Made by a program: the position numbers and the translations under genes
Notes under the pieces: generated by a model
Told to the model about the DNA's origin: nothing
Database searches by the model: none
What the model saw: only the letters and a program-made list of their open reading frames with translations
In this document: in pieces, positions 1 to 64,000 of the stretch
Position numbering within the stretch: position 1 is the stretch's first letter
How the letters are laid out: every line of letters starts with the position of its first letter
Sequence record: OZ346151.1
Length of the DNA stretch: 64,000 nt
Direction: 5' to 3' (one strand)
Source of the DNA: a phage

Positions 1-1
1 T

Positions 2-1465
2 AACTGTGGATGTGCAAACGCAGTAGATACTTTTGCAAACAATGAGAAATTTATCCGTAGCTACGGAACAGTGGTCCTTGCAATGGACAACGATGCGGCT
101 AACGAGGTAGAGAAGCAAAAACACGTTATCAAAGGTGTTGAAGCCACACATAATATTGCAGCATTTTTGATGGCTGACAACGTTTACCACGTGGAATATC
201 CTGGCGAGGTAAACGACCCTGATGGTGTAAAAGATATCCGTGACATGCTGAAGGCTAAAAAGCTGGAAGATATTGTAAACATGTTCCGGCATCCTGTTAA
301 GTATGTGCCTGATGCTGTGTCGGATTTAGAAGACTTCTCTATCGAATCTTTGCGGAAAAAGACTTCCAACGGGGTAGATATCAGCGCAGAGTTTCCAAAA
401 CTGCAAAAAATGCTAAAAGGCTTGCACAAAGGGACACTCGTAATGCTTACAGGTCCATCAGGAGGTGGTAAAACAACTGTAGCCAAAAAACTGGAACACT
501 GTATTGCAAGATACCTAATGGACCCGACATGTCCAAAGGCCGATGACTACGAAGAGGATGATCGTCTATGCATGATTCATCTTGAGGAGGACCCAGAGGA
601 AGCAATTAACTCCTTGTATGCAAACCAGTTAGGGTTTGATGTTAAAGAGTTTGTTGAAGATCCTAGCCAGTTTTTAACTGATCAAGAACATGCAGAGATT
701 CACCAATCATGGGCAAAAGCTGGAAAAATCAAAGTGTTCAAACATTTCGGGTCTATTCCAGTGGACGAGTTGATTACCAAGCTTAAGCAAATGGTTTGCC
801 TGTACCATTGTCGCTATATTGTGCTGGATCACCTGTCTATGGTAATTTCAGGGCTTAATGTTAAAGATGAGCGAAAAGAACTGGACATGGCTATGACTCA
901 GCTGGCTGCGTTTTGTAAGCAGTTTAACGTGTTTATCTTGGTGATCGCTCACCTCAAACGTACAGAGATTGTGCCTCCTAAGGACAAGGATGGTAACCCA
1001 TTACCTTTCTGGTATCCTGTGCGAAAAGAGAATTTGCGAGGATCGGCTGGGCTTGAACAGTTGAGTTGGGTAGTCATAGGTGTCGAGGCCGAAGAAATGG
1101 TGGATCGTTCTCGTGGGCGTGTCCGTCTGGTAGGTCTTAAAAACCGTCCAGCAAAAACTTTAGGTATTGCTGACACTTTAGTTATGGACCCACATACAGG
1201 TAAGTTCCATGATGCCAGTAATTGGTACTGGGACAAAGAAATGCAGATGTTTACAGACGGAGAAGGTGGGGAGGTTGTTTGGAGACCTCAGGCCATGTTT
1301 GAGGACCAAGAGCATGCAGTTGTAGAAACACCTATGGGCAAGGTTGTAGCCGATAAGGTTGTAACTCCTACTATTAAGCCTGTTGACACGCAGGAAGACC
1401 TTCAGTACGATGATCCATCCTCTGATCCGGTCCCCGGTTTTGAGGATGATGAAACACCTTTTTAA
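2..1465 (+). CDS. primase-helicase (T7 gp4-like), 5'-partial
   Basis: Frame open from window edge (no upstream stop); Toprim-like LAMDND motif; Walker A GPSGGGKTT; DnaB-type helicase region; acidic C-terminal tail ending FEDDETPF. Confidence 0.85.
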   Translation, partial: NCGCANAVDTFANNEKFIRSYGTVVLAMDNDAANEVEKQKHVIKGVEATHNIAAFLMADNVYHVEYPGEVNDPDGVKDIRDMLKAKKLEDIVNMFRHPVKYVPDAVSDLEDFSIESLRKKTSNGVDISAEFPKLQKMLKGLHKGTLVMLTGPSGGGKTTVAKKLEHCIARYLMDPTCPKADDYEEDDRLCMIHLEEDPEEAINSLYANQLGFDVKEFVEDPSQFLTDQEHAEIHQSWAKAGKIKVFKHFGSIPVDELITKLKQMVCLYHCRYIVLDHLSMVISGLNVKDERKELDMAMTQLAAFCKQFNVFILVIAHLKRTEIVPPKDKDGNPLPFWYPVRKENLRGSAGLEQLSWVVIGVEAEEMVDRSRGRVRLVGLKNRPAKTLGIADTLVMDPHTGKFHDASNWYWDKEMQMFTDGEGGEVVWRPQAMFEDQEHAVVETPMGKVVADKVVTPTIKPVDTQEDLQYDDPSSDPVPGFEDDETPF

Positions 1466-1523
1466 TGTTTAACAAAGAGTGGGAGGGGTAGTACAACCGC
1501 CTCCCCTTTAAGGAGAACTGTAT

Positions 1524-3947
1524 ATGAGCATGTGGTCGTTCGACTTTGAGTCATCCGGTTTGCTGGAAGACCCAGATCTTTATTATCACTGCGGCCTGTT
1601 TAAAGAGCTGAATAAGAACCGTTTTATGCTGTTCCTTCCTCTAAATGACCGCACACACTACTCCGAGGAGGATATAGAAAAGGCTAAGAACTTCATTCTG
1701 GCAAAGAAAACTCTTTATAAAGATTTTGAAGTTCGCATAGCAGATTTTTCAGAGTTGGAAGGTTGGCTTACAGGAAATTCTGACTGGTCACCAACAGCTT
1801 TGAACTGCCATAACTGCTACAGTTATGACTTTATGCTGATGGAAAGATTATCTGGTATTCATTTTGATATGTTCCGTGATCCTAAGTGTATGGGGACTAT
1901 CAACGATCACCAGGTTAACCTGTTTGATACGTTGGCGATGAGCCGAATCTTGTGGCCTGATCGCCCTTTACCAAAAGGTTGTCCGGACTCTGTATTCAAC
2001 CCGGTTACTAAGAAAATGCAGCCTGTTGGTCCTCACGGCCTTATGGCATGGGGCTACGCCCTTGGTAACCAGAAAGTTCAAATTGATGACTGGCGCGATC
2101 TTCCGTTATGGAAGTATGTGGATCGTGTATTTGAGGACGTTATCATCCAGGAGCTGCTCTGGAAAGAGCTGGTAGCGGAATCAAAAGGTGTATTCTACGG
2201 CAAATCTGACATGCAGAACTTTATGTACGATCCTGCCAAAGAGAAGCCGAAAGGGTTCAAGAAGATCACCTGGAAGAACGCATTACGTCGAGGCATGTTG
2301 CAGCACTTCCTGATGGAGCTGCAGGCCCGTCAGGGTGTATACTTCGACATAGATGGGGCTATTGCTTTACGTGACCGCTGCGATGCGTGGATGAAAGAGA
2401 TCGCTGATCGTGTTGAACCACAACTGCCTTTAAAAGAGCTGTCAATGTCTCAGCGGCCCAAGTTCCCTGAAAAGCCGTTTAACCAAGATGGGACAATCTC
2501 TAATAATGGTTGGAAATGGTTAAAAGATAAGCTTGGCTATCCTGTGGACATGAGTGCTTTAGAGTTCAAAGCCCCACCTAAGCGAGCATTTACCTCTACA
2601 GGAGATGTCAGTAAGATGGGGATAAAATGGTGTGAAGAGATGGGCTGCAAAGACCACGATAAGATGGCTGATTTCTTGAGAGGTTATATTAAGGGCACCT
2701 CCACACCACAACCTTTACCTAAAGAGCTGATGGATCAGGCAATAAGCGATCTGCAACAGAAGCGAATGCCTGACTGCAAGATACCTATGAAAATCAGCAA
2801 TCAGGACGACATTAAGCGATACCTGATCAGTGCTGGTTGGCTTCCGACAATGTGGAGAACTAAGGATGTAACTAAGGACAGCAAGAAGAAAGCTCTACCT
2901 GATGCAGATGTTGATGCACGAGTATATGCATACATGGACGAGCTTTTAGAGTCAGAGTATTGTGACCTAATTATCAACTTCTGGAACAAAACTGATGCTA
3001 AGTTTCAGACAACAGTGCACAAGTTCCGAAGCTTTCCTAACTCCGAAAGGATTAAAAAGGAAGTGTTCGGGAAAATACGCAGAAAAGCCAGGGCACTTAT
3101 TACTTCTCCGCAACTGAAAGATACGTTTGGACACCTATGTCCGAATCTTGAAAAATTGAACGGAGAGATGGCTAAAGATATCGTCTTGTGGTTATCATTG
3201 CGAAACCGCAGATCGGTCCTTGATCCAATCAAGGAGGATAAGGTTGATACTGGTCTTCTTAATCACCCACGTTTGAAGATTGACCATAAGCTTCCTGCTA
3301 AAAGCTCTGGATTAACAAACACTTCCCGACAGAAACACAGTATTTGTGCAAACATGCCTAAACCATCTCCTAAAGTGGTTATGGGTAAAGAGATGCGTAG
3401 CTTGTGGGGTGTTCCTCCTGGATACTTTGAGATCGGTATTGACGGGTCCAACTTAGAGCAGCTTATCGGGGCTTGGGGTGCCTTTGAGTTCGACAACGGC
3501 TTGTACTATGATGTTGTAAGTAACGGGGACGCACACCAAAACAATGCTGAGGCATATACAAAAGTAGCAGGCAGAGAGGTGTCTCGTAACGACGGTAAAC
3601 CTATCACGTATGGGGTTATGTACGGGGCACAAAAAGATAAAGTTGCAGATATGCTGGATATCTCCCCAGAGTTGGGGCAAAGGGTGATCGATGCACTTTG
3701 GGATGCCAACCCAGGTCTTAAGGGGCGCAAAGAGGATCTGGAGAAATTCTGGGAAGCAACAGGTAAGAAGTTTATCTACTCTTTTGATGGTCATGCTATC
3801 TGGACCCGATCTAAACACTCTTTACTTAATGCATACCAACAAAATGGCGGCGCATCGTTGTGTGACTTAGTTGGGATACTCATGCACCATCAAATGGTGA
3901 AGCGTGGGTGGTACGATGAAGGTGTTCGTCGTATTATCTATTACCAT
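1524..3947 (+). CDS. DNA polymerase, family A (T7 gp5-like), exon 1
   Basis: SD AAGGAG before ATG 1524; exo motif FDFESSG; pol motif A IGIDGSNLEQ; motif B KPITYGVMYG; ORF stops right after ...IIYYH, i.e. before motif C. Confidence 0.85.
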
Positions 3948-4789
3948 AAATAACATTGTGGCTTCGTGCAGTGATGCACGTCGAAAACCTCTTTAATTGA
4001 CGGGAAGGCTAAGTTGACTTTTACACCTAAACATGGTAAAAGCTCAATATGCTAATCCGCAGCGAAGACTAAAGGGGTGTAGTTAAAATGGCTAGATCAG
4101 TTGAGTATCACGGATATACCGTGTTTGATGATGGAACAATACCTTTATCGAAACGTGATCATACAACAATGTTTTGTTTTGATAATGGTCGAGGTTACCT
4201 TTGCGTAACCATGTTCATCGAGGGGAAGCAGTGCACAAAAGGTGTCCACCACTTGGTTGCTGAATGCTTTGTATCAAACCCTGATCCTGAAAGGCTCACA
4301 TGGGTGAACCATAAGGACGGAAACAAATACAACAATGCATACTGGAACCTTGAATGGACCACCCCTGGTGGAAATATCAAACACGCTTATGATAATGACC
4401 TCAGAGTAAGGCCAGTCGGTGAGTATAATGCCAACGCTGTACTGACCGAGGATGAGGTAACGGAGATTTGCGAACTGTTACAAAGTGGTTTACGACAATG
4501 CGAGATTAGGGATCTTGGGTATCCTTATGAGACGGTCAGAGCCATAAAGCAAAGAAGACAGTGGAAACATATCTCTAAAAACTACACCTGGTAGTAACGT
4601 TCAGAGACTATCGAAAGCATAGCGCCAACATAAATTGGTGCGAAGAAGCGAGTAGAGTAGACCAGCAAGTGCGGTCGAAATGGGAGGTGCCTTGGTAACA
4701 AGGTAGTGAGATAGTCCGATCCATACAGGAAACTGTATGGCTGTGCACGTAATGGTGCGGGGTAGCTTAACGACCTACCTGAACTATTG
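3948..4789 (+). mobile_element. putative group I self-splicing intron in DNA polymerase gene, carrying HNH homing endonuclease ORF
   Basis: Exon 1 ends ...YYH after a U (3947); downstream frame resumes DEYQLQV...GRNWGDCH, restoring motif C (YHDE) and the family A C-terminus; possible P1 pairing exon CCAU with intron GUGG (3958-3961); G at 4789 precedes exon 2; boundaries +/- a few nt. Confidence 0.65.
4088..4594 (+). CDS. HNH homing endonuclease (intron-encoded)
   Basis: HNH motif ...VNHKDGNKYNNAYWNLEWTTPGGNIKH; own start and stop inside the polymerase interruption. Confidence 0.8.
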   Translation: MARSVEYHGYTVFDDGTIPLSKRDHTTMFCFDNGRGYLCVTMFIEGKQCTKGVHHLVAECFVSNPDPERLTWVNHKDGNKYNNAYWNLEWTTPGGNIKHAYDNDLRVRPVGEYNANAVLTEDEVTEICELLQSGLRQCEIRDLGYPYETVRAIKQRRQWKHISKNYTW

Positions 4790-5143
4790 GATGAGTACCA
4801 ACTTCAAGTCCCTGACACACCGAAGTATAAGACTGTGTACACCTTCGACACAATCGAAGAACTGGAAGCATTTAAGGCAGAGCAGGAGGCCAAACTTCAT
4901 GTGTTCGACGGTCATAAGTACAAAAAGGCACGCAAGGATGAGGACGGAAACGAAGTGGTTGACAGAGACGGAAACACGGTGTACGATCCTATCCTGAACG
5001 ATGACGGAAAGCTTGAACTTATCTGGAGCCCTGTGGGTGAAATGGTGGTGCATTGCTTCTGGCAAGCTTCTAAAATGATGGGCGTCCCGTTCCAGATCAC
5101 GGGTGAATACCTGTGTGGTCGTAATTGGGGTGATTGTCACTAA
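4790..5143 (+). CDS. DNA polymerase, family A, exon 2 (motif C and C-terminus)
   Basis: Begins DEYQLQV; ends GRNWGDCH, resembling the T7 DNA polymerase C-terminus as remembered. Confidence 0.7.
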   Translation, partial: DEYQLQVPDTPKYKTVYTFDTIEELEAFKAEQEAKLHVFDGHKYKKARKDEDGNEVVDRDGNTVYDPILNDDGKLELIWSPVGEMVVHCFWQASKMMGVPFQITGEYLCGRNWGDCH

Positions 5144-5192
5144 TGTAAACTATCAACACATGGAAGTGTTGTTGAGCAAAGAGGAGACTTTT

Positions 5193-5477
5193 ATGGTAGT
5201 AGAACCAACAAAAACATTTACATCCATGACTATCCCTGTTATTATGCAGGTGGAGTGTGTTCAGGTATCTCAAGTGTGGCCTGGCACCAAAATCCCGACA
5301 GGGCCTGATTTCTTTCAGGTTGGCAAAGTGTACAATGTCTGGAAGGCACCAGATTGTTACCCTTTCATCAAAGATGACCGTGGGATGCTGTGGTATCTTG
5401 GAAATGATTTGACACTGCACCTTGGGAATGCTATTATTGCAGTATTCAGACTTAACAAGAAGGAGACTGATCAATGA
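5193..5477 (+). CDS. hypothetical protein
   Basis: SD GAGGAG before ATG 5193; strand-consistent ORF. Confidence 0.5.
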   Translation: MVVEPTKTFTSMTIPVIMQVECVQVSQVWPGTKIPTGPDFFQVGKVYNVWKAPDCYPFIKDDRGMLWYLGNDLTLHLGNAIIAVFRLNKKETDQ

Positions 5478-5701
5478 CGACTTTGGTTAAAGCTACCTTT
5501 GTAGAAGAAAAGATGACAGACCTGTCATTCTTTAAAGAAGGAAAGACCTACGAGGTTTATTACGATAAAGCTCGTGCAAATAAAATGATTAAAGACGAGG
5601 AAGGGGTTGCCTGGTTTATCTCCCATCTGGCAAACGGTGAGTATCATATCTACGGAACCACCCTGCTTGCCAAGTTTGTAGCTGTTGAAGAGGACCTATG
5701 A
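5474..5701 (+). CDS. hypothetical protein
   Basis: SD AGGAG before ATG; start overlaps upstream stop (ATGA). Confidence 0.55.
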   Translation: MTTLVKATFVEEKMTDLSFFKEGKTYEVYYDKARANKMIKDEEGVAWFISHLANGEYHIYGTTLLAKFVAVEEDL

Positions 5702-5892
5702 AAGTAAAGTATCTGGCTGAGGGTATGAGTAGGTATTTCACCCTTGGTGAAGAATATTGGCCATTTACAAGCAACGGCGATGTCTACGTGAAAGATAATT
5801 TCGGCACGCCATGGTTTTTGCACCCTAACGGGTTAGGGTATTCTATTTATCGCAGTGCAATGAGCGACACAACCCTTGCAGAGTTTGTATAG
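5698..5892 (+). CDS. hypothetical protein
   Basis: SD GAAGAGGA before ATG; coupled to upstream gene. Confidence 0.5.
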   Translation: MKVKYLAEGMSRYFTLGEEYWPFTSNGDVYVKDNFGTPWFLHPNGLGYSIYRSAMSDTTLAEFV

Positions 5893-5902
5893 AGGAGGTA
5901 GA

Positions 5903-6274
5903 ATGTTAGTAAAAGGTACTCACACAGTCAAACAACGTATCGAAGTTGAGATCGATGACTGCGAGCTGAAGCATATTTTACGGTCATGTTCCAACGTTTT
6001 GCTCCTTAGTATTCTCCAGGAGCGAGCGGAGAACGAGTTCTTAAATGCACTGGCAGGCCGCCCTGGTGATTTCTGTGTGCGTAAGCGTGGTGACAACAAG
6101 TCATGGCTGTGGGAGATAGACGCAGAATGGGATTACCATAAAAATGAGGGTATAGATGAACCTATTCGTGAATTGACGGACAACGAGGTTCAGATGTACA
6201 ATGAAGTTTGTCAGTGGGCAAAAAGTCAACAAACTTATCTTGATCCTTGGTGGATGATCGAAAATAGTCGTTGA
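5903..6274 (+). CDS. hypothetical protein
   Basis: SD AGAGGAGG before ATG 5903. Confidence 0.55.
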   Translation: MLVKGTHTVKQRIEVEIDDCELKHILRSCSNVLLLSILQERAENEFLNALAGRPGDFCVRKRGDNKSWLWEIDAEWDYHKNEGIDEPIRELTDNEVQMYNEVCQWAKSQQTYLDPWWMIENSR

Positions 6275-6299
6275 CAGGAAGTAAGATTAGATATAAGAT
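6271..6299 (+). promoter_or_regulatory. sigma70-like promoter
   Basis: TTGACA (6271-6276), 17-bp spacer, TAAGAT. Confidence 0.45.
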
Positions 6300-6350
6300 G
6301 CTTCACACAAACAGAGCGTTGATTGTTTAACACTTAAGGAGACCGCTAAG

Positions 6351-6605
6351 ATGAAAATTACTCTGAAGCCAGAATGCGTTGAAAATGACCGAGCTTTTAA
6401 AGATTGCACAATCGGTGCAATTTATGAAGCAGAGTTTTGTGAGAACCCTTTGGTAAAAGCCCTTCTGGAAGAAGGAGCTCCTCTATCACAGGAAGAGCTT
6501 GATGAGTTGGAAAACTCAGCACAGTGCCTTACCTTTAAAGATGATGAAGGAGACTCTGTCTGGTGCACTGTTAATGAAGTAGTTTTTGTAAAACCTGAAC
6601 ATTAA
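6351..6605 (+). CDS. hypothetical protein (paralog of 6669-6941)
   Basis: SD AAGGAG; shares DRAFKDCT.../DDEGD..C(T) pattern with next gene. Confidence 0.55.
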   Translation: MKITLKPECVENDRAFKDCTIGAIYEAEFCENPLVKALLEEGAPLSQEELDELENSAQCLTFKDDEGDSVWCTVNEVVFVKPEH

Positions 6606-6607
6606 TG

Positions 6608-6636
6608 CTTGACAACAGTCATAGGGCCTACTATAA
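6608..6636 (+). promoter_or_regulatory. sigma70 consensus promoter
   Basis: TTGACA, 17-bp spacer, TATAAT. Confidence 0.6.
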
Positions 6637-6668
6637 TGGCCCTATCAAAACGAAAGGGGACCACAGCA

Positions 6669-6941
6669 ATGACCAAACAATATCAACGAATTAAAGCCAA
6701 GGTTAAGCCAGACTATCTGGAGAAGGACTCTGCTTTTCGGGACTGCACAGCTGACAAAGTTTACACAGGGGCCGTCCTGTTGAACGATGAACTTGAAGTA
6801 GATATTCTGGGTAAAGAGGCCACTATTAAGGACGACCAAGGCGATTATGTTTGCTGCACCACACGTGAGCTAGAAATCTTAGAATACTTCGGTGAAATCT
6901 TCACCTCTCTTGATGATTACTTAGATGATGAGGAAGCGTGA
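6669..6941 (+). CDS. hypothetical protein (paralog of 6351-6605)
   Basis: SD AAAGGGGA before ATG 6669; SAFRDCTADKVY.../DDQGDYVCCT similar to upstream gene. Confidence 0.55.
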   Translation: MTKQYQRIKAKVKPDYLEKDSAFRDCTADKVYTGAVLLNDELEVDILGKEATIKDDQGDYVCCTTRELEILEYFGEIFTSLDDYLDDEEA

Positions 6942-7330
6942 TGAAAAATATTTGGGATATCGATATCTTTGAAGCCTCTAAGCTTGATGGTGCTGATGGA
7001 GTGATTATGGTGTCTGATGGCAAAGCAACACTAACTTCCGGAGATATCATCTATGCCTTGGACGAGCTGGCGCTTCTGAAATCTACCGGTAACACTTTAG
7101 AGGAGCGTCTTCAAGGCTTCGCCTTCAAAGAAGGCACAAATACCGCCATGATGTGCACCACACGGACAGTTCAAGTTGGTAACGGTGTCTATATGATCAT
7201 TGCTGTGTGTCCTAAATTCAGCAACGTCAACAAAGATGATGCTGACGCTGTCAACGATGTGGTTGTTCTCTTCGTGGGTGACGCTATGGCAGATCTGATG
7301 AATGCAGGAGAAGCAGCAAATGAAGACTGA
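6938..7330 (+). CDS. hypothetical protein
   Basis: Strand-consistent ORF, ATGA overlap with upstream stop. Confidence 0.5.
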   Translation: MMKNIWDIDIFEASKLDGADGVIMVSDGKATLTSGDIIYALDELALLKSTGNTLEERLQGFAFKEGTNTAMMCTTRTVQVGNGVYMIIAVCPKFSNVNKDDADAVNDVVVLFVGDAMADLMNAGEAANED

Positions 7331-7622
7331 AAACATCACCCCCGCAGGGTTCTTAAAAGTATACCGTGAACTGCTATATACTACAGAGGACAGTGTTCTA
7401 GAGTATCCAGAATATCTTTTGCTGTATAAGTATCTGCAGGAGGCTGGTGAAAATCTGCCAGTTAGTGCAGAAGGTGGTCCGAACTGGATATACAGCGCAT
7501 GGAGAAAGGTTGACATTCTCCCAGATCCGGGTAAAGATATGGTAGTTTGGCAGCTTATCAACAACATCGGGATTCCAATCTTTGATGAAGCTGTTAAAAT
7601 CTATTTTGAACTTGACGATTAA
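7320..7622 (+). CDS. hypothetical protein
   Basis: SD AGGAG 9 nt before ATG 7320. Confidence 0.45.
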   Translation: MKTENITPAGFLKVYRELLYTTEDSVLEYPEYLLLYKYLQEAGENLPVSAEGGPNWIYSAWRKVDILPDPGKDMVVWQLINNIGIPIFDEAVKIYFELDD

Positions 7623-7639
7623 TATCAGGAGACCTTAAG

Positions 7640-7885
7640 ATGGCTGAAGTAGTTGCTCGCGCAGGACAGAAAGTACGTTGTGTGGAAGTAGGTTTTGGTG
7701 GCAAAGGGTGTCAAAACTTGACTCAAGGTAAGGAATACGCTGTTATTTCTGGTGGTGGCGACGAGAGTATTGTGTTCGAGGGCCACATCCTGGATGCTGA
7801 AAACTTTGAAATCTTTGACGACGATGGAGATCCGATCACCTGCCTGCTGGACGGGAATTGGGGAACTTTCGAAGTGATTGGCTAA
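7640..7885 (+). CDS. hypothetical protein
   Basis: SD-like GGAGA before ATG. Confidence 0.5.
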   Translation: MAEVVARAGQKVRCVEVGFGGKGCQNLTQGKEYAVISGGGDESIVFEGHILDAENFEIFDDDGDPITCLLDGNWGTFEVIG

Positions 7886-7968
7886 CAAATACCTATTGTA
7901 ATTTACAGAAGGGGATGCTAAAATAGTGTCTCCTTCTATGTTGTTCAAATAAAATCGGAGATTCCATA

Positions 7969-8334
7969 ATGGAACAAATGAACGATCAAGCGTCGGTTGC
8001 GATGAACGAGCAAGAACAACCTCAAGAATTTTTCTTAGGGTTAAGTAAAGATCAAGTGTCTCTTCTGCTAGTGCTTTCTTCTTTCATGGGAAGACTTCAG
8101 GAGCTCACACAACAGCCAGAGGCTGAACAATTATTCCAAGCTTTGCGTGAAGAAGAAAAATATCGTCGTTTGGACTATGCCTTAGGTTGGGTAGCTCAAC
8201 AACGAGATATGCTGATGGCCCTCTCTGGGACCACAAGTTTTGCAATGGGGCTGTTGGCTCAAGTTCAGGACAAATTAATTCAAGCAGGGTTTGCACACAC
8301 GGCAAACACTAACGAAGAACAAGGAGACAAATAA
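7969..8334 (+). CDS. hypothetical protein
   Basis: SD GGAGA before ATG. Confidence 0.5.
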   Translation: MEQMNDQASVAMNEQEQPQEFFLGLSKDQVSLLLVLSSFMGRLQELTQQPEAEQLFQALREEEKYRRLDYALGWVAQQRDMLMALSGTTSFAMGLLAQVQDKLIQAGFAHTANTNEEQGDK

Positions 8335-9560
8335 TGAGCGTTATTCAACAATTCGCTAACCCGATGAATCCGCGTGAAACTGTTTTACTGGCTCACGGCA
8401 TGATTAAACGTGTCAGCATCAAGCCTATCAAAGGTGCTGATCCTACAACAGGTATTAAAACCACTGTGTGGCAAGGTAAGAAAATTGAATCCAGCCACAC
8501 CATCTCTTTACTGATTTCTGAACTGGATTCCTCTGATAACCTGCTTCAAGGTGGTGAAGAAGTTTGGATCAGCATGGGTGATAAGCTGCTTAAACCTGGT
8601 CATCAAGACTCTGTCTCTGTTAAAATTGATGACAAGTGGGAAACCGTAACGCCGGGATGGATCGTAAATATTCCTTTGAAGGCAAACGAGCATAACGGTA
8701 AGACCTATTACAAAGGCTCACTGGCTAAGATGGTCAAGCTGGGTGCAGGAGAGGCTCCAGCAGCGACTCAGCAGCAAAAACAGCAACAAGGTGCACAATC
8801 ACAAGGCCAGAAGCAGAAACCTCAGCAGAATGCCAATCAGGACGTTTTACGCATCTATGGTGATGTGACTCAGATTGTTGGCAACGTGGTTACTGTTAAT
8901 GACCACAAGATTGGCGAAGGTGCTATGGTTGTAACTGATGAGCAGCTTAAAGACCTGGTGGTAGGTGGTCGTGTTGCAGCCATTGTTGACAAAGACACCG
9001 GAAACATTATCAGTGGTTTCAAGGCCTATCCTCCTAAGGCAGAGAACGGCACTCAAGGCTCTGGTGGCAAGCGTAAATCCTCTTACGACCCTATCGGTGT
9101 GGAAACGGGGCATAGCATCAATGCGTTGCAGATCATCCTGGATCGCGGGTTTAAGGTAGACGACCCACTGGGCGTGGCTAAAACACTGCACGTAGTCACC
9201 ATTGAGCTTAAGAAAGAGTATGCTCAAGCCACCAACCGAGCTGAAGATGAAGTAGGTGCCAGTGTCGGTAATGCGGTGTTGAACGCTTGTCGCCGTATTG
9301 ACAAGAAAACGAAAGTTGATGATTTTGCAGTGGCAATTACTGCAGAAGCAAAAGATGTCTTGACTAATCTAGCTGAGCCGTTGTACGATTGGATCAAGAA
9401 CGGTGCTGAGTCCACTGACCATCAAGAACCTCAGGCTGCCAAACAGGAAGCAGCTCCACAGCAAAACACTGTAGACGCTCCTCCTGTAAATGATGCGGAA
9501 GATGACCCAATGGATCAGAATCCAGCACAGTACGTCTTTGATGATGACATCCCATTTTAA
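8334..9560 (+). CDS. putative single-stranded DNA-binding protein with E. coli SSB-type acidic C-terminal tail
   Basis: C-terminus ...DDDIPF identical to the E. coli SSB tip; Q-rich flexible linker; placement among replication genes. Confidence 0.6.
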   Translation: MSVIQQFANPMNPRETVLLAHGMIKRVSIKPIKGADPTTGIKTTVWQGKKIESSHTISLLISELDSSDNLLQGGEEVWISMGDKLLKPGHQDSVSVKIDDKWETVTPGWIVNIPLKANEHNGKTYYKGSLAKMVKLGAGEAPAATQQQKQQQGAQSQGQKQKPQQNANQDVLRIYGDVTQIVGNVVTVNDHKIGEGAMVVTDEQLKDLVVGGRVAAIVDKDTGNIISGFKAYPPKAENGTQGSGGKRKSSYDPIGVETGHSINALQIILDRGFKVDDPLGVAKTLHVVTIELKKEYAQATNRAEDEVGASVGNAVLNACRRIDKKTKVDDFAVAITAEAKDVLTNLAEPLYDWIKNGAESTDHQEPQAAKQEAAPQQNTVDAPPVNDAEDDPMDQNPAQYVFDDDIPF

Positions 9561-9622
9561 CATTTAGTTAACATAGCCCTGCCAGAAAGGGTGGGGTATT
9601 TTTGTATAAGGAGATCTAAAAA

Positions 9623-10039
9623 ATGACATTAGAAGATATCATTGTTAAACCTGAGAACTATGACCAATACAACCTGTCAACTCAATCTGTAGACCTTGGA
9701 TGCGCCACGGTCAGTGCGTGGCTGGTTAACGGAAAAGAGCTGGATAAATGCTTAGAAGCTCACATGTCTATTAACAAGTTTCTGGATGAAAATACTCACT
9801 GGCTTGAGGGTGCAGGAGTATATGCTTCATGGTTGGAAAGTATGGGATTCGACTACCAATCTGAAGAAGGGTGGTGGAGCTATTTAGCTATCTGCCCAGA
9901 GACGCTGCAATGCTTCATGAAATATTCTGAAGATTTGGAGTACCGGGCGGTGGTTGATAGTGCTATTGCCCGTTATAGCCGTAAACCTTTTTCCCACGAC
10001 ATTAAAACTGTGGAAGAGTTTGTTGAAGTTTTCTGTTGA
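9623..10039 (+). CDS. hypothetical protein
   Basis: SD AAGGAG before ATG. Confidence 0.5.
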   Translation: MTLEDIIVKPENYDQYNLSTQSVDLGCATVSAWLVNGKELDKCLEAHMSINKFLDENTHWLEGAGVYASWLESMGFDYQSEEGWWSYLAICPETLQCFMKYSEDLEYRAVVDSAIARYSRKPFSHDIKTVEEFVEVFC

Positions 10040-10135
10040 CACAGGTGGAAAGGTGTGCAATTATAACTTCATAGAACGGGAGGACGTGATGAACGAAGAA
10101 AACTGGGATGTATAACTAACAGGAGGCCACTGCCC

Positions 10136-10333
10136 ATGATTTATCGAATCCGTGTAAGAGAAGATGCACCAGGCTGTTACTTTGACTGGCGTGGGTGGTG
10201 GTTTCTCCACCCAATGGATGGACTCACAGATAGAATGCTGGATGCTGCCCTTTATACAGATACCGACATAGAATATAATCTCTATCTGAAGGACGGTATA
10301 GATAACGGCCTGTTTGAAGCAATTCCTGTGTAA
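10136..10333 (+). CDS. hypothetical protein
   Basis: SD AGGAGG before ATG. Confidence 0.45.
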   Translation: MIYRIRVREDAPGCYFDWRGWWFLHPMDGLTDRMLDAALYTDTDIEYNLYLKDGIDNGLFEAIPV

Positions 10334-10401
10334 GAGACTGTAATAGCTATGTTTTATGATCTTCCTGTAGCACCACCACCTGTTGAACCCGGAGAACTAA
10401 G

Positions 10402-10827
10402 ATGATCTATGAAATGCCAAAACTGATTCGTGACGATGCCCAAAACGCCCACACCTTTATCATGGGCAAGCGCATGGATATTATTTGTCATAAAGATTTC
10501 TGGGAAGGTAGTTACTTCACAGAATATTTTGGTAAACTGGATAATGGTCTGCTGATCCAGTTCTACACCGATGCGGAAAACAATATCTGCTGGGAGTTCG
10601 AAACTGAAGATATCCATAAACTTTTCACCTTCCTAGGTATTAAGGTTGAGGCCAAGTTTGAAGAAGGCGAGTGCGACGATTGTGGATTCTACGAGGTAAC
10701 AGATTTCTATCTCCCAAGTGGTGAGAACCTTTACTATGAAAGCCACTTCGGCAACTCAAATATGCCACAAGGTTGGGATGAGTTTTTTGAAATTGCGGAA
10801 GAGGAGCTGACATACCGTGATTATTGA
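10402..10827 (+). CDS. hypothetical protein
   Basis: SD GGAGAA before ATG. Confidence 0.5.
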   Translation: MIYEMPKLIRDDAQNAHTFIMGKRMDIICHKDFWEGSYFTEYFGKLDNGLLIQFYTDAENNICWEFETEDIHKLFTFLGIKVEAKFEEGECDDCGFYEVTDFYLPSGENLYYESHFGNSNMPQGWDEFFEIAEEELTYRDY

Positions 10828-11275
10828 TACTGTAGCGGGAGATTTAATCTCCCTTTTTAAGAGCGGTGCTGGTCACCTGATCCACGGTTGTAACTGCTTT
10901 CATACAATGGGTGCAGGCATAGCGAAAGATATTGCCCGTGAGTTCCCTCAAGCACTGGCAGCCGACAAAGAGACTGCCTATGGTAATCTGGACAAGCTGG
11001 GTATGTTTTCTTGTTGGGAGCATTTTGCCAAGAACAGGGTCGTATATGGAATCAACCTGTATACCCAGTTCTACCCAGGGCCCAATGCTGAATACTTCTC
11101 AATAATGAAAGGTTTTGAGCGAGTCAACGAGGTATTCAAAGGTGTGTCATTGCCGTTCTACATTCCTAAAATTGGATGCGGTATTGGCGGTCTAAAGTGG
11201 GAACATGTAGAAGATGTAATTAATCTTGCAACCACAGATATTGATGTGGTTGTAGTAGAGTACAAAAAGTGTTGA
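10817..11275 (+). CDS. macrodomain protein (TARG1/DarG-like ADP-ribose processing fold)
   Basis: GTG start with SD GAGGAG; motifs HGCNCFHTMGAGIAKDIA and IPKIGCGIGG match macrodomain signature. Confidence 0.6.
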   Translation: MIIDTVAGDLISLFKSGAGHLIHGCNCFHTMGAGIAKDIAREFPQALAADKETAYGNLDKLGMFSCWEHFAKNRVVYGINLYTQFYPGPNAEYFSIMKGFERVNEVFKGVSLPFYIPKIGCGIGGLKWEHVEDVINLATTDIDVVVVEYKKC

Positions 11276-11329
11276 CGACCATCTTCTGAGGTGATATAGT
11301 TTCCACAACAACTAAGAGAGGAGAGCACT

Positions 11330-11500
11330 GTGGAGACTAAAATCTTAATTCTTGCTGTGGTAGATACAACCGAAGGAGCTATATTCGAATCTGCAGGGAG
11401 GTATTTCTACCTACCATACGGAAAAAGAACTTCCGAGCCAAGTAAAGATTCAATCCTCAAGGTGTTCCCGTGTGCTTTCTGGCTGGAGATTTTGGTATAA
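11330..11500 (+). CDS. small hypothetical protein (GTG start)
   Basis: SD AGAGGAGAG before GTG; 56 codons. Confidence 0.3.
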   Translation: METKILILAVVDTTEGAIFESAGRYFYLPYGKRTSEPSKDSILKVFPCAFWLEILV

Positions 11501-11526
11501 GATTGCAGAGGATTTGGGAGAGAATT

Positions 11527-11721
11527 ATGAGAAACAAGAAAGAGCTTTACTCTGGTGAGTGGATCAACGATCAACAGGTGGGAGAGGTAACCTGCTTCCG
11601 ATGTTTTACCAGGTACAATCTTAAAACTGCACCAAAAAGTGTTCCAAAGACTGACGGTTATTACATAAAAGAACCTCATTGCCCAAAATGTAAATGCCGA
11701 TTATACTGGAGTAACCTGTAA
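11527..11721 (+). CDS. small zinc-ribbon protein
   Basis: SD GGGAGAG before ATG; CFRC...CPKCKC cysteine pairs. Confidence 0.5.
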   Translation: MRNKKELYSGEWINDQQVGEVTCFRCFTRYNLKTAPKSVPKTDGYYIKEPHCPKCKCRLYWSNL

Positions 11722-11725
11722 AAGA

Positions 11726-11753
11726 TTGACATCTGAAAACTGCAGTGTATAAT
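11726..11753 (+). promoter_or_regulatory. sigma70 consensus promoter
   Basis: TTGACA, 16-bp spacer, TATAAT. Confidence 0.55.
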
Positions 11754-11784
11754 ATATGCATAAACTAACAGAGAGTGATGTATT

Positions 11785-11976
11785 ATGGTAATTTTTAACC
11801 GGGATGGTATCATAGTTAGACAGCACCCGTTCCTTGAATACTATCAAATTGAGCAATGGTGCTACGGGGATTGCAGTCACTCCTATGGGCAAAGTTGGGG
11901 ATATCGTACAGTTTTTGAATCCACAGACCTTGACAAAGTAAAACAGAAAGTTTTAGAACTTCTTAACAACAAGTGA
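11785..11976 (+). CDS. hypothetical protein
   Basis: Follows promoter 11726-11753. Confidence 0.45.
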   Translation: MVIFNRDGIIVRQHPFLEYYQIEQWCYGDCSHSYGQSWGYRTVFESTDLDKVKQKVLELLNNK

Positions 11977-11986
11977 GTATCGTGCC

Positions 11987-12319
11987 ATGGTAACATTGGA
12001 AAGACGTAAAGCTATTGCCGCCACACTGGCAGACATCTTTTGGGATTGTAATTTAAAATCTACCCGAAATTGTGGTGCATCTGTAGATGTATTATTCCCA
12101 CGGCCTACTATTGTTGCAATGGGCAACCTGCTCGATGTGGTATATGGAGCATGGGACAAGGAAGGTGGATTCTATATCTGGCAACCTGACTACGGGACTT
12201 GGAAAGAGGTTAGTGGTTCTTCGGACTTCACTCCTGCAGTGGCTAAAATGGATGGCTGGAAAATCTATGTCGGTAACGACATGGAACTGAAAGGCGAAAT
12301 TGTTTACTGGTTACCTTAA
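11987..12319 (+). CDS. hypothetical protein
   Basis: Strand-consistent ORF. Confidence 0.5.
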   Translation: MVTLERRKAIAATLADIFWDCNLKSTRNCGASVDVLFPRPTIVAMGNLLDVVYGAWDKEGGFYIWQPDYGTWKEVSGSSDFTPAVAKMDGWKIYVGNDMELKGEIVYWLP

Positions 12320-12340
12320 GAAAGTCCAGGAGATAAAGTT

Positions 12341-12586
12341 ATGAACAAAGGGTGGACATTTGTAGACGGCGTTAAAAACATGCCTCTAGGAAAGTATATT
12401 GTAGCCATGGCAGATGAGAATGGCAAGGTTGATTTCGGAGTTTGCGAGGTTGTTCTTGCAGGATCTGGTGACTATGCTCACAAAACTGGGATAATTAACG
12501 GTCATTTCTACTTTGATTACAACCCTGTTGTGGCGTATATGGCTATGCCAGAGTTCGAGCTCCCAAAGGAAGGTGCAGATGTTTAA
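12341..12586 (+). CDS. hypothetical protein
   Basis: SD AGGAGA before ATG. Confidence 0.5.
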   Translation: MNKGWTFVDGVKNMPLGKYIVAMADENGKVDFGVCEVVLAGSGDYAHKTGIINGHFYFDYNPVVAYMAMPEFELPKEGADV

Positions 12587-12776
12587 GCTTAAATCTGCAT
12601 GGAACATCGCTGTGGGGGACGAGATCCGTATCCCAGGTGGAAAGACCATTATGAAAATATCTCGTATCGAGTACGAAGGTGATCGTGTATTTCATATCTT
12701 TGCAGAAGATGGTCGAGAGATTTATATACAGGTAGGATCTCACATCTATATTCGTAAGAAAGGGGAGGACAAATGA
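12579..12776 (+). CDS. hypothetical protein
   Basis: SD AAGGAAGGTG before ATG 12579. Confidence 0.45.
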   Translation: MFKLKSAWNIAVGDEIRIPGGKTIMKISRIEYEGDRVFHIFAEDGREIYIQVGSHIYIRKKGEDK

Positions 12777-13102
12777 CAGAGATCATCATTTCAACTGCAG
12801 GGTATGTATTCCTGACAATCATTGCACTGGCTATTTTGGTGACAGTGTATGGGTTTGTTATCCTTCCTATCCTTGAGACATTTAGTTTGTGTCGGTGTTG
12901 GAGAAAAGCTTACGGTCCACAACCATGGAAGGACTGGCCCCACCTGGTGCGCTTAGCGTTCTCTTATGCTTACGATCACTCCAGTAGTGCATGCATAACC
13001 GGATACCACGCCCACAACTGGAGCTGGGAAGGGTTGAGGAAATGGAATGTTACAAAGACCATACCTCTGCGCATGTACAAACCTAAAAACAAAGACAACT
13101 GA
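12773..13102 (+). CDS. hypothetical membrane protein
   Basis: SD GGGGAGGA; N-terminal hydrophobic helix. Confidence 0.5.
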   Translation: MTEIIISTAGYVFLTIIALAILVTVYGFVILPILETFSLCRCWRKAYGPQPWKDWPHLVRLAFSYAYDHSSSACITGYHAHNWSWEGLRKWNVTKTIPLRMYKPKNKDN

Positions 13103-14280
13103 TACTTGAAAATTCCTGGCATATCAAGTATAAGGGGGATTTCTAAAATGGATTTCCTCCTTTTGATATTTCACCGGGCTGGATATTTTAAAATTCTTAG
13201 AAAATCAGAAAATGGATCGAAAACTAAAATGGATTTTTCAGAGTAGGCGCGACAAGCTGAATAACTCATCCTATCGTTTGCACCATATTCCAGGCCACCA
13301 TTATAGATTTCCCACACATGCTAACCTCTCCCTACTAGAACTTCCTCCACTTACCCTTGACCTTCTATGGTAACAATCTAACCGCTATCTTGAAGTTGCG
13401 GTGCAGCTTTCCAGGTACTCGATCTACTTTTCATTTCAGGGCTTGGATTTTCTGAAAATTTTTCTCGATAAATTTCTCAGTACTCGATCTGTTTTTCGTT
13501 TTCTGAATCGGATTTTCTGGAAATCGTTCCGGCTCTCAACCTGAAATTTTTGGGGACGAAATCGATTTTTCGTTTTCAGAAATGGATTTTTAAAATTTCT
13601 ATATGGGAATATTTTAGTGGATACTGTTTTATAGGAAATTGTTACGGAGGGTAATTAGCATGCTAATTAAATTTATTAAATGCGAGGAGTTCTCATTTAG
13701 AATTTTGAATGATAATCATTCTCGTTTGCAGAATAACGGGCAGGCCCGGTGATTGTCTCCCGGCCCCTGTTGCCCCGGCTTGTTATTATAGTATCACACA
13801 GGACAAAGAAAGCAAGGACTTTTTGCATAAATTTTTAAATGATAATGATAACCGTTCTCATTTTATGCAGCGCCCATCCCCGGTGGTTGTCTCCCCCGTC
13901 ACCGGTGCCTGCCGTCCTTTCGATATGTATATTGTGCCACCTGGCGGGGCCGCTGTCAACACTTTTCAAAAAATTTTTCTAACCTGGTGCGCTAACCGTT
14001 GCAACCTGGCGGGGCCAGCCTGGCAGGACCTAACTGACCAGGTAGGGGAGAATGAAGGCTTGTAAACCTGGTGGGCCTATGCTACAGGATAGGTAACAAT
14101 TGAAGAGGAGGTACAAAAATGATATGATCCCCCTGGAAAATGTAGCTATTAATGACTCTGAGGCTATCGCCCTGGTTGAAAAGGCTATGGCGGGAGCGTT
14201 GGAACATAAAGAAGAGTACGAAAATGGTGGTTAACCTGGCGGGGGCGGCAGGTGGATTCTATCATAAAAATAATTTAAAA
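13103..14280. repeat. non-coding repeat-rich region (AATGGATTTT-type repeats, ~45-bp direct repeat, ACCTGGCGGGGCC repeats)
   Basis: No RBS-supported ORF; multiple short direct repeats seen by eye. Confidence 0.6.
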
Positions 14281-14286
14281 TAGTAG

Positions 14287-14315
14287 TTGACAACAAGGTT
14301 AATCATGGTATTATT
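14287..14315 (+). promoter_or_regulatory. sigma70-like promoter
   Basis: TTGACA, 17-bp spacer, ATTATT. Confidence 0.5.
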
Positions 14316-14364
14316 ACCCTACAAGGTGAACAACACCGCACTAACCAGTAAAGAGGATAAATTT

Positions 14365-14562
14365 ATGAACGCATACGGGATCAAAGTACGTCGCAACACT
14401 CGCCAGGTGGTCACCAATCAAGTGATTTGCCGGGTGGATGTAACCATCAACAACGGGCAAGGCCTTTATAAATTTCGTCGCGGTCATAGCTATACCCTGC
14501 AACAGCTTAATCGTTGCGCCCTGACAAAAGGTCAGATCAACCACTGGTTTAATAAAAAATAA
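14365..14562 (+). CDS. hypothetical small protein
   Basis: SD AAGAGGAT before ATG 14365. Confidence 0.5.
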   Translation: MNAYGIKVRRNTRQVVTNQVICRVDVTINNGQGLYKFRRGHSYTLQQLNRCALTKGQINHWFNKK

Positions 14563-14565
14563 GTA

Positions 14566-14594
14566 TTGACATACAGTCAGACACCAAATACACT
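14566..14594 (+). promoter_or_regulatory. sigma70-like promoter
   Basis: TTGACA, 17-bp spacer, TACACT. Confidence 0.5.
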
Positions 14595-14626
14595 AAAAGC
14601 ACAAAAGACACTAAGAGGATAAAATC

Positions 14627-14812
14627 ATGAAAACCACTACCTTTAATTTTGATAATGCAGACTTTTCTTTTTCTGATGTCAAGAACTGCCGCCGTGATCG
14701 TGGATTTTACAAGGCTTATAATCTGGTGGGCCTGGACGATGACAATAATTTGCACGAAGTAGCTGAGATCCAGCTTGACAGATTGGACGGGAAAGTACTA
14801 AAAACTTATTGA
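14627..14812 (+). CDS. hypothetical small protein
   Basis: SD AAGAGGAT before ATG. Confidence 0.5.
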   Translation: MKTTTFNFDNADFSFSDVKNCRRDRGFYKAYNLVGLDDDNNLHEVAEIQLDRLDGKVLKTY

Positions 14813-14813
14813 G

Positions 14814-14859
14814 TTTATTTTTAGATGGCCTTGACACCAGGGCCATCAATAAAGTAAAC
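14814..14859 (+). promoter_or_regulatory. 45-bp repeated promoter/operator element, copy 1
   Basis: TTATTTTTAGATGGCCTTGACACCAGGGCCATCAATAAAGTAAAC; dyad GATGGCC/GGCCATC flanking an embedded TTGACA. Confidence 0.55.
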
Positions 14860-14892
14860 TAACCACAGTTGAGCGGAAAAGGAGGCTTAAAG

Positions 14893-15012
14893 ATGAGCAC
14901 TACACGCCAGCACACAAAGGTAACCATCATCGTTTGCATCATTGGGTACATCCTGGCGCAAATGTTGATGGGTAGCGCCAACGGTGTCGCAAAATTTTTC
15001 TTAAACTTTTAA
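14893..15012 (+). CDS. small hydrophobic peptide (39 aa)
   Basis: SD AAAGGAGG before ATG; predicted single TM segment IIVCIIGYILAQMLMG. Confidence 0.45.
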   Translation: MSTTRQHTKVTIIVCIIGYILAQMLMGSANGVAKFFLNF

Positions 15013-15040
15013 TTGACAAGCTAACTTAAATCGATATAAT
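15013..15040 (+). promoter_or_regulatory. sigma70 consensus promoter
   Basis: TTGACA, 16-bp spacer, TATAAT; leader hairpin GGGAAAACTTCCC follows. Confidence 0.6.
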
Positions 15041-15091
15041 AAGCACATAAACGGGAAAACTTCCCAGAACACACAAAAGGAGAAAAACACC

Positions 15092-15433
15092 ATGACTACT
15101 ATGACCGCCTCAGAAAAAGCTATGCAGATCGCTGAACTGAAAAAACAGATCGCAGACCTTGAGAATAAGATCGATAACTTTGAAATCGACGAGGACAAGT
15201 ACGACGAAAACTATGATGAATGGTTAGACGAGATCTACGGCGAAATTATGATCGGAAACATTTCTTTTCTTCCGTCGCGTATCCTCAAGGAGCTAGATCC
15301 TATCGCTTACCGCTGCGGATTTAGCGACTACATCGACAGCCTGGATATTGAGGACGATGAAGAATACCAGGAATTACAGACAGAGTTAGAAGAAGCAAAA
15401 GAAGAGCTTGCGGAGCTGGAAGAAAACGAGTAA
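15092..15433 (+). CDS. hypothetical acidic protein
   Basis: SD AAAGGAG; strongly acidic, predicted helical. Confidence 0.55.
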   Translation: MTTMTASEKAMQIAELKKQIADLENKIDNFEIDEDKYDENYDEWLDEIYGEIMIGNISFLPSRILKELDPIAYRCGFSDYIDSLDIEDDEEYQELQTELEEAKEELAELEENE

Positions 15434-15480
15434 GCTTATTTTTAGATGGCCTTGACACCAGGGCCATCAATAAAGTAAAC
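15434..15480 (+). promoter_or_regulatory. 45-bp repeated promoter/operator element, copy 2
   Basis: Identical to copy 1. Confidence 0.55.
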
Positions 15481-15522
15481 TTTATACTGTTAACACTGAA
15501 CTAATGCATAGGAGTTAAAACC

Positions 15523-15768
15523 ATGGCAGCACTAATCACCAAATATTATGCCCCTACCAACACCAAAAGCGCCCGTATCATGGTAAAAGGCTTCGGACGT
15601 AAAAAGGTGTACACCTGGGATTATGCCTTAGACACGGAAGACAACTACACCAACGCAATGACCGATTTTATTAATGAACTAAATAAGCAGATCTTGACAA
15701 GTTATAAAGTGACCGATATTGCTTATATAGGTGAAGGCGGGATCTGTTTTGTAGGCATTGTGAAATAG
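15523..15768 (+). CDS. hypothetical protein
   Basis: SD AGGAG before ATG. Confidence 0.5.
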   Translation: MAALITKYYAPTNTKSARIMVKGFGRKKVYTWDYALDTEDNYTNAMTDFINELNKQILTSYKVTDIAYIGEGGICFVGIVK

Positions 15769-15769
15769 T

Positions 15770-15815
15770 TATTTTTTCGGTGGTCCTGGTTGCAGGGCCA
15801 TCTATAAAGATAATT
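15770..15815 (+). promoter_or_regulatory. diverged copy of repeated promoter/operator element
   Basis: TTATTTTTTCGGTGGTCCTGGTTGCAGGGCCATCTATAAAGATAA resembles the 45-bp element. Confidence 0.35.
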
Positions 15816-15842
15816 TATTAACACCATGAAAGGAGAAAGTAC

Positions 15843-16196
15843 ATGATCAGCGGGGCAAGTTTTATTATTGGCGCTATTGCTACGGCTTTAATTGTAAATA
15901 AGATCCAGGATAAAAAGGAAAGAGGAAGTACCGCCCTTGCAGAATATCCATTTTGGGCATTCAACGATAACGAAGATTATATTATAAAGTATAAAAATAA
16001 AGAAGGTGACCAAGTAACACCGCGACCGATCCCGGCTTACAAAATGCAGGAAACACTATACCGCCTGGAGGCGGGTGGCGCAAAAATTGTAGACTTTTGG
16101 GGATACGACCACACAGATCAGGAAGTTATAAAGCGCCGTATCCGGGCTATTCAGGCCAATATTGAAGTTAGCAAGGGGGGAATATATGAAAATTAA
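15843..16196 (+). CDS. hypothetical protein with N-terminal TM helix
   Basis: SD AAAGGAGAAAG before ATG. Confidence 0.5.
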   Translation: MISGASFIIGAIATALIVNKIQDKKERGSTALAEYPFWAFNDNEDYIIKYKNKEGDQVTPRPIPAYKMQETLYRLEAGGAKIVDFWGYDHTDQEVIKRRIRAIQANIEVSKGGIYEN

Positions 16197-16383
16197 TTTC
16201 GAGAAAATTGTAAAGCGCCCTCATGATTCCGAAGAGCTGCCAGAACGCCGCCAGCGTAACAATAAACTGAATAAGCCAAAAAGGTTTGGGAAGATCTGGC
16301 GTAATCATTATGATCGTAAATTGCCCGGCCTACTTTTGGAACGTGAACGACAGGCAGAACGATACCGCCATAAAGACAAATAA
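16186..16383 (+). CDS. hypothetical highly basic small protein
   Basis: SD AAGGGGGG before ATG 16186; K/R-rich. Confidence 0.4.
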   Translation: MKINFEKIVKRPHDSEELPERRQRNNKLNKPKRFGKIWRNHYDRKLPGLLLERERQAERYRHKDK

Positions 16384-16391
16384 CAACCAAC

Positions 16392-16420
16392 GCCCCGCCA
16401 TTGTGCGGGGCTTTTTATTT
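16392..16420 (+). terminator. rho-independent terminator
   Basis: GCCCCGC-CATTGT-GCGGGGC then TTTTTATTT. Confidence 0.65.
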
Positions 16421-16540
16421 CTATCCTACGAATAGCGCCCCTGGTTGGCCCTGTAAGCGCCAAAAAGGCCCCCACCTATGCAATCGCCCCTTTAACCTGA
16501 AAACATCGCCCAGGGCCGTTTCATGGCGTTAAAAATATCA

Positions 16541-16568
16541 TTGACATCGTCAACAGGTTAGCTATACT
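16541..16568 (+). promoter_or_regulatory. sigma70-like promoter
   Basis: TTGACA, 16-bp spacer, TATACT. Confidence 0.55.
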
Positions 16569-16600
16569 AACCACATCAAAGAGAGAAAGGAGTAAACGCC

Positions 16601-16861
16601 ATGCGTAAATTAAAAAATTTTGATAAAGTTGATGTTATCCTGAATAATTTTTACTACTGCAACAACAAGGCTATTTGGTGGCGTGATAGTTCCACCGATA
16701 AAGTCAGGGCGCGCTTTCTTCAGGGGCACTGGCAAGGCCGCCCAGTGATTAAAATCATGGGGCAATCGGTAGCGTTTAAAAATTGCCGCCGTGTTGATGA
16801 CGTTGAGGAGATTTTAAACATTTTGCGCCACAATAATTTAAAAAATAGTGTTGACAAGTAA
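16601..16861 (+). CDS. hypothetical protein
   Basis: SD AAAGGAG before ATG. Confidence 0.5.
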   Translation: MRKLKNFDKVDVILNNFYYCNNKAIWWRDSSTDKVRARFLQGHWQGRPVIKIMGQSVAFKNCRRVDDVEEILNILRHNNLKNSVDK

Positions 16862-16878
16862 GCCTCAATAAGTATACT
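16851..16878 (+). promoter_or_regulatory. sigma70-like promoter
   Basis: TTGACA, 16-bp spacer, TATACT; leader hairpin GGCGGGAAAACTTCCCGCC (16888-16906). Confidence 0.55.
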
Positions 16879-16935
16879 TAAACACACAGGCGGGAAAACT
16901 TCCCGCCACTAACAAAGAAAATAGGAGAAAATATC

Positions 16936-17559
16936 ATGACCACCGTTAACATTACCGCAGGTTACAATTTATCTTTCGACGTGCTGACCGACGAACAAAA
17001 AGAAAAAGCCGTTGAAATGGTCCGCGAAAGAGAAGAACACAGCGGGGATAACTTTTTTGCAGAAAGTGTAATTGAATACTATAAAGAATATGTTTTTCCA
17101 GAGTATGGCCTTGAAGATACCGAAGTACATTGGTCAGGCTTTTGGTGCCAGGGTGACGGCGCGTCAATCAGTGCTGAAAACGTGGATTTAGAAAAATTTT
17201 TACGTAAAGTAAAGGCCCTGACCAAGTTCCGATCAATTCGTCACTTGTTCGGCACAATGCACGATGGCGAGTTATCAGCCAGTGTTGAACGCGACAAGTA
17301 CAGCCATTACAGCCATGAAAACACTGTAAGCGGGTACATTGATACCACTTGGCTAGATCTGACCGCCAAACAAGAAAACAAAGTGGAAGACCTGGAAGAA
17401 CTGATCACCGAGACGGTACGGGAGCTATCCCGCAAGGTTTACGTAGACCTGGAGGAGGCCTATCTAGAACAGTTCACCGCAGAAAACCTGATCGGCCTTA
17501 TCGAGGCCAATGATTGGCGGTTTGATGTCGATGAATATGGTGAGATGACTTTTTCATAA
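16936..17559 (+). CDS. hypothetical protein
   Basis: SD AGGAGAA before ATG; 207 aa. Confidence 0.55.
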   Translation: MTTVNITAGYNLSFDVLTDEQKEKAVEMVREREEHSGDNFFAESVIEYYKEYVFPEYGLEDTEVHWSGFWCQGDGASISAENVDLEKFLRKVKALTKFRSIRHLFGTMHDGELSASVERDKYSHYSHENTVSGYIDTTWLDLTAKQENKVEDLEELITETVRELSRKVYVDLEEAYLEQFTAENLIGLIEANDWRFDVDEYGEMTFS

Positions 17560-17567
17560 ATAAAGTG

Positions 17568-17595
17568 TTGCAATAACCTAAAAACCTGCTATATT
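17568..17595 (+). promoter_or_regulatory. sigma70-like promoter
   Basis: TTGCAA, 16-bp spacer, TATATT; leader hairpin 17605-17624. Confidence 0.5.
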
Positions 17596-17649
17596 AAAAC
17601 TCAAGGGGGCAAGACGTTTGCCCCAACACAAAACAAAGAGGATAACATC

Positions 17650-18030
17650 ATGAAAAACACTACCAAGGCTATTGACACCGTTATGTTTAACCTGGTTACA
17701 TTCCGTGAAGATATGAAAGATCTTCCTCGTGAAACAGTGTGCGACCATATCGAAAACTATCGCAAACTAATCAAAGAGTTGCCTTTAAAACGTGATCAAT
17801 ATGCGGCTAACGCCATGCTTAATGCCATGATCAAAAAGATGATCCAGTGTGATTTAACCCTGGCCTATGATTATGCAGGCGGTCGTTTTGCAGTATACAA
17901 TCAGCCCGTGCCCGGTATGAGCACCACCGAAGAATTGCACGCGCTCAATCTAAAACAAGACGTGTGGGATAGTATGCCTCGCGTGGTGGTATGGGTAGAA
18001 AGCGGAAAGATTTACGGCGATAATTTTTAA
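17650..18030 (+). CDS. hypothetical protein
   Basis: SD AAGAGGA before ATG. Confidence 0.55.
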   Translation: MKNTTKAIDTVMFNLVTFREDMKDLPRETVCDHIENYRKLIKELPLKRDQYAANAMLNAMIKKMIQCDLTLAYDYAGGRFAVYNQPVPGMSTTEELHALNLKQDVWDSMPRVVVWVESGKIYGDNF

Positions 18031-18039
18031 TCAGGTAGC

Positions 18040-18066
18040 AGGCGGCATATTTGCCGCCTTATTGTT
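18040..18066 (+). terminator. putative rho-independent terminator
   Basis: AGGCGGCATATTTGCCGCCT then TATTGTT. Confidence 0.5.
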
Positions 18067-18094
18067 AATCAGAACTGTAAAAGAGGTACATAGA

Positions 18095-18466
18095 ATGGAA
18101 TTTATTATTTTGGCTGTATTGGTTGCCTTGTTTAACGCCTGGATCGCTGGCAAGATGGGAAGATCCGCCTTTTTATGGTTTATTATATCTATTTTCCTGG
18201 GGGTGGTTGCAACTATTGTATTGGTTATCCTTGCAATTGTTGACAAGGGGAATAATAGAAAGGGTAAAGTATTTTCAGACCTGTACGACGCTCAAACGTT
18301 TGTCAACGCCTATTATAGTGATCTTCCAGTCTCCCTACGTTGCAGCCTTGCACAACAGGTTTTCGATGAAGCTAAAACCAGAGATCACGCCCATGAGATT
18401 TGTTTAACTGAGGCGGATCGCCTATTTGAGAGGAATAGAAAATATGTGGACCAGCCGTTTAAATAA
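18095..18466 (+). CDS. hypothetical membrane protein
   Basis: SD AAGAGG before ATG 18095; two predicted N-terminal TM helices. Confidence 0.5.
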   Translation: MEFIILAVLVALFNAWIAGKMGRSAFLWFIISIFLGVVATIVLVILAIVDKGNNRKGKVFSDLYDAQTFVNAYYSDLPVSLRCSLAQQVFDEAKTRDHAHEICLTEADRLFERNRKYVDQPFK

Positions 18467-18576
18467 TGCCACGTTAATTAACCCCTTTAGTAAAGATTTG
18501 AAGCCAGCCGCCTGGCGGGATGGATTCAATAACGAACGCTTTATTTTCAGGCCTGATCTTGAGGAATTTTATAACA

Positions 18577-18804
18577 ATGGATCGAACAACAGCGGAGATA
18601 ATTTTTCTTGTGGTGTGTGTCGTGATAGGACTCCTGGGGGCCATTGTAGATCGCGTCACTACTACCAGAAGGAAAGGGGAGACGATGACAACCAAGGATA
18701 AGCCCCGCACCGATAAGGTGCGCCGTGTTATGGTATGGCTTGAGATCATCGCCCTTGAAATATTGTTAGGCGTAGGGATGTATTTTATCTCTGTAAGTAA
18801 CTGA
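18577..18804 (+). CDS. hypothetical small membrane protein (alternative: 18444-18701 in another frame)
   Basis: Hydrophobic segments; ends just before terminator; frame choice uncertain. Confidence 0.35.
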   Translation: MDRTTAEIIFLVVCVVIGLLGAIVDRVTTTRRKGETMTTKDKPRTDKVRRVMVWLEIIALEILLGVGMYFISVSN

Positions 18805-18808
18805 TAAC

Positions 18809-18840
18809 GGCCCCCGATCCCTGGGGGGCCTAACTTTTTT
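18809..18840 (+). terminator. rho-independent terminator
   Basis: GGCCCCC-GATCCCT-GGGGGCC then TAACTTTTTT. Confidence 0.6.
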
Positions 18841-18863
18841 CAAAAAATTTTTCTTCCGGGGTG

Positions 18864-18891
18864 TTGCAATCCGGTCCTGAATATGGATAAT
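18864..18891 (+). promoter_or_regulatory. sigma70-like promoter
   Basis: TTGCAA, 16-bp spacer, GATAAT; leader hairpin GGGGAAACATCCCC. Confidence 0.5.
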
Positions 18892-18947
18892 AACAATCAA
18901 CGGGGAAACATCCCCACCAACACAAAAACCAGAAAGGAGAAACAAAA

Positions 18948-19148
18948 ATGAGCAACAATATCCGCGTTATTAACTTCAAAAAAGAAGAAAAAATTGCCGT
19001 GCTGATTGACGGTCAAGAAATCTTCAAGGGCGACTATGAAGATCATCAAACGGCGATTAGTATCACTCGCGTGATTGGTTACCATAATTTTTACCCCCAA
19101 GGCGCTGAGGCGGCGGTTAAACGAATCAAAGAGATTGTAGGCCTGTAA
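18948..19148 (+). CDS. hypothetical small protein
   Basis: SD AAAGGAG before ATG. Confidence 0.5.
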   Translation: MSNNIRVINFKKEEKIAVLIDGQEIFKGDYEDHQTAISITRVIGYHNFYPQGAEAAVKRIKEIVGL

Positions 19149-19150
19149 AA

Positions 19151-19196
19151 TTTATTTTTAGATGGCCTTGACTCTAGGGCCATCAATAAAGTAAAT
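19151..19196 (+). promoter_or_regulatory. 45-bp repeated promoter/operator element, copy 3
   Basis: Same element with TTGACT variant. Confidence 0.5.
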
Positions 19197-19241
19197 TTAA
19201 ACCCTGTTAAAATACCACGCAGTTAACAAGGAGTAATGATC

Positions 19242-19541
19242 ATGTTTATCCAGGCTAATAATCTTTATTTCTTTGATGGTCAGATCGTAGATGGTGTGGA
19301 AGTGGAGATCACTGGGTGCCCTGGTGGTCAGGCTATGACTTTTCGGAATAATGCCTTTGATGATTCTCATATCGTTATGAGAATGGAAGTTACAAAGCTG
19401 GACGACAAGAAAACGCTCATTGACTATTCCGTGAAAGATCATCCAGACTACCACATGATCTATGGTGATTTGTGCATTGTTGACCGTGACAAGGTGGGCG
19501 GCATTGTGATCGCTATTGTGAACGATGTTTTCTCTGTATAG
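19242..19541 (+). CDS. hypothetical protein
   Basis: SD AAGGAG 8 nt before ATG 19242. Confidence 0.5.
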   Translation: MFIQANNLYFFDGQIVDGVEVEITGCPGGQAMTFRNNAFDDSHIVMRMEVTKLDDKKTLIDYSVKDHPDYHMIYGDLCIVDRDKVGGIVIAIVNDVFSV

Positions 19542-19599
19542 TTCCGGCAAATGATGCAAAATAAGGCCCCTAGCAGGGCCTACAGCGATATAATCACAT

Positions 19600-19633
19600 A
19601 AAGGCCATGCAACCGCATGGCCTTTATTATTTT
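19600..19633 (+). terminator. rho-independent terminator
   Basis: AAAGGCCATGC-AACC-GCATGGCCTTT then ATTATTTT. Confidence 0.6.
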
Positions 19634-19680
19634 GGCGTTACAGCGGCCCCAAGGCGCTTAAAAATTTTTTAAAGAAGTAC

Positions 19681-19708
19681 TTGCATCAAGCCCTACAATA
19701 TGGATAAT
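19681..19708 (+). promoter_or_regulatory. sigma70-like promoter
   Basis: TTGCAT, 16-bp spacer, GATAAT. Confidence 0.5.
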
Positions 19709-19766
19709 AGGACGTGTCAGGGGGGGGAGGCCCCAATCATTAACCGGATAGATAGGAGTTAAAACC

Positions 19767-20051
19767 ATGGCTATTGTTACCGCTGGCGATGTAGTAGAAA
19801 TGGAAGCAAAATACTTAAAAGCGGGTATGCATATCCTACGCAACGATCTTGAACTGGTCCTGACAATGGTTGACTATAACCCAGGGCAAGATTATCCAAG
19901 TGTTGACTACTTTTTTGAGTATGTTGATGAAGAGTTGAAAGAGGATGAGGCCTATTGCGGTGAGTTCTGCAACTTCTTTTGTCCTGATGAGGTTGTAAAG
20001 GTTATCTATCAACCTGGCGTAGCTTTCCCGCTGCACGCTATCAATAAATAA
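19767..20051 (+). CDS. hypothetical protein
   Basis: SD AGGAG before ATG. Confidence 0.5.
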   Translation: MAIVTAGDVVEMEAKYLKAGMHILRNDLELVLTMVDYNPGQDYPSVDYFFEYVDEELKEDEAYCGEFCNFFCPDEVVKVIYQPGVAFPLHAINK

Positions 20052-20055
20052 ACCT

Positions 20056-20080
20056 GGCGGGGGCCTTTTCGGCCCCCGCC
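20056..20080 (+). terminator. GC-rich perfect hairpin (terminator-like, no clear U-tract)
   Basis: GGCGGGGGCC-TTTTC-GGCCCCCGCC. Confidence 0.4.
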
Positions 20081-20114
20081 TGAAATTATGAAAAATAAAA
20101 AGAGGCAAACTATC

Positions 20115-20348
20115 ATGATGGAACAAATTAAACGCGCTGAGGCTATTAATGGCAATGTAATCTATTTTGTCAGCAAAAACGAAAAAGGCGTACCCTATGC
20201 GGCGGTAATAGTACAGCCTGACGGCGATTATTGGTGCACTGTGTACGGCGCTTATTCTTTTGGGCGTCCAGTGCATGATAAAATTTTGAAAGTAGCGAAC
20301 CCTACCGGGAAAAATATTACAGCAGAAAAATTTTTTGAAAAAAGTTGA
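20115..20348 (+). CDS. hypothetical protein
   Basis: SD AAGAGG 9 nt before ATG 20115. Confidence 0.5.
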   Translation: MMEQIKRAEAINGNVIYFVSKNEKGVPYAAVIVQPDGDYWCTVYGAYSFGRPVHDKILKVANPTGKNITAEKFFEKS

Positions 20349-20375
20349 CATGACCATATAAAACTGTAGTATATA
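20345..20375 (+). promoter_or_regulatory. sigma70-like promoter
   Basis: TTGACA, ~17-bp spacer, TAGTAT/TATATA; leader hairpin 20383-20398. Confidence 0.5.
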
Positions 20376-20424
20376 AATCAAAGGGGGCAACAAGCCCCAC
20401 CAACCACAAAGAGGATAAAAAATC

Positions 20425-20604
20425 ATGGCTATTATTGCAAAGACCGAGATCGTAGGCTTAGATTCTATTCTCCTCGCATATGAGGAAGCTATAGAAATGT
20501 ATGTGGTTTCCTATGGTGAGTATATCCGTGAATATGAATCTATTGATCTAGCTTTTGAATGTTATATTCGCCAGGTTAATAAAGCGTACGATGATTATCG
20601 TTAA
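20425..20604 (+). CDS. hypothetical small protein (59 aa)
   Basis: SD AAGAGGAT before ATG 20425; below the 60-aa ORF-track threshold. Confidence 0.45.
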   Translation: MAIIAKTEIVGLDSILLAYEEAIEMYVVSYGEYIREYESIDLAFECYIRQVNKAYDDYR

Positions 20605-20610
20605 AATAGT

Positions 20611-20643
20611 TTGACAACAAACAACCATCTAACAAAGCATAAT
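20611..20643 (+). promoter_or_regulatory. possible promoter (weak -10)
   Basis: TTGACA at 20611; -10 assignment ambiguous; leader hairpin 20651-20671. Confidence 0.35.
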
Positions 20644-20695
20644 ACATAAGGTGGTAGAATGATCCGCCACCCGGAACAAAGAAGAGGTAAACACC

Positions 20696-20941
20696 ATGAA
20701 AAGCAATAAAGGTTATAACGGTTACAAAAACAAAACTCATTGGAATGTAAGCCTTTGGATTAATAACGATGAGTCATTGTACCGGTTGGCCCAAGGATTT
20801 ATTAACGCTAATGCTAATCGTAATGATGCGGCGCGGGATATGATGCTTTTTCTGGAGCTAACCGGACAAGATAAGACCCCGGACGGCTTCAAGTACAGCA
20901 CTACGGCGATCCGTGCCGCGATGGTTGGAATGAAACACTAA
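20696..20941 (+). CDS. hypothetical protein
   Basis: SD GAAGAGG before ATG. Confidence 0.5.
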   Translation: MKSNKGYNGYKNKTHWNVSLWINNDESLYRLAQGFINANANRNDAARDMMLFLELTGQDKTPDGFKYSTTAIRAAMVGMKH

Positions 20942-20949
20942 AAGCACAT

Positions 20950-22980
20950 AGCCGCCAGATCTCAGAATTTACGTACGCTCACCAGTCTATAGCCTGCTAA
21001 GTATTTATTCCAACCATAGAATAACGGAATAGTCAATACCTGCATAAAATAATTATTCGTGTAAACTGCATAACATAAATCGGCTAGGATGTCAACATTT
21101 TTCGTAAACAGCTCGAAATTATAACGGTGAGTTATAATAAACAGAGAAATCTTTAGTCGTCTAATGTTTACTGTACATTACTATACTGACTGGAATCATT
21201 AGATGACTAAGAGAAAGATAAGAAATCATTAACAATGCAATTGTTTTATTCGTAACAATAAGGCAACTATGCAAACGGATGGCATGGCGCGACGGAGTCG
21301 CGACATAATATAAAAGCAGTAACCATCACCCCCGTGATAGTTTGTCTGCAAACTATTAATCAGATCATAGTTGCCTTGTATTTAGTTAATCATGACATAA
21401 CAAGCAAGGCAACTATAGATCTGCTAATAGTTGCCCTGCTTTTATATTATGTCATAGATTATTAGCCTGTTAATTGTTAGTCAGTCAAATCAACAACGTT
21501 ATCATTTCAGTCTTTATTGTTGTTGATCGTTATTGTTATCATGCAAACGAATGGCATGGCTTATCATTTTTGAGTAAACAATCTATACGTGAACAGTGAG
21601 GCATGCAATAGTAAGGGCGGGAATAATGAGAGTGTAAACTGTCAAGGGTAATGTCAATTATATCAATCGTGTCAGTTATGTCACCATTATGTCAGCAGAG
21701 TTTTTCTCCTCTTTGTCAAGTGCTGCATGCCCACACAAATAGTAAGAAATATAATTGTTATGTGCGTAAACAGTAACTCATGTTATCAATCCCTGTATGT
21801 ATCGCCAGTGGTGCGCATAATGGGTATTATGTTAAATTGCCCGTAATGATAATGGTTCTCACAATGATAGGTATTCTCATTCCCCCACACAAAATAGATT
21901 GCAAATGTTGTGCCACTATGTGAACGGCCTCACCTATTAATTTGCCTCACTGCCTCGATATTTGAGAATTATCATAAGAATGAGAAGTATTCCCATTTCG
22001 TCCGCCTGGCAGCACTCCAGTCGCTACGGCTCAGAACAGGGCAGAATTGTGTCCATTCAGATATTTCTGTCTGGCTCTTCAGGTCTGTGTGGGAAAAGTC
22101 CACCTCTCTGGCGGGGCATGGGGTCATGACGGGAAAATTGCAGGTCAATTAAAAAATTTACGTGGTGTATGAAGCGCTCTTCAGGTAAGGCATGTATTAT
22201 GGGATGAAACCCTCTTCAGGCAATGATATTTGTGGGTGTGATATTTGCTGGAAAGCCAGATATGACGGGACTCCCGGCGGGGCAGGGGTAGTACAGACAG
22301 GGGAAATATGGAGGATGTGGTTAGGTGAATTGATCAGACAGGTAGAGTATGGAATATGTTACAGGTATGTTAAATAGGGCGGCTGAATATCTGTAGGATT
22401 TGTGTGTAAAATCAAAGACTTAAGTGGTGTTGTGGTATTTTCTATAAATAATTCAAGTTTAATAGGTAATATTTGTCTCTATTCGCTTTGTGTGGTAAAC
22501 AGATTCAGATGAGATTGGTTTACAAGCGTATACATAATATACAAATTAAAGATACAAGAAACCCCCCTCCCCCTTCGGCTACCATTCACCTTTTCCTCTG
22601 ACTGGTACTTAAACACTTATTCAGACTCTTCAGGTTATCACCCATATATCATATGGCAGTGACTGGTGTCCTCCGGCCCCTCTTTCGTCACCCGTCCGCT
22701 TCGCCATGCTAATGCCATAGCCAATGGTTCGGTTGTTCACCCTGTTCACTCAGGTGTATCTCCATACCCCTTCAAAACGAAGAGAACAGAAAACCCGAAT
22801 TACTCGGTAAAAGAAAAGAGAAGAACTTAATTTTATCAGGATAGGCAAGAATGTCAAGGCATGACTGCTCACTAAACAAGCAAACAGTCATGTGTGGGAG
22901 GTAAGTGATTGTGGTGGTAGGAAATTTAGTTGAAAGATGTGTTATAGGTGCTTCCAGCACTTTAGCCGGGCAGCTAATTG
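20950..22980. repeat. ~2 kb non-coding, repeat-rich zone at the convergence of the plus and minus transcription blocks
   Basis: No RBS-supported ORFs; 20-bp near-identical repeat ATGCAAACG(G/A)ATGGCATGGC at 21268 and 21540; AAGGCAACTAT/ATAGTTGCC inverted copies 21258-21440; clustered TGTCA and CTCTTCAGG repeats. Confidence 0.6.
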
Positions 22981-22984
22981 TGTG

Positions 22985-23200
22985 TCAGTCCAGCGGTTCA
23001 TCCTCTACTTCACTGAAATCAATGTTCATGGTCTCTTCCCAACCATCGATCTCAGCACAAGAGTGGAGTTCTTTAGGGTTTACTCCTAAAGCCTCAGCAA
23101 CAGAGTCTATATTTAACACCTCTGGCAGGTATGATTCATCAAATTCAAGGTAAATCAGGCCACGAGTGTTGTCAGCTCCACCAAATATTTCTATCTTCAT
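22985..23200 (-). CDS. hypothetical acidic small protein
   Basis: Strand-consistent ORF, last gene of the minus block. Confidence 0.45.
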   Translation of the reverse strand: MKIEIFGGADNTRGLIYLEFDESYLPEVLNIDSVAEALGVNPKELHSCAEIDGWEETMNIDFSEVEDEPLD

Positions 23201-23321
23201 AAAATCTCCTCTGGAAATGAGAGTGTGAACAGGGTTTTATACGTCCCAATGCACAGGAATTATGCACGTTTTCCTCTTCAGGCCATGCTTTAGCATGAGG
23301 AACCTGTGTGGGCTCGGTGCT

Positions 23322-23534
23322 TCATAGTCTACCACCTCTGAACTCTTCGTGCTCAGGCATAATAGAGAACCAGATATCTACGATGTCCTCCCACGTCAGG
23401 TCATCAGCCTCAGGATCTGTCTGGGACGAAGATGAAGAGTCCTCAGAATCTAAGTTTTCCTCTTTAACTGGCTCATCCAAGGGACATATGGTCACTCCTT
23501 CGGATGTCTCTTCAGATGCATGTGTGTTGATCAT
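23322..23534 (-). CDS. hypothetical acidic small protein
   Basis: Strand-consistent ORF. Confidence 0.45.
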   Translation of the reverse strand: MINTHASEETSEGVTICPLDEPVKEENLDSEDSSSSSQTDPEADDLTWEDIVDIWFSIMPEHEEFRGGRL

Positions 23535-23894
23535 GTTCCACCCGTGAGTATTCCGGCAACAGCTGCTATGGACGTAATGATCATCAGGATCACCACTAAA
23601 ACTTCGGACAATGTTCTCATTGTGTACTCCATATTCTACAAACTATGTGTGGATACTATCACTGGATCGGTAATGTGTCAACAGAAACGCCGCGAGGGTT
23701 TGGTTAAAATCCGAGCGTATGGTGATTTGGGTCAAAACGGACGTGCGTTCTCGCTACGCTCGAAAGAGAGATTTGTTTGTAGGAAGCTCTTAAACGCTCT
23801 GTAATGAGATTATCTGTCCAAGGTATGCAATCGTGCACCAGATAAAGAAAAGGACGCCACAGAGCGTCCTAGGTGTCTTAAATTTGATATTTTG

Positions 23895-24206
23895 CTATAC
23901 CCATGAGGGCTTATCAAGGTTGGAGTAGCTGAAAGGTGTCAAAAGGTGACTGTCAAAATCTCTCAAACTATCTAAATCTTTTTCCTCGTCCTGACACCAT
24001 CTGTGCCTACATTTATTGTTGTAGTGCATAGAATGCATAGCGTTCTGCAACTTAACAGGTACAAGTGATTCAGGAGTAGATAGTATTGTTGGGTATGCCA
24101 GAATCACCTCAAACAGTGGAAACACATCGAAACTAAAGTCTACCTCTGCAGAGGTTGATGGCATATAGGAGTATTTAGCCGCCTTTGTAGACATAATCCA
24201 CCTCAC
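23895..24206 (-). CDS. hypothetical protein
   Basis: Strand-consistent ORF. Confidence 0.5.
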   Translation of the reverse strand: MRWIMSTKAAKYSYMPSTSAEVDFSFDVFPLFEVILAYPTILSTPESLVPVKLQNAMHSMHYNNKCRHRWCQDEEKDLDSLRDFDSHLLTPFSYSNLDKPSWV

Positions 24207-24529
24207 ACAGGTTTGATAATACCTTTACCGAATAATTCTTCGTATCTAATCTTATCCGGATCCCACTCTTGGATAATTTCGAAGACAATATCCAACCCAG
24301 GGATAATCACTTCTCCAGTGTCAAGTTTGGCAAGAACAAAACCAGAAGGCTGAATGGTTTCCCAGTTGCGCCGATTGGAATAGAAGACCTCGAAAATATC
24401 GCCGACCTTTATCTGTTGATCAAGATGTTCAAGATTCTCTTTCATATAGACGCAGCGGATTTTTCGTGCAGGCCATAGACCACCTGCATCACGTTCATTT
24501 AGCTCTTTTACAGTAATCGGTATACCCAT
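24203..24529 (-). CDS. hypothetical protein
   Basis: Coupled to downstream gene (overlap). Confidence 0.5.
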   Translation of the reverse strand: MGIPITVKELNERDAGGLWPARKIRCVYMKENLEHLDQQIKVGDIFEVFYSNRRNWETIQPSGFVLAKLDTGEVIIPGLDIVFEIIQEWDPDKIRYEELFGKGIIKPV

Positions 24530-24550
24530 CTCAAATCTCCTTCATAGATA

Positions 24551-24580
24551 GTAAAAAGAGGGGCCCAAGCCCCCCTCTTT
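24551..24580 (-). terminator. rho-independent terminator (minus strand)
   Basis: AGAGGGGGGC-TTGG-GCCCCTCT followed by TTTTT on minus strand. Confidence 0.6.
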
Positions 24581-24584
24581 GTCA

Positions 24585-24890
24585 TCATTCTACAGAGCGT
24601 TTGAACAGAATGTCTGCCTCAGACATGTGCTCAACCTCTTCTTCGATTTTAGCGCGACGTTTTTCAGCCTCATAGCGAATATCGAACTCGGTAGCCACCA
24701 GAGATTTGATGAATTTAGGAGAATACAGGTGATCCTGCTTCTCAACGAGAATGATATCCTTAATGGCATCTTTCAGATCTTTAATCTGAAGTTGGAGTTC
24801 TACCAGTTCTTCGATTGTTTTGCGAAGGCGATCACGCTCTGCAGTGTCAGAAGGAAGAGAGGTGAACAGTTCAACTTTAGATTTAGCCAT
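24585..24890 (-). CDS. hypothetical protein (helical, charged)
   Basis: Strand-consistent ORF followed by terminator. Confidence 0.5.
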   Translation of the reverse strand: MAKSKVELFTSLPSDTAERDRLRKTIEELVELQLQIKDLKDAIKDIILVEKQDHLYSPKFIKSLVATEFDIRYEAEKRRAKIEEEVEHMSEADILFKRSVE

Positions 24891-24918
24891 AGTAAGAGTC
24901 TCCTTATGTTGTTTTAAA

Positions 24919-25236
24919 TTAACGTTCTACAAAAATACCGTTCAGTTCAATAACCAGGAATTTCTGGTCTTCACTATCGTCTCGTGCCAGCACCTCACAG
25001 ACGTATCGGTCATCCCCATCATCATCGCAGTCAAATACAAGACTGAGGACTTTATCATGGTAAACCTTCGCCACTACCGCCTCGTAAGTATTGCCGATTG
25101 TGAATCCAAGATAATCTCCGATGCATTTGACAACAACATGGTCTCCAGCATTTAAGTCAATCTTCGTCATTACTGCGCTCCTTGGGTAATAATACTGTAT
25201 GTAAAACTTTAACCAGAGATGTGAATAACGCCCCAA
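24919..25236 (-). CDS. hypothetical protein
   Basis: Strand-consistent ORF. Confidence 0.5.
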   Translation of the reverse strand: MGRYSHLWLKFYIQYYYPRSAVMTKIDLNAGDHVVVKCIGDYLGFTIGNTYEAVVAKVYHDKVLSLVFDCDDDGDDRYVCEVLARDDSEDQKFLVIELNGIFVER

Positions 25237-25325
25237 AACACACCGATAGCGCTAAAACAGACAAGGCCATCATTAAAGCTTCAGTAAAATCAGTCATTCC
25301 TCACCTCTTGTTAGCCACTATACTA

Positions 25326-25589
25326 TCATTTATCCTTTTCGTCAAGAACTTTTTTAAATCTTTCAGGGATATCTCCCGTTCTTAGATAGTTCATGACCTC
25401 GCAAGGTTCCCACTTGAATTTCTTACAGAGCAGGGCGGCTGAGATTGTTTCATTGCGAAAAGAAAGGATATTAATATCCCACTCTGAGAACCCCAACTTC
25501 CGAAGGGTAGCTACAGAAATCCTCACCGCAACCCAGCAGCAAAAACATGCAACAAACGCCACTGCTACAACCCACATCAGGATGTTCAT
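25326..25589 (-). CDS. hypothetical membrane protein
   Basis: N-terminal TM helix WVVAVAFVACFCCWVAV. Confidence 0.5.
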   Translation of the reverse strand: MNILMWVVAVAFVACFCCWVAVRISVATLRKLGFSEWDINILSFRNETISAALLCKKFKWEPCEVMNYLRTGDIPERFKKVLDEKDK

Positions 25590-25678
25590 ATAAGCACCTT
25601 ACTGAAATACAAGACACAGTGTTAAGGTTACTGACCAGCAAATAATTAGCAGGACCATTGCAACCTTGGCAAGATTTA

Positions 25679-25966
25679 TCATAGTGCCTCTAAGATTTCA
25701 TATCCTTCAGGTCGAAATACAAGCCACTCCGTGGCTCCGTTTGGTCGATACGCTTTATACAGAACAACCTGATCTCGGCACATGCACATGGCTACATAGT
25801 TTTCATCCACACCTGCAGCCTGCATTGCATCTTCTTCTCCGGCAACTGCTTTGCTTACAACTTCCTTGGTAGGTAGGTGTGCGATCAGCTCGTCACCATC
25901 ATTAATTCCAAAATGACTGAGTTCTCCATTGGTATCTTTAATCTTAATCTTAACCAGATCTTTCAT
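25679..25966 (-). CDS. small acidic protein, distant member of tandem paralog family
   Basis: MK..KIKIKD start; ends YEILEAL like family members. Confidence 0.5.
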   Translation of the reverse strand: MKDLVKIKIKDTNGELSHFGINDGDELIAHLPTKEVVSKAVAGEEDAMQAAGVDENYVAMCMCRDQVVLYKAYRPNGATEWLVFRPEGYEILEAL

Positions 25967-26295
25967 TAGTCTTTCTCCAGGTTCAAAGGTCCTAAGATTT
26001 CATATGCCAGATTAGAAGTTACCAGAGGGTCTTCTGCATCTTTAGTATTGTACCACCCGTGAATAACCAGAGTCCCACTTTGTTTCATATCCAACTGGAA
26101 CTGTTCTGCAGTTTCCTCATCCAGCTCCAAGATTTCCATAAGGTATTTGATGTTAGGAAGGTATGCAGCTGTTACAGTTCCCTCCACCAAACCTTCGGGC
26201 CAACCTACATCCGGATGACAAGTAGGAACCAGGTTGGTCAACTTAATGGTGTACGCTTTTTCTGCACGAGCCTTCAGTAACGGGTCAATCTTCAT
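25966..26295 (-). CDS. hypothetical protein
   Basis: Strand-consistent ORF. Confidence 0.5.
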   Translation of the reverse strand: MKIDPLLKARAEKAYTIKLTNLVPTCHPDVGWPEGLVEGTVTAAYLPNIKYLMEILELDEETAEQFQLDMKQSGTLVIHGWYNTKDAEDPLVTSNLAYEILGPLNLEKD

Positions 26296-26645
26296 TATTC
26301 GTCCTCCTCTTCGGTGCCTGCTTCCAGTAATAAGTTAAGAATATCTTCTGCACAAGGCTCATAGAACTCTTGGCCTTCATTATCGATGATTTTGTAGTCA
26401 TCTCCACGAATAATCAGGGGATCACTCTCAAAATTATCGAGACCTTTAACAACGACAACACGATCGATTGCCATCATTGTAAGAACTTTATCGACATCTT
26501 CCTCTGCTACACCATACTGCAGCAGAATGTCTTTGGTAGGAGGAACAGCATCCACCACAACGCCGTTACCAAAACCTTCTGGAAGTTTAGCTAAAATATC
26601 TTCCGGAACCACATTCACATCAAAACCGGTAATTTCTACTTTCAT
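26295..26645 (-). CDS. small acidic protein, distant member of tandem paralog family
   Basis: MKVEITG start; acidic C-terminus. Confidence 0.5.
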   Translation of the reverse strand: MKVEITGFDVNVVPEDILAKLPEGFGNGVVVDAVPPTKDILLQYGVAEEDVDKVLTMMAIDRVVVVKGLDNFESDPLIIRGDDYKIIDNEGQEFYEPCAEDILNLLLEAGTEEEDE

Positions 26646-26906
26646 TTACAGCACCTCTTCGTCAACTACTTCATAAAAATGGCCTGGGATTGCAATAGCG
26701 TTCTCACCTTCACCTGCAAACACAGTTCCGTCAAGAATCAACATCATAAGAATTTCTGTAATATCCTCTTCCGGAACGTTGCCAAAACCTTTAATCAGCT
26801 CGTAGGTTGGAATATTTACATCTAAGATGTCACCATCTTTAGAACGGAAATCAACACCGTCCTGAATCTCTGCCGTTTCAAGGTTTTTCAATTTAATCTT
26901 CATCAA
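26646..26906 (-). CDS. small acidic protein, tandem paralog family
   Basis: MMKIKLKNLE start; C-terminus FYEVVDEEVL; own promoter upstream. Confidence 0.55.
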   Translation of the reverse strand: MMKIKLKNLETAEIQDGVDFRSKDGDILDVNIPTYELIKGFGNVPEEDITEILMMLILDGTVFAGEGENAIAIPGHFYEVVDEEVL

Positions 26907-26934
26907 TCGGTCTCCTGTCTTGTTAAGATGAAGG

Positions 26935-26963
26935 TATTATTTCACACAGGGTTGGCGTTGTCA
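26935..26963 (-). promoter_or_regulatory. sigma70-like promoter (minus strand)
   Basis: Minus-strand TTGACA, 18-bp spacer, ATAATA. Confidence 0.45.
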
Positions 26964-26982
26964 ACACCTGTGTGCAAGAAAA

Positions 26983-27378
26983 TTACTGAAACAGTGCGGA
27001 TAAATTACCTTCTGGTGGGAACTTATCTGCCAAAAACGGTGTTAGCACAGTAGCCTTCTGAAGATCTGGGGTCCACTCGTTGTTCAGAACATCCCAGTAG
27101 TACGCAATGTTGCTGTGTGGGTGCCGCATTACGAACTTTTTCCCTTCGTAGTCGTCTGAAACCTCTACAGAAGAAATAACAACAGAATCTTCAAGGGTTT
27201 CTTCATAGAAAGATCCCCCTTCAAATTTCCAACGAGATGCAAGAGCCCCTGCCTTGAACGCTGCAGATAACGGACTGTCGGCAAGAACATACATTTCTTG
27301 CACTCTGTCGCTGCGATCTTTGCTTCTTACGTTGTATACAGTATCTGAGCTATACTCAACACGGTATAGGCTTACCAT
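26983..27378 (-). CDS. hypothetical protein (paralog of 29190-29588)
   Basis: Shares HP(H/D)S...YYW(D/N)...W(T)P...TPF(L/A)(A/D) with 29190-29588. Confidence 0.55.
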   Translation of the reverse strand: MVSLYRVEYSSDTVYNVRSKDRSDRVQEMYVLADSPLSAAFKAGALASRWKFEGGSFYEETLEDSVVISSVEVSDDYEGKKFVMRHPHSNIAYYWDVLNNEWTPDLQKATVLTPFLADKFPPEGNLSALFQ

Positions 27379-27710
27379 TACCGCACCTCCTCAATAACTT
27401 CCACATCTGAACCTACCACAAATGCAAAAGGACAGGTTTCATGAAAGACATCTGGATCGCCGCCAAGCTTGCTAACAATCTCTCCACCACTAATAAACAC
27501 AAGCTCACCGATATTCATCAGATTGCTGAAATAGTACCCATAATGATTAAAGAATGCAGCAGGGTCAGGTAGACTGGTAGCCTCAAGCACTACATCGGTT
27601 GAGGTTACTTTCTTATCATAACCTCTCGCCTTTTGAGATGCAAGATCTGCAGAATCCTCAGGAGACCGGAGATGCACAGGAATTGTTTCACCAATAAAGC
27701 GTACTTTCAT
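27378..27710 (-). CDS. small acidic protein, tandem paralog family
   Basis: Start moved to internal MKVRFIGE (avoids overlap); C-terminus VEVIEEVR. Confidence 0.5.
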   Translation of the reverse strand: MKVRFIGETIPVHLRSPEDSADLASQKARGYDKKVTSTDVVLEATSLPDPAAFFNHYGYYFSNLMNIGELVFISGGEIVSKLGGDPDVFHETCPFAFVVGSDVEVIEEVR

Positions 27711-27714
27711 ATTA

Positions 27715-27978
27715 TCACCCAACAACCATAGCTTCAAAAGGAGTCATGAACGAATAAACGGCATCATCATCTGCTTCAGGGAATGCTCCCAAAGACTTCA
27801 TATCTGAACCCTTGACAAATACAAGGTTTTGATCAAAGGCTTCTTGGGGGTCAATCCGATACATATTTCGTAGAATATCGCTTACCTCCTCATCAAGAGG
27901 TGAGTATGCTGTGCACGTTTTTCCGATCAAGCTTTGAGAATCAGGGTATCCACCTGAAGTTTTAAAATAAACAATCAT
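27715..27978 (-). CDS. small acidic protein, tandem paralog family
   Basis: Contains LVFVKGSDMKSLGAF core shared with paralogs. Confidence 0.55.
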   Translation of the reverse strand: MIVYFKTSGGYPDSQSLIGKTCTAYSPLDEEVSDILRNMYRIDPQEAFDQNLVFVKGSDMKSLGAFPEADDDAVYSFMTPFEAMVVG

Positions 27979-28069
27979 ATAGTATCACCTCTGGTAAGAG
28001 ATTGGGATTCCTTTCCCACAAATAATTACAAATCTTCCTTATCGAGGAAGTATGCTAATCCAAGCAGGA

Positions 28070-28339
28070 TTATTCCTCTACAATCTCATACACATCAGGA
28101 GTTACAATCAACTCTTCTCCGTTACCCGGTGCAACAAACACCACCAAACCTTCAGGTGTGTGCTTTTTAGCCATCTCGATAACATCTTCTCGCAGAGCTG
28201 GCTCCATCAGATCAAAACCTTCACCCAGGGCATCACGAACCACCTTCATATAGTCAACTGGTTGTGCTTCAACAATCATGCCTTCAACCAGTCCACAGTT
28301 TTTGTCTGCCAGCTCAGTTTTGAATAATTTAATTTTCAT
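28070..28339 (-). CDS. small acidic protein, tandem paralog family
   Basis: MKIKLFKTEL start; C-terminus YEIVEE. Confidence 0.55.
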   Translation of the reverse strand: MKIKLFKTELADKNCGLVEGMIVEAQPVDYMKVVRDALGEGFDLMEPALREDVIEMAKKHTPEGLVVFVAPGNGEELIVTPDVYEIVEE

Positions 28340-28476
28340 TTAGAGGTCTCCTCAATTATTTGATATTAATAGCCGTAACCTAACACATTAACTACAACTG
28401 CGATTGCAAACATAATTTCAAAGCATGCAATCTCTACATTTGGGACTAATTTCTTAATCACACCCATTGTAGCACC

Positions 28477-28797
28477 TCATTCTCCAAAGTCAATCTTTAC
28501 TTTGCCTTTCCCCTTACCTTTCTTTCCACCGCATTTAGCCAGCTGACGTGCTGCAACATCTACCATACGGTCAGTTGCCTCGTAAGCATCACTGCCTTTA
28601 GCCTTGGCAATAACTTCTTTTCCAGAATTGTCAAAAATGAACGCCATAACTTCCTGGTGATCATTTTCAACTTTTACACTTACACGTGCATAGTTAACAG
28701 AGGGATGTAAACGCTCCAGCTTGGACATTTTGCGGGAAATAAAAGATACCATACCTTCTGTGATTTCTACATTGTTGCCAGTGATTTCAATTTGCAT
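28477..28797 (-). CDS. hpf: ribosome hibernation promoting factor / YfiA (RaiA) family homolog
   Basis: N-terminus MQIEITGNNVEITEGM... closely matches E. coli HPF MQLNITGNNVEITEAL (from memory); size ~106 aa; basic C-terminal tail. Confidence 0.7.
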   Translation of the reverse strand: MQIEITGNNVEITEGMVSFISRKMSKLERLHPSVNYARVSVKVENDHQEVMAFIFDNSGKEVIAKAKGSDAYEATDRMVDVAARQLAKCGGKKGKGKGKVKIDFGE

Positions 28798-28845
28798 AAC
28801 GTGTTCCTTTTAAGGAAGAGGGAATAACTATCTCTCTTTGAAAAC

Positions 28846-28875
28846 AATGATACTAAATCTGAAGCGTTGTGTCAA
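28846..28875 (-). promoter_or_regulatory. possible sigma70-like promoter (minus strand) upstream of hpf
   Basis: Minus-strand TTGACA; -10 assignment weak. Confidence 0.35.
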
Positions 28876-28881
28876 CAGTTT

Positions 28882-29172
28882 TTACAGCTTGTTGTCGATA
28901 GTTTTTAAAATATCCACAGCAAGATCTGCCATTTTTCGAACATACTCTGCAAACTCAACAGGATCCTTGATCAAAGAATTCACAGGGTCGTACCCTAGAG
29001 CGTTTAAAATGGCTGCAGCATCTACAACCTTCTCATCATTTGCGAAGATCTCTCCGTCAAACTTGTAGGTCCATTTTGAGTCAACCTTAGCAGAGCAGGG
29101 TTTGTCCATGCTTGTTACACCATCGTCTTTAAACTCTCCTGCGTTATCAATATTTAGAATTAAATCCATCAT
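28882..29172 (-). CDS. hypothetical protein
   Basis: Strand-consistent ORF. Confidence 0.5.
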   Translation of the reverse strand: MMDLILNIDNAGEFKDDGVTSMDKPCSAKVDSKWTYKFDGEIFANDEKVVDAAAILNALGYDPVNSLIKDPVEFAEYVRKMADLAVDILKTIDNKL

Positions 29173-29189
29173 GGTGACACCTCACTGTT

Positions 29190-29588
29190 TCAGTTTAGCT
29201 TTTCTTCAACAACCCCATAACTTGGGGCAGAGTCAAGAGCTTTCTGGTTTAAAAGTGGCGTAGCAGAATCTGCAAACGGTGTCCAAGTTTTTGTTCTGGA
29301 ATTCCAGTAATGCTTCACTCTGGAATCTGGATGCACTATAACAAAAACTTTTTCACTTGTCAACACATTAATTTCTTCTACACCCTTGCTGATAATTTCT
29401 CCGTCATAGCCCCCAGTCTGGTATCCTTCGTACCAGGTTCTTGCATAGGCATAGCCAGCCTGCCAGCATGCAGCCTCCTCCGAGGTGGAGACTACGTAGA
29501 AGTCTTTCTCAAATTCCGGAATACGCCCTTGCTTTACGCTCCAAGCTCCGCGAATTTTCATTGTTACTTTGAAAAGCTTGTTCTTCAT
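29190..29588 (-). CDS. hypothetical protein (paralog of 26983-27378)
   Basis: KVFVIVHPDSRVKHYWNSRTKTWTPF similar to KKFVMRHPHSNIAYYWDVLNNEWTP. Confidence 0.55.
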   Translation of the reverse strand: MKNKLFKVTMKIRGAWSVKQGRIPEFEKDFYVVSTSEEAACWQAGYAYARTWYEGYQTGGYDGEIISKGVEEINVLTSEKVFVIVHPDSRVKHYWNSRTKTWTPFADSATPLLNQKALDSAPSYGVVEEKLN

Positions 29589-29589
29589 A

Positions 29590-29844
29590 CTACCGCTCTA
29601 CAATCTCTACGTCTGTTCCTACACCGAAGGCATAGTAATGTTCTTCCCCAAAGTAATACTTGGGGACACCCGCTTTGATCAGATCTAACCCGCGAATAAA
29701 TACCACACCGTGTGATACAGTGGAATGCTTCTGACGCACAGGATCGTTGTCAGGCAACCATTCAAAGTACACCGCAGGTACAACCTTTCCCTTCAGGAAG
29801 GATTGTCCCAAGTAGACGTTAGAATCAAGAATTTTAACCTTCAT
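29590..29844 (-). CDS. small acidic protein, tandem paralog family
   Basis: MKVKILDSNVYLGQ...GKVV...IRGLDLIKAG...VEIVER. Confidence 0.6.
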   Translation of the reverse strand: MKVKILDSNVYLGQSFLKGKVVPAVYFEWLPDNDPVRQKHSTVSHGVVFIRGLDLIKAGVPKYYFGEEHYYAFGVGTDVEIVER

Positions 29845-30061
29845 TCTCGTCCTCCACTATCTCTGCATCCTCACCAAGGGCAAAGTTGTAGGTCCACTGG
29901 CTGTCAAAGCAGTCCTGAGATGCACCAGCGGCAATAAGATCTGCACCTTTTATTTTTAAAAGGTCAGGATAATCTTCGTTAGGGATAGCGGTAAACACTT
30001 TCCCCACTAAGGGCTCCTGACCAATATAGAAGCTTGAATCTAAAACTTTAACTTTCATCAA
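29834..30061 (-). CDS. small acidic protein, tandem paralog family
   Basis: MMKVKVLDSSFYIGQ...GKVF...IKGADLIAAG...AEIVEDENEG. Confidence 0.6.
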   Translation of the reverse strand: MMKVKVLDSSFYIGQEPLVGKVFTAIPNEDYPDLLKIKGADLIAAGASQDCFDSQWTYNFALGEDAEIVEDENEG

Positions 30062-30345
30062 CGGTCTCCCTCAGGCGGTTGTGGGACGTAAACACTGTTA
30101 CGAATATCGTCAGCAGTGTAGTAATAAGTGGTTCCAACCCTATCTCGGGCTGCAATGTACTCTGCTATACCAACAAGTGCCATTGATTTGGTGGCGTATC
30201 TTCCCCACTCGTTAGCTCCCCAGTAGAATTTAGACCAGTAGGGAATAAGACCGAACAAATATACCTTTTGACGAACTTCCCAGTAAGTGCCTTTTCCGAC
30301 AAGTTTAAACTCTACTTCACTACTGTTAATCTTTTTCATTATCAA
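30058..30345 (-). CDS. hypothetical protein
   Basis: Strand-consistent ORF. Confidence 0.5.
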   Translation of the reverse strand: MIMKKINSSEVEFKLVGKGTYWEVRQKVYLFGLIPYWSKFYWGANEWGRYATKSMALVGIAEYIAARDRVGTTYYYTADDIRNSVYVPQPPEGDR

Positions 30346-30638
30346 TCTCCCTCTACCGTGGTCGGATTGTCAGTAAGAAATTGAGCATTGGCTGGAGGCA
30401 CGCCTGACATTTTCCACACAACCATAAGTTTATAACCAGGCACTCTATTAAGTGCAGATCGAGTAGAGTTTGTGCACGTATACTTTCGCTTTCCAAACCC
30501 GTTCTCCATCATAATCCAGTACCCAGTATCTTTGTCACCAGGTATCGGTAGACCACCTTCATCAACCCACTGAATTGACCACGGCACGATGGCTACAGCT
30601 TTATATTTAAACTTTTTAAACCACTCAAAAAGTTTCAT
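30342..30638 (-). CDS. hypothetical protein
   Basis: Strand-consistent ORF. Confidence 0.5.
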   Translation of the reverse strand: MKLFEWFKKFKYKAVAIVPWSIQWVDEGGLPIPGDKDTGYWIMMENGFGKRKYTCTNSTRSALNRVPGYKLMVVWKMSGVPPANAQFLTDNPTTVEGD

Positions 30639-30938
30639 AATTCAGCCCCGCATAGACATAATCACTATAAATAGGCAAACAATGAATCCGAATGCCACGC
30701 CACCCATAAACGTTAATATTGATGCAATCATAGTCAATCAGCCTCGCCTGGCAACTCTTCTACCTTAACATGCCGAAAAGTGTTACCGTAATGGTTGATC
30801 CATGACATCAGCTCACTTTCTTGCTCTTCCTCTGGGATGAACTCTCGAATACTGACAAGTTTTAAGAAAACCTAATCACAATCTGCACCCATTCTACCAG
30901 ACAGACAATAGTGCTTCATAAAAACCCTCCCGCCCGGT

Positions 30939-31133
30939 TTAGAATATTGCTTCTTCCATTGCGCCTGAGAGCAACAAAGAGGTGATCTGGCTAACATTCA
31001 TCTCAGACTCTACTTCCTCCCCTTTGAAAGGTTCGCGGCAGAATAGGACTGTTTCAGGACTTTTACTTCGAACAATATAATACAAATCATTCAATGTGTT
31101 GTAGTAATAAGTGTTAAAACGTAAGTTTTTCAT
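30939..31133 (-). CDS. hypothetical protein
   Basis: Strand-consistent ORF. Confidence 0.45.
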   Translation of the reverse strand: MKNLRFNTYYYNTLNDLYYIVRSKSPETVLFCREPFKGEEVESEMNVSQITSLLLSGAMEEAIF

Positions 31134-31417
31134 TTTCTAGTCCTCTTCTTAGATTTTTGGGGAGAAACGCTTTCTGCAATACGAGACAGACGTTCTTCTG
31201 AAGCCTTACCTACTCCAGGTTTTTTGAGTGGATTATCTTTATGACCACAATCCAACTGGATATTGGATACCTCTCCAACTTTGTAAGTCAATTCTAGCAA
31301 AAGGTTGTCGTCCTTGTCAAATGTTTTTACGATAAATTTTTTATCGTTCTCCTGAACTTCATATCTGGTACCTGCAGTATACAGCATGGTGCCATCAGCA
31401 TAGGATATCCAGATCAT
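31130..31417 (-). CDS. hypothetical protein
   Basis: Strand-consistent ORF. Confidence 0.5.
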   Translation of the reverse strand: MIWISYADGTMLYTAGTRYEVQENDKKFIVKTFDKDDNLLLELTYKVGEVSNIQLDCGHKDNPLKKPGVGKASEERLSRIAESVSPQKSKKRTRK

Positions 31418-31761
31418 TGAGCCTCCTTTTGCTGCAACAGCATTAACTCTTTGTTAGAGATCTTTACTGCTGTTTTTATTGTTCCATCTTCACGAAACCA
31501 CGACCAGAACTCTACAGTGTCACCACTATCAAGTAAAGCATGCCCATGGTAAAAATCTTTGTCCTTAGACAGTTTCTCATCTATATCTGCATCAACACAT
31601 TCGTGATCCAGAGCATTTTGCCTGAACGCATCGGTTATGCCAATGCACGCCTTGCTCTCAAGACTGGTATATCCGATATCTTTTAATTCAGTTTCCCAAG
31701 TCCAGTACCCTATAAAAGCTAAAACAGCTACCCACAGTAATAACGTTTTAATCTTTGGCAT
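31414..31761 (-). CDS. hypothetical protein with N-terminal signal/TM segment
   Basis: N-terminus MPKIKTLLLWVAVLAFIGYWTW hydrophobic. Confidence 0.5.
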   Translation of the reverse strand: MPKIKTLLLWVAVLAFIGYWTWETELKDIGYTSLESKACIGITDAFRQNALDHECVDADIDEKLSKDKDFYHGHALLDSGDTVEFWSWFREDGTIKTAVKISNKELMLLQQKEAQ

Positions 31762-31823
31762 TCTCTCTACCTCTTTCTTAGTTTATTTCACTATGGCACA
31801 TCCTTTGTGCCATATCTCAACTA

Positions 31824-32294
31824 CTACTTAAATAGTAGTTCAAAATAGTGCAAAATTAACAGAAGTTGAACTACACCTAGTGCAACGGCGAGTATGTTAA
31901 TCTTAGAATCGAAAAACTTCTTAACTTTTACTCTAAAAGGTTCCTTAATGTCCTTTACGATCCTATCTATAGATGACCTCATATCTCTGATTACCATCCT
32001 GAACATTAAAGACGGATGCTCCCCCATCTCCGTAACGGAATCGAAAACATACTCTCTTCGGTCATAAGGGCCGCCAGCTCTGCGTATTAACCTCTCCACA
32101 GAGACCTCGAACGTCACACCTGTAACGTAATCATCTATAACAAGTCGTGACGGGTCTTTACCTTTACTATCAAGAGGTATCAAAGTTATCTTTCCAGATT
32201 TTGTTAAAATTTCCCCTTTTTCAAGCAAGGTGTACCAATGCTCTCTGCCAAGACTGTTGAGGCACGTTTTTACATATTTAACAAACATCGTCAC
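31824..32294 (-). CDS. hypothetical protein with C-terminal TM segment
   Basis: C-terminal LAVALGVVQLLLILHYF hydrophobic. Confidence 0.5.
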   Translation of the reverse strand: MTMFVKYVKTCLNSLGREHWYTLLEKGEILTKSGKITLIPLDSKGKDPSRLVIDDYVTGVTFEVSVERLIRRAGGPYDRREYVFDSVTEMGEHPSLMFRMVIRDMRSSIDRIVKDIKEPFRVKVKKFFDSKINILAVALGVVQLLLILHYFELLFK

Positions 32295-32494
32295 CCCTCA
32301 TCGCACGTCTGATATAACCACTCTATAAAATCTTGATACCATTCGCCCTCTGAGCGCTCCGTAGGCCAATAATCTTCACCCTCTCGTGCATTAAAATCTG
32401 AGTATTCAACTTTCCACTCCTTTACCAGCTCGTGGAGAAGGTTTTCAGCCTGCTCTAAAGATTTATTTTTTACCATTGCTGTCTCCTTTTTCAA
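32291..32494 (-). CDS. hypothetical protein
   Basis: Strand-consistent ORF. Confidence 0.45.
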   Translation of the reverse strand: MKKETAMVKNKSLEQAENLLHELVKEWKVEYSDFNAREGEDYWPTERSEGEWYQDFIEWLYQTCDEG

Positions 32495-32695
32495 GATAGT
32501 TATACATCAGAACTGCACCACCTAAGATGGCTACCAGTAACAATATCCCAGATAGCATCTCAATAAACATGGCTTGAAACACTGGAAGGTCTCCCTAAAT
32601 TAACGCACCATTTTAAATACATGCTCTTTTCCCATAAAGGTGCCTGGCTAAGATCTGCGTAGAACGCAATCTCTTTAAGAACAGTATAGATAGTT

Positions 32696-32923
32696 TTAGG
32701 TGCGGTCTCCATCCCTACTCTCCTTCCTGATATTCTTGTAGTAATCAACTAGGCACATTATTACGATGAAGATAACAACAGGCCAAAAAGGTGCAGCAGT
32801 GATGATGGTGATAAAATCATCAAACTTCACCCTTCGTCTGGACACGATGCATACACCTGTCAAGAATACCGCTGTTATAACGGACATTACCAGGTAACCT
32901 ATTAGCACAACATTTATACTCAT
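32696..32923 (-). CDS. hypothetical small membrane protein (two TM helices)
   Basis: Two hydrophobic stretches, charged C-terminus (holin-like topology, unproven). Confidence 0.5.
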   Translation of the reverse strand: MSINVVLIGYLVMSVITAVFLTGVCIVSRRRVKFDDFITIITAAPFWPVVIFIVIMCLVDYYKNIRKESRDGDRT

Positions 32924-32953
32924 TGGTCCTCCCTTTGTAGGTTAAATTGTATA

Positions 32954-33487
32954 CTACAAATGGTCGCTGAGGGTGTCAAGAAAATTATCCCGTTCTTTCT
33001 CAGAGTTTTCATGTGTGTAGCTGAAAAACATATCGAGAATAACCTTATTGATATATTCCAGCTCCTCTGTGTTCAGATGCTTAGCAGGATCTACAATGAC
33101 ATCCCAAATATCATACAGACCGCACTCATGATACCCATAACGCCACTCAATTGTCAAGCTGAGCGGCAAATCTTTACCTTCACAAACAACCTTCCATCTA
33201 CATATGTTGGTATCTGGTCGTACCTGTGCACGGTACACCTGCACAAAATCCAATTTGAATTTGAGGTACTCGTCATACAATTTAAGCACAAAGCTCTCGA
33301 TTTGTGGAGACACTTTTGCAGCAAACTGTGCGTATTCGTACTTGCACTGGATGATCTTTCTGCGTTTTGCAGTTAAATTTTTTGCCGCCAGTTGTTCTTC
33401 AGTGTATCTCCACCTACGATCAACAAACGCAACAGGGTCTTTGTCCCCATAGAGGTCTTCCCAGTTAATCAGAAGCATACCTGTCAC
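32954..33487 (-). CDS. hypothetical protein
   Basis: Strand-consistent ORF. Confidence 0.5.
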   Translation of the reverse strand: MTGMLLINWEDLYGDKDPVAFVDRRWRYTEEQLAAKNLTAKRRKIIQCKYEYAQFAAKVSPQIESFVLKLYDEYLKFKLDFVQVYRAQVRPDTNICRWKVVCEGKDLPLSLTIEWRYGYHECGLYDIWDVIVDPAKHLNTEELEYINKVILDMFFSYTHENSEKERDNFLDTLSDHL

Positions 33488-33717
33488 TCCTCCACAACTT
33501 CAAGGCCTTTACCGCCTCGCTCTGGCAGATTACTTAAAGATAGGTAATACATATAATCAGGAGAGATCCTGCCAGACTCTGCACCTGCAGCTAGTAAATC
33601 CTTCCCTTTAACCAGGACAACATTCTCGTTTGCAGATAGCCGTTTTGCTTCCACAATTTTACCAACACAGTCAACCAAGGAAGGGTACCCTAAATCTGTA
33701 AGAAATTTAACTTTCAT
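33484..33717 (-). CDS. small acidic protein, tandem paralog family
   Basis: MKVKFLTDLGYP...GKIV...VKGKDLLAAG...LEVVEE. Confidence 0.6.
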   Translation of the reverse strand: MKVKFLTDLGYPSLVDCVGKIVEAKRLSANENVVLVKGKDLLAAGAESGRISPDYMYYLSLSNLPERGGKGLEVVEE

Positions 33718-33754
33718 GCTACCTCCTACCTACCGTCCCTGGTAAGATAAATTA

Positions 33755-34153
33755 TTACTGAACAGAGCGCGGTGCTGGGAAGGATAACTCTTCTAAAGAG
33801 AAGATTTCATTTCCTACCACCCAAGTTGCTGGGTCATCTGGATCAACAGGTTGGATAATCATTACCTCATCCGCCTCGCACACACGTTTCCCACCCATAG
33901 TAGCGTCAGCCACTAACATACGCGGCTCTTCAGAAATGCACAGGTAGCCACCTCGGCCCACTGTTCCTTCCACGGGATCCTGCCCTTTGACCACAATGAA
34001 TACCTTCTCTCCTGTGGCGATATTACTTTTCACACTAACAGTTTGACCAACTTTAGATGTACCGATCTTGGTGGCTTCAAACATTAAATCCCGAATTACT
34101 GTTGCATAGTTGCCGGACACTTTCTTACCTTCTTTAGTAATCTCAATCTTCAT
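33755..34153 (-). CDS. hypothetical protein (possible distant family member)
   Basis: MKIEITKEG start; VVKGQD core. Confidence 0.45.
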   Translation of the reverse strand: MKIEITKEGKKVSGNYATVIRDLMFEATKIGTSKVGQTVSVKSNIATGEKVFIVVKGQDPVEGTVGRGGYLCISEEPRMLVADATMGGKRVCEADEVMIIQPVDPDDPATWVVGNEIFSLEELSFPAPRSVQ

Positions 34154-34422
34154 AACCTAGGCTCCTTAAATGAATCTATGTAATCAATTAAATCCCAAGC
34201 ATCGCGATGGGCTGTCAGAGGGTATACTTCTCCGAGAGGGATCATAGCAATAAGTCTATCAAAAACCCAGTCTGGACGCAACATTTTATGGTGATATTCC
34301 CACTCACCTTCCACAGATTTTTTCTGAGTGATCAGGATCTCTGTGTAGTGTTTCGCCTGTCTTGAGTAGATTGAAAATGACTTGTACATAAAGACCCCCT
34401 CTTGTTGAAAACAACAATACAC
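34150..34422 (-). CDS. hypothetical protein
   Basis: Strand-consistent ORF. Confidence 0.5.
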   Translation of the reverse strand: MYCCFQQEGVFMYKSFSIYSRQAKHYTEILITQKKSVEGEWEYHHKMLRPDWVFDRLIAMIPLGEVYPLTAHRDAWDLIDYIDSFKEPRL

Positions 34423-34424
34423 AA

Positions 34425-34709
34425 CTACCAGGTTACTGTCAAGTAGGCAACCGTATTATTTTTCTCTGGGGAGATGCCAACAACATCTACCTGCAGACCT
34501 CCTGCCCTTAAATCTCCAACAATGTGCGGGAAGTAATCTGAGAGATGCGAGGGTAGATTTATCGAAAATCCGCACCCCAGAAAGCCTGCTAACGCTTTAT
34601 TTTGTATCTCCCCTACAATCGCATCATAAATGGAGTTAAGCTCGTCAGGGAGCGTTACAGGACGTTTTAGCGCTAACTGGTGTAATTTGTCCTTAGCACT
34701 CATTTTCAT
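34425..34709 (-). CDS. hypothetical protein
   Basis: Start set at internal Met near upstream stop. Confidence 0.45.
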   Translation of the reverse strand: MKMSAKDKLHQLALKRPVTLPDELNSIYDAIVGEIQNKALAGFLGCGFSINLPSHLSDYFPHIVGDLRAGGLQVDVVGISPEKNNTVAYLTVTW

Positions 34710-35239
34710 TTCAGGTCTACCTCTGGTGGTGCCAACCACATAAATGGCGGCAAGCCTAAACGGTTTTTCTTATCCCACACAAAATATGCATATGCTTGCC
34801 CGTCAGTTCTGCCATTTGATTGAAAAGATGGACGCTTAGATATTGTGATCACAGTGGTAGGTGCATTATCAAGCCACCATTCAAATCTGGCTTTGCTTTC
34901 CAGAAAATTAAGACGCAAAAGCATAATAACTACGTCAGCATCTTTCAACGCCTTGTCTACAAACTCACGAGCCAAACTGTATGGTGGGTTGGTGATAATA
35001 CAGTCAACATGGTTGTATTCTGTATTCAGATAGTCAACACCTTCTTGGATTTCTCCCCATGCAGATCCTAACGGCATACGGGAGTAGAACACACCTGAGG
35101 CACTATTCCTGCAAGGCTCTAAGTAGGTCCAGTCTTCTGGGAACGGAATAAGGTCATACAGCCCTTCTGCACACCACTCCGGTGTCACATACTCATCGTA
35201 GGCGTTACGTTGTTCATCAGGTTTTCGAGCACAAGTCAT
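34706..35239 (-). CDS. DNA methyltransferase (amino-methyltransferase, NPPY motif)
   Basis: Motif IV IITNPPYS; motif I-like LEPCRNSASGVFY; 177 aa. Confidence 0.65.
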   Translation of the reverse strand: MTCARKPDEQRNAYDEYVTPEWCAEGLYDLIPFPEDWTYLEPCRNSASGVFYSRMPLGSAWGEIQEGVDYLNTEYNHVDCIITNPPYSLAREFVDKALKDADVVIMLLRLNFLESKARFEWWLDNAPTTVITISKRPSFQSNGRTDGQAYAYFVWDKKNRLGLPPFMWLAPPEVDLK

Positions 35240-35249
35240 GCAAATCTCC

Positions 35250-35280
35250 AGATCATAAAAGCCCTCCGAAGAGGGCTTTA
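35250..35280 (-). terminator. rho-independent terminator (bidirectional hairpin)
   Basis: AAAGCCCTC-CGAA-GAGGGCTTT with flanking T/A runs. Confidence 0.6.
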
Positions 35281-35290
35281 GAATTAATGT

Positions 35291-36340
35291 TTAAGCTTCT
35301 TCGACAATTCCTGCACCCAGGATTTTTTCATTGAGCTCTTTTGCTGTTTTAATAATATTGTCCACCAGACGCTTGCGAGTCTTATCTTTTACCTTAACCT
35401 CTTCACCGCCGTTCAGGGTTGTCTTCAATTGGGACAGAATGTCTTGAAGTTCAACGACAGAGAATCGCTGCAGATCTTCTGAGGTAATCTCGCCTAAGGC
35501 AATCTTAACGGTCTCACCACTTTCCATCTGCAGGTTCAGGAACACAGTGTGAACATCACCTTTCGAACCACCCGCTTTTGCAGATTCAACAGCATGAACT
35601 AGCTCATCTAAAGAGGTGCACTGGTGAATCTCCGGAAGACCTGCTTCACCTAGCACACCTTCTTCATCACCTTTTGCCAAAAGCTTTTTAGGTTTTTGTC
35701 CGTTCTGGATGCGTTGTATGTTGCCTTCATCCAGAATGATAGCTCCAGTTCGAGCTGCCAGCTCCTCTCCGTCCAACCACACTTCGCCACCCGCTGTGAT
35801 GGATGCGATCTCATCTTCTGTCAGCACCCAACCGTAGTATTTTTCGATCAGGCGTTCGAAACGTTTTTTCCAGTAGCTGACCTGAGTATTCATGTTCACA
35901 CCATTGCCATAAGTGCCGCCTTGATAGTAGTGGAACATAAACTCTGTGTCCGGAGCCACAGTGCGTTCTTTGCAACCCAGCCATAGGATTGTTCCAGCAG
36001 AGCAGCACATCCCTTCAGCATGTGCAACAACGCTTGCCTGAGACTCGCGGAATGCCTGTAGATAAGCCATTGCAATGTGCACGCAACCCCCAGGGCTATT
36101 GATGATCACACGAATGCTTTCTTCCGGCTGAGCCATACGGATCGTCTGCAGACGAGACATATGATCCTGCAGGTCCTCCAAATCGTCGATATAAAGAACG
36201 TGGTCAACAACAGGTGTTGGGTAGCTGTATGTTTCCATAATACCACCCGGCATACCAAACATTTTATTACTCATAGGTTCGAAACCGTTCTGTTTTTCTT
36301 TCATGCCGTGTACCATGGTTCTGCGAGGTGTTAAATTCAT
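35291..36340 (-). CDS. ClpP-family serine peptidase with C-terminal extension
   Basis: INSPGG motif; Ser in GMCCSAG and His in MFHYYQGG at ClpP-equivalent positions. Confidence 0.65.
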   Translation of the reverse strand: MNLTPRRTMVHGMKEKQNGFEPMSNKMFGMPGGIMETYSYPTPVVDHVLYIDDLEDLQDHMSRLQTIRMAQPEESIRVIINSPGGCVHIAMAYLQAFRESQASVVAHAEGMCCSAGTILWLGCKERTVAPDTEFMFHYYQGGTYGNGVNMNTQVSYWKKRFERLIEKYYGWVLTEDEIASITAGGEVWLDGEELAARTGAIILDEGNIQRIQNGQKPKKLLAKGDEEGVLGEAGLPEIHQCTSLDELVHAVESAKAGGSKGDVHTVFLNLQMESGETVKIALGEITSEDLQRFSVVELQDILSQLKTTLNGGEEVKVKDKTRKRLVDNIIKTAKELNEKILGAGIVEEA

Positions 36341-36400
36341 GAGAAATCCTTAATATTGGAAGTTGAAAGCTATTTATTTAAACCTGATTCACATTTACCT

Positions 36401-36712
36401 TTATTTAGCAATCACTATGGAATACTTACGATTGTCAGAAGCATCACAACTCAATGATTGCCAGTCTACCACATACCACGTATCATTGTCAACAATTACT
36501 TTATCGCCTGTTCTGTAGCAAGTGCTGCTTTCAATAATTCGAGACTCGATAAAGAATCTGTGTCGGCGCTCACGTAGCAACGCTAAGTTAATTATATTAC
36601 CACCGCTGTCCTTGGTCCACACATTCTTGGATCCCTTATTTGCCAAAATTGTCTCGCCGTTATAGACAAACAGGCAGTATATTTTATTCAGTTTCTCTTG
36701 TATTGTAGCCAT
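36401..36712 (-). CDS. hypothetical protein
   Basis: Follows minus-strand promoter 36731-36759. Confidence 0.5.
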   Translation of the reverse strand: MATIQEKLNKIYCLFVYNGETILANKGSKNVWTKDSGGNIINLALLRERRHRFFIESRIIESSTCYRTGDKVIVDNDTWYVVDWQSLSCDASDNRKYSIVIAK

Positions 36713-36730
36713 ACTGTCCTTCTCTCTGTT

Positions 36731-36759
36731 TTGTCCGATAATAATATCTAAAGCTTACC
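36731..36759 (-). promoter_or_regulatory. sigma70 consensus promoter (minus strand)
   Basis: Minus-strand TTGACA, 17-bp spacer, TATTAT. Confidence 0.55.
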
Positions 36760-36787
36760 TATTTGTCAACAACTGTTTTAGATATTT

Positions 36788-36808
36788 AAGGGTGGAATAA
36801 CCACCCTT
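36788..36808 (-). terminator. stem-loop after phoH (no clear U-tract)
   Basis: AAGGGTGG-AATAA-CCACCCTT. Confidence 0.35.
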
Positions 36809-36813
36809 CTGTA

Positions 36814-37602
36814 TTACTCGGAAACAGGGGTCCAAATATGATTTGCACGATCCTCAATAAGATTGAGTGCGATCTGACGACCCAACCCAGAACGAACGAC
36901 ATCGTCTGGACTATCAAAGCTGATCATTCCAACCTCAGGATCTGGATGACGAGTAAAGAAATCCGTCACCCATGCAAGGCCAGATTTACCAGGGATGTCA
37001 CGTTGGCTATTATCACCCATAATTACAAGGGTGGCTTGATCAGAGATCCTTGTGATAATTGACAACATTTCTTCAGGGTTAGTTTGCTGTGCCTCGTCAA
37101 TCAGGACAAAGCATCGCTCATCGAAACTACGACCACGAATGCTTTCAACTTCACAAATCTCGATACGGCTGTTCTGACCGTCTCCCAGCATTGCGGCAAA
37201 AGCACCTTTGCCAACACGACGACAAATCGTGTCCATCATGCTTCGAAGATAGGGCCACAGTTTCTGCATTGCATTTCCAGGTTTAAATCCTGAAGTCTTT
37301 CCTGTCTGAACGTAAGGACGTGCAACAATAATCTTATCAATCTCGTTCTTACGCAGAAGATCACCTGCATATGCAGATGCCATGAATGTCTTACCGGATC
37401 CAAACACACCGTTTACAATAATAATCTTACGTGACCCTAGATAATCAAGATACTTTTGCTGCTTCTTATTCATTGGTCTGAGAGCTGGAGCGGTGTGCTC
37501 TCTTTCGTCAGCAAATTTCTCAGCAGCCTTACGCAGGCGATCAGATTTGCGAGCCTCTCTAGCTTCATCACGCATGCGTTTTGTTTCTTTAGCTCGACCC
37601 AT
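36814..37602 (-). CDS. phoH: PhoH-like ATPase
   Basis: Walker A GVFGSGKTF; length and layout typical of phage PhoH. Confidence 0.8.
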   Translation of the reverse strand: MGRAKETKRMRDEAREARKSDRLRKAAEKFADEREHTAPALRPMNKKQQKYLDYLGSRKIIIVNGVFGSGKTFMASAYAGDLLRKNEIDKIIVARPYVQTGKTSGFKPGNAMQKLWPYLRSMMDTICRRVGKGAFAAMLGDGQNSRIEICEVESIRGRSFDERCFVLIDEAQQTNPEEMLSIITRISDQATLVIMGDNSQRDIPGKSGLAWVTDFFTRHPDPEVGMISFDSPDDVVRSGLGRQIALNLIEDRANHIWTPVSE

Positions 37603-37640
37603 GTTGGGACTCCTTTCAGATTGAGATGTGCCAAGTACTT

Positions 37641-37991
37641 TTACTGCAACAGTTTTTCAATAGCCGCTTCCATGCTGCTTGCAACAGCCTGAACTCGGAT
37701 ATTCATCTCTTCTTGGTGGATCAGCTCCTTAAGCTCTTTAATGGTAAATTCTTTAGAGAAACCTTCCACCATAATCTTGTGCAAGGCTTCTTGCGTGTCT
37801 ACTTGCAAGAACTTTTCCAGTTTGTTGGCAGAGGCTTCTAAATCAGCCCGAATACGAGGGTCATCTGTGCGATTCAGCATTAGGCGTAAGCCATCAAGAT
37901 TAGTAGAAATAGCATCTGCATGTTGAGTAACTAACCGTGGCAAAATGAGATCTACAAACTTATTAGCCAAATCGATACGTTCTTGTGTCAC
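37641..37991 (-). CDS. hypothetical protein
   Basis: GTG start overlapping upstream stop. Confidence 0.45.
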   Translation of the reverse strand: MTQERIDLANKFVDLILPRLVTQHADAISTNLDGLRLMLNRTDDPRIRADLEASANKLEKFLQVDTQEALHKIMVEGFSKEFTIKELKELIHQEEMNIRVQAVASSMEAAIEKLLQ

Positions 37992-38101
37992 TGTTGCACC
38001 CCCTCTTCATCTTCATGATGTTTCTTTTCACGCTTGTGTTTTTTCTTAAGCTCAAGCGCAATCTCTTTCTTGTACGCCTTCTTCAAGGCTTTTTTAGCCA
38101 T
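37988..38101 (-). CDS. small lysine-rich peptide (37 aa)
   Basis: SD GAGGAGGTG before ATG; MAKKALKKAYKKEIALELKKKHKREKK...; follows promoter 38131-38160. Confidence 0.35.
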   Translation of the reverse strand: MAKKALKKAYKKEIALELKKKHKREKKHHEDEEGVQQ

Positions 38102-38130
38102 TTGGCACCTCCTCTGCTTTCATTACGGCA

Positions 38131-38160
38131 ATTATAACCAACTCAACAAAGCTTTGTCAA
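38131..38160 (-). promoter_or_regulatory. sigma70 consensus promoter (minus strand)
   Basis: Minus-strand TTGACA, 18-bp spacer, TATAAT. Confidence 0.55.
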
Positions 38161-38163
38161 CAA

Positions 38164-38637
38164 CTAGTCTACCTGAACCCAACCGCCTGATACTTTTTTA
38201 AACATTCTTTGGTTATCACTGCCTCGGAACGGTTTCTTGGTTGGTAAATCTTTTACATACTTACCGTCAATGATGATATCAGCCAGTTTAATAACATCAC
38301 TAGAGATATGGTCAAATGTGAACCCAGTATATACAAGAATAGTTTTCTTGTCACCAAATTTTTCCTTAATTTTCTCCATCAGGCTAATAATATCTGGCTC
38401 ATTATAGTATGCTAAGGGTTCTCCACCCAGTAGAGAGATACCGCACACAGACGGGTTATCTAAATCTGACAAGATTTTTTGCAAGTCTTCTTCAGTGAAC
38501 TTCCTCCCCTTATCTTTTGACCAAAATGCCTGATTAAAGCAACCAGGGCAAGCGTGTGGGCACCCAGATACCCACAAGGCAGTTCTAATACCTGGTCCTT
38601 CGGTGTAAGATATTTCTGTGTATCCAGCAATGTTCAT
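38164..38637 (-). CDS. nrdG: anaerobic ribonucleotide reductase activating protein (radical SAM)
   Basis: CxxxCxxC cluster GCPHACPGC; adjacent to nrdD. Confidence 0.8.
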   Translation of the reverse strand: MNIAGYTEISYTEGPGIRTALWVSGCPHACPGCFNQAFWSKDKGRKFTEEDLQKILSDLDNPSVCGISLLGGEPLAYYNEPDIISLMEKIKEKFGDKKTILVYTGFTFDHISSDVIKLADIIIDGKYVKDLPTKKPFRGSDNQRMFKKVSGGWVQVD

Positions 38638-38750
38638 AGATACTCCGCATCACATTTAGGGCAATGCCAAATAAAATCGTCTAGTGCCTTGCACCAACGA
38701 AGATTACAACTACAGCCGCACTTGCAAATTTTATAAATACCTGATGACAT
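38634..38750 (-). CDS. small Cys-rich peptide (38 aa) translationally coupled to nrdG
   Basis: SD AGGAGG before ATG; CKCGCSC...HCPKCD; stop overlaps nrdG start (ATGA). Confidence 0.4.
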   Translation of the reverse strand: MSSGIYKICKCGCSCNLRWCKALDDFIWHCPKCDAEYL

Positions 38751-38813
38751 ACTGCACCTCCTAGCTCACTGTGTGTCAATAATATGCCACATCCTTGTGG
38801 CTTTTGTCAAGAA

Positions 38814-40085
38814 TCAGCAACCACAACTTCCGTAGTGCTTAACTCGCTCGATAACTTCCGCTTGCTTACCTTTATTGTAAGGACGGGAGTTAGGACTGGA
38901 AAGGTATCCAGACACACGTCGAATTACACTGATCGTTCCCTCTTCATGGTTTCCACACTCTGGGCATACAAAGCCTTTAGCTGTTGCACTGAACTCACCA
39001 GAGAAACCACACTTGAGACATTTATCCACAGGTTGGTTAATACCAAAATACATAATGTGTTTATACCCGAAGTCAACAAGAGCCTCTAAAGCATCCAGGT
39101 TGTTTTTCAGGTTAGGTGTTTCTACGTATCCGATGTTGCCACCAGAGGATATCATAGCAAAACCTTCTTCATACTCCCACTTATCAAAAGGAGAGCTATT
39201 GATCCATACTGGCTGATGGAAACTGTTGGTGAGATATTCATGCTCGTGCTTCAACACTTCAGGATATTCACGATCCAGACAGGTTGCAGCTTTATAGCAT
39301 AGACTCTCAGAAGGGGTGCCGTACAAACTAAACGCTAGTCTACTTTTCTTCTTGTATCGCTCACAAGCATCTCTCATGTGCTGAAGTATTCCAAGAGCTA
39401 AAGCCTTGTCACCCTCTCTGCCCAAAATCTGACAGGTTTCATACACACCAATATACCCAATACTGATGGAAGCGTACCCGTCATAGAAGAGTTTATCAAT
39501 ACTCTCTTCAGGATCCAGGCGAGCAAGAGCGCCTTCACACCACATGATAGGGTTCTGCCCTGCCTTAGTGCCTTTCAGACGGTTAACCCTTACAAGGTGA
39601 GCTTCATATGCCAAATCCAGATACTCGTCAAGAACGGAAAAGAAATCAACACCTTCCGTCTTAGCTTTTGCCGCAATCATTGGCAGGTTAAGACTAACAA
39701 CACCCAAGTTGAATCTGCCGAGGTATTTCTCCTCACCTGTTTCCAAGTCATTGTATTTGCTAAGAAAACTCCGGCAACCCATGCTCGTTACTTTACCATC
39801 TGTCGAGCCTGTCACTTTACGATTTAGTGGAACAGAAACAAAGTCAGGATAAATCCGCTCTGCAGAGCATTCCAGAGCTAATCGTTTCAAATCATAGTTA
39901 GGATCTCCAGGGTTCATGTTGACACCCTCTTCTAGGAAGAACAACACTTTAGGGAACACAGGTGTGATACGTTCTTCACCAAGACCCATTTTGTGGACTT
40001 TCAAGTAGTTTTTGGTAATCATTCTACCAAAGACTGAGGTGTCCAGACCTAAACTTAATGTGATGAATGGAGTCTGCTGTCTCCT
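38814..40085 (-). CDS. nrdD: anaerobic ribonucleotide reductase NrdD, exon 2 (C-terminal part)
   Basis: Glycyl-radical motif RRVSGYL; zinc ribbon CLKCGF...CPECG; similarity to remembered E. coli NrdD (QTPF..LG.DTS) begins upstream of first ATG, implying splicing. Confidence 0.8.
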   Translation of the reverse strand, partial: RRQQTPFITLSLGLDTSVFGRMITKNYLKVHKMGLGEERITPVFPKVLFFLEEGVNMNPGDPNYDLKRLALECSAERIYPDFVSVPLNRKVTGSTDGKVTSMGCRSFLSKYNDLETGEEKYLGRFNLGVVSLNLPMIAAKAKTEGVDFFSVLDEYLDLAYEAHLVRVNRLKGTKAGQNPIMWCEGALARLDPEESIDKLFYDGYASISIGYIGVYETCQILGREGDKALALGILQHMRDACERYKKKSRLAFSLYGTPSESLCYKAATCLDREYPEVLKHEHEYLTNSFHQPVWINSSPFDKWEYEEGFAMISSGGNIGYVETPNLKNNLDALEALVDFGYKHIMYFGINQPVDKCLKCGFSGEFSATAKGFVCPECGNHEEGTISVIRRVSGYLSSPNSRPYNKGKQAEVIERVKHYGSCGC

Positions 40086-40882
40086 CCCTGTGTTTCCACA
40101 GGGCCAGACTATCTCTTACTCTACTTCAATAAGATAATAACCCTTTATTGTGAGATGCTTACCTTCGGCATTTCCTTCGATAGCCCTATGAACGTTACCT
40201 ACGTTCAAATTTAAGGCTTTTGCACAGGCATAGAGTGAAGGATATTCACCCACCAAGGTTTTACCTTTGTATGCCTGCACTTTCCTATAGCACTTACCTG
40301 GACAAAGTCCTGTTCGGAAAGCATGTCTCTTATTATCTTCCGGCAAAACCCACTCTAGGTTAGACGGATGATCATTCAATGTATTGCCATCTTTATGATT
40401 CACTTCCCAGTTTTCAGGGTCTTCTGGGACATCCGGCAAACAATACAAGGCAACAATCCTTGAGGTTTGGATTCGAATCTTTTTACCTTTGTGGTTGAAA
40501 GAGTACATATAACGGCGTTTAACATGCTTGTTACCTTTTCCATAACCTCCCCACAATATTGGGTGTAGCATTCCACGTTTTCCGTATACGTTTCCAACCT
40601 CATCAATCACATAGTTTGATTCTTCACCATTAAGAATGATCTTTTTCATAGAGCCTCTCCATTTCGAAGTTAGTATTTCAACTAACCCCTACACTACTTG
40701 GTTCAGAAATGTTTGTCAAGCATTTCTGCCTTTCGTTAGTCGTTACAACCGTTCCAACTCCTGTAAGAACTAGTCACGGGATTGGCATAGCTTTCGCCTT
40801 AGCGTTCCCCGTTAGCCGGATTTACCGACCCCTCTTATGAGGTTAGGAGAGTTTTACAACGGCCAGTTTGTTAACCGTTGAC
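40086..40882 (-). mobile_element. putative group I intron in nrdD with 3'-located HNH ORF
   Basis: nrdD reading frame broken between ...INTLTS and RRQQTPF...; HNH ORF in the gap ends ~30 nt before exon 2 (ORF-at-3'-end layout as recalled for the T4 nrdD intron); boundaries approximate. Confidence 0.6.
40116..40649 (-). CDS. HNH homing endonuclease (intron-encoded)
   Basis: HNH motif VNHKDGNTLNDHPSNLEWV; paralogous to 4088-4594. Confidence 0.8.
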   Translation of the reverse strand: MKKIILNGEESNYVIDEVGNVYGKRGMLHPILWGGYGKGNKHVKRRYMYSFNHKGKKIRIQTSRIVALYCLPDVPEDPENWEVNHKDGNTLNDHPSNLEWVLPEDNKRHAFRTGLCPGKCYRKVQAYKGKTLVGEYPSLYACAKALNLNVGNVHRAIEGNAEGKHLTIKGYYLIEVE

Positions 40883-41734
40883 AGAAGTTAACGTGTTGAT
40901 TTGATAGAGCAAAGTCTGCATGCTGTCAAATACGTCTTTATCTGTCATTTGCATTGCAACAGTTTCAGCATCCGGCAACCAATGTTCCTGGCAAAATTTA
41001 AGGTTCTTCTCATAGGTTGCTTCAGCATACTGTGCCAGATAATGATCAATATGGCTCATAGTCTGACCACCATATTGAGCACTAGCTACCGCACTAGAGA
41101 TTTGGCTAAGGATTGTTGTTGCAACCCCTATTGACTTCGGCTTACTGACATGGGCGTTACCAATGTTGAATCCGTTTTCCAACATATCTGGATAATTTAC
41201 CAAACAACAGTTTGTTAACGGACTGATCAAGTAGTCAAGATCATGCACATGGATGAATCCTTTATTGTGCTCTTCGGAGACACGGTCTGGCAGGATCTGT
41301 GTTGATGCAAGGTGTTTGCTAAGAATACCTGCAAGCAGGTCGCGATGAGTGTGTACATGATTAGTAGGCTTATTTGCGTTTTCTTTTGTAAATTCATCAC
41401 AAGTTCGATCCAAGAAGCCACTAATATCTGCAAGCAGTTTTCCACCTGCCTCTCTGTTATTATCTCTTGTCTGTCTATACTGGATGTATTCTCTGGCTGC
41501 ACATTTTAAACCCATATCCATAAGAGCATCTTCAACAAGGATATGGATATTTTTTACAGAGATCGTGCACTGGTCGGTTGGTAGATTGTTAGCAACAACT
41601 TCATTAACCGCGCAGGCGATCCGGTAAGCTTCTTCTTCAGTATGTCCAGACTCAAGTAAGGCGGACTCTGCCGCCTTGATCACCTTAATTCCGTTATAGA
41701 ACTCTTCTCTACCGTCCCGTTTTACAACTTTCAC
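40883..41734 (-). CDS. nrdD: anaerobic ribonucleotide reductase NrdD, exon 1 (ATP-cone and N-terminal part)
   Basis: ATP-cone-like N-terminus VVKRDGREEF; ORF stops shortly after ...INTLTS. Confidence 0.75.
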
Positions 41735-42009
41735 TTTTTCTCTCCAAAACCATTCTTAACAAAAGAGATGAAATCGTCGGCACCGCCTATATGGACACTG
41801 TCAAGATCGCTTTCTAAGAAGATCTGCGGCAACGTTCTGGGGACAATTGGACTGCACTTCTCAATAAGCTCTTCTTTTGTGTAGCCCTCGCCAAGTGTCT
41901 TATATACAAAAGGCAGACCTTTGCTGATTGCAAATTCTTTTGCTCTGACACAATGTGGGCAGTTATCATTACCGTAAATGATGATGAAAAAAGATTTTTC
42001 GCAGCTCAT
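41731..42009 (-). CDS. glutaredoxin/thioredoxin-like protein (RNR reductant)
   Basis: CPHC active site; between nrdB and nrdD. Confidence 0.75.
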   Translation of the reverse strand: MSCEKSFFIIIYGNDNCPHCVRAKEFAISKGLPFVYKTLGEGYTKEELIEKCSPIVPRTLPQIFLESDLDSVHIGGADDFISFVKNGFGEKK

Positions 42010-42012
42010 ATA

Positions 42013-43101
42013 TTAAAACTCCCAAATTTCTTCTTCAGCGTCGTTAACAGTTGTGTTGACGCGGTAGTCAGTGTTCGACATTTCTTGGTTCGCCGTCTGT
42101 TGTAATGAAGGTTTCATCCACACCTGCATAAACGGTAGCGGGTCCTTTGTTGGCGGCACAAAGTCTTTGTCGATGTCGTAGTAATCATAAATCGGTGAGC
42201 AGTTATAGTCAACCCACTCTTTAAGCAACGGTGAGTTAAGACCTATAATCGCTCTTCCTTCGCTGAAAATATAGTCACTCCAACCGTACTCTTTGGTTCG
42301 TACTTCATCAAGAATCTCTTTTAACTCCCCCTTTATCTCAAGGAAGCTTTTCTCCCATGCGGGATCATTAAGCAAGATATCAATGATGGCAAAATCACCT
42401 TTCGAATGTAGCATTTCGTCAAGCATGATTTTTTGAACAAGCTGCGCCACCTGAACAAAGATACCCTGTTCAGCTACTGCGAAAGTGCATGCAAAACTTG
42501 CAATAAACTCAATACTTTCCAGAGCTAAAAGTGCAAAAAGCGCTCTAAGAATGCATTTCCGCACAACATCTTCTTCAACACTAGAAGGATCCAGTCGGTA
42601 TTTTGCACCAATAACCTCAAGCTCTTGCATGTATTTGACAATAACGCCAGATCTGCTCAGAACGTTTTGGTTTTCCTGAATCTCTTCTATAATCTCACGG
42701 GCATTGGGGAGGCATTGTCTAACAATCTCTGAGTAAGTTAGTGCGTGAAGAACTTCAATCTCTGACTGTTTCATCAATAGAGTGAAAAGCTCACTATTAG
42801 TGATGAATGGTGAAAAGAGGCAGATGATCGATCTTGCCGCAACGCTATCAGCCTCCCATTGCCACATCAAGGTCTGCACCATCACGTCATAAGTTGACTT
42901 TGAGCATGTTACAAAATCTGAAATAGATTGCGACAAATCCACTTCATCCTCTGCCCAATCTTGCTCTTTTTGTTTTTTGTATAGTTCAAACAGTTGTGGA
43001 TATTTTTTGTTGATAGAGTCGTACATACCCATTTGCTGTCCCAGAAACAGCGGATAGTCACCAGTTTTATGAGCGGTGTTCTCAGCATTAAATACAGCCA
43101 T
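42013..43101 (-). CDS. nrdB: ribonucleotide reductase class I small subunit
   Basis: Size and position downstream of nrdA; start set at MAVFNAENT (SD-like AGGTAG). Confidence 0.75.
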   Translation of the reverse strand: MAVFNAENTAHKTGDYPLFLGQQMGMYDSINKKYPQLFELYKKQKEQDWAEDEVDLSQSISDFVTCSKSTYDVMVQTLMWQWEADSVAARSIICLFSPFITNSELFTLLMKQSEIEVLHALTYSEIVRQCLPNAREIIEEIQENQNVLSRSGVIVKYMQELEVIGAKYRLDPSSVEEDVVRKCILRALFALLALESIEFIASFACTFAVAEQGIFVQVAQLVQKIMLDEMLHSKGDFAIIDILLNDPAWEKSFLEIKGELKEILDEVRTKEYGWSDYIFSEGRAIIGLNSPLLKEWVDYNCSPIYDYYDIDKDFVPPTKDPLPFMQVWMKPSLQQTANQEMSNTDYRVNTTVNDAEEEIWEF

Positions 43102-43118
43102 TATTCTACCTCTAAAAT

Positions 43119-43132
43119 GGGGCCGAAGCCCC
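43119..43132 (-). promoter_or_regulatory. intercistronic stem-loop between nrdA and nrdB
   Basis: GGGGC-TTCG-GCCCC followed by ATTTTA on minus strand. Confidence 0.4.
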
Positions 43133-43139
43133 TTTAAAA

Positions 43140-45455
43140 TTATAGTGCACAGCTTTCGCAATACGGATCTTCAACTGAACTATCTGCAATCAAAGGATAG
43201 TTCTTTCTGGTTTCATCTTCAGCCTGTTTCTTGGCATGGAGTTCCTCTGCCAAGGAGTCACCAGCACCAACCCTAGAGTTTAAATAATACCATGTCTTCA
43301 TCCCGAATTTAGTGGCACGGATAAGGTACCCTAGCTGCTCCTTCATTGAAATTTTACCATCTTTCAACTTGGTGTAGTCTATGTATAAATCCGCGCTGAT
43401 TGCCTGACCTGTGAATTTTTGAATCACAGCATACATATCGATCATGTCGTTAGTATCAACGTCCCAAGCCGAAGTGTAATACTCTTTCAACTCATCGTAT
43501 TCAGGAACGATAAACAGCACCTGCCCTTGTGGCGACTTTTTAAAGATAATGTGCTCACGGACAGGATAAACCCCGTTAGTGGTGTTTGTTGCCAGCGAAG
43601 AGCTTTCATTAGGCATATATGCTTCAAGAACGCTATTACGTAGCCCACCATTTTCAATGATTTCTTTACGTAACCCTTCCCAATCCTGTTTAAGAGAAGG
43701 ATCTTTCACCACACTATCGACCTCTTTGTTATAAGTGTCGATTGGTAACCAACCTTCTGGATATTTTGTTTTATACATCCACTCGCAGACACCACGCTCT
43801 TTTGCCAACCGTAAACTTGCCTTATGCAAGCTGTAGCTGTGAAGTTCTGCAAGATCGTGAACAAGCTGTTTACTTTCAGGAGATCCGTAAGTAACCTTGT
43901 GGCTGGCAATAAAATGTGCAACATTGGTAAGGCCAACCCCGATGGATCTGCGTTTTTTAACAGTACTCTCCATGTTTTCATACGGATATGCCATGATTTC
44001 CATAACATTGTCAATCATAAGCACCGTGTAGTATGCAACATCCTCATACTCCTCTGGGGTAACCCTTCCAGCTACAAGAGATGACAGGAAGCACAATGCA
44101 ACCTCACCATCATCAACATCGTACTTGAAGATATTACGCATATCTGAATAGCCTTTTGTCGGGAGGGCTATTTCTGCACACAGGTTGCTTGAATAGATCA
44201 CATCTTTAAAAGGTGTATGTCTATTCATCTCATCTGTCCAGTATACGTACAGCCTTCCCACCTCAGTACGCTGCGTGATCAGCTCAACAGCAAGATCTCT
44301 AGCCCGGATCCATGTCTTAGGAATACTGTCATCTTTAGCAATACGCTCAACCTCTGCATCGAACTCCTCCATAGACATGGTGAAGATACCCTCATACAGT
44401 TGAGGAGCGTGCTTATAAGAAACAAGCATCCAATCTAAATTCTTAGCCACACGGTTGATAAACGACCTATTAATACCGATGGAGTAGTCCATGGTGTTGA
44501 TTCTTTTTGAAGCAACAGTCATAGGGTTTCTCAAACGGATTAGCTCATCAATCTGCGGGTCCAGTGCAAGGAATGATACTGTTGCAGAACCGCCACGTGA
44601 TTGTTGTCTGTTCTCCTTAACACCAGCATCAATACCTCGATAATATGGAATCTTACCCATGTGTTTAATAGTGTTACCGCGAACACCATCACCTGCAGAT
44701 CTTGATGATAAATAGTAGCCGATACCTGCTTGGTTAACCGTCATTGTGTACGCAACTTCACGTGCCACACCAATAGATTTTGCTGTATCGTCAGCTTTTA
44801 TTACACAACAAGATGCATACCCTGTCTTACCTGTGCGCAGCCCGTTTAAGTACGGTGTCGGGGCATTGATCTTTAAGTCGGACAGATAAGTGTATAATTT
44901 TACAACATCGTTGATACGACGTTCTTTCGGCATATTCTTCATGACAGCCATTGCTATCCCCATAAACATCATCTGGGGAGATTCAAACAAGGTGTCTTTA
45001 AGAGTATCCTTGATCCCGTATTTGTCGCGAAACTGTTTAAGGACTGCATAGCCATAGCCGAGATCTTTACTGTGGTCAATAACAGCGTCTAAAGTGTTTA
45101 GCTCGGTAAAGCTATATCCCATATCCTCCCAATACCCTTTCTCAACCATGTCGTTGTAAAATGATGGTAAGGAAGGGATCTTTGTAAACCCTCCAAAAGC
45201 CTCTTTATAAATCTGACCAATAAGAACACGACCAGCCATACGGGAATGTGCTTCGTCTTTACGGCTAACACAGGAGTCTATGATAGCTTGGTTAACTTCT
45301 TTGGTTGTACATCCATCATACAGTCGTTTGTATGCATCCAGTGCAATATGTGACCAATTGCCGTTACCGTCGTCACCGAAAATAGCTGCCTTATTTAAAC
45401 GTTCTGGATCGAATGCCACTTCACATCCGTTGCTTTTAATTACCTTGGTGATCAA
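43140..45455 (-). CDS. nrdA: ribonucleotide reductase class I large subunit
   Basis: ATP-cone N-terminus; active-site SNLCAEIALPT; TTG start with SD GGAGGA; C-terminal CESCAL. Confidence 0.9.
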   Translation of the reverse strand: MITKVIKSNGCEVAFDPERLNKAAIFGDDGNGNWSHIALDAYKRLYDGCTTKEVNQAIIDSCVSRKDEAHSRMAGRVLIGQIYKEAFGGFTKIPSLPSFYNDMVEKGYWEDMGYSFTELNTLDAVIDHSKDLGYGYAVLKQFRDKYGIKDTLKDTLFESPQMMFMGIAMAVMKNMPKERRINDVVKLYTYLSDLKINAPTPYLNGLRTGKTGYASCCVIKADDTAKSIGVAREVAYTMTVNQAGIGYYLSSRSAGDGVRGNTIKHMGKIPYYRGIDAGVKENRQQSRGGSATVSFLALDPQIDELIRLRNPMTVASKRINTMDYSIGINRSFINRVAKNLDWMLVSYKHAPQLYEGIFTMSMEEFDAEVERIAKDDSIPKTWIRARDLAVELITQRTEVGRLYVYWTDEMNRHTPFKDVIYSSNLCAEIALPTKGYSDMRNIFKYDVDDGEVALCFLSSLVAGRVTPEEYEDVAYYTVLMIDNVMEIMAYPYENMESTVKKRRSIGVGLTNVAHFIASHKVTYGSPESKQLVHDLAELHSYSLHKASLRLAKERGVCEWMYKTKYPEGWLPIDTYNKEVDSVVKDPSLKQDWEGLRKEIIENGGLRNSVLEAYMPNESSSLATNTTNGVYPVREHIIFKKSPQGQVLFIVPEYDELKEYYTSAWDVDTNDMIDMYAVIQKFTGQAISADLYIDYTKLKDGKISMKEQLGYLIRATKFGMKTWYYLNSRVGAGDSLAEELHAKKQAEDETRKNYPLIADSSVEDPYCESCAL

Positions 45456-45682
45456 TTTGCTTCCTCCACTTCATCAACGTATTTATCAAGGCAGGTATCA
45501 GTATCTTGCTGGATAAAGGTATCCTCTTCTACAGAGATATTTATAATTTTGCCTGTATACTCGTCATAATAAACATCATCATACATTTTAATATCGTTTG
45601 TCAGGCCGTTGAACCAAAGCCAACCAACATACTCTGACCGACTTGCAAAACCAAGATCCTTCCACTTGGAGTTATGACTCAT
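45452..45682 (-). CDS. hypothetical protein
   Basis: Start set at internal Met with SD AGGTGG. Confidence 0.45.
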   Translation of the reverse strand: MSHNSKWKDLGFASRSEYVGWLWFNGLTNDIKMYDDVYYDEYTGKIINISVEEDTFIQQDTDTCLDKYVDEVEEAN

Positions 45683-45692
45683 CTTCACCACC

Positions 45693-46193
45693 TTAGCTTT
45701 CAATACCGAATAATTTTTCCAGGCGATGCAGATCTTCAAAATTGAAAGGTTCATCAACAATATGAATATCTTCAGCCTTTTCAGATTGTTTTGTATACTT
45801 TCTTACATTAACACGATCCTCTACAGGAATATCATACGGAAGATCTTGAACAAGCATTGCCTCACCAGGTGCTTTATCCACATCTAAAATATCTACACCG
45901 TTATACATTTGCGGGTATCTAAAGTCTGCACGCATGACACCAGCAAATACATCTGCCTTTCGATAATGTGTTGGCTTATTTTTGCATCGAACGTTTTTTC
46001 CACGAAGAACATCAATACTTTTTAAATCAAACCCTACGGCAAAGAGTGCAGCTCGGAGACCGTTTCGTGTGCGAACGTTAAACCCGGGAACGGTAGATAG
46101 GAAATCCAAAGTAACTGAAATAAATGTCTTTTTAGGAATCATAACATTACTCATATCTGTCTCCATTTCTGGCTCACCAACAAAGTGAGCCAT
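45693..46193 (-). CDS. hypothetical protein (start uncertain)
   Basis: Promoter -10 lies 1 nt from first ATG, so real start may be an internal Met. Confidence 0.45.
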   Translation of the reverse strand: MAHFVGEPEMETDMSNVMIPKKTFISVTLDFLSTVPGFNVRTRNGLRAALFAVGFDLKSIDVLRGKNVRCKNKPTHYRKADVFAGVMRADFRYPQMYNGVDILDVDKAPGEAMLVQDLPYDIPVEDRVNVRKYTKQSEKAEDIHIVDEPFNFEDLHRLEKLFGIES

Positions 46194-46194
46194 T

Positions 46195-46223
46195 ATTATA
46201 GATTATCTAATACTATTAGTCAA
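46195..46223 (-). promoter_or_regulatory. sigma70-like promoter (minus strand)
   Basis: Minus-strand TTGACT, 17-bp spacer, TATAAT. Confidence 0.5.
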
Positions 46224-46252
46224 CACAAAAGTTACCTATCGCTGTGATAGGA

Positions 46253-47236
46253 TTAACCTTTCACGAAGTGGTTATTAAGCAGTTGTCTGTGCTGAACCCA
46301 CCCACAAAAGTTGGCAGACCAGAATTTACCATCACGGTCTTGATGGGTTACACCTTCCTGCCAAGTACTGATGTCTTGTGTGATTTCACATGAAGACAGG
46401 TAGTAGTTTAAACGTTCCATTGCGTTATCGTGATCCATAGGTGTTGCCTGGTGCTCGTAAGGGCTTGCATGAATACGATCCCCACCAATCAATTTTTTAG
46501 CCACACTGTCTGCCTTTTCAAACGTGCTGTCAATATTTCGATAAGATACTTGTGCACAGCAACTAGCACTGATAGACAGAGCTTCTTTAGTATCGAGAAT
46601 GCAGAGCTTTCCTTCTGTGTCACGTACAGCGTAGTTAAACTCCCCGTCCAAATAAACGTGCTCTACATATGGAGTGTGCCATTGACCCGGTTTAAGGATT
46701 TCAGGAGTGCTATTCACAAGAGCCTCCCACATACAATTAGCTAACATCTGAATCGTAGGATCCGCATCGTGCCAGCAACGGAGGTGGAAAAAATTATTCC
46801 ACTCGGTGCTTGTTACAACTGTTTTCATGCGCTGAAAAGGCTCCACTAAGCGGTTACATACTTGCTTATGGTAACCAGCAAGGGCAAACTTCTCTGCATG
46901 CCAAGCGGCGTTTTTTGCAGCTTCTTTCCAAAACTCTTCCGGAGTTAGCTCCATATCAGTGTACTCTACACGGATCTTTTGATCGTGTTCCCCACCATCT
47001 TCCATTCCTCGCTTATTTACACCGAAGCGAACTGGCATTGCCGGATTCTCCACAATCTGTTGCAGCATCTTTCCGACAGGCACTGCACGGGAAGACATGG
47101 CGTTTCGGCTGAACACTCGGTGCGTCATAAGCTCTGAGTGAATAATTCGAGGATACTCTAGCTCAAAAGTGGTGATGCGCTTACCTTTCTCGGAAATGCT
47201 GTCAGCAATGATCTTTGCAGTGCACAGTTTTAGCAT
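46253..47236 (-). CDS. thyX: flavin-dependent thymidylate synthase
   Basis: ThyX-like motif THRVFSRNAMSSRA (RHR...S...SxR pattern). Confidence 0.7.
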   Translation of the reverse strand: MLKLCTAKIIADSISEKGKRITTFELEYPRIIHSELMTHRVFSRNAMSSRAVPVGKMLQQIVENPAMPVRFGVNKRGMEDGGEHDQKIRVEYTDMELTPEEFWKEAAKNAAWHAEKFALAGYHKQVCNRLVEPFQRMKTVVTSTEWNNFFHLRCWHDADPTIQMLANCMWEALVNSTPEILKPGQWHTPYVEHVYLDGEFNYAVRDTEGKLCILDTKEALSISASCCAQVSYRNIDSTFEKADSVAKKLIGGDRIHASPYEHQATPMDHDNAMERLNYYLSSCEITQDISTWQEGVTHQDRDGKFWSANFCGWVQHRQLLNNHFVKG

Positions 47237-47436
47237 TATTTAGCTCTCCTTGTTTTAATTTTGGAAATTTCGTCTGGGTTTATGTTGGCCTTAAATGCAA
47301 GGTATCTGTTGAACATATCGGAGCACATGTCTTGGGTGATCCTGGAGGCATACACCAGCTTACCTCCCAGATCATACACCTCTAGCCAGTCACCGTATCT
47401 GACTACAGGATCGCCACCTTTAGAACATCTGCCCAT
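47236..47436 (-). CDS. hypothetical protein
   Basis: Strand-consistent ORF. Confidence 0.45.
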   Translation of the reverse strand: MGRCSKGGDPVVRYGDWLEVYDLGGKLVYASRITQDMCSDMFNRYLAFKANINPDEISKIKTRRAK

Positions 47437-47437
47437 T

Positions 47438-48031
47438 TCAAATACCTTCTAAAAACTTTCCTATTTTATACCAGCTATTAGCGGTATAGTCAACACTGAC
47501 CTTTAACTCCTCAAATTGCTCATAAGGCGTATCTTTTAGGATTTTAATAACTTCAGGGCGTGAAGCGAATTGGTTCAGGTATTCATGCCTGTCGTCAATT
47601 ATAACATCTACAGCCACATTTCCCTTGAAATGCGTGGCGTAGAAGCCGTGACCCTGGGTGTGATCGTCCAGATCCATAAAATCACTAGTCCAACGCTTTA
47701 AGAACCTTGATTTAGATGCAAGGTGACCTTTCTTGCATACCGAGATAAATGCAAGCTTGTGACCACGAGCCACCAAATCTTTCATAACCTCAATAGCCCC
47801 CTCTTCAGGCTTAAGAAAGTCGTAGAGGAACGGGTCACTCCAGAAATCAAAAGGCCCTATGATGTTTTCTTTGGGGCGATCAGGCCAATACTTTGACAGA
47901 TCGTAATACATTAACCCATTAGAAGGTTTAGTGACTGTCTTACTGGCTGGACCATATAAACGCTCCAACCACTCCCACCATGCTGTTCCTGAATCTACCA
48001 GTGTCAAATCTACATCAATACCGATTAACAT
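47438..48031 (-). CDS. HAD-superfamily hydrolase (putative nucleotidase)
   Basis: Motif I GIDVDLTLVDS (DxDxT); motif IIDD; sits in nucleotide-metabolism cluster. Confidence 0.6.
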   Translation of the reverse strand: MLIGIDVDLTLVDSGTAWWEWLERLYGPASKTVTKPSNGLMYYDLSKYWPDRPKENIIGPFDFWSDPFLYDFLKPEEGAIEVMKDLVARGHKLAFISVCKKGHLASKSRFLKRWTSDFMDLDDHTQGHGFYATHFKGNVAVDVIIDDRHEYLNQFASRPEVIKILKDTPYEQFEELKVSVDYTANSWYKIGKFLEGI

Positions 48032-48642
48032 TCTTCTTGGGCCTCTTTAGCATCAATATACTTGCACACAATCTCCGATGCACATTCCCAAGGTGCACCT
48101 TCAGGGTTTACAACATCGAACTCAATTCCTTTTATTCCGTTCTTTTCCAGACTTAGATAGGTTCTGGAATCATTTCCCCAGTCATATCCGACACGGTGAA
48201 TACGGAACAACAACAGATCTCCACCTGTGCTGTACGCGTACTCGCTAAGGCATGCCAGCTCCTCTTTGAATCCACCATCGGAGTAAACAACAACCCCTTT
48301 ACCTTTAGGGAAATCTTTCTTCAAAGATGCGACTGCGGCTTTACCGAAAGCATCTTCACCAAAGATAGGTTTAATCAGATTTTCACTACAATGGATCATC
48401 CATTCTCGCGGAGAAACATGCTTGCCGTCTATCATTAAGAAAGGGCAAGGCTCTTCTTTGTAGTGGCGGTCATAAAGTGCATTCCAGAGTTGAGGAGTTA
48501 CACCAGCTGCCTTAATTGCCACACTGAAGAGCATCTCCTTAACCTCACGGTGGTGTGAGTTAGGAATAGCTTCCAACAAGAGATCTGCAATGTGATCCTT
48601 ACCACTGCTGGGTGGGGCGTTAAGAACAATAATATCCATCAA
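48025..48642 (-). CDS. deoxynucleoside monophosphate kinase (T4 gp1-like)
   Basis: P-loop LNAPPSSGKDHIADLL resembles T4 gp1 SGKDT..ADF as remembered. Confidence 0.6.
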   Translation of the reverse strand: MMDIIVLNAPPSSGKDHIADLLLEAIPNSHHREVKEMLFSVAIKAAGVTPQLWNALYDRHYKEEPCPFLMIDGKHVSPREWMIHCSENLIKPIFGEDAFGKAAVASLKKDFPKGKGVVVYSDGGFKEELACLSEYAYSTGGDLLLFRIHRVGYDWGNDSRTYLSLEKNGIKGIEFDVVNPEGAPWECASEIVCKYIDAKEAQEEC

Positions 48643-48842
48643 AAACCTCCGTGGTATTCTTCAACTGCATCAATAATACTTTTACACTTATCTACCAGCT
48701 CGTTAGCCACTACAGCATCGTCTTCCCAAACAGCTTCCTCGATCTGATCAAGCAATGATCGCATCTTACCCATCATTTCTGGGATAAAGTCTTCTGAAAA
48801 GCTGTCTGGAATTGTTAACTTTAGTGTCATTGCGTTCTCCAA
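48639..48842 (-). CDS. hypothetical protein
   Basis: Strand-consistent ORF. Confidence 0.45.
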   Translation of the reverse strand: MENAMTLKLTIPDSFSEDFIPEMMGKMRSLLDQIEEAVWEDDAVVANELVDKCKSIIDAVEEYHGGF

Positions 48843-48857
48843 TCATACTATGCGTTA

Positions 48858-49316
48858 TTAGAAGTTTGTTTTTACACGTCCCTTTTCATCAACCTCGTTG
48901 TTGGCTAGAAGCGTTACAAAGTCTGTGAAACGGACATGAAGAACTCTTTTCTTATCAAGGTATCCTAAAGCCACCCCTGAGAAATTTAGCATCAAAGGGG
49001 CTAAAGAAGCTCTGGCACTGAAATGCTGTTGTTCTACCCTTCCAACACCCTTAGTGTAGGATGGGTTAAGATTGTAAGTTCTGAATCCCAGTTTTGTTGG
49101 AGCTTTAGAATTAAAAACAACTTTATAGCGTTTCTTACTCAACTTATGCTCCAGGATAAGCATTCCCTTATCACCCTTGATAAGTTGAAAATCTGTAAAG
49201 TGCTCTTTTAATACGAAAGGTAGTGCCAGTCCCATCGCCTGCCCCCTTTGTACCGCTGTCTCACCAAAAGCTTTTGCATCAGTAAGTTCTTTGGTCAAGT
49301 CTATGCTTTTGATCAT
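48858..49316 (-). CDS. hypothetical protein
   Basis: Strand-consistent ORF. Confidence 0.5.
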   Translation of the reverse strand: MIKSIDLTKELTDAKAFGETAVQRGQAMGLALPFVLKEHFTDFQLIKGDKGMLILEHKLSKKRYKVVFNSKAPTKLGFRTYNLNPSYTKGVGRVEQQHFSARASLAPLMLNFSGVALGYLDKKRVLHVRFTDFVTLLANNEVDEKGRVKTNF

Positions 49317-50127
49317 ACCTAGTCTCCAAAATGTATTGTAGTTCTTTCTTACCTATACTCTTCATTCCGGCAGTCTTACCTGCTTCTTCTTGAAAAGAAG
49401 AATAGCATTCAGCAAACACTCTGTCAACACCGTCAACTAAAGATTTTATGAAATATGTTGATTCTTCAGATTTTGGGTCATCCTCCCCCAATACTTTTCC
49501 AGCATTATACCCAACACGTCTTACACAGAAGTCGTAGTCATCTGGAGTGCTAAAAGAAAATAACTTATTCTCCCCAATCTCTACAGGATCCCTGTTGCAC
49601 GCCTTTTTCTCCCAAATTTGGAAAACACACGGCACGTCATAAGGTTTGCCATTAAGTAGAAACGAGTTCTTAGGGCACCTTTCACTGTAGACAAGGTGCA
49701 TCGACATGTCCAGTTTGTTTGCAAAAAATATTTTTTCAAATGTCCGTGGCAAGATGAAGGCTATAGCCCCTCCAAGCTCTAGCAATGATGCACAATGGTT
49801 AAAGAATTTGCAAGCTAAAGATGAATTCTTGCCAAATGGTGGGTTACCTATGAAGACATCTGCCTTGGGATGCACCTCCAAGAAGTTTGCCTGAATGCAC
49901 GGTGTTGGTCCTTCAAATTCAGGATCTGGTACTAGATCGTAAGACAGTATCTCTGAAAATAGTTTTGAAAAAGAACCCCTTCCAGCAGAAGGCTCAACGT
50001 ATGCACAATTTCCATACTTATCTTTTACTTTACCAACAAGATATTCTGCATACTCAGGGTTTGTGTAATATTTGTCGTTGGACTCTTTCTTGCTCAAAGT
50101 GCCTCCAAAAGGAAAAGGGAGGCGCAA
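49279..50127 (-). CDS. DNA N6-adenine methyltransferase-like protein
   Basis: Motif I VEPSAGRGSF; motif IV FIGNPPFG. Confidence 0.65.
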   Translation of the reverse strand: MRLPFPFGGTLSKKESNDKYYTNPEYAEYLVGKVKDKYGNCAYVEPSAGRGSFSKLFSEILSYDLVPDPEFEGPTPCIQANFLEVHPKADVFIGNPPFGKNSSLACKFFNHCASLLELGGAIAFILPRTFEKIFFANKLDMSMHLVYSERCPKNSFLLNGKPYDVPCVFQIWEKKACNRDPVEIGENKLFSFSTPDDYDFCVRRVGYNAGKVLGEDDPKSEESTYFIKSLVDGVDRVFAECYSSFQEEAGKTAGMKSIGKKELQYILETRYDQKHRLDQRTY

Positions 50128-50143
50128 GCCTCCCTATACTTGA

Positions 50144-51133
50144 TTAGATTATCTGAATCAGGGTGTTTTTCATTTCTTCTCTGGTACGGATGTTGTTACG
50201 GTCACGAACAACAGATCCACAACCTTCGCAGCGATATGTTTTAAATGCACTCAGTTGAGTATACGCCAAAGCTTCTTCCTCGTGAAGGTGTTCTCCACCG
50301 CAGCGTGGGCAACGAACTTTTGGCTCCTCATCCTGGTAGTACAATGACATATTGGGGTGCTGCTTAGCAAACGGGCGTGCCAGCAAATACAGGCCTTCCA
50401 GAGATAGGATATCACCAACATTGTACTCCCGCATCTGTTTAAACGCCTCAAGATCACCATGAACACACTTGATCCACATTTCAAATGTGTGGTCAATCAG
50501 TTTCTGTCGGGCAAGTTGGAAGTATTTGCATGCATACTCCAAAGTGTTTGCATTCAAACGGAATGCCTTCTTGATCATTTTAAGGGTGTCAACCTCTTTG
50601 TATGGGCTTGTTGGAGGCAACCCGTGAAATGCAAATCGTTGGTTTGCCCACCCACAGTCAAAACCTGAATTGTGGGCTACTGCGACATCACATTTATCCA
50701 GATAATACCACAAGTCCTGAATCAATTCGAGGTCATTGTGAATATCCTCATCCCACATTTTGTAATCGGGAAGAGCGCAGTCAACCACACTAGGACTGTC
50801 TAACCACTTACCTGCGAAAGTTAGCATATAGGGCATAATTTCAATACCGCAGGTTTGAATGTTGGTCTTATAGTGCCCAAAGAACCAGCCGTTTGTTGGT
50901 GATGTTTCTGTATCATACACCCAAACTTTAGCTCCTTTGTGTTCTTCAAGGAAGCGCTCAGTTGCTTCTCCTACAATCTCTGACATATTCTCTTGTGCAC
51001 GTTTAAGCTGTAGTCGGATCCAACTCTCACGTGACTCACGGCCTAAAAATTCACGAGCAATTTGTCTATTAGTGTATCCCTGCTGCTTTAGTGTTAAAAT
51101 TTGCTCAAGAGTTAACTTTGTCATCATCGTCAA
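50144..51133 (-). CDS. DEDD-family 3'-5' exonuclease with N-terminal HTH and C-terminal zinc ribbon
   Basis: Exo I VYDTETS; Exo II VAHNSGFD; Exo III YNVGD; CPRCGG...CEGCG. Confidence 0.65.
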   Translation of the reverse strand: MTMMTKLTLEQILTLKQQGYTNRQIAREFLGRESRESWIRLQLKRAQENMSEIVGEATERFLEEHKGAKVWVYDTETSPTNGWFFGHYKTNIQTCGIEIMPYMLTFAGKWLDSPSVVDCALPDYKMWDEDIHNDLELIQDLWYYLDKCDVAVAHNSGFDCGWANQRFAFHGLPPTSPYKEVDTLKMIKKAFRLNANTLEYACKYFQLARQKLIDHTFEMWIKCVHGDLEAFKQMREYNVGDILSLEGLYLLARPFAKQHPNMSLYYQDEEPKVRCPRCGGEHLHEEEALAYTQLSAFKTYRCEGCGSVVRDRNNIRTREEMKNTLIQII

Positions 51134-51139
51134 AATTCC

Positions 51140-51361
51140 TTAGTAAAACTGAAGAATGTCTTTTAAAGCGAAGTCACGATATTCGCCCTTGTCTACATCA
51201 AAGGCATGCATCAACCACTGCTCTTCTTTATGATACTCTGTAGAGCCAAACCATAAATTAGGCTCAGTAACGCAGCGATCTGCAACAACACCTTTCCAGT
51301 TACGGTATTTCATCCTGATCAGGACTGAGTCGCAAGGATTGAATACCTTTTTCATCCCCAT
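51140..51361 (-). CDS. hypothetical protein
   Basis: Overlaps the upstream gene; start uncertain. Confidence 0.4.
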   Translation of the reverse strand: MGMKKVFNPCDSVLIRMKYRNWKGVVADRCVTEPNLWFGSTEYHKEEQWLMHAFDVDKGEYRDFALKDILQFY

Positions 51362-51905
51362 AGAAATCTCTCTCCTCAGTTTTCTTTATAAACTCCTGCA
51401 TGTAGGACTCAATAGCCTCATGCTTGGTGCACTCTGGATTAATGACAAGATTGAGATCTGATTCTGCTCGTGCAATAATCGTAGCTTTAGAGCATCTCCT
51501 CAAGAACTTTGTCATATCATCTCTGTAGTTTTTGTGGAGCGGGAAGTCGCTGTAGTCTTTCTCCAGATAGTCAGCCATCCGGCGCAACGCCTCTGATAAA
51601 CTGCAATCTGTATACTCGTTACAGTATTTCATCCAGTATTTAAGCACATACCCCTCAAAGGTATTAGTGCACTGAGACAAAACACCCCTGCAACGACCAG
51701 TCAGATGATCATGATCTAAACAAGGCTTACGAAGTGGCTCGCACAAGATCGGATCAAGACCATCCTGCTCCTCTGACAATTCTTTTCGAAAGTTGGCTAT
51801 GTCCTTAGAATCTTTTAGCCACCCGCTATGAACGGGGGCTTTGACAGCTTTCTTTCTTATTTTACGCTTTGCGATAACCCCTCCAGATGCGCCCTGCCTA
51901 TCCAA
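51300..51905 (-). CDS. endonuclease VII-like (T4 gp49-type) junction-resolving nuclease
   Basis: CLDHDHLTGRCRGVLSQCTN matches Endo VII signature as remembered; N-terminal extent uncertain. Confidence 0.6.
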   Translation of the reverse strand: MDRQGASGGVIAKRKIRKKAVKAPVHSGWLKDSKDIANFRKELSEEQDGLDPILCEPLRKPCLDHDHLTGRCRGVLSQCTNTFEGYVLKYWMKYCNEYTDCSLSEALRRMADYLEKDYSDFPLHKNYRDDMTKFLRRCSKATIIARAESDLNLVINPECTKHEAIESYMQEFIKKTEERDFYGDEKGIQSLRLSPDQDEIP

Positions 51906-52486
51906 TAAGCATCTGCGAGATCGGCCTTACCTTGTACCAAATTGATCCCATCTAGGAACCCAGGTTCAGATACTTCGCAGGCCTTAACCATCAACTTTTT
52001 ATCCATCGTAACAGGTTTCTTCACAGTATGCTCTTTACCTGTCTTTTTGTCAAGCTTTTTCTTCTCCTCAAAAGCAAGTTCCTCAGGAAGATGACTACGA
52101 GCAAACTTTTTGGCAGTTGTTGGTGTCACAGTGTGGACCTTAAACAGGCCGTCATTTTCACAATCAGCTAAAGCATCCCAAAGCATAACTTCAAGACCGT
52201 AAAACAACCCAGCCAGTTCGCGTGTGGCATCCCCGCGTGATCCAAAGGAAAGCCCTTCCATAACCACGGTGTCAACGCCGTGCGTGTGGATGTAATATCT
52301 GACCTGTTTGCAGATCCAGTCAATACGCTCAGCAGCTGTTGCAAAAGAAACCGTCCCTGGTTTCTTCTCTTTTGCAGATGAGCTTTGAGTTCGTAACACA
52401 ACCTTATGAACAGGCTTTCCATCGTCCCATACAACGCAAGCTGTGTGTGTCAACGACTGGTCTATGGATAATAGACGCTCTCTCAT
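51857..52486 (-). CDS. RuvC-like Holliday junction resolvase
   Basis: N-terminal LSIDQS, central VVMEGLSFG, C-terminal DLADAYWIG resemble RuvC catalytic motifs. Confidence 0.6.
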   Translation of the reverse strand: MRERLLSIDQSLTHTACVVWDDGKPVHKVVLRTQSSSAKEKKPGTVSFATAAERIDWICKQVRYYIHTHGVDTVVMEGLSFGSRGDATRELAGLFYGLEVMLWDALADCENDGLFKVHTVTPTTAKKFARSHLPEELAFEEKKKLDKKTGKEHTVKKPVTMDKKLMVKACEVSEPGFLDGINLVQGKADLADAYWIGRAHLEGLSQSVK

Positions 52487-52815
52487 GCTTCCTCGTCCTC
52501 CTCTCCTTCATCAGGAGCATAAGCCTTATCTTTGAACAAGACGAGAGAGCAAAGCTTAACATCTGTTTCCACACTGGTGAACATGCATAACCGCTCGCCC
52601 TCAATCAGCTCACAATCCTCTTTTAAAACAGCAGACCATACACGGTCATCTGCGTAATCATCCGTGTACAGGATGTATGAAATGGTGTCATCTTCATACA
52701 ACCGCCACATACCTGTGGCAACAACGAATGTATTTTTTGTTTTAAGTGTCCCTGTTGTGTGATCATCCTCAAAAACAGCTTCCATAATTGCGTTATCTAC
52801 AGCATTTTTAGTCAT
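52483..52815 (-). CDS. hypothetical protein
   Basis: Strand-consistent ORF. Confidence 0.5.
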   Translation of the reverse strand: MTKNAVDNAIMEAVFEDDHTTGTLKTKNTFVVATGMWRLYEDDTISYILYTDDYADDRVWSAVLKEDCELIEGERLCMFTSVETDVKLCSLVLFKDKAYAPDEGEEDEEA

Positions 52816-53954
52816 CAGATTGCTCCAACATTTCTAAGAACGTTAACAAGTTTTGTCTGGTCATTAAATGTCCGCTTCATATACAAACAGTCAAAAATTA
52901 TACTCATCCATTGACCTACGGAAATTCTACGATCAATACCATTGAAGTCAGTATACTTAACAACACCTTTCGGGAACCACTTCTTGTACTGATCAATAAT
53001 AGCCACCCACATCTCCTTTGGAGTGCTGCACTGAGACAGTAGGTAGAATGCTGAGGCATCCCCGAACTTACCCTTACCGATAAGTCCTTGATACGGCTTG
53101 ATGTTGTCAGCAGAGTCACCACACAGCATTTGGTATCCGAAGAACAGCATCCCGTAACCGCCAACCTCTCCATTGGGCTTCATGAAGATGTTCCCCATAC
53201 CGTTATCGATCAGCATAGGGGTTTCCCTTACAAAATCTCCCTTATCGTTTCGCATGGGATCGAACACAAGCCCCGGTAGTGTTCTTTGGTCCTTATCAAT
53301 AGAGATAATAAACTTGTTGAACTTACCTGTTTTTTGGTAGTGGTTCCAACCTTCAAATTGCTGGATAGCTAACCAGTCGTCAGCCTCGATACCGTTGATC
53401 ACTTGAGCATTATACTGCTTTTGGAGATACTGTCTTGCATCTCCAAGCAGCAGTGGTCGAAGAGTATTGTTACGGTTGGCTTTATATCTTTCCGGCATGG
53501 GAAGATCTAGTCTGAAATTACCTGTGCCTCCAAGTACCCCCACGCACCGATCTTCCGGAATACCGAGATAATTAAGGACTGCATTAGCTTTACACTTAAT
53601 TGTGTGCAAGCAGTTCTCTACAGGATCAGGGGTTTGGATATCCAAGACATCGAAATCTTCTCGTGTCCACGGAATAAACTCCTTGCCAGCCTTTTTACAT
53701 GCAGCTTCACGGTTGGTATTCTCAGCTTTTAACCAACCACCAACGGTGTTCTTCTGCCGCCCCCAGAACTCTGTTCGTGTTTTAAACATCTTCTTACGTC
53801 CGGAGGCTTTGTGTGTTACCTCAATTGTCCTTTTTTCACAACTTGCTGCAGCTTGATATGCAACCTGATCGAAGTCATAATAAACTATAGCGTCAGGTTC
53901 AAGAAGATCAGCCAGACAATCTATGGACTCAATAAGTGGATATTCTCTACTCAA
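52815..53954 (-). CDS. flap endonuclease / 5'-3' exonuclease (FEN family)
   Basis: GIEADDWLAI and LCGDSADNI motifs. Confidence 0.75.
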   Translation of the reverse strand: MSREYPLIESIDCLADLLEPDAIVYYDFDQVAYQAAASCEKRTIEVTHKASGRKKMFKTRTEFWGRQKNTVGGWLKAENTNREAACKKAGKEFIPWTREDFDVLDIQTPDPVENCLHTIKCKANAVLNYLGIPEDRCVGVLGGTGNFRLDLPMPERYKANRNNTLRPLLLGDARQYLQKQYNAQVINGIEADDWLAIQQFEGWNHYQKTGKFNKFIISIDKDQRTLPGLVFDPMRNDKGDFVRETPMLIDNGMGNIFMKPNGEVGGYGMLFFGYQMLCGDSADNIKPYQGLIGKGKFGDASAFYLLSQCSTPKEMWVAIIDQYKKWFPKGVVKYTDFNGIDRRISVGQWMSIIFDCLYMKRTFNDQTKLVNVLRNVGAI

Positions 53955-54255
53955 AGACCCTCCTGTTAGTTATTCTGCAAGATGGTTGGATGCTGTAATG
54001 GAATGCATCATCACTCTCTGCAATAAGTGACTCAACATCCCAATACTTTTCAAAAAGGAACGGATTAGACCCCCAGTGGTGGGTTATTTTCATCAAGGAG
54101 TCTGGTATCATATAACCACAGATCTTAATTACATCGCCAGGTTGAATTGTGTTTTCATGAAGGTTGCTTGCCTTCTTCAGAATCATACCTTTATGATTCT
54201 CGTTTGCATACAACTGGACAATATCTTTATCTTCAACAATAAAAATTTTAAGCAT
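53947..54255 (-). CDS. hypothetical protein
   Basis: Strand-consistent ORF. Confidence 0.5.
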   Translation of the reverse strand: MLKIFIVEDKDIVQLYANENHKGMILKKASNLHENTIQPGDVIKICGYMIPDSLMKITHHWGSNPFLFEKYWDVESLIAESDDAFHYSIQPSCRITNRRVFE

Positions 54256-54314
54256 ATCTAGTTCTCCTAGTTTATAGATATCTGACCGATAATATCAGAT
54301 TAATAACACTTTTG

Positions 54315-54608
54315 TCAAGACTTTTTAGTCTTTCTTGGAGAGCTTTTTGTTGATCTTTTCCTTTTGTGGTAGATTCCAAGTGCAGCGTTTTCTTGGGCGC
54401 ACGTTTTAACAGTTCTCAGAGAAGAACTTTCAGCTTTAGGCAGGTTTAACTCCCACCAACCGAGCCAGTAAAGTTCTGATTCCGACAGCTGCTCAGATTC
54501 AGCCTTCCGATACAATGATTGCATACCTCTAATGATGTCGTCCAGAGGTGTATCGAATACAAAAGCTGTCTTATCGAATTTCTCTTTTACAGGTCTCTTA
54601 GCCATCAA
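54315..54608 (-). CDS. hypothetical protein with basic C-terminus
   Basis: Strand-consistent ORF. Confidence 0.5.
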   Translation of the reverse strand: MMAKRPVKEKFDKTAFVFDTPLDDIIRGMQSLYRKAESEQLSESELYWLGWWELNLPKAESSSLRTVKTCAQENAALGIYHKRKRSTKSSPRKTKKS

Positions 54609-55044
54609 GGTAACCCTCTATCCACGAAAAGTCAGTCTTCCATTCTGGAACTTTACTAAGCTCACGCCACTCTGCAAAGCAGTCTCGGTAATACGCCTCT
54701 GCCATACTCTTGGTGATCTTATTCACCTTAGCCAACTGATTAACTGCCTGAGCATACTTTCCACGGATATTTGCTAACCCAGGATGCACCGATGTGTGAC
54801 AATCCGGGCACAGTGCTATCAGTCCGACAAGCCGGATCACTCCCTCTTCGAAAGTGTAAAGTTCATGACACTCCACTGGGTGTTTGCTGCCTTTACCGCC
54901 GCACACCTCACAAGTGTAGTTGGCTTCTCTATAGCACTTCTTACGTATCTTATCCCACTCACTCTTCTTCACAGCGTTTCGGAGGTTATTATACCAAGCT
55001 GTTTCTGGGATCAGTTGCACAATAAGCCTGCGTTCAGACTTCAT
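54598..55044 (-). CDS. hypothetical zinc-binding protein
   Basis: CEVCG...CHE...CPDCH; start set at internal Met to avoid overlap. Confidence 0.45.
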   Translation of the reverse strand: MKSERRLIVQLIPETAWYNNLRNAVKKSEWDKIRKKCYREANYTCEVCGGKGSKHPVECHELYTFEEGVIRLVGLIALCPDCHTSVHPGLANIRGKYAQAVNQLAKVNKITKSMAEAYYRDCFAEWRELSKVPEWKTDFSWIEGYLDG

Positions 55045-55072
55045 TAAACGTCCGTCTTCCACGTGTTCTCCC

Positions 55073-55279
55073 TCATTCAAAGAAATGGGTGCGAGGGCAG
55101 GAACCTGCCTCACCTTGTTTCACAAGCTCGTAGAGCTCACCTTGACTTGTCTCATAAAGGCAAATACGTTTACCATTGTCCCGATATACATCGACAAGAT
55201 ACGCTGTTTCACCTGCAAACACGACACCACAGGCCAGACATGCTACCATGAACAAAATTGCCAATAGAAAATCTTTCAT
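55073..55279 (-). CDS. small lipoprotein (signal peptide with lipobox)
   Basis: N-terminus MKDFLLAILFMVACLAC with L-A-C lipobox; immediately downstream of endolysin. Confidence 0.55.
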   Translation of the reverse strand: MKDFLLAILFMVACLACGVVFAGETAYLVDVYRDNGKRICLYETSQGELYELVKQGEAGSCPRTHFFE

Positions 55280-55342
55280 GGTTAAGCCCTCCTAAACATT
55301 TTATGAGGTAACAATACCACGTCCGTGTGGTTATGTCAATGA

Positions 55343-55813
55343 TCAATCAAGGACAACACCGCCTGCCTTTTTAAACACCTCGATCAACTTCTCGATCTTC
55401 TGTTCATGCTGACCATATCCAGCACCAGGTAACGAAGCCCAGCGGGAACGGCATTTATGGATAGCCTCGTGGATACGCCCTTCGTCAATGTCGGCGAGAG
55501 CCTTGCACTCACGGATCAGTTGCAACGCAATCTTGTCCTGACTGGCGGGGCCAAAATCTGGCAATCCTAACTGTTCCATGTAGTGTTTAGCAAACTTCTC
55601 CAAAACCTGGTAACGACCAGCAGCGGAGGAGGTAAGTTTAGCATTTAGCTTAACGTACACACCTGGATGCTTGCTGTAATCGCTAAACAGCTTGCCACCA
55701 ACTATGACATCGTATCCCCGATCCTTAGTGGGTTGCCTACCATTATCTGTGCCTTCCGAATATGCGATCATGTCCAAGAAAGCTTTTCGTTGAACATTTT
55801 TATCAAGTTTCAT
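55343..55813 (-). CDS. endolysin, lambda R-like lytic transglycosylase
   Basis: QRKAFLDMIAYSEGTDNGRQPTKDRGYDVIVGG and WASLPGAGYGQ closely resemble lambda R as remembered. Confidence 0.85.
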   Translation of the reverse strand: MKLDKNVQRKAFLDMIAYSEGTDNGRQPTKDRGYDVIVGGKLFSDYSKHPGVYVKLNAKLTSSAAGRYQVLEKFAKHYMEQLGLPDFGPASQDKIALQLIRECKALADIDEGRIHEAIHKCRSRWASLPGAGYGQHEQKIEKLIEVFKKAGGVVLD

Positions 55814-55936
55814 TTTTCATACTCTCCAGTTTACTCATAACTAACACGATCAACAACACTACACAGTGTGGTTATGTAGGTGCCGATTGAAAACCATCAT
55901 TCAATTGGCTACCGTTACCTACTGAACCTTCCTACA

Positions 55937-57220
55937 TCATTCAAGCACCTCCCAAGTGTCTGGGTTAACATTTCGGACGCAGATACCGACAGGGAATTGG
56001 TAATTGTTGTCTTCTGTCCTTGCTTGGTATTTGAAGGTGACAAACTTGCCGATCATTTCCTGCATCCTGTCATAGCTACGCTCCTCGTGCGTGCCTTTCA
56101 TCTTCATTTTAACAACAACACCTTCCTTGTCAACACAGATAAGAACACCTTCATCATTCTTATCTTTCTCAACGTCAATAACTTTCACCTCTGCGTCGTT
56201 GAACTTTTTCCATTTCAATGCTTCAGATGTTCGCTGACCATACTCATATTTACCGCAGAAATTACGCATGATAGTACCTTCATATCCTTCGGACATGAAT
56301 ATACCAACAGATTCTTCGCAATGATCAACTGTGTACGCAAGCTCTGCGTCAACAACCTTGATATGATCAAGCATCAGAGTGGTAACGGTATCCTCTGCAT
56401 CCATAAGATCCTTGCAGCGTCCAGACTCTGTTTCTGGATCCCACCACACCTTGTCGCTAGGAATATCAAAAATGTGATACTCCAGATCGTAGCTACAGTA
56501 TCCACCGTAACGCAAATCATCACGAACAGGCTCAACATCGACAGGAATATCTACCTTGTTGAAGTTTTTGTATGTTGATAAGCCTGCCTTAATTGCTGCA
56601 TGACGGCGTTTTTTATCTGCCTCATAGTCTTTATCGATCTCGGCCTGAATCTCTTCCTGTGTGCGCCACCGTTTAGCAAGAGACACTATTTTCTGCAAAG
56701 GAAGACCATGAATGTATAGTTCCCCATCAAGTTGTTTAATCCCAGTGGTAGAATGGAAAGAACGAAGTTGCTCTAAAAGCTTTCCTTGAATAGGGTAGGA
56801 CTTATTACCACGGGAAATAAATTTAGGCTCACCATTTTGGAAAACAACAAGCAGACGAAGGCCATCTAACTTACGCAAGATCCAGCAAGGTAATTTAAGT
56901 GCCTTGCCACGCTTCAGGTAGTCATGCACCAGCATAGGTAAAAGATCAACACCCTGCTCGCAATCTTCCATGTTTTCAACATACCCCAGACGGACTTGTT
57001 TTTCCCACTTGCTGATAGCCTCAAGCTCGGCCTGTTGCTCAGCTGTAGTCTCGTTGGCACGACCTACGTTTTTAGGTGTACATACCGTCTCTTTGTACTG
57101 CAATTTACCGTCAAGCTTGCCAAACTCTACGATAACCTTTTCGCCATCAGTGAATACTTTCCACTGTTGGTAGCTGCCATCTTTGTTCAGTGCGTACAGT
57201 GTTGTTTTGATTTGATGCAT
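55937..57220 (-). CDS. ATP-dependent DNA ligase
   Basis: Nucleotidyltransferase motif I RKLDGLR; 427 aa. Confidence 0.75.
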   Translation of the reverse strand: MHQIKTTLYALNKDGSYQQWKVFTDGEKVIVEFGKLDGKLQYKETVCTPKNVGRANETTAEQQAELEAISKWEKQVRLGYVENMEDCEQGVDLLPMLVHDYLKRGKALKLPCWILRKLDGLRLLVVFQNGEPKFISRGNKSYPIQGKLLEQLRSFHSTTGIKQLDGELYIHGLPLQKIVSLAKRWRTQEEIQAEIDKDYEADKKRRHAAIKAGLSTYKNFNKVDIPVDVEPVRDDLRYGGYCSYDLEYHIFDIPSDKVWWDPETESGRCKDLMDAEDTVTTLMLDHIKVVDAELAYTVDHCEESVGIFMSEGYEGTIMRNFCGKYEYGQRTSEALKWKKFNDAEVKVIDVEKDKNDEGVLICVDKEGVVVKMKMKGTHEERSYDRMQEMIGKFVTFKYQARTEDNNYQFPVGICVRNVNPDTWEVLE

Positions 57221-57489
57221 TACTCGGCCTCTTCCTTAAAAATTTTAAACATCTCTTCTTTACTCATTACCAACCAGTCTCCCATAAAGTCAACTAACCA
57301 ATCTCCCTGGTACAAAACCAAGTTGCCAAACGGCTCAACAAGCTCACACATGCGACGAATATCTCTGGTCCGAACAGGTGACGATGTAAACACACCTGTA
57401 TCAATCCACCGTTGCAGATCAGATACTGATGAAGAGCTTCCATCAAACTGGTGTGCTTCTACAGGTTTAGCAAGATTAAATAACGGCAT
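57220..57489 (-). CDS. hypothetical protein
   Basis: Strand-consistent ORF. Confidence 0.5.
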   Translation of the reverse strand: MPLFNLAKPVEAHQFDGSSSSVSDLQRWIDTGVFTSSPVRTRDIRRMCELVEPFGNLVLYQGDWLVDFMGDWLVMSKEEMFKIFKEEAE

Positions 57490-57784
57490 TGCAGTCCTCC
57501 TTCTGTAGTAGGTCTTTTATAGGATAAACAAGTAAGTGTGGATCGGAATAACGTATAGTCCTATTCTGCCACACTATGAACTTTATTACAACCAAATTTA
57601 CAATATCTTTATCACCATGTAGCCCAACACACACATTTGTCCATATTTTGTGGTTGAAGATCTTGCTATCGATGTAGATTTTAGTGTCAAACTTATCTTC
57701 CATTCTACCTATAAGTTTGATCAGCTCCTTCATCTGGTCGCCAAACACAGCATCTTTTTCAAGATCTCTGGAATGCTTGTACAT
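57476..57784 (-). CDS. hypothetical protein
   Basis: Strand-consistent ORF. Confidence 0.5.
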   Translation of the reverse strand: MYKHSRDLEKDAVFGDQMKELIKLIGRMEDKFDTKIYIDSKIFNHKIWTNVCVGLHGDKDIVNLVVIKFIVWQNRTIRYSDPHLLVYPIKDLLQKEDCNAVI

Positions 57785-57846
57785 AACTAACTACCTCACT
57801 GCATACTTTCCATAATAAGTAAAGCCGGGTAATCCCGGCTATGTTG

Positions 57847-58560
57847 TTAAATATACTCTGTTACATCCTTGAAGCTCGAAGGCTTCATAATCTTACCTTT
57901 ACTGTCAAGGAATATAATAACTTTATTACCGTTGTAGAACTCCTCTTTAGCAACGAAACCTTCGTAGCGACCACCAAAACGACGCTCAAGATCTTCAATC
58001 TCTAACTCTATGAGCAATTCAGTAGACATATCTGCACTGGCACCGTGAGAATATCGTAGATGGTTGATCCGTGCAAACTTGCTGTCATTAGATTTGAGAA
58101 CCTTCCGCATCATCCCACACACATCGCCGCGAAGCTGGAACAGCAAAGCTGTTGACAACTCCGCTAAGCGGTAAGCTGACGCTCTTTGCTTGGATGTGTT
58201 TTTCGCAGCGATCAGTGTATCATAGAACTCACCGATCTTGAACTTAAGACCTCGTGGATTATCAAACAGGTTTGACCACTTTTCGTGATTATCATTAACA
58301 AGATAAGCGGCATAACTTGTGACAACGTGAAGATCGCAGGCCTCTTTTAGCAGGTGATCTCCACCATCACCTTTCTCCAGCTCTTCCAAAACCTCATTGA
58401 ACTCTTCCTCAATGAAGCTAAGCTGTAATTCGAATGGTGTGTATGATTTTTTCACTTTAGCTGCCACACGGTTCCAGTTTTCCACCCAGTTGGCAGACCA
58501 AAGGTAGTTTTCAGGCTGAGACAGTTTTTCCAGGTTGTCGATCAGTTTAGTATTCAGCAT
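57847..58560 (-). CDS. hypothetical protein, possible MazG-like nucleotide pyrophosphohydrolase
   Basis: FIEEEFNEVLEELEKGD...EACD weakly resembles MazG EExxE...E..D motif. Confidence 0.35.
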   Translation of the reverse strand: MLNTKLIDNLEKLSQPENYLWSANWVENWNRVAAKVKKSYTPFELQLSFIEEEFNEVLEELEKGDGGDHLLKEACDLHVVTSYAAYLVNDNHEKWSNLFDNPRGLKFKIGEFYDTLIAAKNTSKQRASAYRLAELSTALLFQLRGDVCGMMRKVLKSNDSKFARINHLRYSHGASADMSTELLIELEIEDLERRFGGRYEGFVAKEEFYNGNKVIIFLDSKGKIMKPSSFKDVTEYI

Positions 58561-58573
58561 TAAAGGTCTCCTT

Positions 58574-59335
58574 TTAAAGTTCCATAAAGTTTTCTACAGT
58601 TTCAATAAATGCTTTATCAGAGAAAGCGTCAACAGCACCGTTAAACCATACAGGGATCCCGCGATCCTCATATTGATAAAGGTCGCTACGTGAAATGCCA
58701 CTCCCATCTGCACTCTGCGAGTCATACTTGTTTACAATCAGCAGTTTTGTGCCTTTACAAGTAGCAGGAAACAATTCCCAGTTAAAATTAATAACTGTGT
58801 TAGAACAACCTACTAGGATCACCATATCATTGCTTGTGAGAGATGTCAACAGGTCATACATGTCTGTATACTTAGGAGCAACCTCACCGAAGAACACTAC
58901 ATTGGGCTTAACCCAGGTATACTTGCCTGTATCTACCTCCGTGTATCCGATATTTTTAATTACATCATTACCTTCAGCATCTTCGTAGGTGATTTCAGGC
59001 AAATACCCGTGGACATGTAAAATATCTTCATGTTTTACACCAGCACGCTCCAGCAAATCATCTACATTGGTGGTAAGGTTGATCACACGACCAGACCAGC
59101 GGGAATACCACTCAGCGATCCGAAGATGTGCAAGGTTAGGATCAACACTGCCCAGAGCTACACGACGTGCATTGTAAAAGTCATGCACCTTATAGTAGTT
59201 CTTGGCAAAGGTGTGGATGTTGCACACCTCATCGATGCTGAAATTCTCCCACATTGCAGTGCTACCAGATCGGAAAGTGGGAATACCAGATTCAGCGCTC
59301 AAACCAGCACCGGAGATAATAATCAGTCGTCGCAT
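58574..59335 (-). CDS. Sir2-family (sirtuin-like) NAD-dependent protein, no zinc-ribbon module
   Basis: SGAGLSAESGIPTFRS, TTNVDDLLERAG and HG motifs; no CxxC pairs. Confidence 0.7.
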   Translation of the reverse strand: MRRLIIISGAGLSAESGIPTFRSGSTAMWENFSIDEVCNIHTFAKNYYKVHDFYNARRVALGSVDPNLAHLRIAEWYSRWSGRVINLTTNVDDLLERAGVKHEDILHVHGYLPEITYEDAEGNDVIKNIGYTEVDTGKYTWVKPNVVFFGEVAPKYTDMYDLLTSLTSNDMVILVGCSNTVINFNWELFPATCKGTKLLIVNKYDSQSADGSGISRSDLYQYEDRGIPVWFNGAVDAFSDKAFIETVENFMEL

Positions 59336-59343
59336 AAGTGTCC

Positions 59344-59694
59344 TCAGTAGATGTTTTGTTTAATCTCTATTCCAAACTTCTTGAATGAGTCAGCAGCAAG
59401 CATAAATTTACGAGCTGCCGATGGATTAGAAGTATGCACGAAAATAATCACGTTGTCAATAAGTGGTGGCTTTCCGAATACAAGTTTCTCCTCTAGCGCA
59501 GAGAAGCAGTCGTACCCTTCAAGCACTTCACCTAGATCATTGTCAAAATACCACTCAGATACGCGTCTGTAGAGCTTTCTCTTATCATTAAGAAAATCCA
59601 TAAACTCAGAAGAATTCTTTAGCCACAGAGCGTCTGGGAGTCCATAATCTGACGGATCTCTAAAATCATCAAGCCACACAATCCACTTCTTCAT
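59344..59694 (-). CDS. hypothetical protein
   Basis: Strand-consistent ORF. Confidence 0.5.
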   Translation of the reverse strand: MKKWIVWLDDFRDPSDYGLPDALWLKNSSEFMDFLNDKRKLYRRVSEWYFDNDLGEVLEGYDCFSALEEKLVFGKPPLIDNVIIFVHTSNPSAARKFMLAADSFKKFGIEIKQNIY

Positions 59695-60626
59695 TGCATA
59701 TAGTCCTCGTTGTGGAAATAGTAGTCCAGTATCTCACGACGCTCCTGCTCTAATAAGCAATTCCACACATCTTCTGTATAGTTGCTACGAATAAATTTTA
59801 CCATACCGTAAAACTCTTCGTCAACACGTTTAAAGATATCATCATCCCAAATCTTCCAAGCTTTACCCCTCATTACTGCCTTCCGTGCCAGATAGTATGG
59901 AGACTTGATCTTCAGCTGCAGATCATAAGGGTAGTAAGGCTTACGAATCATATACCCTTCACCTCTTGTTTCTGCAGCTAATTCTTTTGCATAGCTGAAC
60001 GGAATTTCACGCACAGTGTTAGGACGTTTTGCACCAAGGTATTTGGCAATCCCATCTAAAGCTGCTTCTGGTAGCATTATTCCAGAATCATTATATCTGC
60101 AACCTATCAAATATGCGCCATGGTCTTCTTGAACAATATGCGGATCTGAAGGGTGACAAATTTCAAACATGAATGTCATGTTTTCATTGCCCATAACCTT
60201 CTTGATAAGATCTAAATTACCACATTGCTCTTGGATGGTTTCCTTTGCAAGGTTACAATATGGAGAATCAAGAGACCCGGTTGTTGAGAACAATAGGTCA
60301 CCTTTATGAGATGATACCACACCAAGGAATCCGTTCTTTTTCTCTACCGCAGTCACAAGCTTATTGTCAGGCAGGTTGGTGGAGTTTTCTCCCAAGTTAA
60401 ACACTTTTGTGAAGGGCCATGCCACAACATTTCCTTCATTACCTACAACAATGCCTCGGCACTCCAGTAAACGAGGGGACAAATGCCATAAATTGTTGTA
60501 AAATACTTTTCTAGCATATTTATAGATCTTTAACCCGAGATCTGGGTAATACCTACTGGTTACAAGACCTTTGTCAACTAGGTCGTCTGCATTAAAATAC
60601 TTCATTATATGTTCCTCATTTGTCAT
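59691..60626 (-). CDS. RNA ligase (T4 Rnl1-like)
   Basis: LLECRGIVVG resembles T4 Rnl1 ALECRGIMF; motif I EKKNGF (KxDG/KxNG); divergent from pnk. Confidence 0.7.
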   Translation of the reverse strand: MTNEEHIMKYFNADDLVDKGLVTSRYYPDLGLKIYKYARKVFYNNLWHLSPRLLECRGIVVGNEGNVVAWPFTKVFNLGENSTNLPDNKLVTAVEKKNGFLGVVSSHKGDLLFSTTGSLDSPYCNLAKETIQEQCGNLDLIKKVMGNENMTFMFEICHPSDPHIVQEDHGAYLIGCRYNDSGIMLPEAALDGIAKYLGAKRPNTVREIPFSYAKELAAETRGEGYMIRKPYYPYDLQLKIKSPYYLARKAVMRGKAWKIWDDDIFKRVDEEFYGMVKFIRSNYTEDVWNCLLEQERREILDYYFHNEDYMQ

Positions 60627-60669
60627 TTTGTCAGTCTATCCTGCCACACAAATAACCTAGTGTCAACAC

Positions 60670-60698
60670 TTGAAATTAACAAAACAGTTAGGTATACT
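60670..60698 (+). promoter_or_regulatory. sigma70-like promoter in divergent intergenic region
   Basis: TTGAAA, 17-bp spacer, TATACT. Confidence 0.5.
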
Positions 60699-60726
60699 AC
60701 CGTTGAAATTAAAACGGAGGGTCGCT

Positions 60727-61137
60727 ATGTCTAAAATGCTATATATCGTGCGTGGTCTACCAGGGTCTGGCAAATCAACACTGGCAAATGAGCTATCTTT
60801 AGAGGGTCTGTATCCACATTTTGAGAACGACATGTTCTGGTATGACGATGACGGCAATTACAACTGGGATGCAAGTAAAGTAACACTCGCAGCAAAATGG
60901 TGCAAAGATAACGTAGAAGATATGATGCGTATGGGATACGACCGTATCGTGGTAAGTAATACGTTTACAAAAGAAAAACATGTGCAGGAATATGTTGACA
61001 TGGCAATCACTCACGGGTATAGTTATACCGTGATCGTGGTTGAAAACCGCCACGGTAATAAAAGCATTCATGATGTTCCAGACAAGGTTGTGGATCGTAT
61101 GGAACGCCAGCTTAAAAACTGCATTAAACTTAAATGA
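60727..61137 (+). CDS. polynucleotide 5'-kinase (P-loop kinase, T4 Pnk kinase-domain-like)
   Basis: SD GGAGGG; Walker A GLPGSGKST; ~136 aa; next to RNA ligase and phosphatase. Confidence 0.65.
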   Translation: MSKMLYIVRGLPGSGKSTLANELSLEGLYPHFENDMFWYDDDGNYNWDASKVTLAAKWCKDNVEDMMRMGYDRIVVSNTFTKEKHVQEYVDMAITHGYSYTVIVVENRHGNKSIHDVPDKVVDRMERQLKNCIKLK

Positions 61138-61144
61138 GGAATGT

Positions 61145-61699
61145 ATGAAATACTTTGTAACAAGCGACACACACTTTCTCCACCAGCGGGTCATGGAGTT
61201 TGATTCATGTCAAAAACACAGATCTCAGTATGATCACAATCTTGACAGTATGAATGCAGGAATCATCGCCGAGTGGAACTCTGTTGTGTCACCTGCAGAC
61301 ACTGTGTTCCACTTGGGAGATATTGCGTGCACTAATGATAAGAATATCAACAACTTACTTCCAGATATTCTAAATATGTTGAACGGACATATTATTCTTG
61401 TTCGTGGCAACCATGACACAAGGACGACTGTCAGAATTATGAAAGAGTTCGGTCATGAGGTTGTAGATTATTACGAGCTTCGCCACAACAAGAATTTGAT
61501 CTGTATGAGCCATTACCAGTTTGCAAAGTGGAACAGAAAGCCTCACGGATCAGTCCAACTGTTCGGTCATGCTCACGGAACCACACAACAGTTGTTTGGC
61601 AGGCAGCTTGATGTCGGTTGGGATGTGTGGGGGAGACTCTTACCATTAGAAGAGGCATACCGTATTGCAATGAGTTTTGATATTGACAGCAGGGAGTAA
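61145..61699 (+). CDS. calcineurin-like metallophosphoesterase (putative 2',3'/3'-phosphatase)
   Basis: SD GAGGA; motifs SDTHF, GDIAC, GNHD, HAHG. Confidence 0.65.
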   Translation: MKYFVTSDTHFLHQRVMEFDSCQKHRSQYDHNLDSMNAGIIAEWNSVVSPADTVFHLGDIACTNDKNINNLLPDILNMLNGHIILVRGNHDTRTTVRIMKEFGHEVVDYYELRHNKNLICMSHYQFAKWNRKPHGSVQLFGHAHGTTQQLFGRQLDVGWDVWGRLLPLEEAYRIAMSFDIDSRE

Positions 61700-61746
61700 T
61701 CCCTGCTATTTTAAAGAAAATTGCCACACAAGGAGAATCAGGAGAT

Positions 61747-62097
61747 ATGAAAGATGGGGATAAGCTGCTATATCTTAAAGTCCCCCTTGAAATACTATCT
61801 ATGTCAAAAGTTTTGAATGACACAACTGGGGAGGTTGTTGTTCTTGACTTGTATGACAAGATCGTATACTGCTACCTGCACAACTGGTATAAGCTTGGAG
61901 GAAATTCACGCTTCACACCAAGCACAAGGAAAATTGCAGCAGATGTTGGGATAAAGAAAACAAAAGCAGCAGCGTGCGTTAAAACTTTAGAATGTGCAGG
62001 AGTGGTTGAAACATCCACACAAGGGAGAGGTAAAAGATGCACATTTTCCAAAGTTTTGCCACCAGAAGAAGTTATTCGGATGTCAACAACTGGTTAG
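61747..62097 (+). CDS. putative winged-helix DNA-binding protein (initiator or repressor)
   Basis: SD AGGAGA; wHTH-like segment RKIAADVGIKKTKAAACVKTLECAGVVE; followed directly by palindrome array. Confidence 0.5.
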   Translation: MKDGDKLLYLKVPLEILSMSKVLNDTTGEVVVLDLYDKIVYCYLHNWYKLGGNSRFTPSTRKIAADVGIKKTKAAACVKTLECAGVVETSTQGRGKRCTFSKVLPPEEVIRMSTTG

Positions 62098-62173
62098 ACC
62101 AGTAAAAACTTAAATATCTGTACTATAAGGATTCGTATGTTTTATGTTCGCCATGGAACGGATACTATTAACT

Positions 62174-62252
62174 GTCCGTGATACGGACACTACTGTCCGT
62201 CACGCGGACACATCTGCCCGTAATACGGACACTAACTGTCCGTGATACGGAC
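62174..62252. repeat. four phased 15-bp palindromes (iteron/operator array)
   Basis: GTCCGTGATACGGAC (62174), GTCCGTCACGCGGAC (62195), GCCCGTAATACGGAC (62216), GTCCGTGATACGGAC (62238); spacing 21-22 bp. Confidence 0.75.
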
Positions 62253-62261
62253 ACATAAAGA

Positions 62262-62385
62262 ATATAACTAAAATAACTAAATAATAAAAAATAAAAGATC
62301 TAGTACTTATGGTACTAAGTACATATACTTAACTTATGTAGAATATACTAGATCCTAAGTACCATGTTTTAAATTTATTACTTAC
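62262..62385. repeat. AT-rich region with large imperfect palindrome
   Basis: AGATCTAGTACTTATGGTACTAAGTAC...TACTAGATCCTAAGTACCATG inverted symmetry. Confidence 0.55.
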
Positions 62386-62660
62386 TATGGGCAGTGTCGG
62401 CCCTTCATTGGCACTCGCCTACGAGGGGGCGAGATGCCGGGCCTCCTTGGCGCACACAATAACAGAAGTTCATACATGCAGGTCTGTTAACATGTGTGGG
62501 AGCGAAGCGATAGCGCAGGCCAAAGGCCGAGCACTGATGTGGACCACCGACGAAAGCTTGCCAGCGCCGTAAGGAGTCGGTTGAGAGTCTCCCGCGCGAG
62601 CTTGGATGAAGTTTATGTGTGGAAACTGACAAGAAGGCCCCTAAATCGCTCCACAGCTAT
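62386..62660 (+). ncRNA. candidate structured non-coding RNA (GC-rich, ORF-poor)
   Basis: Visibly GC-richer than flanks; several short stems (e.g. CTCGCC...GGCGAG); no RBS-supported ORF; strand undetermined. Confidence 0.3.
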
Positions 62661-62758
62661 ATAAACTATACCAGGTAATGCAATCGCACCAGTTTGATAG
62701 AAAAGCTCGTTACAAAGCGATACAGTGAGTTTTTCTATAACTTGAAGAGGAGGCAGCT

Positions 62759-63337
62759 ATGGGTTCACGCAAAGATGACCGTGAAAAGATTGCAAAACGT
62801 TATCAGAATGAAGAACAGATGGAGAAAACTTTCAAGTGGAAGCCAGGTTTCCAGCGTAATCATTCTAACGCTCGTGATCGTAAGCATCCGGATAAGTGGC
62901 TAACACCGCCAAATGATGGCATGCAGGTTGGGGATGAGAAGGAGATGTCGCCTGGAAAAGATGGCAACTACATTCGCACTAAGGACGCTGGTCCAAAGGA
63001 TGACAGCTATCTTGTAGATAAGGTTCTTGATGGTATCAATGTAGATGTTGACACTGCACGAAACCTTTTTCTTGGGTGGTATCGCACAGGTTTTTTCGAC
63101 ATCAAGGCTATTCGTCGTGTTTGTGATATTAAAAAGTCTGCATATGATGACGACTCGTTACATCGCACCCTGAGACAATATTCAGAAAGATATGGTCATC
63201 CGGTTATCACTCTTGACGATGTTAACGAAGTGATGTATCATGCAGAGGTTGTTGCAGGAAGATTCGGTGATGCATATCTTGATATCCTTTCTGCAAAGGA
63301 TGAGGTAATGTTAAATAAGATTTACTATGAACGCTGA
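62759..63337 (+). CDS. hypothetical protein
   Basis: SD GAAGAGGAGG before ATG. Confidence 0.55.
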   Translation: MGSRKDDREKIAKRYQNEEQMEKTFKWKPGFQRNHSNARDRKHPDKWLTPPNDGMQVGDEKEMSPGKDGNYIRTKDAGPKDDSYLVDKVLDGINVDVDTARNLFLGWYRTGFFDIKAIRRVCDIKKSAYDDDSLHRTLRQYSERYGHPVITLDDVNEVMYHAEVVAGRFGDAYLDILSAKDEVMLNKIYYER

Positions 63338-63536
63338 GGAGCGCTTAATGAACAACCCGGTAGCAAAGAACTGTAATAAGTTCAACAAGTCTGCAATTCA
63401 CACTGACAGGAAAAAGAGCTGGTCTCCTGACATTGACGAGGAGCTTGAGAGTTACTTTGAAGACCTGGTCACTAATGCAGATGAGGTTGCGATTAAAGAA
63501 TACGCAGACAGGAAGGATAAGGCCGGAATCTGTTGA
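63327..63536 (+). CDS. hypothetical protein
   Basis: Overlapping start (coupled). Confidence 0.45.
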   Translation: MNAEERLMNNPVAKNCNKFNKSAIHTDRKKSWSPDIDEELESYFEDLVTNADEVAIKEYADRKDKAGIC

Positions 63537-63612
63537 CAAAAATAGTGTTACCTGATAAGATCTGCAATATGATGTGATGCAATTTTAACTTACGAGGTCT
63601 ACAGGTAATGCT

Positions 63613-63855
63613 ATGTTTAAGGTTAAGCTCGTTTTTCGTTCCATGAATGAGGATTATTTAGAAGATGAAGGTGAATTTCGTGCACTGGATGATGCAATAG
63701 ATTTTGCCAACGACTTAGCTTGTATGAATACGGGTTATGGGCTATGCTGTTGGGATGGTGGTGTTCAGATCGGTGATAGCAAGATCTTCTACTTCTACCC
63801 TGAACCTGATAACAAACAAATTAAGTATGTTTTATTTATTTGTGCTTTACAATGA
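63613..63855 (+). CDS. hypothetical protein
   Basis: Strand-consistent ORF. Confidence 0.45.
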   Translation: MFKVKLVFRSMNEDYLEDEGEFRALDDAIDFANDLACMNTGYGLCCWDGGVQIGDSKIFYFYPEPDNKQIKYVLFICALQ

Positions 63856-64000
63856 GGTTGTTTTCGTGTATCATGATGAATATCCAATTTAAAGATGAAT
63901 TTGATGGCTTTATCTCCGGATGCTTTGAAACAGGGTTCGGAGAAGGCTGAGTTCCCCTTAGAGGGCTTGATAGTGCACCACACTTAAAATGGTAGGGGCA

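Follow-up and report, generated by a model that had tools for sequence, protein, structure and literature searches.

An HNH-bearing group I intron of subgroup IA2, very probably mobile and self-splicing, splits motif C of the DNA polymerase gene of an rV5-like coliphage

The group I introns of phage T4 lie in td, nrdB and nrdD (sunY), host genes that differ from the polymerase gene considered here, and their endonucleases are of the GIY-YIG type (I-TevI, I-TevII) or of a different HNH type (I-TevIII). The introns of SPO1/SP82 (I-HmuI/I-HmuII) and Pf-WMP3 (I-PfoP3I) likewise belong to IA2 and interrupt family A polymerase genes of phages; they encode HNH nicking endonucleases, and I-HmuI is the solved structure closest to the endonuclease ORF reported below. 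These introns occupy another site, at Pol I position 674 in the fingers (PMC3428280). The passage on the T7-like coliphages PhiI and W31 in the same source presents introns of subgroup IA2 described by Bonocora & Shub in 2004, which carry an HNH ORF in P6a and lie at Pol I 'site 881'; the W31 endonuclease is I-TslI (PMC3428280). Compared by this description, the PhiI/W31 introns and ours share the subgroup, the HNH ORF in P6a and a coliphage family A polymerase gene, whereas the polymerase lineages differ (T7-like podovirus versus a 135-140 kb myovirus). Site 881 should, in established Pol I numbering, be the His of the His-Asp-Glu motif, which would be the boundary at which our intron lies.

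Within the same subfamily, Vequintavirinae, Pectobacterium phage CB7 carries an orthologous intron with the HNH gene CB7_50, and its splicing was shown by RT-PCR and sequencing (PMC7344957). This second polymerase intron of CB7, between CB7_51 and CB7_49, has the same junction (...IYYH|DEYQL) and the same 5' end (AAGTAACATTGTGGC) as ours, and its 3' half is alignable at 74%. Unlike ours, it is 687 nt long, encodes a different and shorter HNH ORF (127 aa) and differs in the P5 and P7.1 peripheries; CB7 also has another, upstream intron that is absent from our phage. For Shewanella phage KASIA, polymerase cDNA without the predicted introns was obtained, demonstrating splicing by RT-PCR (PMC8541194). 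The rV5 genome paper reports terminase introns only, with a polymerase length of 775 aa (PMC3606486), the BASEL paper states that comparative genomics was used to set intron boundaries (PMC8594841), and our literature search found no paper with a detailed description of the Vequintavirus polymerase intron. The same site and ribozyme also occur in ORF-less form in rV5 (276 nt), JLBYU08 (329 nt) and 18-1-2 (317 nt), all over the Rfam threshold. These alleles lack the endonuclease gene, their P6a is a simple GNRA-capped hairpin, and in rV5 the P5 and P7.1 extensions are trimmed as well. After deletion of the ORF, the core of our intron was 85-89% identical to the ORF-less alleles of Vequintavirus and 73% identical to that of the Avunavirus 18-1-2.

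We analysed a stretch of phage DNA of 64,000 nucleotides (record OZ346151.1), hereafter the window. The region was 94-98.6% identical to rV5-like coliphages (Vequintavirus), with Escherichia phage AlexBoehm/Bas56 (MZ501048) as the closest relative, and by its sequence the window is an rV5-like coliphage of this genus. The polymerase locus contained the following features.

1524..3947, + strand: DNA polymerase exon 1, 808 codons, ending ...IYYH, with motifs A and B (ORF list, Pfam DNA_pol_A, PHROG 17/8888)
3948..4789, + strand: group I intron, subgroup IA2, 842 nt (RF00028 match, intron-less alleles, covariation)
4088..4594, + strand: gene for an HNH homing endonuclease of 168 aa, which loops out of P6b (PHROG 59, I-HmuI match)
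4790..5143, + strand: DNA polymerase exon 2, DEYQLQV...GRNWGDCH, stop codon 5141-5143 (PHROG 8888, T7 gp5 alignment)

We are highly confident that the insert at 3948-4789 is a mobile, self-splicing IA2 group I intron in a family A polymerase gene. The element is already known: its core and HNH protein are 100% identical to the copies in Bas56, whose GenBank record joins two pieces into one polymerase CDS, with a 'putative homing endonuclease' between them, so that an identical copy stands annotated as an intron. It is of a textbook type and adds nothing new on group I introns.

The polymerase ORF (1524..3953, + strand) ended in ...RRIIYYHK*. The last base of exon 1 was 3947, in a CAT codon for His; past it, the frame read an AAA codon inside the insert and then TAA at 3951-3953, restarted at 4790 (GAT GAG, DE) and terminated with GRNWGDCH* at 5143. 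These results bear out the preliminary description, in which the ORF broke after ...RRIIYYH (3947) and returned at DEYQLQV after an 842-nt gap to end in GRNWGDCH, with the addition that the ORF runs one codon further, to the stop at 3951-3953, and that intron-less alleles make the boundaries exact. Together, exon 1 (2424 nt) and exon 2 (354 nt) come to 2778 nt, the length of the uninterrupted polymerase CDS of phage magaca. The PHROG 8888 profile matched exon 1 with positions 1-185 and exon 2 with positions 186-295, indicating that the two pieces are adjoining parts of a single protein. Ligation in silico restored ...IYYH|DEYQL... (...TATTACCAT|GATGAGTAC... in nucleotides) and gave a 925-aa polymerase with motifs A, B and C in one polypeptide. 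When this product was aligned with T7 gp5, as the preliminary description had proposed, the match to residues 469-658 ran from GIDaSgLE (motif A) to vHDEiqv and thus through the His-Asp-Glu of motif C, which places the intron between the motif C His and the catalytic Asp. The intron interrupts the motif (HDE) in phase 0, after the His codon and before the Asp codon.

The boundaries were determined from four intron-less alleles (magaca, JeffSchatz, Murica and slur12), in which window base 3947 is joined directly to 4790, and the flanking bases (5' T|A, 3' G|G) permit no shift. In the magaca alignment, window 3700-3947 corresponds to 901-1148 and window 4790-5000 to 1149-1359; this contiguity defines the insert as 3948-4789. 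The encoded junction ...IYYH|DEYQL... was common to every allele compared. Across 117 matching phage records the region came in four sizes relative to the window: full length, about 514 nt shorter (JLBYU08, HMD-6), 566 nt shorter (rV5 and others) and exactly 842 nt shorter (magaca, nomo, JohannBauhin and others). The allelic series in Vequintavirus genomes that are >90% identical comprises no intron, an ORF-less intron of 276 or 329 nt, and the HNH-bearing intron of 842 nt. Presence or absence at one exact site was found even among phages >95% identical, a pattern that, at the level of sequence comparison, is as expected of a homing element and supports the earlier reading of a homing-type intron. 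Such a series within one genus, with near-identical flanks, offers a natural system for the study of the homing cycle and of target-site resistance.

The alleles also varied in the first 12 nt of exon 2. The intron-less magaca and slur12 read GAC GAA TAT CAG at window 4790-4801, while intron-bearing alleles and two other intron-less alleles read GAT GAG TAC CAA, a difference of four silent changes; slur12 equals the window at the remaining 288 flanking bases examined. JLBYU08, whose intron is ORF-less, has three of the four silent changes and retains the P10-pairing T. The GAC GAA TAT CAG variant could be an endonuclease-resistant target or a recombination patch.

The main value of these results lies in annotation. 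Many public records of the genus (rV5 RefSeq, CM1, ime, FV3, Mangalyan and others) annotate two polymerase genes and an HNH gene, and the correct product is one 925-aa enzyme from a spliced mRNA. In the RefSeq record of the type phage rV5 (NC_011041) the 276-nt ORF-less group I intron at the H|DE site occupies locus positions 1149-1424, the polymerase is annotated as two genes (gp223 and gp220), and the small hypothetical ORFs gp222 and gp221 lie in or overlap the intron, which thus carries two spurious small ORF calls. The same intron polymorphism was present in 16 'Campylobacter phage' records (MG0656xx, host C. jejuni) that are 95-97% identical to coliphage Vequintavirus over the polymerase region; the C. 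jejuni host label of these records looks doubtful.

To identify the class of the insert, we compared it with Rfam. RF00028 matched the window at 3938-4739 over the full model with 39.1 bits (E 3.3e-8), handling the ORF as a 510-nt insertion in P6, and this insertion would account for a score below the gathering threshold of 50. A search of the whole window at the gathering threshold gave zero matches, presumably owing to the long ORF insertions in both of its introns. The ORF-less orthologues at the H|DE site scored 91.2 bits (18-1-2), 77.3 (Vibrio phage K412), 72.5 (JLBYU08), 69.4 (KASIA) and 64.7 (rV5), and the ORF-bearing orthologues CB7 (46.6 bits) and GEC_vB_MG (39.3 bits) fell under the threshold like the window copy. 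The core P3-P9, the P3/P7 pseudoknot and the elements P, Q, R and S were all located in the insert. Subgroup IA2 is distinguished by an extra P7.1 and P7.2 linked by GUA (PMC3428280), and in the insert P7.1 and P7.2 were present between P7 and P3', joined by G-U-A. The preliminary description had named an undetectable group I core as grounds for giving up its reading; the core was detected, both by the full-length RF00028 match and by covariation. The elements of the RNA are as follows.

3944..3961, + strand: P1 hairpin, exon CCAU and intron AA (3944-3949) with UUGUGG (3956-3961) (Rfam alignment)
3965..3980, + strand: P2 hairpin of 6 bp with a GUGA loop, 6/6 pairs compensatory, 100% paired
3987..4061, + strand: P3 5' strand (3988-3993) and the P4-P5-P5a-P5b arm (Rfam alignment, model, pair counts)
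3995-4008 and 4053-4063, + strand: conserved elements P and Q, respectively, in the P3-P5 arm region
4061..4084, + strand: 5' strands of P6 (4061-4064), P6a (4068-4071) and P6b (4075-4084) (RNAduplex)
4580..4601, + strand: 3' strands of P6b (4580-4589, within the ORF end), P6a (4592-4595, with the stop TAG) and P6 (4598-4601)
4599..4676, + strand: element R (4599-4610) and P7 5' strand (4606-4612), followed by P7.1/P7.1a (4617-4649), the G-U-A linker (4657-4659) and P7.2 (4660-4676)
4682..4717, + strand: P3 3' strand (4682-4687) and P8 hairpin (4689-4704) with a GUAA loop
4708-4717, + strand: J8/7 and element S with the P7 3' strand
4721..4789, + strand: P9 (4721-4740, GAAA loop), P9.1 (4744-4759), P9.2 (4761-4779) and the 3' tail to G4789

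The full model (P1, P2, P3, P4, P5/5a/5b, P6, P7, P7.1/7.1a, P7.2, P8, P9, P9.1 and P9.2) was assessed on 16 aligned homologues, drawn from ten phage groups and stripped of their ORFs. Cells were paired in 88.9% of cases under the model versus 36-42% with slid partners, 46 pairs were compensatory, having changed on both sides, versus 16-23, and the covariation score was 0.379 versus 0.05-0.09; none of 500 shuffles reached the observed values. Three to six compensatory pairs each were found in P2, P3, P7.2, P8, P9, P9.1 and P9.2. The helices P3, P7, P8 and P9 were 83-99% paired, each with compensatory changes (five pairs in P3, five in P8 and three in P7). Pairing reached 100% in P7.2 (3/4 pairs compensatory), 99% in P9, 100% in P9.1 and 94% in P9.2, the last three again with compensatory changes in each. 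P5a/P5b was the weakest-supported helix (60.6% paired, poorly aligned); MAFFT misaligns P4 and P5a/b at length differences, and the pairing counts there are too low. The G-U-A linker was invariant in the 16 sequences.

At the splice sites, the preliminary description had exon 1 ending in U and the intron in G, and the sequence indeed has T at 3947 and G at 4789. Its proposed pairing of CCAU (3944-3947) with GUGG (3958-3961) proved identical to the Rfam-aligned P1 and invariant in the 16 homologues. All six P1 pairs were standard in 16/16 homologues and five of the six never vary; the wobble U3947·G3958 at the 5' splice site is invariant, and the in-frame stop TAA (3951-3953) sits in the P1 loop. 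A P10 helix can form between CAUU (3954-3957) and exon 2 GAUG (4790-4793), with 4 bp in 14/16 homologues, and the terminal omega-G (4789) is G in 16/16. Covariation is uninformative on P1 and P10 because both never vary.

A stacked P6-P6a-P6b stem encloses the ORF, pairing 4061-4084 with 4580-4601 at -19.9 kcal/mol (RNAduplex), and the same arrangement with compensatory changes was seen in an Avunavirus-like uncultivated contig (UViG L021). The Shine-Dalgarno AAAGGGG lies about 10 nt upstream of the ORF, and its GGGG (4074-4077) is partly covered by P6b. The HNH gene at 4088-4594 does have its own Shine-Dalgarno, start and stop, as the preliminary description claimed, but the word 'free-standing' used there does not hold, as the gene is intron-encoded and looped out of P6.

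The 168-aa product matched PHROG 59 (E 6.5e-38). The Pfam HNH_3 match was weak (17.7 bits, cut-off 24.8), and the match to I-HmuI (PDB 1U3E; E 4.4e-6, about 30 bits) ran across the HNH motif and covered residues 12-100 only. In that alignment (vHHLVAecf...NHKDGNKyNN..NLeW) the conserved His and Asn of the motif are present, and the residue preceding the conserved His is Asn in the window ORF and Asp in I-HmuI. A single-sequence AlphaFold model had a mean pLDDT of 35, too poor for a comparison with the I-HmuI fold and its N-terminal DNA-binding sheet and C-terminal helix-turn-helix. By family, the ORF encodes an I-HmuI-like HNH endonuclease, with a presumed corresponding activity. Its copies in four Vequintavirus genomes differed mostly silently (dN/dS 0.07-0.14), which is the signature of purifying selection; a copy at least 90% identical occurs in about 31 records, and the Shine-Dalgarno, start codon and full length were kept in all copies examined. 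The intron ORF of Escherichia phage LTH01 (locus L010, 829-1320) is annotated from a GTG start and reads DHKWPDKRNN where relatives have DHKDGDKTNN; it may be a decaying endonuclease gene.

On these data the element would work as follows. The intron would be transcribed within the polymerase mRNA; scanning for consensus motifs revealed no promoter-like site ahead of the HNH ORF, and neither a promoter- nor a terminator-like site between the intron and the exons. Sequence, Rfam and covariation show that the RNA folds into P1-P10. Exogenous guanosine, by the known group I chemistry, would attack after U3947, which is held in the P1 wobble with G3958. P10 (GAUG 4790-4793 with CAUU 3954-3957) and G4789 would then align exon 2 for ligation, predicted in silico to yield ...IYYH-DEYQL... 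and the 925-aa polymerase. On unspliced RNA, ribosomes would stop at TAA 3951-3953 and produce an enzyme without the catalytic Asp and Glu. The P6b stem would partly hide the Shine-Dalgarno of the looped-out 168-aa ORF. In mixed infection, the HNH enzyme most likely nicks polymerase alleles that lack the intron, close to the site of insertion, and recombinational repair of the nicked allele would copy the intron in, which is homing. Splicing in the window phage is thus expected by analogy with the orthologues and from membership of the group I family.

Other explanations of the insert were weighed against a mobile, self-splicing intron. It is improbable, though the least so of these, that the intron splices and is no longer mobile, the HNH protein being inactive or having another role and the patchy distribution reflecting recombination and loss of intron or ORF. 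The ORF-less 276- and 329-nt derivatives, which are common in the genus, mark the ORF as dispensable and often lost, Asn stands in place of Asp beside the catalytic His relative to I-HmuI, and the related LTH01 copy has the degraded motif DHKWPD. Against this, the dN/dS of the Vequintavirus copies is that of a protein under selection, copies at least 90% identical occur in about 31 records, and the translation signals and full length are conserved throughout the copies examined.

That splicing does not take place and the polymerase consists of two assembling polypeptides, as PMC7344957 mentions for Aeromonas phage Aeh1 NrdA split by mobE, is very unlikely. Many GenBank records do list two polymerase CDSs, with the second from TTG 4787, but no Shine-Dalgarno was found upstream of 4787/4790, and we rejected a separately translated exon 2 on this ground and because the ribozyme core is complete, covaries and is conserved; the 'start' placed at TTG 4787 in several GenBank records is an annotation artefact. 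Moreover, a split would part the motif C Asp and Glu from motifs A and B, the orthologues at the same site splice (PMC7344957, PMC8541194), and the ORF-less 276-329-nt versions retain a ribozyme that would be useless without splicing. We give practically no credence to an intein or other in-frame, protein-level insertion. The relative Mangalyan has a 324-aa in-frame insert in the same gene, but the HNH ORF of the window has its own start codon and is set apart from both exons by non-coding RNA structure, and the intein reading is refuted by the polymerase frame, which meets TAA 3951-3953 one codon into the insert.

At least eight phage groups have related introns at this H|DE boundary: Seunavirus (GEC_vB_MG, PVP-SE1), Certrevirus (CB7, phiTE), Avunavirus (18-1-2), LTH01 (unclassified Vequintavirinae), Pakpunavirus SPA01, Plateaulakevirus 2L372D, Vibrio phage K412 and Shewanella phage KASIA, and so do two contigs of uncultivated viruses whose polymerases are quite different. 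The exon 1-intron junction occurred in 95 phage records, and intron-less alleles exist in Seunavirus and Certrevirus too. As a tentative and still rather doubtful proposal, H|DE might be a cross-family homing hot spot of one IA2 lineage, with an arms race possibly visible in Vequintavirus. This lineage, which may have the fixed guide sequence UUGUGG, would have spread to no fewer than eight unrelated groups of phages because its target TACCAT|GATGA is pinned by the catalytic residues. If the arms race were true, the exon 2 changes of magaca and slur12 would represent naturally occurring variants that resist the HNH nickase.

In addition to the intron at H|DE, the polymerase genes of Avuna-, Seuna- and Certrevirus contain another group I intron, which lies upstream (L008 114-317, L009 95-317, L011 362-565; Rfam 37.5-47.5 bits), which in CB7 is the intron with the HNH gene CB7_52; exon 1 of the window is uninterrupted at this site. 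Salmonella phage S.Kent 1-2-1 (OR850875, L029) has a group I intron at locus 850-1536 (Rfam 51 bits), the P9 region of which is 78.6% like that of the window intron over 82 nt, with a different HNH ORF. It was rejected as a T7-like example of the same site, as its intron lies at a different polymerase site, after ...TTGRLSASNP.

The Mangalyan insert mentioned above lies in polymerase exon 1 (Escherichia phage, OR449013, L002, locus 25-3423) between ...NGDAH and ...NNAKA; the window counterpart is GDAH|QNNAE at about 3536-3539. Its first residue is Cys, its end reads ...GN with a Cys directly after it, and Hint_2 matched it weakly (E 7e-5). This insert, which the window lacks, is probably an intein.

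The second intron of the window splits nrdD (anaerobic ribonucleotide reductase) at 40023-40873 on the minus strand and is likewise an HNH-bearing group I intron. Exon 1 corresponds to ORF 40871..41734 (ATP-cone and the N-terminal part of NRDD) and exon 2 to ORF 38814..40022 (the C-terminal part of NRDD and the glycyl radical domain), with the HNH ORF at 40116..40649. RF00028 matched 40086-40373 with 27.8 bits (E 0.0046). Sequences of P1, the S element and P9 could be recognised by eye, and the ORF appears to lie within P8.

Follow-up and report, generated by a model that had tools for sequence, protein, structure and literature searches.

In bacteria, the C-terminal tip of SSB is the hub that organises replication restart, repair and recombination. 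E. coli SSB ends in ...MDFDDDIPF-177 (PMC3152348), its C-terminal hexapeptide being DDDIPF (PMC5872125). Within this tip it is the isoleucine or valine, the proline and the phenylalanine that are ordered in SSB-Ct complexes and indispensable there, and the canonical SSB-Ct pockets anchor the terminal Phe through its carboxylate; in the RecO complex it is an arginine that anchors the terminal carboxylate (PMC3152348). In phage T7, gp2.5 ends in ...EADEDGDF and gp4 in ...WSNDTDF, and both tails bind basic patches on gp5, the gp4 tail going to the front basic patch, while the terminal Phe of gp2.5 is needed for polymerase contact. The SSB of phage HK620 carries a tip, NDYPPF, that resembles the tip of its host, and the last six residues are needed for partner recruitment on ssDNA.

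A protein closely related to the one described here was reported in a preprint of 30 April 2026 on Bas52 mutants escaping the DRT10 reverse-transcriptase defence (bioRxiv 10.64898/2026.04.29.721553). Both escape mutations, D252V and Y351C, fall in Bas52_0087, which is required for DRT10 triggering (bioRxiv 10.64898/2026.04.29.721553). Expressed alone, Bas52_0087 did not trigger DRT10 (bioRxiv 10.64898/2026.04.29.721553), and its action therefore needs the context of infection. The same authors predicted it to be SSB-like: it would have two OB folds and a C-terminus that is disordered and closes, like the C-tip of E. coli SSB, with FDDDIPF. They also proposed a possible competition with ExoI/SbcB, the dosage of which modulates DRT10 restriction (bioRxiv 10.64898/2026.04.29.721553). 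This preprint apart, we found nothing specific in the literature on an SSB of rV5 or of the Vequintavirus group.

The gene under study encodes a 408-aa protein and lies in a 64-kb window, by which we mean the whole stretch of phage DNA that was analysed (Table 1). The close relatives of the protein, with 99.8% identity in Escherichia phage Murica, at least 95% identity in 115 phage records and at least 90% in 116, indicate that the window belongs to an rV5-like myovirus (Vequintavirus, rV5/Murica-like). Bas52_0087 (QXV84166.1, Escherichia phage RudolfGeigy) is its orthologue: the two proteins are of equal length and identical at 402 of the 408 residues (98.5%), and the bas52_0087 locus and its flanking genes are the same as in the window. 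The escape residues D252 and Y351, both reported to lie in the helical bundle, are present in the window protein; of the six substitutions one, V401 where Bas52 has S, immediately precedes the tip. Because of this orthology, the half of our original prediction that concerns the SSB was already in the literature, both as a prediction and as a genetic phenotype.

Table 1. Positions of the features of the replication module and of the 408-aa SSB-like protein in the 64-kb window.
Feature	Position	Strand	Evidence or remarks
gp4-type primase-helicase gene, 3' part	2..1465	+	DnaB_C, AAA_25; PHROG 239 primase/helicase; 27.6% identity to T7 helicase
Helicase tip FEDDETPF	1439..1462	+	Closes an acidic tail (last 60 aa: 15 D/E, 4 K/R)
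T7 gp5-type family A DNA polymerase, exon 1	1524..3953	+	PHROG 17, DNA_pol_A; 25% identity to T7 gp5, E 1e-18
Polymerase exon 2, 118 aa	4787..5143	+	Homologous CDS is 'putative DNA polymerase' in JLBYU08; intron identified
121-aa ORF	7969..8334	+	PHROG 7310 'unknown'; stop overlaps start of 408-aa gene (ATGA)
408-aa SSB-like protein gene (PHROG 4477; Bas52_0087 orthologue)	8334..9560	+	PHROG 4477, E 1.7e-172
OB fold 1, predicted ssDNA-binding domain, aa 1-139	8334..8750	+	Beta-barrel in AlphaFold2 model
Q-rich disordered linker, aa 140-169	8751..8840	+	pLDDT <50; sequence EAPAATQQQKQQQGAQSQGQKQKPQQNANQD
Second small beta-barrel, OB-like, aa 170-235	8841..9038	+	AlphaFold2 model
Four-helix bundle, aa 253-355	9090..9398	+	AlphaFold2 model; reported as carrying DRT10 escape positions D252, Y351
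Disordered acidic tail, aa 363-408 (46 residues)	9420..9557	+	pLDDT <50; 11 D/E, 1 K/R
Tip FDDDIPF	9537..9557	+	Identical to last seven E. coli SSB residues
Terminator-like hairpin with T-run	9576..9597	+	Directly after 408-aa gene; no homing-endonuclease cassette here

The left end of the window carries, on the + strand, a T7-style replication module. The helicase ORF continues beyond the left edge of the window, and a relative of the primase-helicase (P0057) that is 100% identical has a full length of 692 aa. The portion within the window matches DnaB_C (E 7.7e-14) and PHROG 239 (E 1.1e-111) and is homologous to T7 gp4; the primase part lies beyond the edge, and Toprim_2 is carried by distant relatives. 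A run of small ORFs separates the polymerase exons from the 121-aa ORF, which is probably cotranscribed with the 408-aa gene, the pair being bracketed by terminator-like hairpins at 7907-7937 and 9576-9597. In JLBYU08, a sister genome, the 121-aa ORF is annotated as a second SSB, an assignment for which we found no support: the ORF falls in a PHROG of no stated function, has no Pfam or NCBIfam match and does not resemble the ORF that lies upstream in a distant relative. The 110 kb of JLBYU08 contain no further annotated SSB, and tblastn found none there or in the window. A search of the whole window with Rfam at the gathering threshold returned nothing.

The C-terminus of the 408-aa ORF, ...NPAQYVFDDDIPF, is followed by a TAA codon at 9558-9560. 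It had been claimed to end in the same six residues as E. coli SSB, and the match proves to extend to seven. Using the composition of the window's own ORFs (176 of at least 60 aa), the probability of a DDDIPF end arising by chance is 2.7e-8 per ORF and 4.8e-6 over the 176 ORFs. For the looser pattern [DE][DE]xPF two ends are observed against 0.005 expected in the same set, and they belong to the 408-aa gene and the primase-helicase, the only ORFs of the window with such an end. The helicase ORF terminates at 1465 with ...PVPGFEDDETPF, so that its description as acidic with a terminal Phe (...GFEDDETPF) is confirmed. Sequence similarity to canonical SSBs is confined, within the window and likewise within the 110 kb of JLBYU08, to this protein's acidic tail, that of the 408-aa product.

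The fold of the protein was predicted with AlphaFold2, the full-length model being built on 29 homologues (pTM 0.37). A Foldseek search of the PDB with this model gave nothing at E <= 0.001; there were short low-rmsd matches to OB domains, which fit the second OB-like barrel, and only weak matches (E 0.07) to gp2.5-like structures (DUF2815, 4klk). The N-terminal domain was therefore modelled alone, which gave a high-confidence prediction whose nearest structures are SSBs, with about 10% identity to E. coli SSB in structural alignment. Thus the OB fold expected in the N-terminal ~150 aa is indeed predicted, in residues 1-139, and is of the SSB type. The protein has the layout of an SSB, that is, an OB domain, a low-complexity linker and an acidic tail with its tip, and it shares with canonical SSBs a disordered linker ending in an acidic [IVL]PF tip. 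In the model the four-helix bundle is a putative oligomerisation interface. The name "putative SSB" given to the protein in the original prediction holds as far as the predicted SSB-type OB fold and the tip are concerned, but it does not extend to a canonical SSB, as there is no match to PF00436 and the architecture comprises two OB folds plus a helical bundle.

Sequence searches place the protein in a single family, PHROG 4477 ('unknown function'), which is widespread and has been given a function in no curated library, and whose profile is matched by residues 1-408 over positions 1-393 of 393; no Pfam, NCBIfam or PDB sequence or profile match was obtained. PHROG 4477 was also matched by 98 of the 101 distant relatives scanned, and neither the 408-aa protein nor any of the 101 family members matched PF00436, the canonical SSB family, at E <= 0.01. 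The matches of the protein or of its OB-domain alignment to PIN_9 (E 0.09), a D7 protein (E 0.14) and bL19 (E 1.4) were discarded as noise. A comparison by hhalign of the OB profile with the 164-aa annotated SSB of phage morffagbaw aligned only 29 columns around the shared EYNGK(T/M)Y hairpin with a probability of 10.6%, which we do not take as evidence of homology. There is no detectable sequence similarity to T7 gp2.5 either, nor a specific structural one.

The tip is the most constant part of the tail. Every one of the 55 complete homologues, which reach down to 33% identity, closes with P-F, preceded by [IVL] at position -3, [DS] at -4 and [DE] at -5; column entropy is 0-1 bit at the tip, compared with 2-2.8 bits for the 25 residues before it. 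Searching with a profile limited to the OB domain gave 119 representatives (50% identity level). A large share of these are only 270-300 aa long, and the family members of 270-310 aa lack the second barrel; even so, about 95% of roughly 100 complete distant representatives end in [DE]x[IVL]PF, several of them exactly in PPMDFDDDIPF. The tip itself is under selection, at the very residues that are ordered and essential in SSB-Ct complexes. In two distant members of about 30% identity (P0053 and P0056), the gene lies just downstream of a Toprim/DnaB helicase gene and a Pol A or exonuclease gene, and this same gene order means that the replication context is conserved.

The best explanation for these data, which we hold with moderate confidence, is that the phage encodes its own replicative SSB, the 408-aa protein, whose tip docks into the SSB-Ct pockets of host enzymes and probably also onto the phage polymerase, the helicase tail docking on the polymerase as in T7. 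From the sequence and its conservation, the predicted fold, the synteny and the orthology to the DRT10 trigger, we infer ssDNA binding, oligomerisation and every contact of the tip with a partner. The phage would run a T7-type replisome composed of a gp4-like primase-helicase and a gp5-like Pol A, with no clamp. OB fold 1, together with the second small barrel in the long forms, would bind ssDNA, the four-helix bundle would mediate self-association, and the 46-residue acidic disordered tail would present the bacterial SSB-Ct tip. Binding to ssDNA would release this tip, and the released I-P-F could then dock on proteins that bind SSB-Ct, at their hydrophobic pocket with its basic rim. Among host proteins, SSB-interacting enzymes such as ExoI/SbcB are the best-supported targets, and may be either recruited or out-competed; ssDNA processing would be perturbed as a result, and this perturbation might be what DRT10 senses. 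The ...DDETPF tail of the helicase would most likely contact the polymerase at a basic patch, in the manner of T7 gp4 and gp5, and the SSB tip would probably compete for the polymerase site, as gp2.5 does. The window polymerase is the candidate docking partner of both tips; in the BLAST alignment its residues K748/K749 fall on R590/R591 of the front basic patch of T7, which is weak evidence.

This proposal is supported by the invariance of the tip while the rest of the tail drifts, by the fact that no other SSB was found in JLBYU08 or the window, by the role of Bas52_0087 as the genetic trigger of a defence, DRT10, that is modulated by ExoI/SbcB, and by the precedent of the HK620 SSB, whose tip recruits a phage partner. 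It is weakened by the lack of a sequence-level link to any characterised SSB family, by the negative result of the full-length Foldseek search, by the existence of viable phages with a capped tip and by the uncoupling of the helicase and SSB tips (both considered below), and by the failure of Bas52_0087 alone to trigger DRT10. The original interpretation, according to which the SSB tail would recruit or titrate host SSB partners, is partly supported. It must be taken into account that the alternatives considered below and this explanation are not mutually exclusive.

The tail of the helicase is central to the first alternative, namely that both PF tips form a code internal to the phage and serve solely to tether SSB and helicase to Pol A, the identity with the host tip being inherited or convergent. 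The replisome is of the T7 type and T7 uses exactly such tail logic, the HK620 SSB tip serves a phage partner, and among the 120 best helicase homologues 106, Vibrio and marine phages included, end in F, nearly all of them with [DE][DE]xPF (DNDTPF, DSDSPF, DDEPF). However, the SSB tip matches the bacterial consensus to the residue in several members of the family, and in P0053 and P0056 it is still DDDIPF where the helicase ends in ...PNKDF or ...PEGSY. Since the helicase tail changes while the SSB tip stays, the two tips are not one co-evolving code, nor are they interchangeable copies of each other, the helicases having T, E or S where the SSBs have I or V. The SSB tip tracks the bacterial consensus, whereas the helicase tail behaves as a lineage-specific tail of the T7 type. 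In addition, the genetic link of the orthologue to an ExoI-modulated defence points to host ssDNA metabolism. We therefore regard a purely phage-internal role of the tips as rather unlikely.

The DNA that encodes the tip is interrupted in a number of relatives. The sequence of 11 of the 55 cluster representatives continues after IPF with about 15 residues, APVGLQYGKSRIHAL, and an insertion with this effect occurs in about 43 phage records, or about a third when set against the roughly 116 close relatives. Alignment of the DNA of DrSchubert (Bas50) with the window revealed an insertion of about 640 bp located exactly within the IPF codons and containing the gene for an EndoVII/HNH-type endonuclease of 207 aa (PHROG 1035). 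The start codon of the endonuclease lies within ...CAATATGG, which is read as Q-Y-G in the SSB frame. The 15-residue extension was considered as a second functional motif and rejected, because it covers the ribosome-binding site and first codons of the endonuclease read in another frame; it is therefore the footprint of a homing endonuclease. The allele in the window is uninterrupted at the IPF codons. The endonuclease cassette recurs, with its 29-nt overlap unchanged, in the unrelated phage morffagbaw at the end of its 164-aa annotated ssb gene, the same extension follows ...DTPF in two helicase homologues (P0064 and P0066), and in the helicase of Klebsiella phage K54_rec6 the extension is followed by an HNH gene. 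The DNA of the acidic PF tip thus appears to be a homing site common to the SSB and helicase genes of unrelated phages; in the literature we found nothing specific on homing endonucleases at the 3' ends of ssb genes.

Viable isolates with an internal Phe, Bas50 among them, indicate that a free terminal Phe is not indispensable. This argues either that growth does not require the free carboxylate or that the critical partner accepts an IPF that is not terminal. A broader view would be that the acidic PF tips of the SSB-like protein and of the gp4-like helicase are one common docking code, through which a T7-type replisome connects to the SSB interactome of the host, and that their DNA is the homing site of an EndoVII/HNH-type family. 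This family would invade, at identical codons, SSB and helicase genes from phages that are not related, capping the Phe with about 15 residues. We put this view forward tentatively, as one that is rather unlikely. If it is true, alleles with and without the endonuclease are natural tip-capped and tip-free variants that would differ in partner binding, and possibly also in how they are sensed by defences such as DRT10.

The capped alleles also bear on the possibility that the tip, instead of helping to build the phage replisome, is mainly a decoy that titrates host SSB partners, either stopping host repair and restart or shielding phage ssDNA from ExoI and RecJ. The identity of the tip with that of the host, the SbcB competition proposed in the preprint and the modulation of DRT10 restriction by SbcB dosage are all in agreement with such a function. 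However, any decoy relying on the terminal carboxylate would be lost in those relatives that have an internal IPF and are nevertheless viable, and on ordinary phage and plasmid SSBs the same tip is taken to mean recruitment. Titration as the main role of the tip is thus unlikely.

Gating of ssDNA binding by the acidic tail has been described for E. coli SSB, gp2.5 and gp32. The tail of the 408-aa protein, with 11 acidic residues and a single basic one, could chiefly fold onto the basic groove of the OB domain and gate ssDNA binding and cooperativity, the PF lying within the intramolecular contact, and an interaction of the tail with the OB fold and its ssDNA-dependent release have been discussed for SSBs. 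However, charge alone needs no invariant [IVL]-P-F, the acidic stretch upstream varies freely, and the basic character of OB fold 1 is slight (17 K/R vs 14 D/E). We consider self-regulation improbable as the chief function of the tail, and it would in any case be compatible with the docking of partners. That the protein is instead a non-SSB accessory with an OB fold (a component of a primosome or loader, or a recombination mediator) using an SSB-like tip to reach SSB partners is very improbable, as the phage would then be without any SSB, the OB-linker-acidic-tip layout and the adjacency to helicase and polymerase are typical of SSB genes, and the same homing endonuclease sits at the equivalent codons of the annotated ssb gene of morffagbaw.

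The SSB-Ct hub and the acidic tails of T7 are textbook knowledge and the protein itself is already described, so that the finding is solid and not surprising. What makes it of interest is that the replicative SSB proposed here combines a tip identical to that of the host with a different protein structure, by which a lytic phage can borrow or jam the host hub, and that its orthologue is already tied genetically to the activation of DRT10, modulated by the SSB partner ExoI. The preprint on Bas52_0087 does not deal with the helicase tail, with conservation across the family or with the alleles that carry the homing endonuclease, and does not single out the helical bundle as a domain of its own. 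Our additions to it are modest: the invariance of the tip across PHROG 4477, a large unannotated family, on an architecture of two OB folds and a bundle outside Pfam; a large clade of helicases with a related PF tip, which fits the wiring of a T7-style replisome; and the homing of an endonuclease into the tip-coding DNA, with natural capped-tip alleles as ready reagents on the role of the free Phe.

Among known systems, HK620 SSB is a distant comparison, being a canonical SSB tetramer whose partner is the annealase Sak4, and no Sak4-type gene is seen next to the 408-aa gene. With E. coli SSB the protein shares its last seven residues and the order of OB fold, low-complexity linker and acidic tip; unlike it, besides falling outside PF00436, it has a length of 408 aa that includes a second barrel as well as a four-helix bundle, and its oligomerisation therefore probably does not involve the SSB tetramer interface. 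T7 gp2.5 is the SSB of a replisome of the gp4/gp5 type, the role proposed here for the 408-aa protein, and both proteins have an acidic tail that closes with Phe; gp2.5, however, has a single OB fold and ends in ...DGDF, not ...DIPF. The window helicase is homologous to T7 gp4 and, like it, has an acidic tail ending in Phe, but whereas the T7 tail ends in ...NDTDF, that of the window ends in [DE][DE]xPF and is closer to the SSB-Ct form.

The SSB-like gene of the window is uninterrupted at the codons for its acidic tip, and in related loci exactly these ...IPF codons are interrupted by an EndoVII/HNH-type homing endonuclease cassette (PHROG 1035/2340). In unrelated phages the same cassette also sits precisely within the ...IPF/...TPF codons, here in an annotated ssb gene and in genes for primase-helicases. 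As the insertions fall in the tip codons of SSB-like, ssb and helicase genes alike, it is suggested that the DNA coding for the tip is the homing site of this endonuclease. Insertion of the cassette leaves the proteins of the interrupted genes longer by ~15 residues (APVGLQY...), and this extension is also present in Vibrio phage 115E34-1, in which no endonuclease is annotated.

Coordinates of the inserted elements and of the ORFs preceding SSB-like genes
Feature	Location	Remark
Group I intron in DNA polymerase gene	window 3954-4786	Rfam RF00028 match of JLBYU08 version
HNH endonuclease ORF inside intron	window 4088-4594	~510 nt
121-aa ORF	window 7969-8334	stop overlaps SSB-like gene start (ATGA)
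Empty cassette site	window 9550-9560	uninterrupted allele
Endonuclease cassette, DrSchubert	L002 2501-3158	
Endonuclease cassette, morffagbaw	L003 2501-2975	
Endonuclease cassette, Klebsiella phage K54_rec6	L010 2501-3129	
ORF with Pfam Phage_T7_Gp5_9 match	L006 (distant relative) 9837-10001	directly upstream, overlaps SSB-like gene start

A group I intron interrupts the DNA polymerase gene of the window. In the sister genome JLBYU08 this intron is ORF-less and matches Rfam RF00028 with 72.5 bits (E 1.5e-18), and the window copy differs from it in holding an HNH endonuclease ORF; this ORF-bearing intron was missed by an Rfam gathering-threshold scan of the window.

A search of the phage database with the 408-aa SSB-like protein returned 16 records that bear the name 'Campylobacter phage' and give C. 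jejuni as the host. Those among the matches listed (H2, H3, H10, H18, H19 and H41) have 98.8-99.8% identity in this protein, and the helicase of 'Campylobacter phage' C15 is 100% identical to that of the window. These records look like E. coli rV5-like phages that were given a different host name at deposition.

The 152-aa ORF at 10817-11275, which lies downstream of the SSB-like gene at a distance of a few genes, gave a Macro-domain match (E 1e-5), and the annotation of JLBYU08 likewise calls it a macro domain protein. The GC skew of the window turns from positive to negative near 24 kb (region 23-24 kb) and back to positive near 60 kb, which fits gene blocks transcribed in opposite directions.

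The SSB-like gene and the 121-aa ORF upstream form a pair flanked by terminator-like hairpins (7907-7937 and 9576-9597). This ORF is named 'putative SSB' in one GenBank record and matches PHROG 7310, labelled 'unknown'; searches of Pfam and NCBIfam gave no match, and no similarity was found to the ORF upstream of the SSB-like gene in a distant relative. Given the Phage_T7_Gp5_9 match of the ORF at L006 9837-10001, this SSB family may be tied to the control of host nucleases, gp5.9 being annotated in the T7 record as 'host recBCD nuclease inhibitor'.

Follow-up and report, generated by a model that had tools for sequence, protein, structure and literature searches.

The natural reference for the locus described here is the gene tk.4 of bacteriophage T4. 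According to a preprint of November 2025 (bioRxiv 10.1101/2025.11.20.689424), tk.4 gave the only significant T4 hit in a HIDEN-SEQ transposon screen on DarTG2-expressing cells, while a clean tk.4 knockout sensitised T4 to DarTG2, an effect specific to DarTG2. The gene was renamed adfM (“anti-DarT factor Macrodomain”) in the same text, where the enzymatic step of T4 AdfM is deduced from its similarity to DarG. On the biochemical side, gp104 of PhiKZ (the AdfM of a chimallivirus) hydrolyses DarT2-modified DNA (PMC13309987). Finally, the macrodomain protein SCO6735 removes from DNA the thymidine-linked ADP-ribose added by DarT, through a mechanism proposed to be water-mediated, in which a Gln positions the distal ribose: the substitutions Q85A and Q85E abolish the hydrolysis of dT-ADP-ribose and N27S nearly does so, the catalytically dead Q85A variant still inhibits DarT in vitro, and both SCO6735 and TARG1 act on ADP-ribosylated proteins too (PMC9411070).

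In the stretch of 64,000 nt analysed here (hereafter the window), which comes from a Vequintavirus (rV5-like E. coli myovirus), a preliminary description had singled out one open reading frame as coding for a TARG1/DarG-like macrodomain protein. This frame is real and its translation contains both of the motifs that were quoted, HGCNCFHTMGAGIAKDIA (residues 23–40) and IPKIGCGIGG (residues 116–125). Proteins of this kind are known, and a macrodomain annotation already exists for this gene: the 4-kb region around it shows 99.7% identity to Escherichia phage JLBYU08 (OK272482), in which the same gene, JLBYU08_122, is labelled “putative macro domain-containing protein”, and other records label it “phosphatase”, “Poa1p-like” or, historically, “A1pp phosphatase”. 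The GTG start is sound because more than 50 homologues, T4 Tk.4 among them, align from residue 1. The annotation of phage Murica has a ribosome-binding site at the position corresponding to ours (Table 1). The GTG overlaps the stop of an upstream ORF of 141 aa by 11 nt, and this arrangement may couple the two genes translationally. With a GC content of 0.438 (vs. 0.428 for the window), the macrodomain gene is typical of its surroundings, and the window holds no second macrodomain gene or paralogue.

Upstream of the gene are found those for the DNA primase, the DNA polymerase and SSB, while small ORFs of the same strand lie around it, the latter having only Vequintavirus-specific PHROG matches, with functions unassigned and Pfam domains either absent or unrelated. 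The upstream ORF conforms to this picture, being without a Pfam or NCBIfam match. We considered whether this overlapping ORF and the macrodomain gene form a two-gene module and rejected the idea, the neighbours matching only Vequintavirus-specific PHROGs and no homologue of T4 vs being present. Among the neighbours examined, there is neither a darT toxin gene nor one for an ADP-ribosyltransferase, and a search of the window with T4 30.3, which encodes the NADAR protein AdfN, as query (tblastn) returned no homologue that could be a second anti-DarT gene. Sigma-70-like promoter matches in the gene block number 20, for 10.8 expected, which, together with the position of the gene, would fit early or middle expression by the host polymerase. 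Two genes downstream, a small protein carries a phage zinc-binding domain, and its gene is followed by a perfect match to the sigma-70 consensus promoter (Table 1).

Table 1. Positions of the features discussed in the text, in coordinates of the window.
Feature	Position (nt)	Strand	Description or basis
Upstream ORF	10402-10827	+	141 aa; Vequintavirus-specific PHROG 8157
Ribosome-binding site GAGGAG	10801-10806	+	Read from the sequence; 10 nt before the GTG, within the end of the upstream ORF
Macrodomain CDS	10817-11275	+	152 aa, GTG start, end coordinate including the stop codon; Vequintavirus counterpart of T4 Tk.4/AdfM
Hairpin GGGAGAT-TTA-ATCTCCC, then TTTTT	10837-10853	+	7 bp; terminator scan; codons 7-13
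Motif HGCNCFHTMGAGIA	10883-10924	+	Residues 23-36, first ADP-ribose-binding loop; conservation and alignment
Codon of N26	10892-10894	+	Aligned with SCO6735 N27 and DarG N22
Motif NLYTQ	11054-11068	+	Residues 80-84; N80, Y82 and Q84 invariant
Codon of Q84	11066-11068	+	Column of the catalytic Lys of DarG and TARG1
Motif PKIGCGIGG	11165-11191	+	Residues 117-125, second, diphosphate-binding glycine loop; P117, G120 and G122 invariant
Small protein with zinc-binding domain	11527-11721	+	PF23903 (E 8e-23)
Promoter match TTGACA-16-TATAAT	11726-11753		Perfect sigma-70 consensus
MazG-like nucleotide pyrophosphohydrolase	57847-58560	-	PHROG 671
Sir2 family protein	58574-59335	-	PF02146 (E 6.9e-28)
cREC cyclic-phosphate-processing receiver domain protein	59344-59694	-	PF20274
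T4 Rnl1-type RNA ligase	59691-60626	-	PF09511

The product of the gene is a macrodomain, and this is far from a chance match. It reaches 25.9 bits (E 1e-5) with the Macro profile of Pfam (PF01661), whose gathering cut-off is 22, and matches PHROG 335 (E = 1.4e-59; profile positions 54–205), and its AlphaFold model, computed from a 56-sequence alignment, has a mean pLDDT of 93.3 and a pTM of 0.89. When this model was compared with the PDB using Foldseek, the leading matches (TM about 0.7–0.76) were TARG1, Poa1p, the DarG macrodomains of T. aquaticus, M. tuberculosis and T. africanus, BT1257 and SCO6735, and each of the best 50 listed is either a macrodomain or a designed protein with a fold like it. 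The three-layer alpha/beta architecture is present, as are the glycine-rich loops that bind ADP-ribose, MGAGIA and IGCGIGG, which are conserved in the family. A profile of the family searched against the PDB recovered the same TARG1/DarG/Poa1p/BT1257/SCO6735 set (E 1.6e-14 to 1.4e-10), and in both fold and profile searches the alphavirus and coronavirus macrodomains (nsP3-type) ranked behind it. The closest relatives by profile and by structure thus belong to the TARG1/DarG (ALC1-like) class of macrodomains, so that both the fold and the TARG1/DarG likeness put forward in the preliminary description are borne out by the structure and profile searches, the nearest solved relatives being those of the TARG1/DarG group. 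In the PADLOC defence library, DarG is the sole match (profile positions 9–143 of 329), as it is in NCBIfam (NF048014, positions 4–144 of 338, with 47.3 bits for a cut-off of 250), and the C-terminal DarT-binding domain of full-length DarG is missing from the 152-aa protein. Since both matches are confined to the macrodomain part, the protein is a stand-alone homologue of the enzymatic domain of DarG.

Thirteen residues (G24, N26, C27, M31, G34, A36, D50, N80, Y82, Q84, P117, G120 and G122) are invariant in 57 members of the family. Among them, Q84 occupies the column of DarG K80, TARG1 K84, PhiKZ AdfM K78 and SCO6735 Q85, and G124 that of TARG1 D125 (alignment), hence the catalytic Lys of DarG and TARG1 and the catalytic Asp of TARG1 are absent. 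This is a feature of the family: among 80 further viral loci, N-x-Y-T-Q is present in 72 of the 74 that are readable and a Lys in none, and Gln is also found in this column in BT1257, as in SCO6735. Taken to the letter, the absence of catalytic residues that the preliminary description had named as grounds for its refutation is found here. This does not refute activity, because SCO6735, with the same type of site, whose Gln and positioning Asn are essential, is an active thymidine-ADP-ribose DNA hydrolase. Judging from these alignments, the T4-type AdfM family probably uses a Gln-type, lysine-independent active site, as does SCO6735, rather than the lysine of DarG, which would make Q84 and N26, and not a Lys, the residues worth mutating.

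T4 Tk.4 (NP_049723) aligns with the protein over residues 1–150, i.e., its full length, with 39% identity and 65% positives (E 1e-43); its record is labelled “contains A1pp phosphatase motif”, and it too matches PHROG 335, at profile positions 54–205. Outside Vequintavirus, the closest homologue is found in the T4-like Krischvirus UPWr_E1 (PP418985, 2501–2956; 69% identity), where it stands exactly at the tk.4 position, in the order regB ... macrodomain gene ... tk. This 69%-identical copy at a tk.4 locus may tie the Vequintavirus gene to tk.4; the Vequintavirus locus itself shares no flanking genes with T4. The higher identity to the Krischvirus copy than to T4 Tk.4 (69% vs. 39%) suggests that this putative counter-defence gene was exchanged horizontally between Vequintavirinae and some Straboviridae. 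We also looked to the cellular context for an independent link to DarT and abandoned this line, since neither of the two copies checked in cellular records has a darT neighbour: one, from Pelagimonas, stands alone amid genes of housekeeping type, and the contig that carries the other looks phage-like.

The relationship with tk.4 extends to the 5' end of the gene, where a hairpin begins about 10 nt past the stop of the upstream ORF and falls within the first 40 nt of the macrodomain gene (Table 1). Taken alone, it does not differ significantly from dinucleotide shuffles (z −1.6), and the annotation of phage Murica calls it a “terminator”. A hairpin occurs at the same codons in T4 tk.4, in Krischvirus and in many T4-like loci, with compensatory changes (GGA/TCC vs. 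GGC/GCC; AAA..TTG vs. AAG..CTG) and, in these loci, a z of about −3 to −4 relative to synonymous recodings, although these lineages are related, which makes the evidence from conservation only moderate; in more distant homologues, the hairpin is absent. Its role may be that of an attenuator or a terminator, or it may affect mRNA stability. In a RIL-seq study (bioRxiv 10.64898/2026.06.19.733364), the host sRNA ArcZ paired with the tk.4 mRNA of phage T2, a gene mislabelled there as “putative thymidine kinase”. This pairing may be relevant to RNA-level regulation of the Tk.4 gene family and adds nothing on the function of the protein.

On the strength of what we observed (fold, family, conserved active site and relationship with T4 Tk.4), the protein is probably a stand-alone, “orphan antitoxin-like” ADP-ribosyl hydrolase of the Tk.4/AdfM family that counters DarTG2. 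In a host carrying DarTG2, infection would free DarT2, which would ADP-ribosylate thymidines in single-stranded phage DNA and thereby block the replication of the phage. The macrodomain protein, made during infection, would grip the ADP-ribose with its glycine loops (MGAGIA and IGCGIGG) and hydrolyse the glycosidic bond between ribose and thymine, thus restoring DNA that can be replicated. The chemistry would be the lysine-independent one of SCO6735, with N26 holding Q84 and Q84 positioning the distal ribose for water-mediated hydrolysis, while a direct inhibition of DarT, as exerted by SCO6735 in vitro, may add to the protection. The suggestion of the preliminary description that a phage copy could reverse DarT-type modification receives support from the genetics of T4 Tk.4 on DarTG2 and from the biochemistry of PhiKZ AdfM (PMC13309987), and we infer that the Vequintavirus protein shares the activity and the role of its T4, SCO6735 and PhiKZ counterparts. 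In the literature, we found no phenotype data for Vequintavirinae on DarTG2; the HIDEN-SEQ study included the Vequintavirus Bas54, for which its accessible part reports no DarTG2 test.

The preliminary description had further brought in a Sir2-like protein encoded elsewhere in the window, as a sign of a host interaction centred on NAD and ADP-ribose. The Sir2 gene exists (Table 1) and belongs to a four-gene cluster (57847–60626, minus strand), about 47 kb from the macrodomain gene and on the opposite strand, that matches the sirtuin-centred neighbourhood of “phage V5” of Iyer et al. 2022 (PMC9503650). For the V5 cluster, these authors predicted a KptA-like RNA repair generating ADP-ribose cyclic phosphate, a computational prediction only as of their 2022 survey, and they pointed out that no Macro gene is linked to it (PMC9503650). 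Because it is part of a separate RNA-repair cluster, at such a distance, on the other strand and without Macro coupling, the Sir2 gene says little in favour of a common NAD/ADP-ribose programme, and we discarded a Sir2 partnership as direct support for the function of the macrodomain protein. If JLBYU08 were simply collinear with the window outward from the 99.7%-identical region, the Sir2 cluster would lie at about 1800–2600 of that genome, but its record, compared over 1–3000, lists genes for a glycoside hydrolase and a DNA ligase there. Insertions, deletions or a rearrangement therefore set the two genomes apart somewhere between these regions.

These same facts bear on an alternative that we regard as unlikely, namely that the protein is an enzyme of small-molecule ADP-ribose metabolites, either a Poa1p-like ADP-ribose-1''-phosphate phosphatase or an O-acetyl-ADP-ribose deacetylase, which might serve the sirtuin/cREC/RNA-ligase repair of the phage. 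At face value, the historic labels “A1pp phosphatase” and “phosphatase” point in this direction, Poa1p is among the best matches by both sequence and fold, and the H-x-C-N-C motif is shared with it, H23 and T30 aligning with H23 and S30 of Poa1p (for which mutant structures are deposited). Moreover, the phage Sir2 stands beside cREC, an Rnl1-type ligase and MazG, with ADP-ribose cyclic phosphate as predicted product (PMC9503650), and a macrodomain acting downstream is chemically plausible. However, such a partnership would have to bridge the separation just described, no sirtuin was seen in the portions of the T4 record examined, yet T4 keeps Tk.4, and the phenotype of the T4 tk.4 knockout is specific to DarTG2 (bioRxiv 10.1101/2025.11.20.689424). 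Even a phosphatase or deacetylase activity would not alone define the biological role, given that macrodomains of the TARG1/DarG group are often promiscuous in vitro.

Another possibility, which we hold to be quite improbable, is that the protein removes ADP-ribose attached to proteins or RNA, and not to DNA, so as to act on other defences based on ADP-ribosyltransferases or on modifications made by phage or host. The activity of TARG1 and SCO6735 on ADP-ribosylated proteins (PMC9411070) and the wide range of ADP-ribose conjugates handled by Macro domains (PMC9503650) agree with this reading, as does the spread of the family, homologues being present in 2,742 of 50,697 phage records (about 5%), in phages of many host genera, which might be broader than expected if DarT2 were the sole target. 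Nevertheless, both phage members tested so far map to DarTG2, DarG is the sole match in the defence library and in NCBIfam, and the neighbours examined include no ADP-ribosyltransferase gene. Equally doubtful is a joint reading, according to which the Tk.4/AdfM family would be a lysine-independent, broad-substrate eraser of ADP-ribose, active beyond DarT2 and, in V5-like phages, also engaged in cleaning up the ADP-ribose phosphate of the sirtuin/cREC/RNA-ligase cluster, its dosage being set by the hairpin; if true, counter-defence against DarT and RNA repair would be connected. Finally, a non-catalytic role, as a binder (sponge) of ADP-ribose or of a signal molecule or as an inhibitor of DarT acting stoichiometrically, is very unlikely: the protein does lack the usual catalytic Lys and Asp, dead SCO6735 Q85A does still inhibit DarT in vitro (PMC9411070) and the phage anti-DarT factors AdfA and AdfB act by binding the toxin, but the DarT-binding domain of DarG is missing here, and the family invariably keeps the two residues, Gln and Asn, that SCO6735 needs for catalysis, which disfavours such a role.

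Returning to the preferred reading, a Tk.4/AdfM-family hydrolase directed against DarTG2, the protein can be placed among the known macrodomains as follows. Human TARG1/OARD1 (PDB 4J5R) and yeast Poa1p (PDB 6LFQ) are top Foldseek matches with similar loop motifs; the catalytic pair K84/D125 of TARG1 corresponds to Q84/G124 in the phage protein, whereas Poa1p, a small-molecule phosphatase, has H23/S30 in the columns where the phage protein has H23 and T30 (alignment). The macrodomain of DarG2 (M. tuberculosis 5M3I, T. aquaticus 5M31/5M3E, T. africanus 7OMU) shares the fold (TM about 0.75), is the best single-sequence match in the PDB and has an Asn, N22, whose equivalent is kept here. In contrast, its K80 is replaced by Q84, and the phage protein has neither the DarT-binding C-terminal domain nor an adjacent darT. 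SCO6735 (PDB 5E3B) and BT1257 (PDB 2FG1) are stand-alone proteins without an adjacent darT as well, and they agree with the phage protein in having Gln in the catalytic column, the Asn that positions it and the conserved Gly loop (for SCO6735, Q84 = Q85, N26 = N27 and G120/G122 = G126/G128). Nonetheless, identity to them is about 24–26%, N-x-Y-T-Q of the phage family stands against their N-M-I-G-Q-H, the mobile loop after the Gln is about 5 residues longer in SCO6735 than in the phage family, and the DNA-contacting lysines of SCO6735, K34 and K89, are not conserved in the phage family (A33 standing in the K34 column).

Among phage proteins, T4 Tk.4/AdfM resembles the Vequintavirus protein in length, in its single-domain layout, in the motifs HGCNCFHTMG, NLYTQ and P-x-IG-x-GIG and in the 5' hairpin, while it differs in belonging to Tevenvirinae, not Vequintavirinae, and in its neighbours, no vs or tk genes being found here. 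If the proposed function is correct, the macrodomain anti-DarT factor AdfM would extend from T-even and nucleus-forming jumbo phages to Vequintavirinae, which are of interest for phage therapy owing to their broad host range, and the gene would predict that this phage withstands DarTG2-carrying E. coli. PhiKZ gp104/AdfM is likewise a phage-encoded stand-alone macrodomain and falls in the broad PHROG 335, but its identity to the Vequintavirus protein is 22%, it is imported into the phage nucleus (PMC13309987), a structure that Vequintaviruses do not have, and its active site is of the Lys type (K78, with N23), like that of DarG. With the T4-type AdfM being of the Gln type and the PhiKZ type of the Lys type, it appears that phages recruited both active sites against DarT2.

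Follow-up and report, generated by a model that had tools for sequence, protein, structure and literature searches.

Enterobacterales share an E. coli-type Fur box, and the box of mntH was reportedly defined by Patzer and Hantke in 2001. The Fur operators of mntH, iucA and ryhB combine a 19-bp consensus with 7-1-7 inverted repeats, 6-bp overlaps and tandem arrays. Real Fur clusters are built of 7-1-7 inverted repeats with overlapping sites 3 or 6 bp apart, and Fur sites lying downstream of promoters exert weak repression in E. coli (PMC2189734). The clusters at fecA and fepD-entS, located between promoter and start codon, offer a roadblock-type parallel to the locus described here, as do roadblock repressors proper (PurR at purB, lac O2), whose operator lies, as here, tens of bases downstream of the start of a constitutive-looking promoter. 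A second group of relevant systems comprises phage replication origins, where promoters point into an AT-rich segment (the T7 primary origin 1.1A/1.1B, T4 oriF and oriG) or direct repeats lie beside an AT-rich stretch (the lambda-type origin). The genome map of phage rV5 contains a 'non-coding' box, stated to be without ORFs (Kropinski et al. 2013, PMC3606486), which is probably the same locus as ours; repeats, promoters, Fur boxes and conservation are not analysed in that paper, whose study of skew found no origin. For this locus, our literature search turned up no account of Fur boxes, of an origin or of RNAs.

We analysed a 64-kb stretch of phage DNA (OZ346151.1, hereafter the window), whose source is a Vequintavirus, an rV5-like myophage of E. 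coli. The original prediction had described positions 13103-14280 as non-coding and rich in repeats. This holds for 13103 to about 14100, but not beyond: a small gene follows, which begins at 14119/14124 and has a strong Shine-Dalgarno sequence. The repeat blocks are at least as conserved as the flanking genes: across 10 Vequintavirus genomes, conservation reaches 0.96-1.0 in blocks 13130-13230, 13447-13606 and 13687-13966, as compared to 0.93-0.95 in the flanking genes. At least 80% of it is covered in 102 of 122 matching records, and an exact-pattern scan of IMG/VR for further Vequintavirus copies returned one contig. Outside the genus, the first unit alone (about 13660-13816) is recognisable, in Seuna-, Certre-, Mydo-, Henuna- and Avunavirus as well as in Phapecocta- and Justusliebigvirus, and it is intergenic every time. 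The region is best explained as a conserved, protein-free control region, flanked by rightward middle/replication genes on one side and by a rightward early promoter array on the other. The 'replication block' said to adjoin it lies elsewhere, as the genes for a DnaB-like helicase and PolA are found at 71-3953, about 9 kb upstream. The features of the locus are the following, where Part A denotes a module present in two tandem copies.

13133-13245, no strand: Section 1, a cluster of A/T-rich boxes of AAATGGATTT type at 13146, 13210 and 13227, with a GATATTT pair at 13165/13182
13260-13400, plus strand: C-rich, G-poor spacer (46 C, 15 G; GC skew -0.6 to -0.37)
13405-13590, no strand: three iteron-like units of 65-74 bp, each with GTACTCGATCT (or AATCGAT), TTTTC(A/G)TTT and GGATTTTCTG in that order
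13560-13680, no strand: AT-rich stretch (25% GC), ranking second in AT content among 120-nt segments of the 64-kb window
13678-13729, no strand: Fur-box-like operator cluster 1, with a weak box at 13678-13697 and strong overlapping boxes at 13705-13723 (15/19) and 13711-13729
13702-13823, minus strand: Part A copy 1, with promoter-like hexamers TTGCTT (13815-13810) and TACTAT (13793-13788), a 16-nt spacer, and TATAAT 3 nt further on
13705-13734, plus strand: possible rightward promoter of uncertain status, TTGAAT, 18-nt spacer, CAGAAT, with a Fur box in the spacer
13838-13862, no strand: Fur-box-like operator 2, GATAATGATAACCGTTCTC at 13841-13859 (16/19), 7-1-7 core at 13846-13860
13843-13959, minus strand: Part A copy 2, with promoter-like hexamers TTGACA (13959-13954) and CACAAT (13936-13931), a 17-nt spacer and an upstream TG
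13939-14246, plus strand: five GC-rich (A)ACCTGG(C/T)G motifs, at 13939, 13982, 14004, 14066 and 14234
14124-14234, plus strand: small protein gene at the right edge, outside the non-coding element, start at 14119/14124, Shine-Dalgarno AGGAGG at 14107-14112

All four repeat classes initially described are present where they had been placed, in numbers above chance: 78 positions of the region fall in repeated 9-mers, against a median of 12 and a 95th percentile of 40 in stretches of the same size. The A/T-rich box AAATGGATTT occurs exactly at 13146, 13227 and 13580, with near copies at 13210, 13506 and 13559 (five matches at up to one mismatch, 0.19 expected), and GGATTT is found six times on the plus strand (0.35 expected). 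The supposed 45-bp repeat is genuine but is not limited to two copies, the family consisting of three 47-57-nt units at 13405, 13470 and 13544, spaced by 65 and 74 nt. The two '~90-bp units' correspond to a single module of about 120 nt in two copies (13702-13823 and 13843-13959), whose 17-nt cores are 94% identical. Finally, ACCTGGCGGGGCC has two exact copies (13939, 14004) and two copies with a single mismatch (14234, 20052); about 0.005 such matches would be expected in the region. Tandem Repeats Finder recovered a trivial 12-nt array alone.

Section 1 is 97-99% conserved in the 10 Vequintavirus genomes, and boxes of the same type also stand at the start of the corresponding intergenic region in Seunavirus, Mydovirus, Certrevirus and Henunavirus. 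Conservation drops to 0.70-0.91 in the C-rich spacer, which might be a Rho-utilisation-like tract for rightward transcripts or the source of a purine-rich leftward RNA. It rises again to 97-100% in block 13447-13606 of the iteron-like array, and relatives harbour at the corresponding position three to seven units with the common core (G/T)(T/A)CTCGATCG. The A/T-rich boxes and the three 65-74-bp units may together be binding arrays for some DNA-binding protein. A perfect palindrome, TAATTAGCATGCTAATTA, occupies 13652-13669 within the AT-rich stretch. The GC-rich motifs vary in copy number through 24-48-nt deletions between copies (FV3, BP9, HMD-6, S127). In relatives, this motif fills the spacers of sigma-70 promoters, both in PVP-SE1 and EC152 (TTGCAT-CC(T/C)GGCGGGGATCGTG-TACTAT) and in phiTE (TTGACA-ACCTGGCCGGGCC..-CACAAT), and its copy at 13939 sits inside the promoter spacer of Part A copy 2. 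The ACCTGGCGGGGCC motifs could be promoter-spacer or operator elements common to other promoters of this phage group.

Part A is found across Vequintavirinae and Stephanstirmvirinae, and each copy comprises a minus-strand sigma-70 promoter, a leader of about 60 nt with an invariant GAGACAAnCACCGG motif, and Fur-box palindromes. The original prediction had read these units on the plus strand and missed the leftward promoters and the palindromes, their most informative features. In copy 1, the leader core CCCGGTGATTGTCTCCC (13745-13761 on the plus strand) is followed by operator cluster 1; the copy is 96-100% conserved in 10 Vequintavirus genomes and is retrieved by a profile built from other genera (nhmmer E = 9e-22). 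In copy 2 (E = 3e-6), the leader core CCCGGTGGTTGTCTCCC (13879-13895) is followed by operator 2, and the promoter scores 10/12 in a promoter scan and is 100% conserved in 10 genomes. A leftward promoter was found ahead of every Part A copy; the TTG of its -35 and its -10 positions are invariant across genera, with a variable spacer. These promoter-like hexamers are predicted to drive leftward transcription. The minus sense is also favoured by G-U pairs in the closing stem and the hairpin, and GC skew is reversed over 13740-13980. The fold z-score of copy 2 is -2.3 on the minus strand and -1.6 on the plus strand. Solitary second copies in other genera retain promoter, leader and box with no iteron array.

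Fur boxes are recognised by their match to the 19-bp consensus GATAATGATAATCATTATC, typically of at least 13-14/19 (consensus quoted in PMC8970401). The palindromes of the region match it at 15/19 (13705) and 16/19 (13841), and the FV3 counterpart of the latter scores 17/19. Their architecture is also that of Fur clusters: the strong boxes of cluster 1 overlap 6 bp apart, with a 7-1-7 core TGATAATCATTCTCG at 13710-13724 (one mismatch), and a 6-bp register characterises both the 13705/13711 and the 13841/13846-47 overlaps. Positions 13710-13728 agree at 19/19 bases with a segment of the E. coli mntH promoter that lies 63 nt before the mntH ATG (3923 records), a promoter that we take to be Fur-regulated. 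Apart from this 19-nt match and one phage genome deposited as a plasmid, the region showed no homology to E. coli chromosomes or plasmids. Operator cluster 1 is invariant among Vequintavirus genomes, and relatives carry one to four tandem boxes at the corresponding position. A box of 14-16/19 was detected in 10 of the 11 related loci scanned, from seven genera; POP15 gave a borderline 14/19 on one strand, and three Fur-like palindromes are visible in its sequence. Sites with up to two mismatches number seven in the 64 kb, against 1.55 expected, and six of these seven fall in two non-coding clusters.

A second Fur-box-like cluster lies inside the terminal repeat of the phage, whose position is given below. 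Similarity between that repeat and the present region is at the level of motifs alone.

Our best model, to which we assign a probability of roughly 40%, is that the repeats include leftward non-coding transcription units gated by host Fur. The host sigma-70 promoter of each autonomous copy would fire leftward on the minus strand, with RNA polymerase starting near 13924 and near 13781, and the resulting G-rich leader of about 60 nt would present the invariant GAGACAAnCACCGG motif within a small hairpin. Further on, at about +55 to +85, polymerase would meet one or more palindromes resembling the site of Fur, the host iron sensor. With plentiful iron, iron-loaded Fur sitting at these operators would form a roadblock and yield short transcripts; when iron is scarce, read-through would proceed into the AT-rich repeat array (13680 to 13130), opposing incoming rightward transcription. 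The transcription, Fur binding, roadblock and downstream effect in this model are all inferred. Several observations speak against it: Fur sites downstream of promoters repress weakly in E. coli (PMC2189734), no minus-strand terminator was found, RNA structure in the module is weakly supported, and the predicted start of copy 1 is misplaced relative to the closing stem, as detailed below. The copies of Part A keep the Fur consensus and not the symmetry of RNA pairing, which argues that the palindromes act as DNA rather than as RNA. The main copy differs from known roadblock systems in having no coding gene downstream, so that what is regulated there would be either a non-coding transcript or an effect in cis. 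The phage sites also differ from enterobacterial Fur operators in that they occur in a virulent phage as candidates recognised by sequence, are placed downstream of the best-conserved (leftward) promoters and not over them, and recur inside the terminal repeat. The module lends itself to testing at its two predicted start sites, its three operators and the conserved loop of its hairpin.

The palindromes might alternatively be operators of a phage-encoded regulator, their resemblance to Fur boxes being convergent or incidental. Their consensus, AAATGA(G/T)AAnnnTTCTCATTT, is more uniform than that of host Fur sites, they cluster at the region and at the terminal repeat in both Vequintavirus and Mydovirus, and GATATTT pairs and CYGGCGGGGC are likewise common to the two places. 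However, the match to Fur extends to the 6-bp overlapping register and the 19/19 identity with mntH, and we found no candidate phage protein: the small minus-strand helix-turn-helix gene and the other ORFs that lie beside the module in relatives have no homologue in the window. The hosts of all these phages are, besides, Enterobacterales, a group with E. coli-type Fur boxes. We consider this alternative doubtful.

A different assignment of the same boxes would make them operators of Fur-repressed rightward promoters (13705-13734, and a second near 13840), from which an iron-responsive leader would run into the gene at 14124 and on into the early array; antisense regulators would then come from the leftward promoters. 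The boxes do lie in the spacer of this weaker, not universally conserved rightward candidate as well as at +55 to +85 of the conserved leftward promoters, and a box located exactly within a promoter spacer is the classical Fur arrangement (PMC2189734). Moreover, the gene at 14124 has a strong Shine-Dalgarno and lacks a good promoter of its own, and a like candidate (TTGCCC, 17-nt spacer, CACAAT) is present in the terminal repeat at about 21837-21865, overlapped by two boxes. The candidate promoter at 13705-13734 is found in most Vequintavirinae. Its status is nevertheless uncertain because the critical A in the second position of the -10 is replaced by T or G in Mydovirus (CTGAAT), phiTE and L027, and Phapecoctavirus lacks the -35, whereas the leftward hexamers are invariant; in addition, the site falls below the threshold of the promoter scan. 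This arrangement seems unlikely.

Would the leftward transcripts, rather than being gated by Fur, serve DNA replication? The region had been put forward as a candidate replication origin, a claim now weakened: classical origin features occur at 61.7-62.4 kb, and the module is found without iterons in relatives. The region is probably not the main origin. At 61.7-62.4 kb, a gene for a winged-helix 'replication initiation protein' is accompanied by four palindromic iterons and by the stretch with the highest AT content in the window (19% GC); this locus is the likely true origin. An auxiliary, transcription-activated origin could still be envisaged, in which leftward transcription from the tandem promoter pair enters an AT-rich unwinding element and then an iteron array, and the RNA primes replication or opens the DNA. 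As judged by sequence match, the promoters (minus strand, 13959-13931 and 13815-13788) do aim into the 25%-GC stretch (13680-13560), as in T7- and T4-type origins, and then into the three iteron-like units. The leftward RNA would be G- or purine-rich over 13260-13400, other genera keep this layout, relatives have GATC-rich arrays, and the phage encodes a T7-like helicase and a family A DNA polymerase, a further likeness to T7. Unlike T7 and T4 origins, the promoters here are of host sigma-70 type, Fur boxes are interposed, the repeats are 65-74 bp long and a separate initiator-plus-iteron origin exists in the genome. An iteron origin is expected to show at least three regularly spaced repeats of about 17-22 bp, an initiator encoded nearby and an AT-rich unwinding element. 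The region has the AT-rich element, but its 65-74-bp repeats are composite and unlike typical iterons of about 20 bp, and no initiator gene is adjacent. Direct repeats beside an AT-rich stretch also recall the lambda-type origin, a layout far better matched at 61747-62390. DnaA boxes are lacking, with TTATCCACA at up to one mismatch absent from 13103-14280. Given the complete classical origin elsewhere and the occurrence of the module without iterons, we regard an auxiliary origin as unlikely to be the right explanation.

We also weighed whether the units are genes for small trans-acting RNAs, whose conserved loop GAGACAAnCACC would be a seed pairing with host or phage mRNAs. The part of the original prediction that proposed small RNA genes is supported in part: a conserved minus-strand sigma-70 promoter stands before each unit, but RNA structure is weak and no terminator was found. 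Every unit has its own promoter, a conserved leader of about 60 nt and a hairpin with an invariant loop, and a neighbouring element of relatives, Part B, shows clear covariation. However, a Rho-independent small RNA would be a unit of 50-300 nt ending at a terminator, and no minus-strand terminator was found in 12500-15500. Part A itself shows fold z-scores of -0.2 to -2.7, RNAalifold retains one 4-bp stem, and the predicted start of copy 1 falls downstream of the 5' arm of the closing stem. Sites complementary to the loop are not enriched in the 64-kb window (4 versus 5.35 expected). Rfam 15 covariance models gave no match in the window at the gathering score and nothing meaningful even at E <= 5, nor any match in seven related loci, and ARAGORN detected no tRNA or tmRNA genes in the window. 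Genes for trans-acting small RNAs are quite unlikely. A pseudo-ToxI antitoxin mimic, after the tandem ToxI-like repeats of about 36 nt at the phiTE escape locus, was considered and set aside, the phiTE homologue of our region being at a different locus (39.6 kb).

Two readings can be dismissed as very improbable. A packaging (pac/cos) or terminal-repeat site, as suggested by the repeat-rich, non-coding character of the region, by the EC152 record beginning inside the homologous array and by the description of phiTE as circularly permuted (PMC3475682), is contradicted by the direct terminal repeat of EdH4 (458 bp, at both ends of its record, PMC6563267), which maps to about 21550-22006, 7.5 kb away, by the PhageTerm-defined 514-bp repeat of Klebsiella phage KPP-1, about 8 kb from the homologous module, and by the EC152 junction, which lacks 8 nt of one repeat unit and fits an assembly break. 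A protein encoded by ORF 13709-14065, called 'hypothetical' in sister phages and matching PHROG 14993 (E = 2e-64), a family built from these annotated ORFs, is at odds with a start codon inside a Fur box, with the lack of a ribosome-binding site that had originally been noted, with variable columns distributed 5/5/6 over codon positions without third-position excess, with frame-shifting A/T-tract indels, 24-48-nt deletions and variable ORF ends in the 10 Vequintavirus genomes, with inconsistent annotation of different ORFs on different strands, and with non-multiple-of-three indels and no conserved ATG in other genera. A small conserved plus-strand ORF inside Part A was rejected on similar grounds, its ATG not being conserved and indels shifting its frame.

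It is tentatively possible that, beyond the present phage, Vequintavirinae and Stephanstirmvirinae myophages have hard-wired host Fur into their infection programme. Conserved Fur operators would then gate non-coding units at the head of the early region and would also be placed within the terminal repeats, the timing of early transcription or of replication would be tied to iron, and at least two as yet undescribed RNA families would be encoded here (Part A and, in sister genera, Part B, a covarying pseudoknot-plus-hairpin). If this is true, it would be one of few instances in which a strictly lytic phage takes regulatory input from a host metal sensor. The rV5-like phages find wide use in the typing, biocontrol and therapy of E. 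coli O157, Salmonella, Klebsiella and Cronobacter, and their own regulation is barely known; should Fur truly bind, phage development would be tied to iron availability, which is low in the infected host and the gut, with a bearing on the outcome of therapy.

With regard to annotation, the analysis marks 'hypothetical protein' calls as spurious in over 100 genomes on deposit. The gene at 14124, by comparison, matches PHROG 21957 (E = 9e-21); its product is 36 aa long in the window, which carries a 7-nt deletion, as against 58 aa in FV3 and FFH2.

The window belongs to an rV5-like coliphage, a Vequintavirus, and 122 phage records match positions 13000-14400 (the top one, EdH4, at 98.6%), 102 of them covering at least 80% of that interval. 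On the rV5 genome map a grey 'non-coding' box without ORFs, probably the same locus, is drawn (PMC3606486); that paper adds nothing further on the box, and its skew analysis did not find the origin. We read the gene-free, repeat-rich region at about 13103-14100, tentatively and with a probability of roughly 0.4, as a conserved control region, lying where the middle genes give way to the early promoter array, in which Fur-type operators would gate a core of two leftward non-coding transcription units. Directly observed are the repeats and how well they are conserved, the missing coding capacity, the promoter hexamers and the matches to the Fur consensus; transcription, Fur binding and a roadblock by bound Fur are inferred. 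In the literature searched, no description of these control-region features (repeats, promoters, Fur-type operators) was found.

The region, its neighbours and its main elements (Part A is a module of promoter, leader and Fur-box-like palindromes):
71-1465, DnaB-like helicase, upstream of the region
1524-3953, family A DNA polymerase, upstream of the region
13702-13823 and 13843-13959, minus strand, two tandem copies of Part A
13815-13788, minus strand, Part A promoter TTGCTT-N16-TACTAT
13959-13931, minus strand, Part A promoter TTGACA-N17-CACAAT
from 14287, array of strong sigma-70 promoters with a small gene after each, downstream of the region

The repeat classes of the original prediction are all present and all non-random. 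Within the region, AAATGGATTT has five matches at no more than one mismatch (0.19 expected) and GGATTT six plus-strand copies (0.35 expected), ACCTGGCGGGGCC has three matches where about 0.005 are expected, with a further one at 20052, and 78 positions fall within repeated 9-mers, compared with a median of 12 for windows of the same size. Two of the units needed redrawing: the sequence described as a 45-bp direct repeat does recur, as a three-copy family with units of 65-74 bp, and the two 90-bp units are one module of about 120 nt in two copies. The non-coding stretch, put at 1.2 kb, holds up to about 14100, beyond which, at 14119/14124, lies the start of a genuine small gene preceded by a strong Shine-Dalgarno sequence. 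Its product has 58 aa in FV3, FFH2 and navn; this isolate carries a 7-nt deletion directly after the annotated start codon (14119-14126), so that translation would need the next in-frame ATG (14124), giving 36 aa. The ORF call at 13709-14065 had rightly been doubted: variable columns are distributed 5/5/6, with no third-position bias, A/T-tract indels shift its frame and 24-48-nt deletions truncate it in sister phages, and its annotation differs between genomes, the PHROG match being a mere reflection of those annotations.

Among ten Vequintavirus genomes, the best-conserved blocks (13130-13230, 13447-13606 and 13687-13966) reach 0.96-1.0 and the flanking genes, at 0.93-0.95, are no higher; the variable stretches are 13249-13446, 13967-13982 and 14023-14082. 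In six other genera, from two subfamilies, recognisable similarity (71-88% identity) is confined to about 13660-13816, and the homologues there are intergenic in every case. The region matched no Rfam family or tRNA, and a pseudo-ToxI locus as in phiTE was rejected as its identity. E. coli chromosomes and plasmids held no relative of it besides a match of 19 nt and one phage genome that had been deposited as a plasmid. The latter, PLSDB entry CP057073.1 (137,565 bp, a Vequintavirus-like length), matches the region at 93%, and 16-18 'Campylobacter phage' records (MG0656xx) show 93-98% identity to E. coli Vequintavirus genomes over it; all are probably mislabelled records or contaminants.

The aligned loci of relatives comprise a module of about 330 nt, divisible into Part A and a neighbouring element, Part B. 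Part A, taken in the minus-strand sense, consists each time of a sigma-70 promoter, a leader of about 60 nt in which a GAGACAAnCACCGG motif is invariant and a small stem varies, and between one and four AAATGA(G/T)AATCATTCTCATTT-type palindromes. Across relatives the TTG and -10 positions are invariant and the GC-rich spacer is variable, and the leftward promoters are kept in all relatives compared. In Mydovirus, among others, a rightward candidate (TTGAAT-N18-CAGAAT, with a Fur-like box inside its spacer) lacks the key -10 base, and in Phapecoctavirus it lacks the -35. The closing stem and the hairpin contain G-U pairs that favour the minus sense, and GC skew is locally reversed over Part A. 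Support for RNA structure is weak (fold z-scores of -0.2 to -2.7, a 4-bp consensus stem left), and no minus-strand terminator was found within 12500-15500. Mydovirus and other relatives have solitary second copies some 7 kb away from the main one (homologous loci L058 4974-5084, L017 4309-4419, L027 1172-1286, L041 4012-4120 and L020 5439-5535), with promoter, leader and Fur-like box and in the direction of the neighbouring genes; since no repeat or iteron array lies downstream of them, Part A is an autonomous module.

Scored against the 19-position Fur consensus GATAATGATAATCATTATC (PMC8970401), the Part A palindromes match at 15/19 and 16/19, and at 17/19 in FV3; neighbouring matches overlap with an offset of 6 bp, a spacing that is the cluster signature of real Fur sites (PMC2189734). 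A scan of the 64-kb window for the 7-1-7 pattern (no more than two mismatches) gave seven sites versus 1.55 expected, two in the studied region and four within the terminal repeat. In 3923 records the mntH promoter of E. coli has, 63 nt before the start codon, a stretch identical (19/19) to positions 13710-13728. At this box Fur reportedly represses mntH, a result ascribed to Patzer and Hantke (2001). Variant copies of the palindrome retain the Fur consensus and not RNA-pairing symmetry, and a DNA-binding protein is therefore the likely reader; this reader may be host Fur or a phage protein. Under the preferred reading, Fur bound there would act as a roadblock to leftward transcription.

Leftward of both Part A copies follow, in order, an AT-rich 120 nt (25% GC, the window's second most AT-rich), the three 65-74-bp units, a tract C-rich on the plus strand (46 C, 15 G), and the AAATGGATTT boxes with GATATTT boxes; the A/T-rich arrays might be binding sites for a protein. 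In relatives the order of parts is identical and the repeat units are related (core CTCGATCG) yet diverged. The T7 primary origin and T4 oriF/oriG have promoters aimed at an AT-rich element, as the tandem promoters here face one. Of the proposed replication origin, an auxiliary role is the most that survives, because the region has no DnaA boxes and a far better fit lies elsewhere:
61747-62390 locus, winged-helix protein of 116 aa (Pfam HTH_36/DUF6945; PHROG 12838 'replication initiation protein', E = 5e-80)
62169, 62190, 62211 and 62233, four tandem iterons of 21-22 bp directly after that gene, each a TGTCCGTnAnnCGGACA palindrome
after the iterons, the window's most AT-rich 120 nt (19% GC)
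Conserved in 119 Vequintavirus records, this locus is, from its sequence, likely the true origin.

A packaging or terminal-repeat role did not survive. Terminal redundancies of 458 bp are reported for EdH4 and HdK5 (Korf et al., PMC6563267), and the repeat at both ends of the EdH4 record maps to 21550-22006, not to the studied region; likewise, in Klebsiella phage KPP-1 about 8 kb separate the PhageTerm-defined 514-bp repeat and the homologous module. The terminal repeat mapped from EdH4 holds a second Fur-like cluster, and KPP-1 also has one at its terminal repeat:
21847, 21865, 21963 and 21981, Fur-like boxes, in pairs 18 bp apart
about 21837-21865, candidate promoter TTGCCC-N17-CACAAT, overlapped by two Fur-like boxes
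Just beyond the repeat, at 22060-22290, are motif kinds of the studied region, namely GATATTT(G) pairs (22060, 22225, 22240) and C(T/C)GGCGGGGC (about 22105 and 22275). KPP-1 has a weak Part A copy immediately outside its terminal repeat and, at a distance of about 80-100 bp from that repeat, two copies of AAAATATCA (L073 about 1712-1740). The record of Enterobacter phage EC152 is cut inside the homologous array, in its first repeat unit (L003 position 1/L070 end), with 8 nt (TACTCGAT) missing at the junction relative to GAP31; this resembles a break in the assembly at a repeat and not a mapped terminus.

Part B (about 130 nt; L004:2590-2760 in PVP-SE1, same place in L002, L003, L005-L010, L067 and L073) carries a minus-strand sigma-70 promoter of its own. 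Found in Seuna-, Certre-, Mydo-, Henuna-, Avuna-, Phapecocta- and Justusliebigvirus, it is absent from the window and from Vequintavirus. Its covariation is strong: 91.4% of cells are paired versus 84% in shuffles (0/500 reach 91.4%) and 23-46% in slid controls, with A-U to G-C swaps in a long hairpin and a possible pseudoknot (CGCC/GGCG with CCCC/GGGG, swapping to CCAA/TTGG or CCAG/CTGG); it has no Rfam match. A small minus-strand gene adjoins it in Certrevirus and Phapecoctavirus (L067 3250-3681, L002 2814-3080, L010 2320-2586), encoding a protein whose conserved LGWQGGTVHQVA..TGL motif looks like a helix-turn-helix. At that place Seunavirus has a 60-aa ORF unrelated to this gene, and Vequintavirus has neither.

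ACCTGG motifs, copies of which are gained and lost through deletion, occupy sigma-70 promoter spacers in relatives and would be promoter-spacer or operator elements; AACCTGGYG has six copies in the window, all on the plus strand. In relatives, several promoters near the module (for example L004 about 2615-2640 and L058 about 4745-4765) have a tandem TTTGTAAAGAnnTGTAAAGA immediately before their -35; it reads CTTTACA twice on the opposite strand and could be an UP element or activator site. At 20049-20085, the ACCTGGCGGGG motif is the 5' arm of a perfect 10-bp GC hairpin, AACCTGGCGGGGGCCTTTTCGGCCCCCGCCTG, which follows the end of a gene at 20051 and so looks like a terminator.
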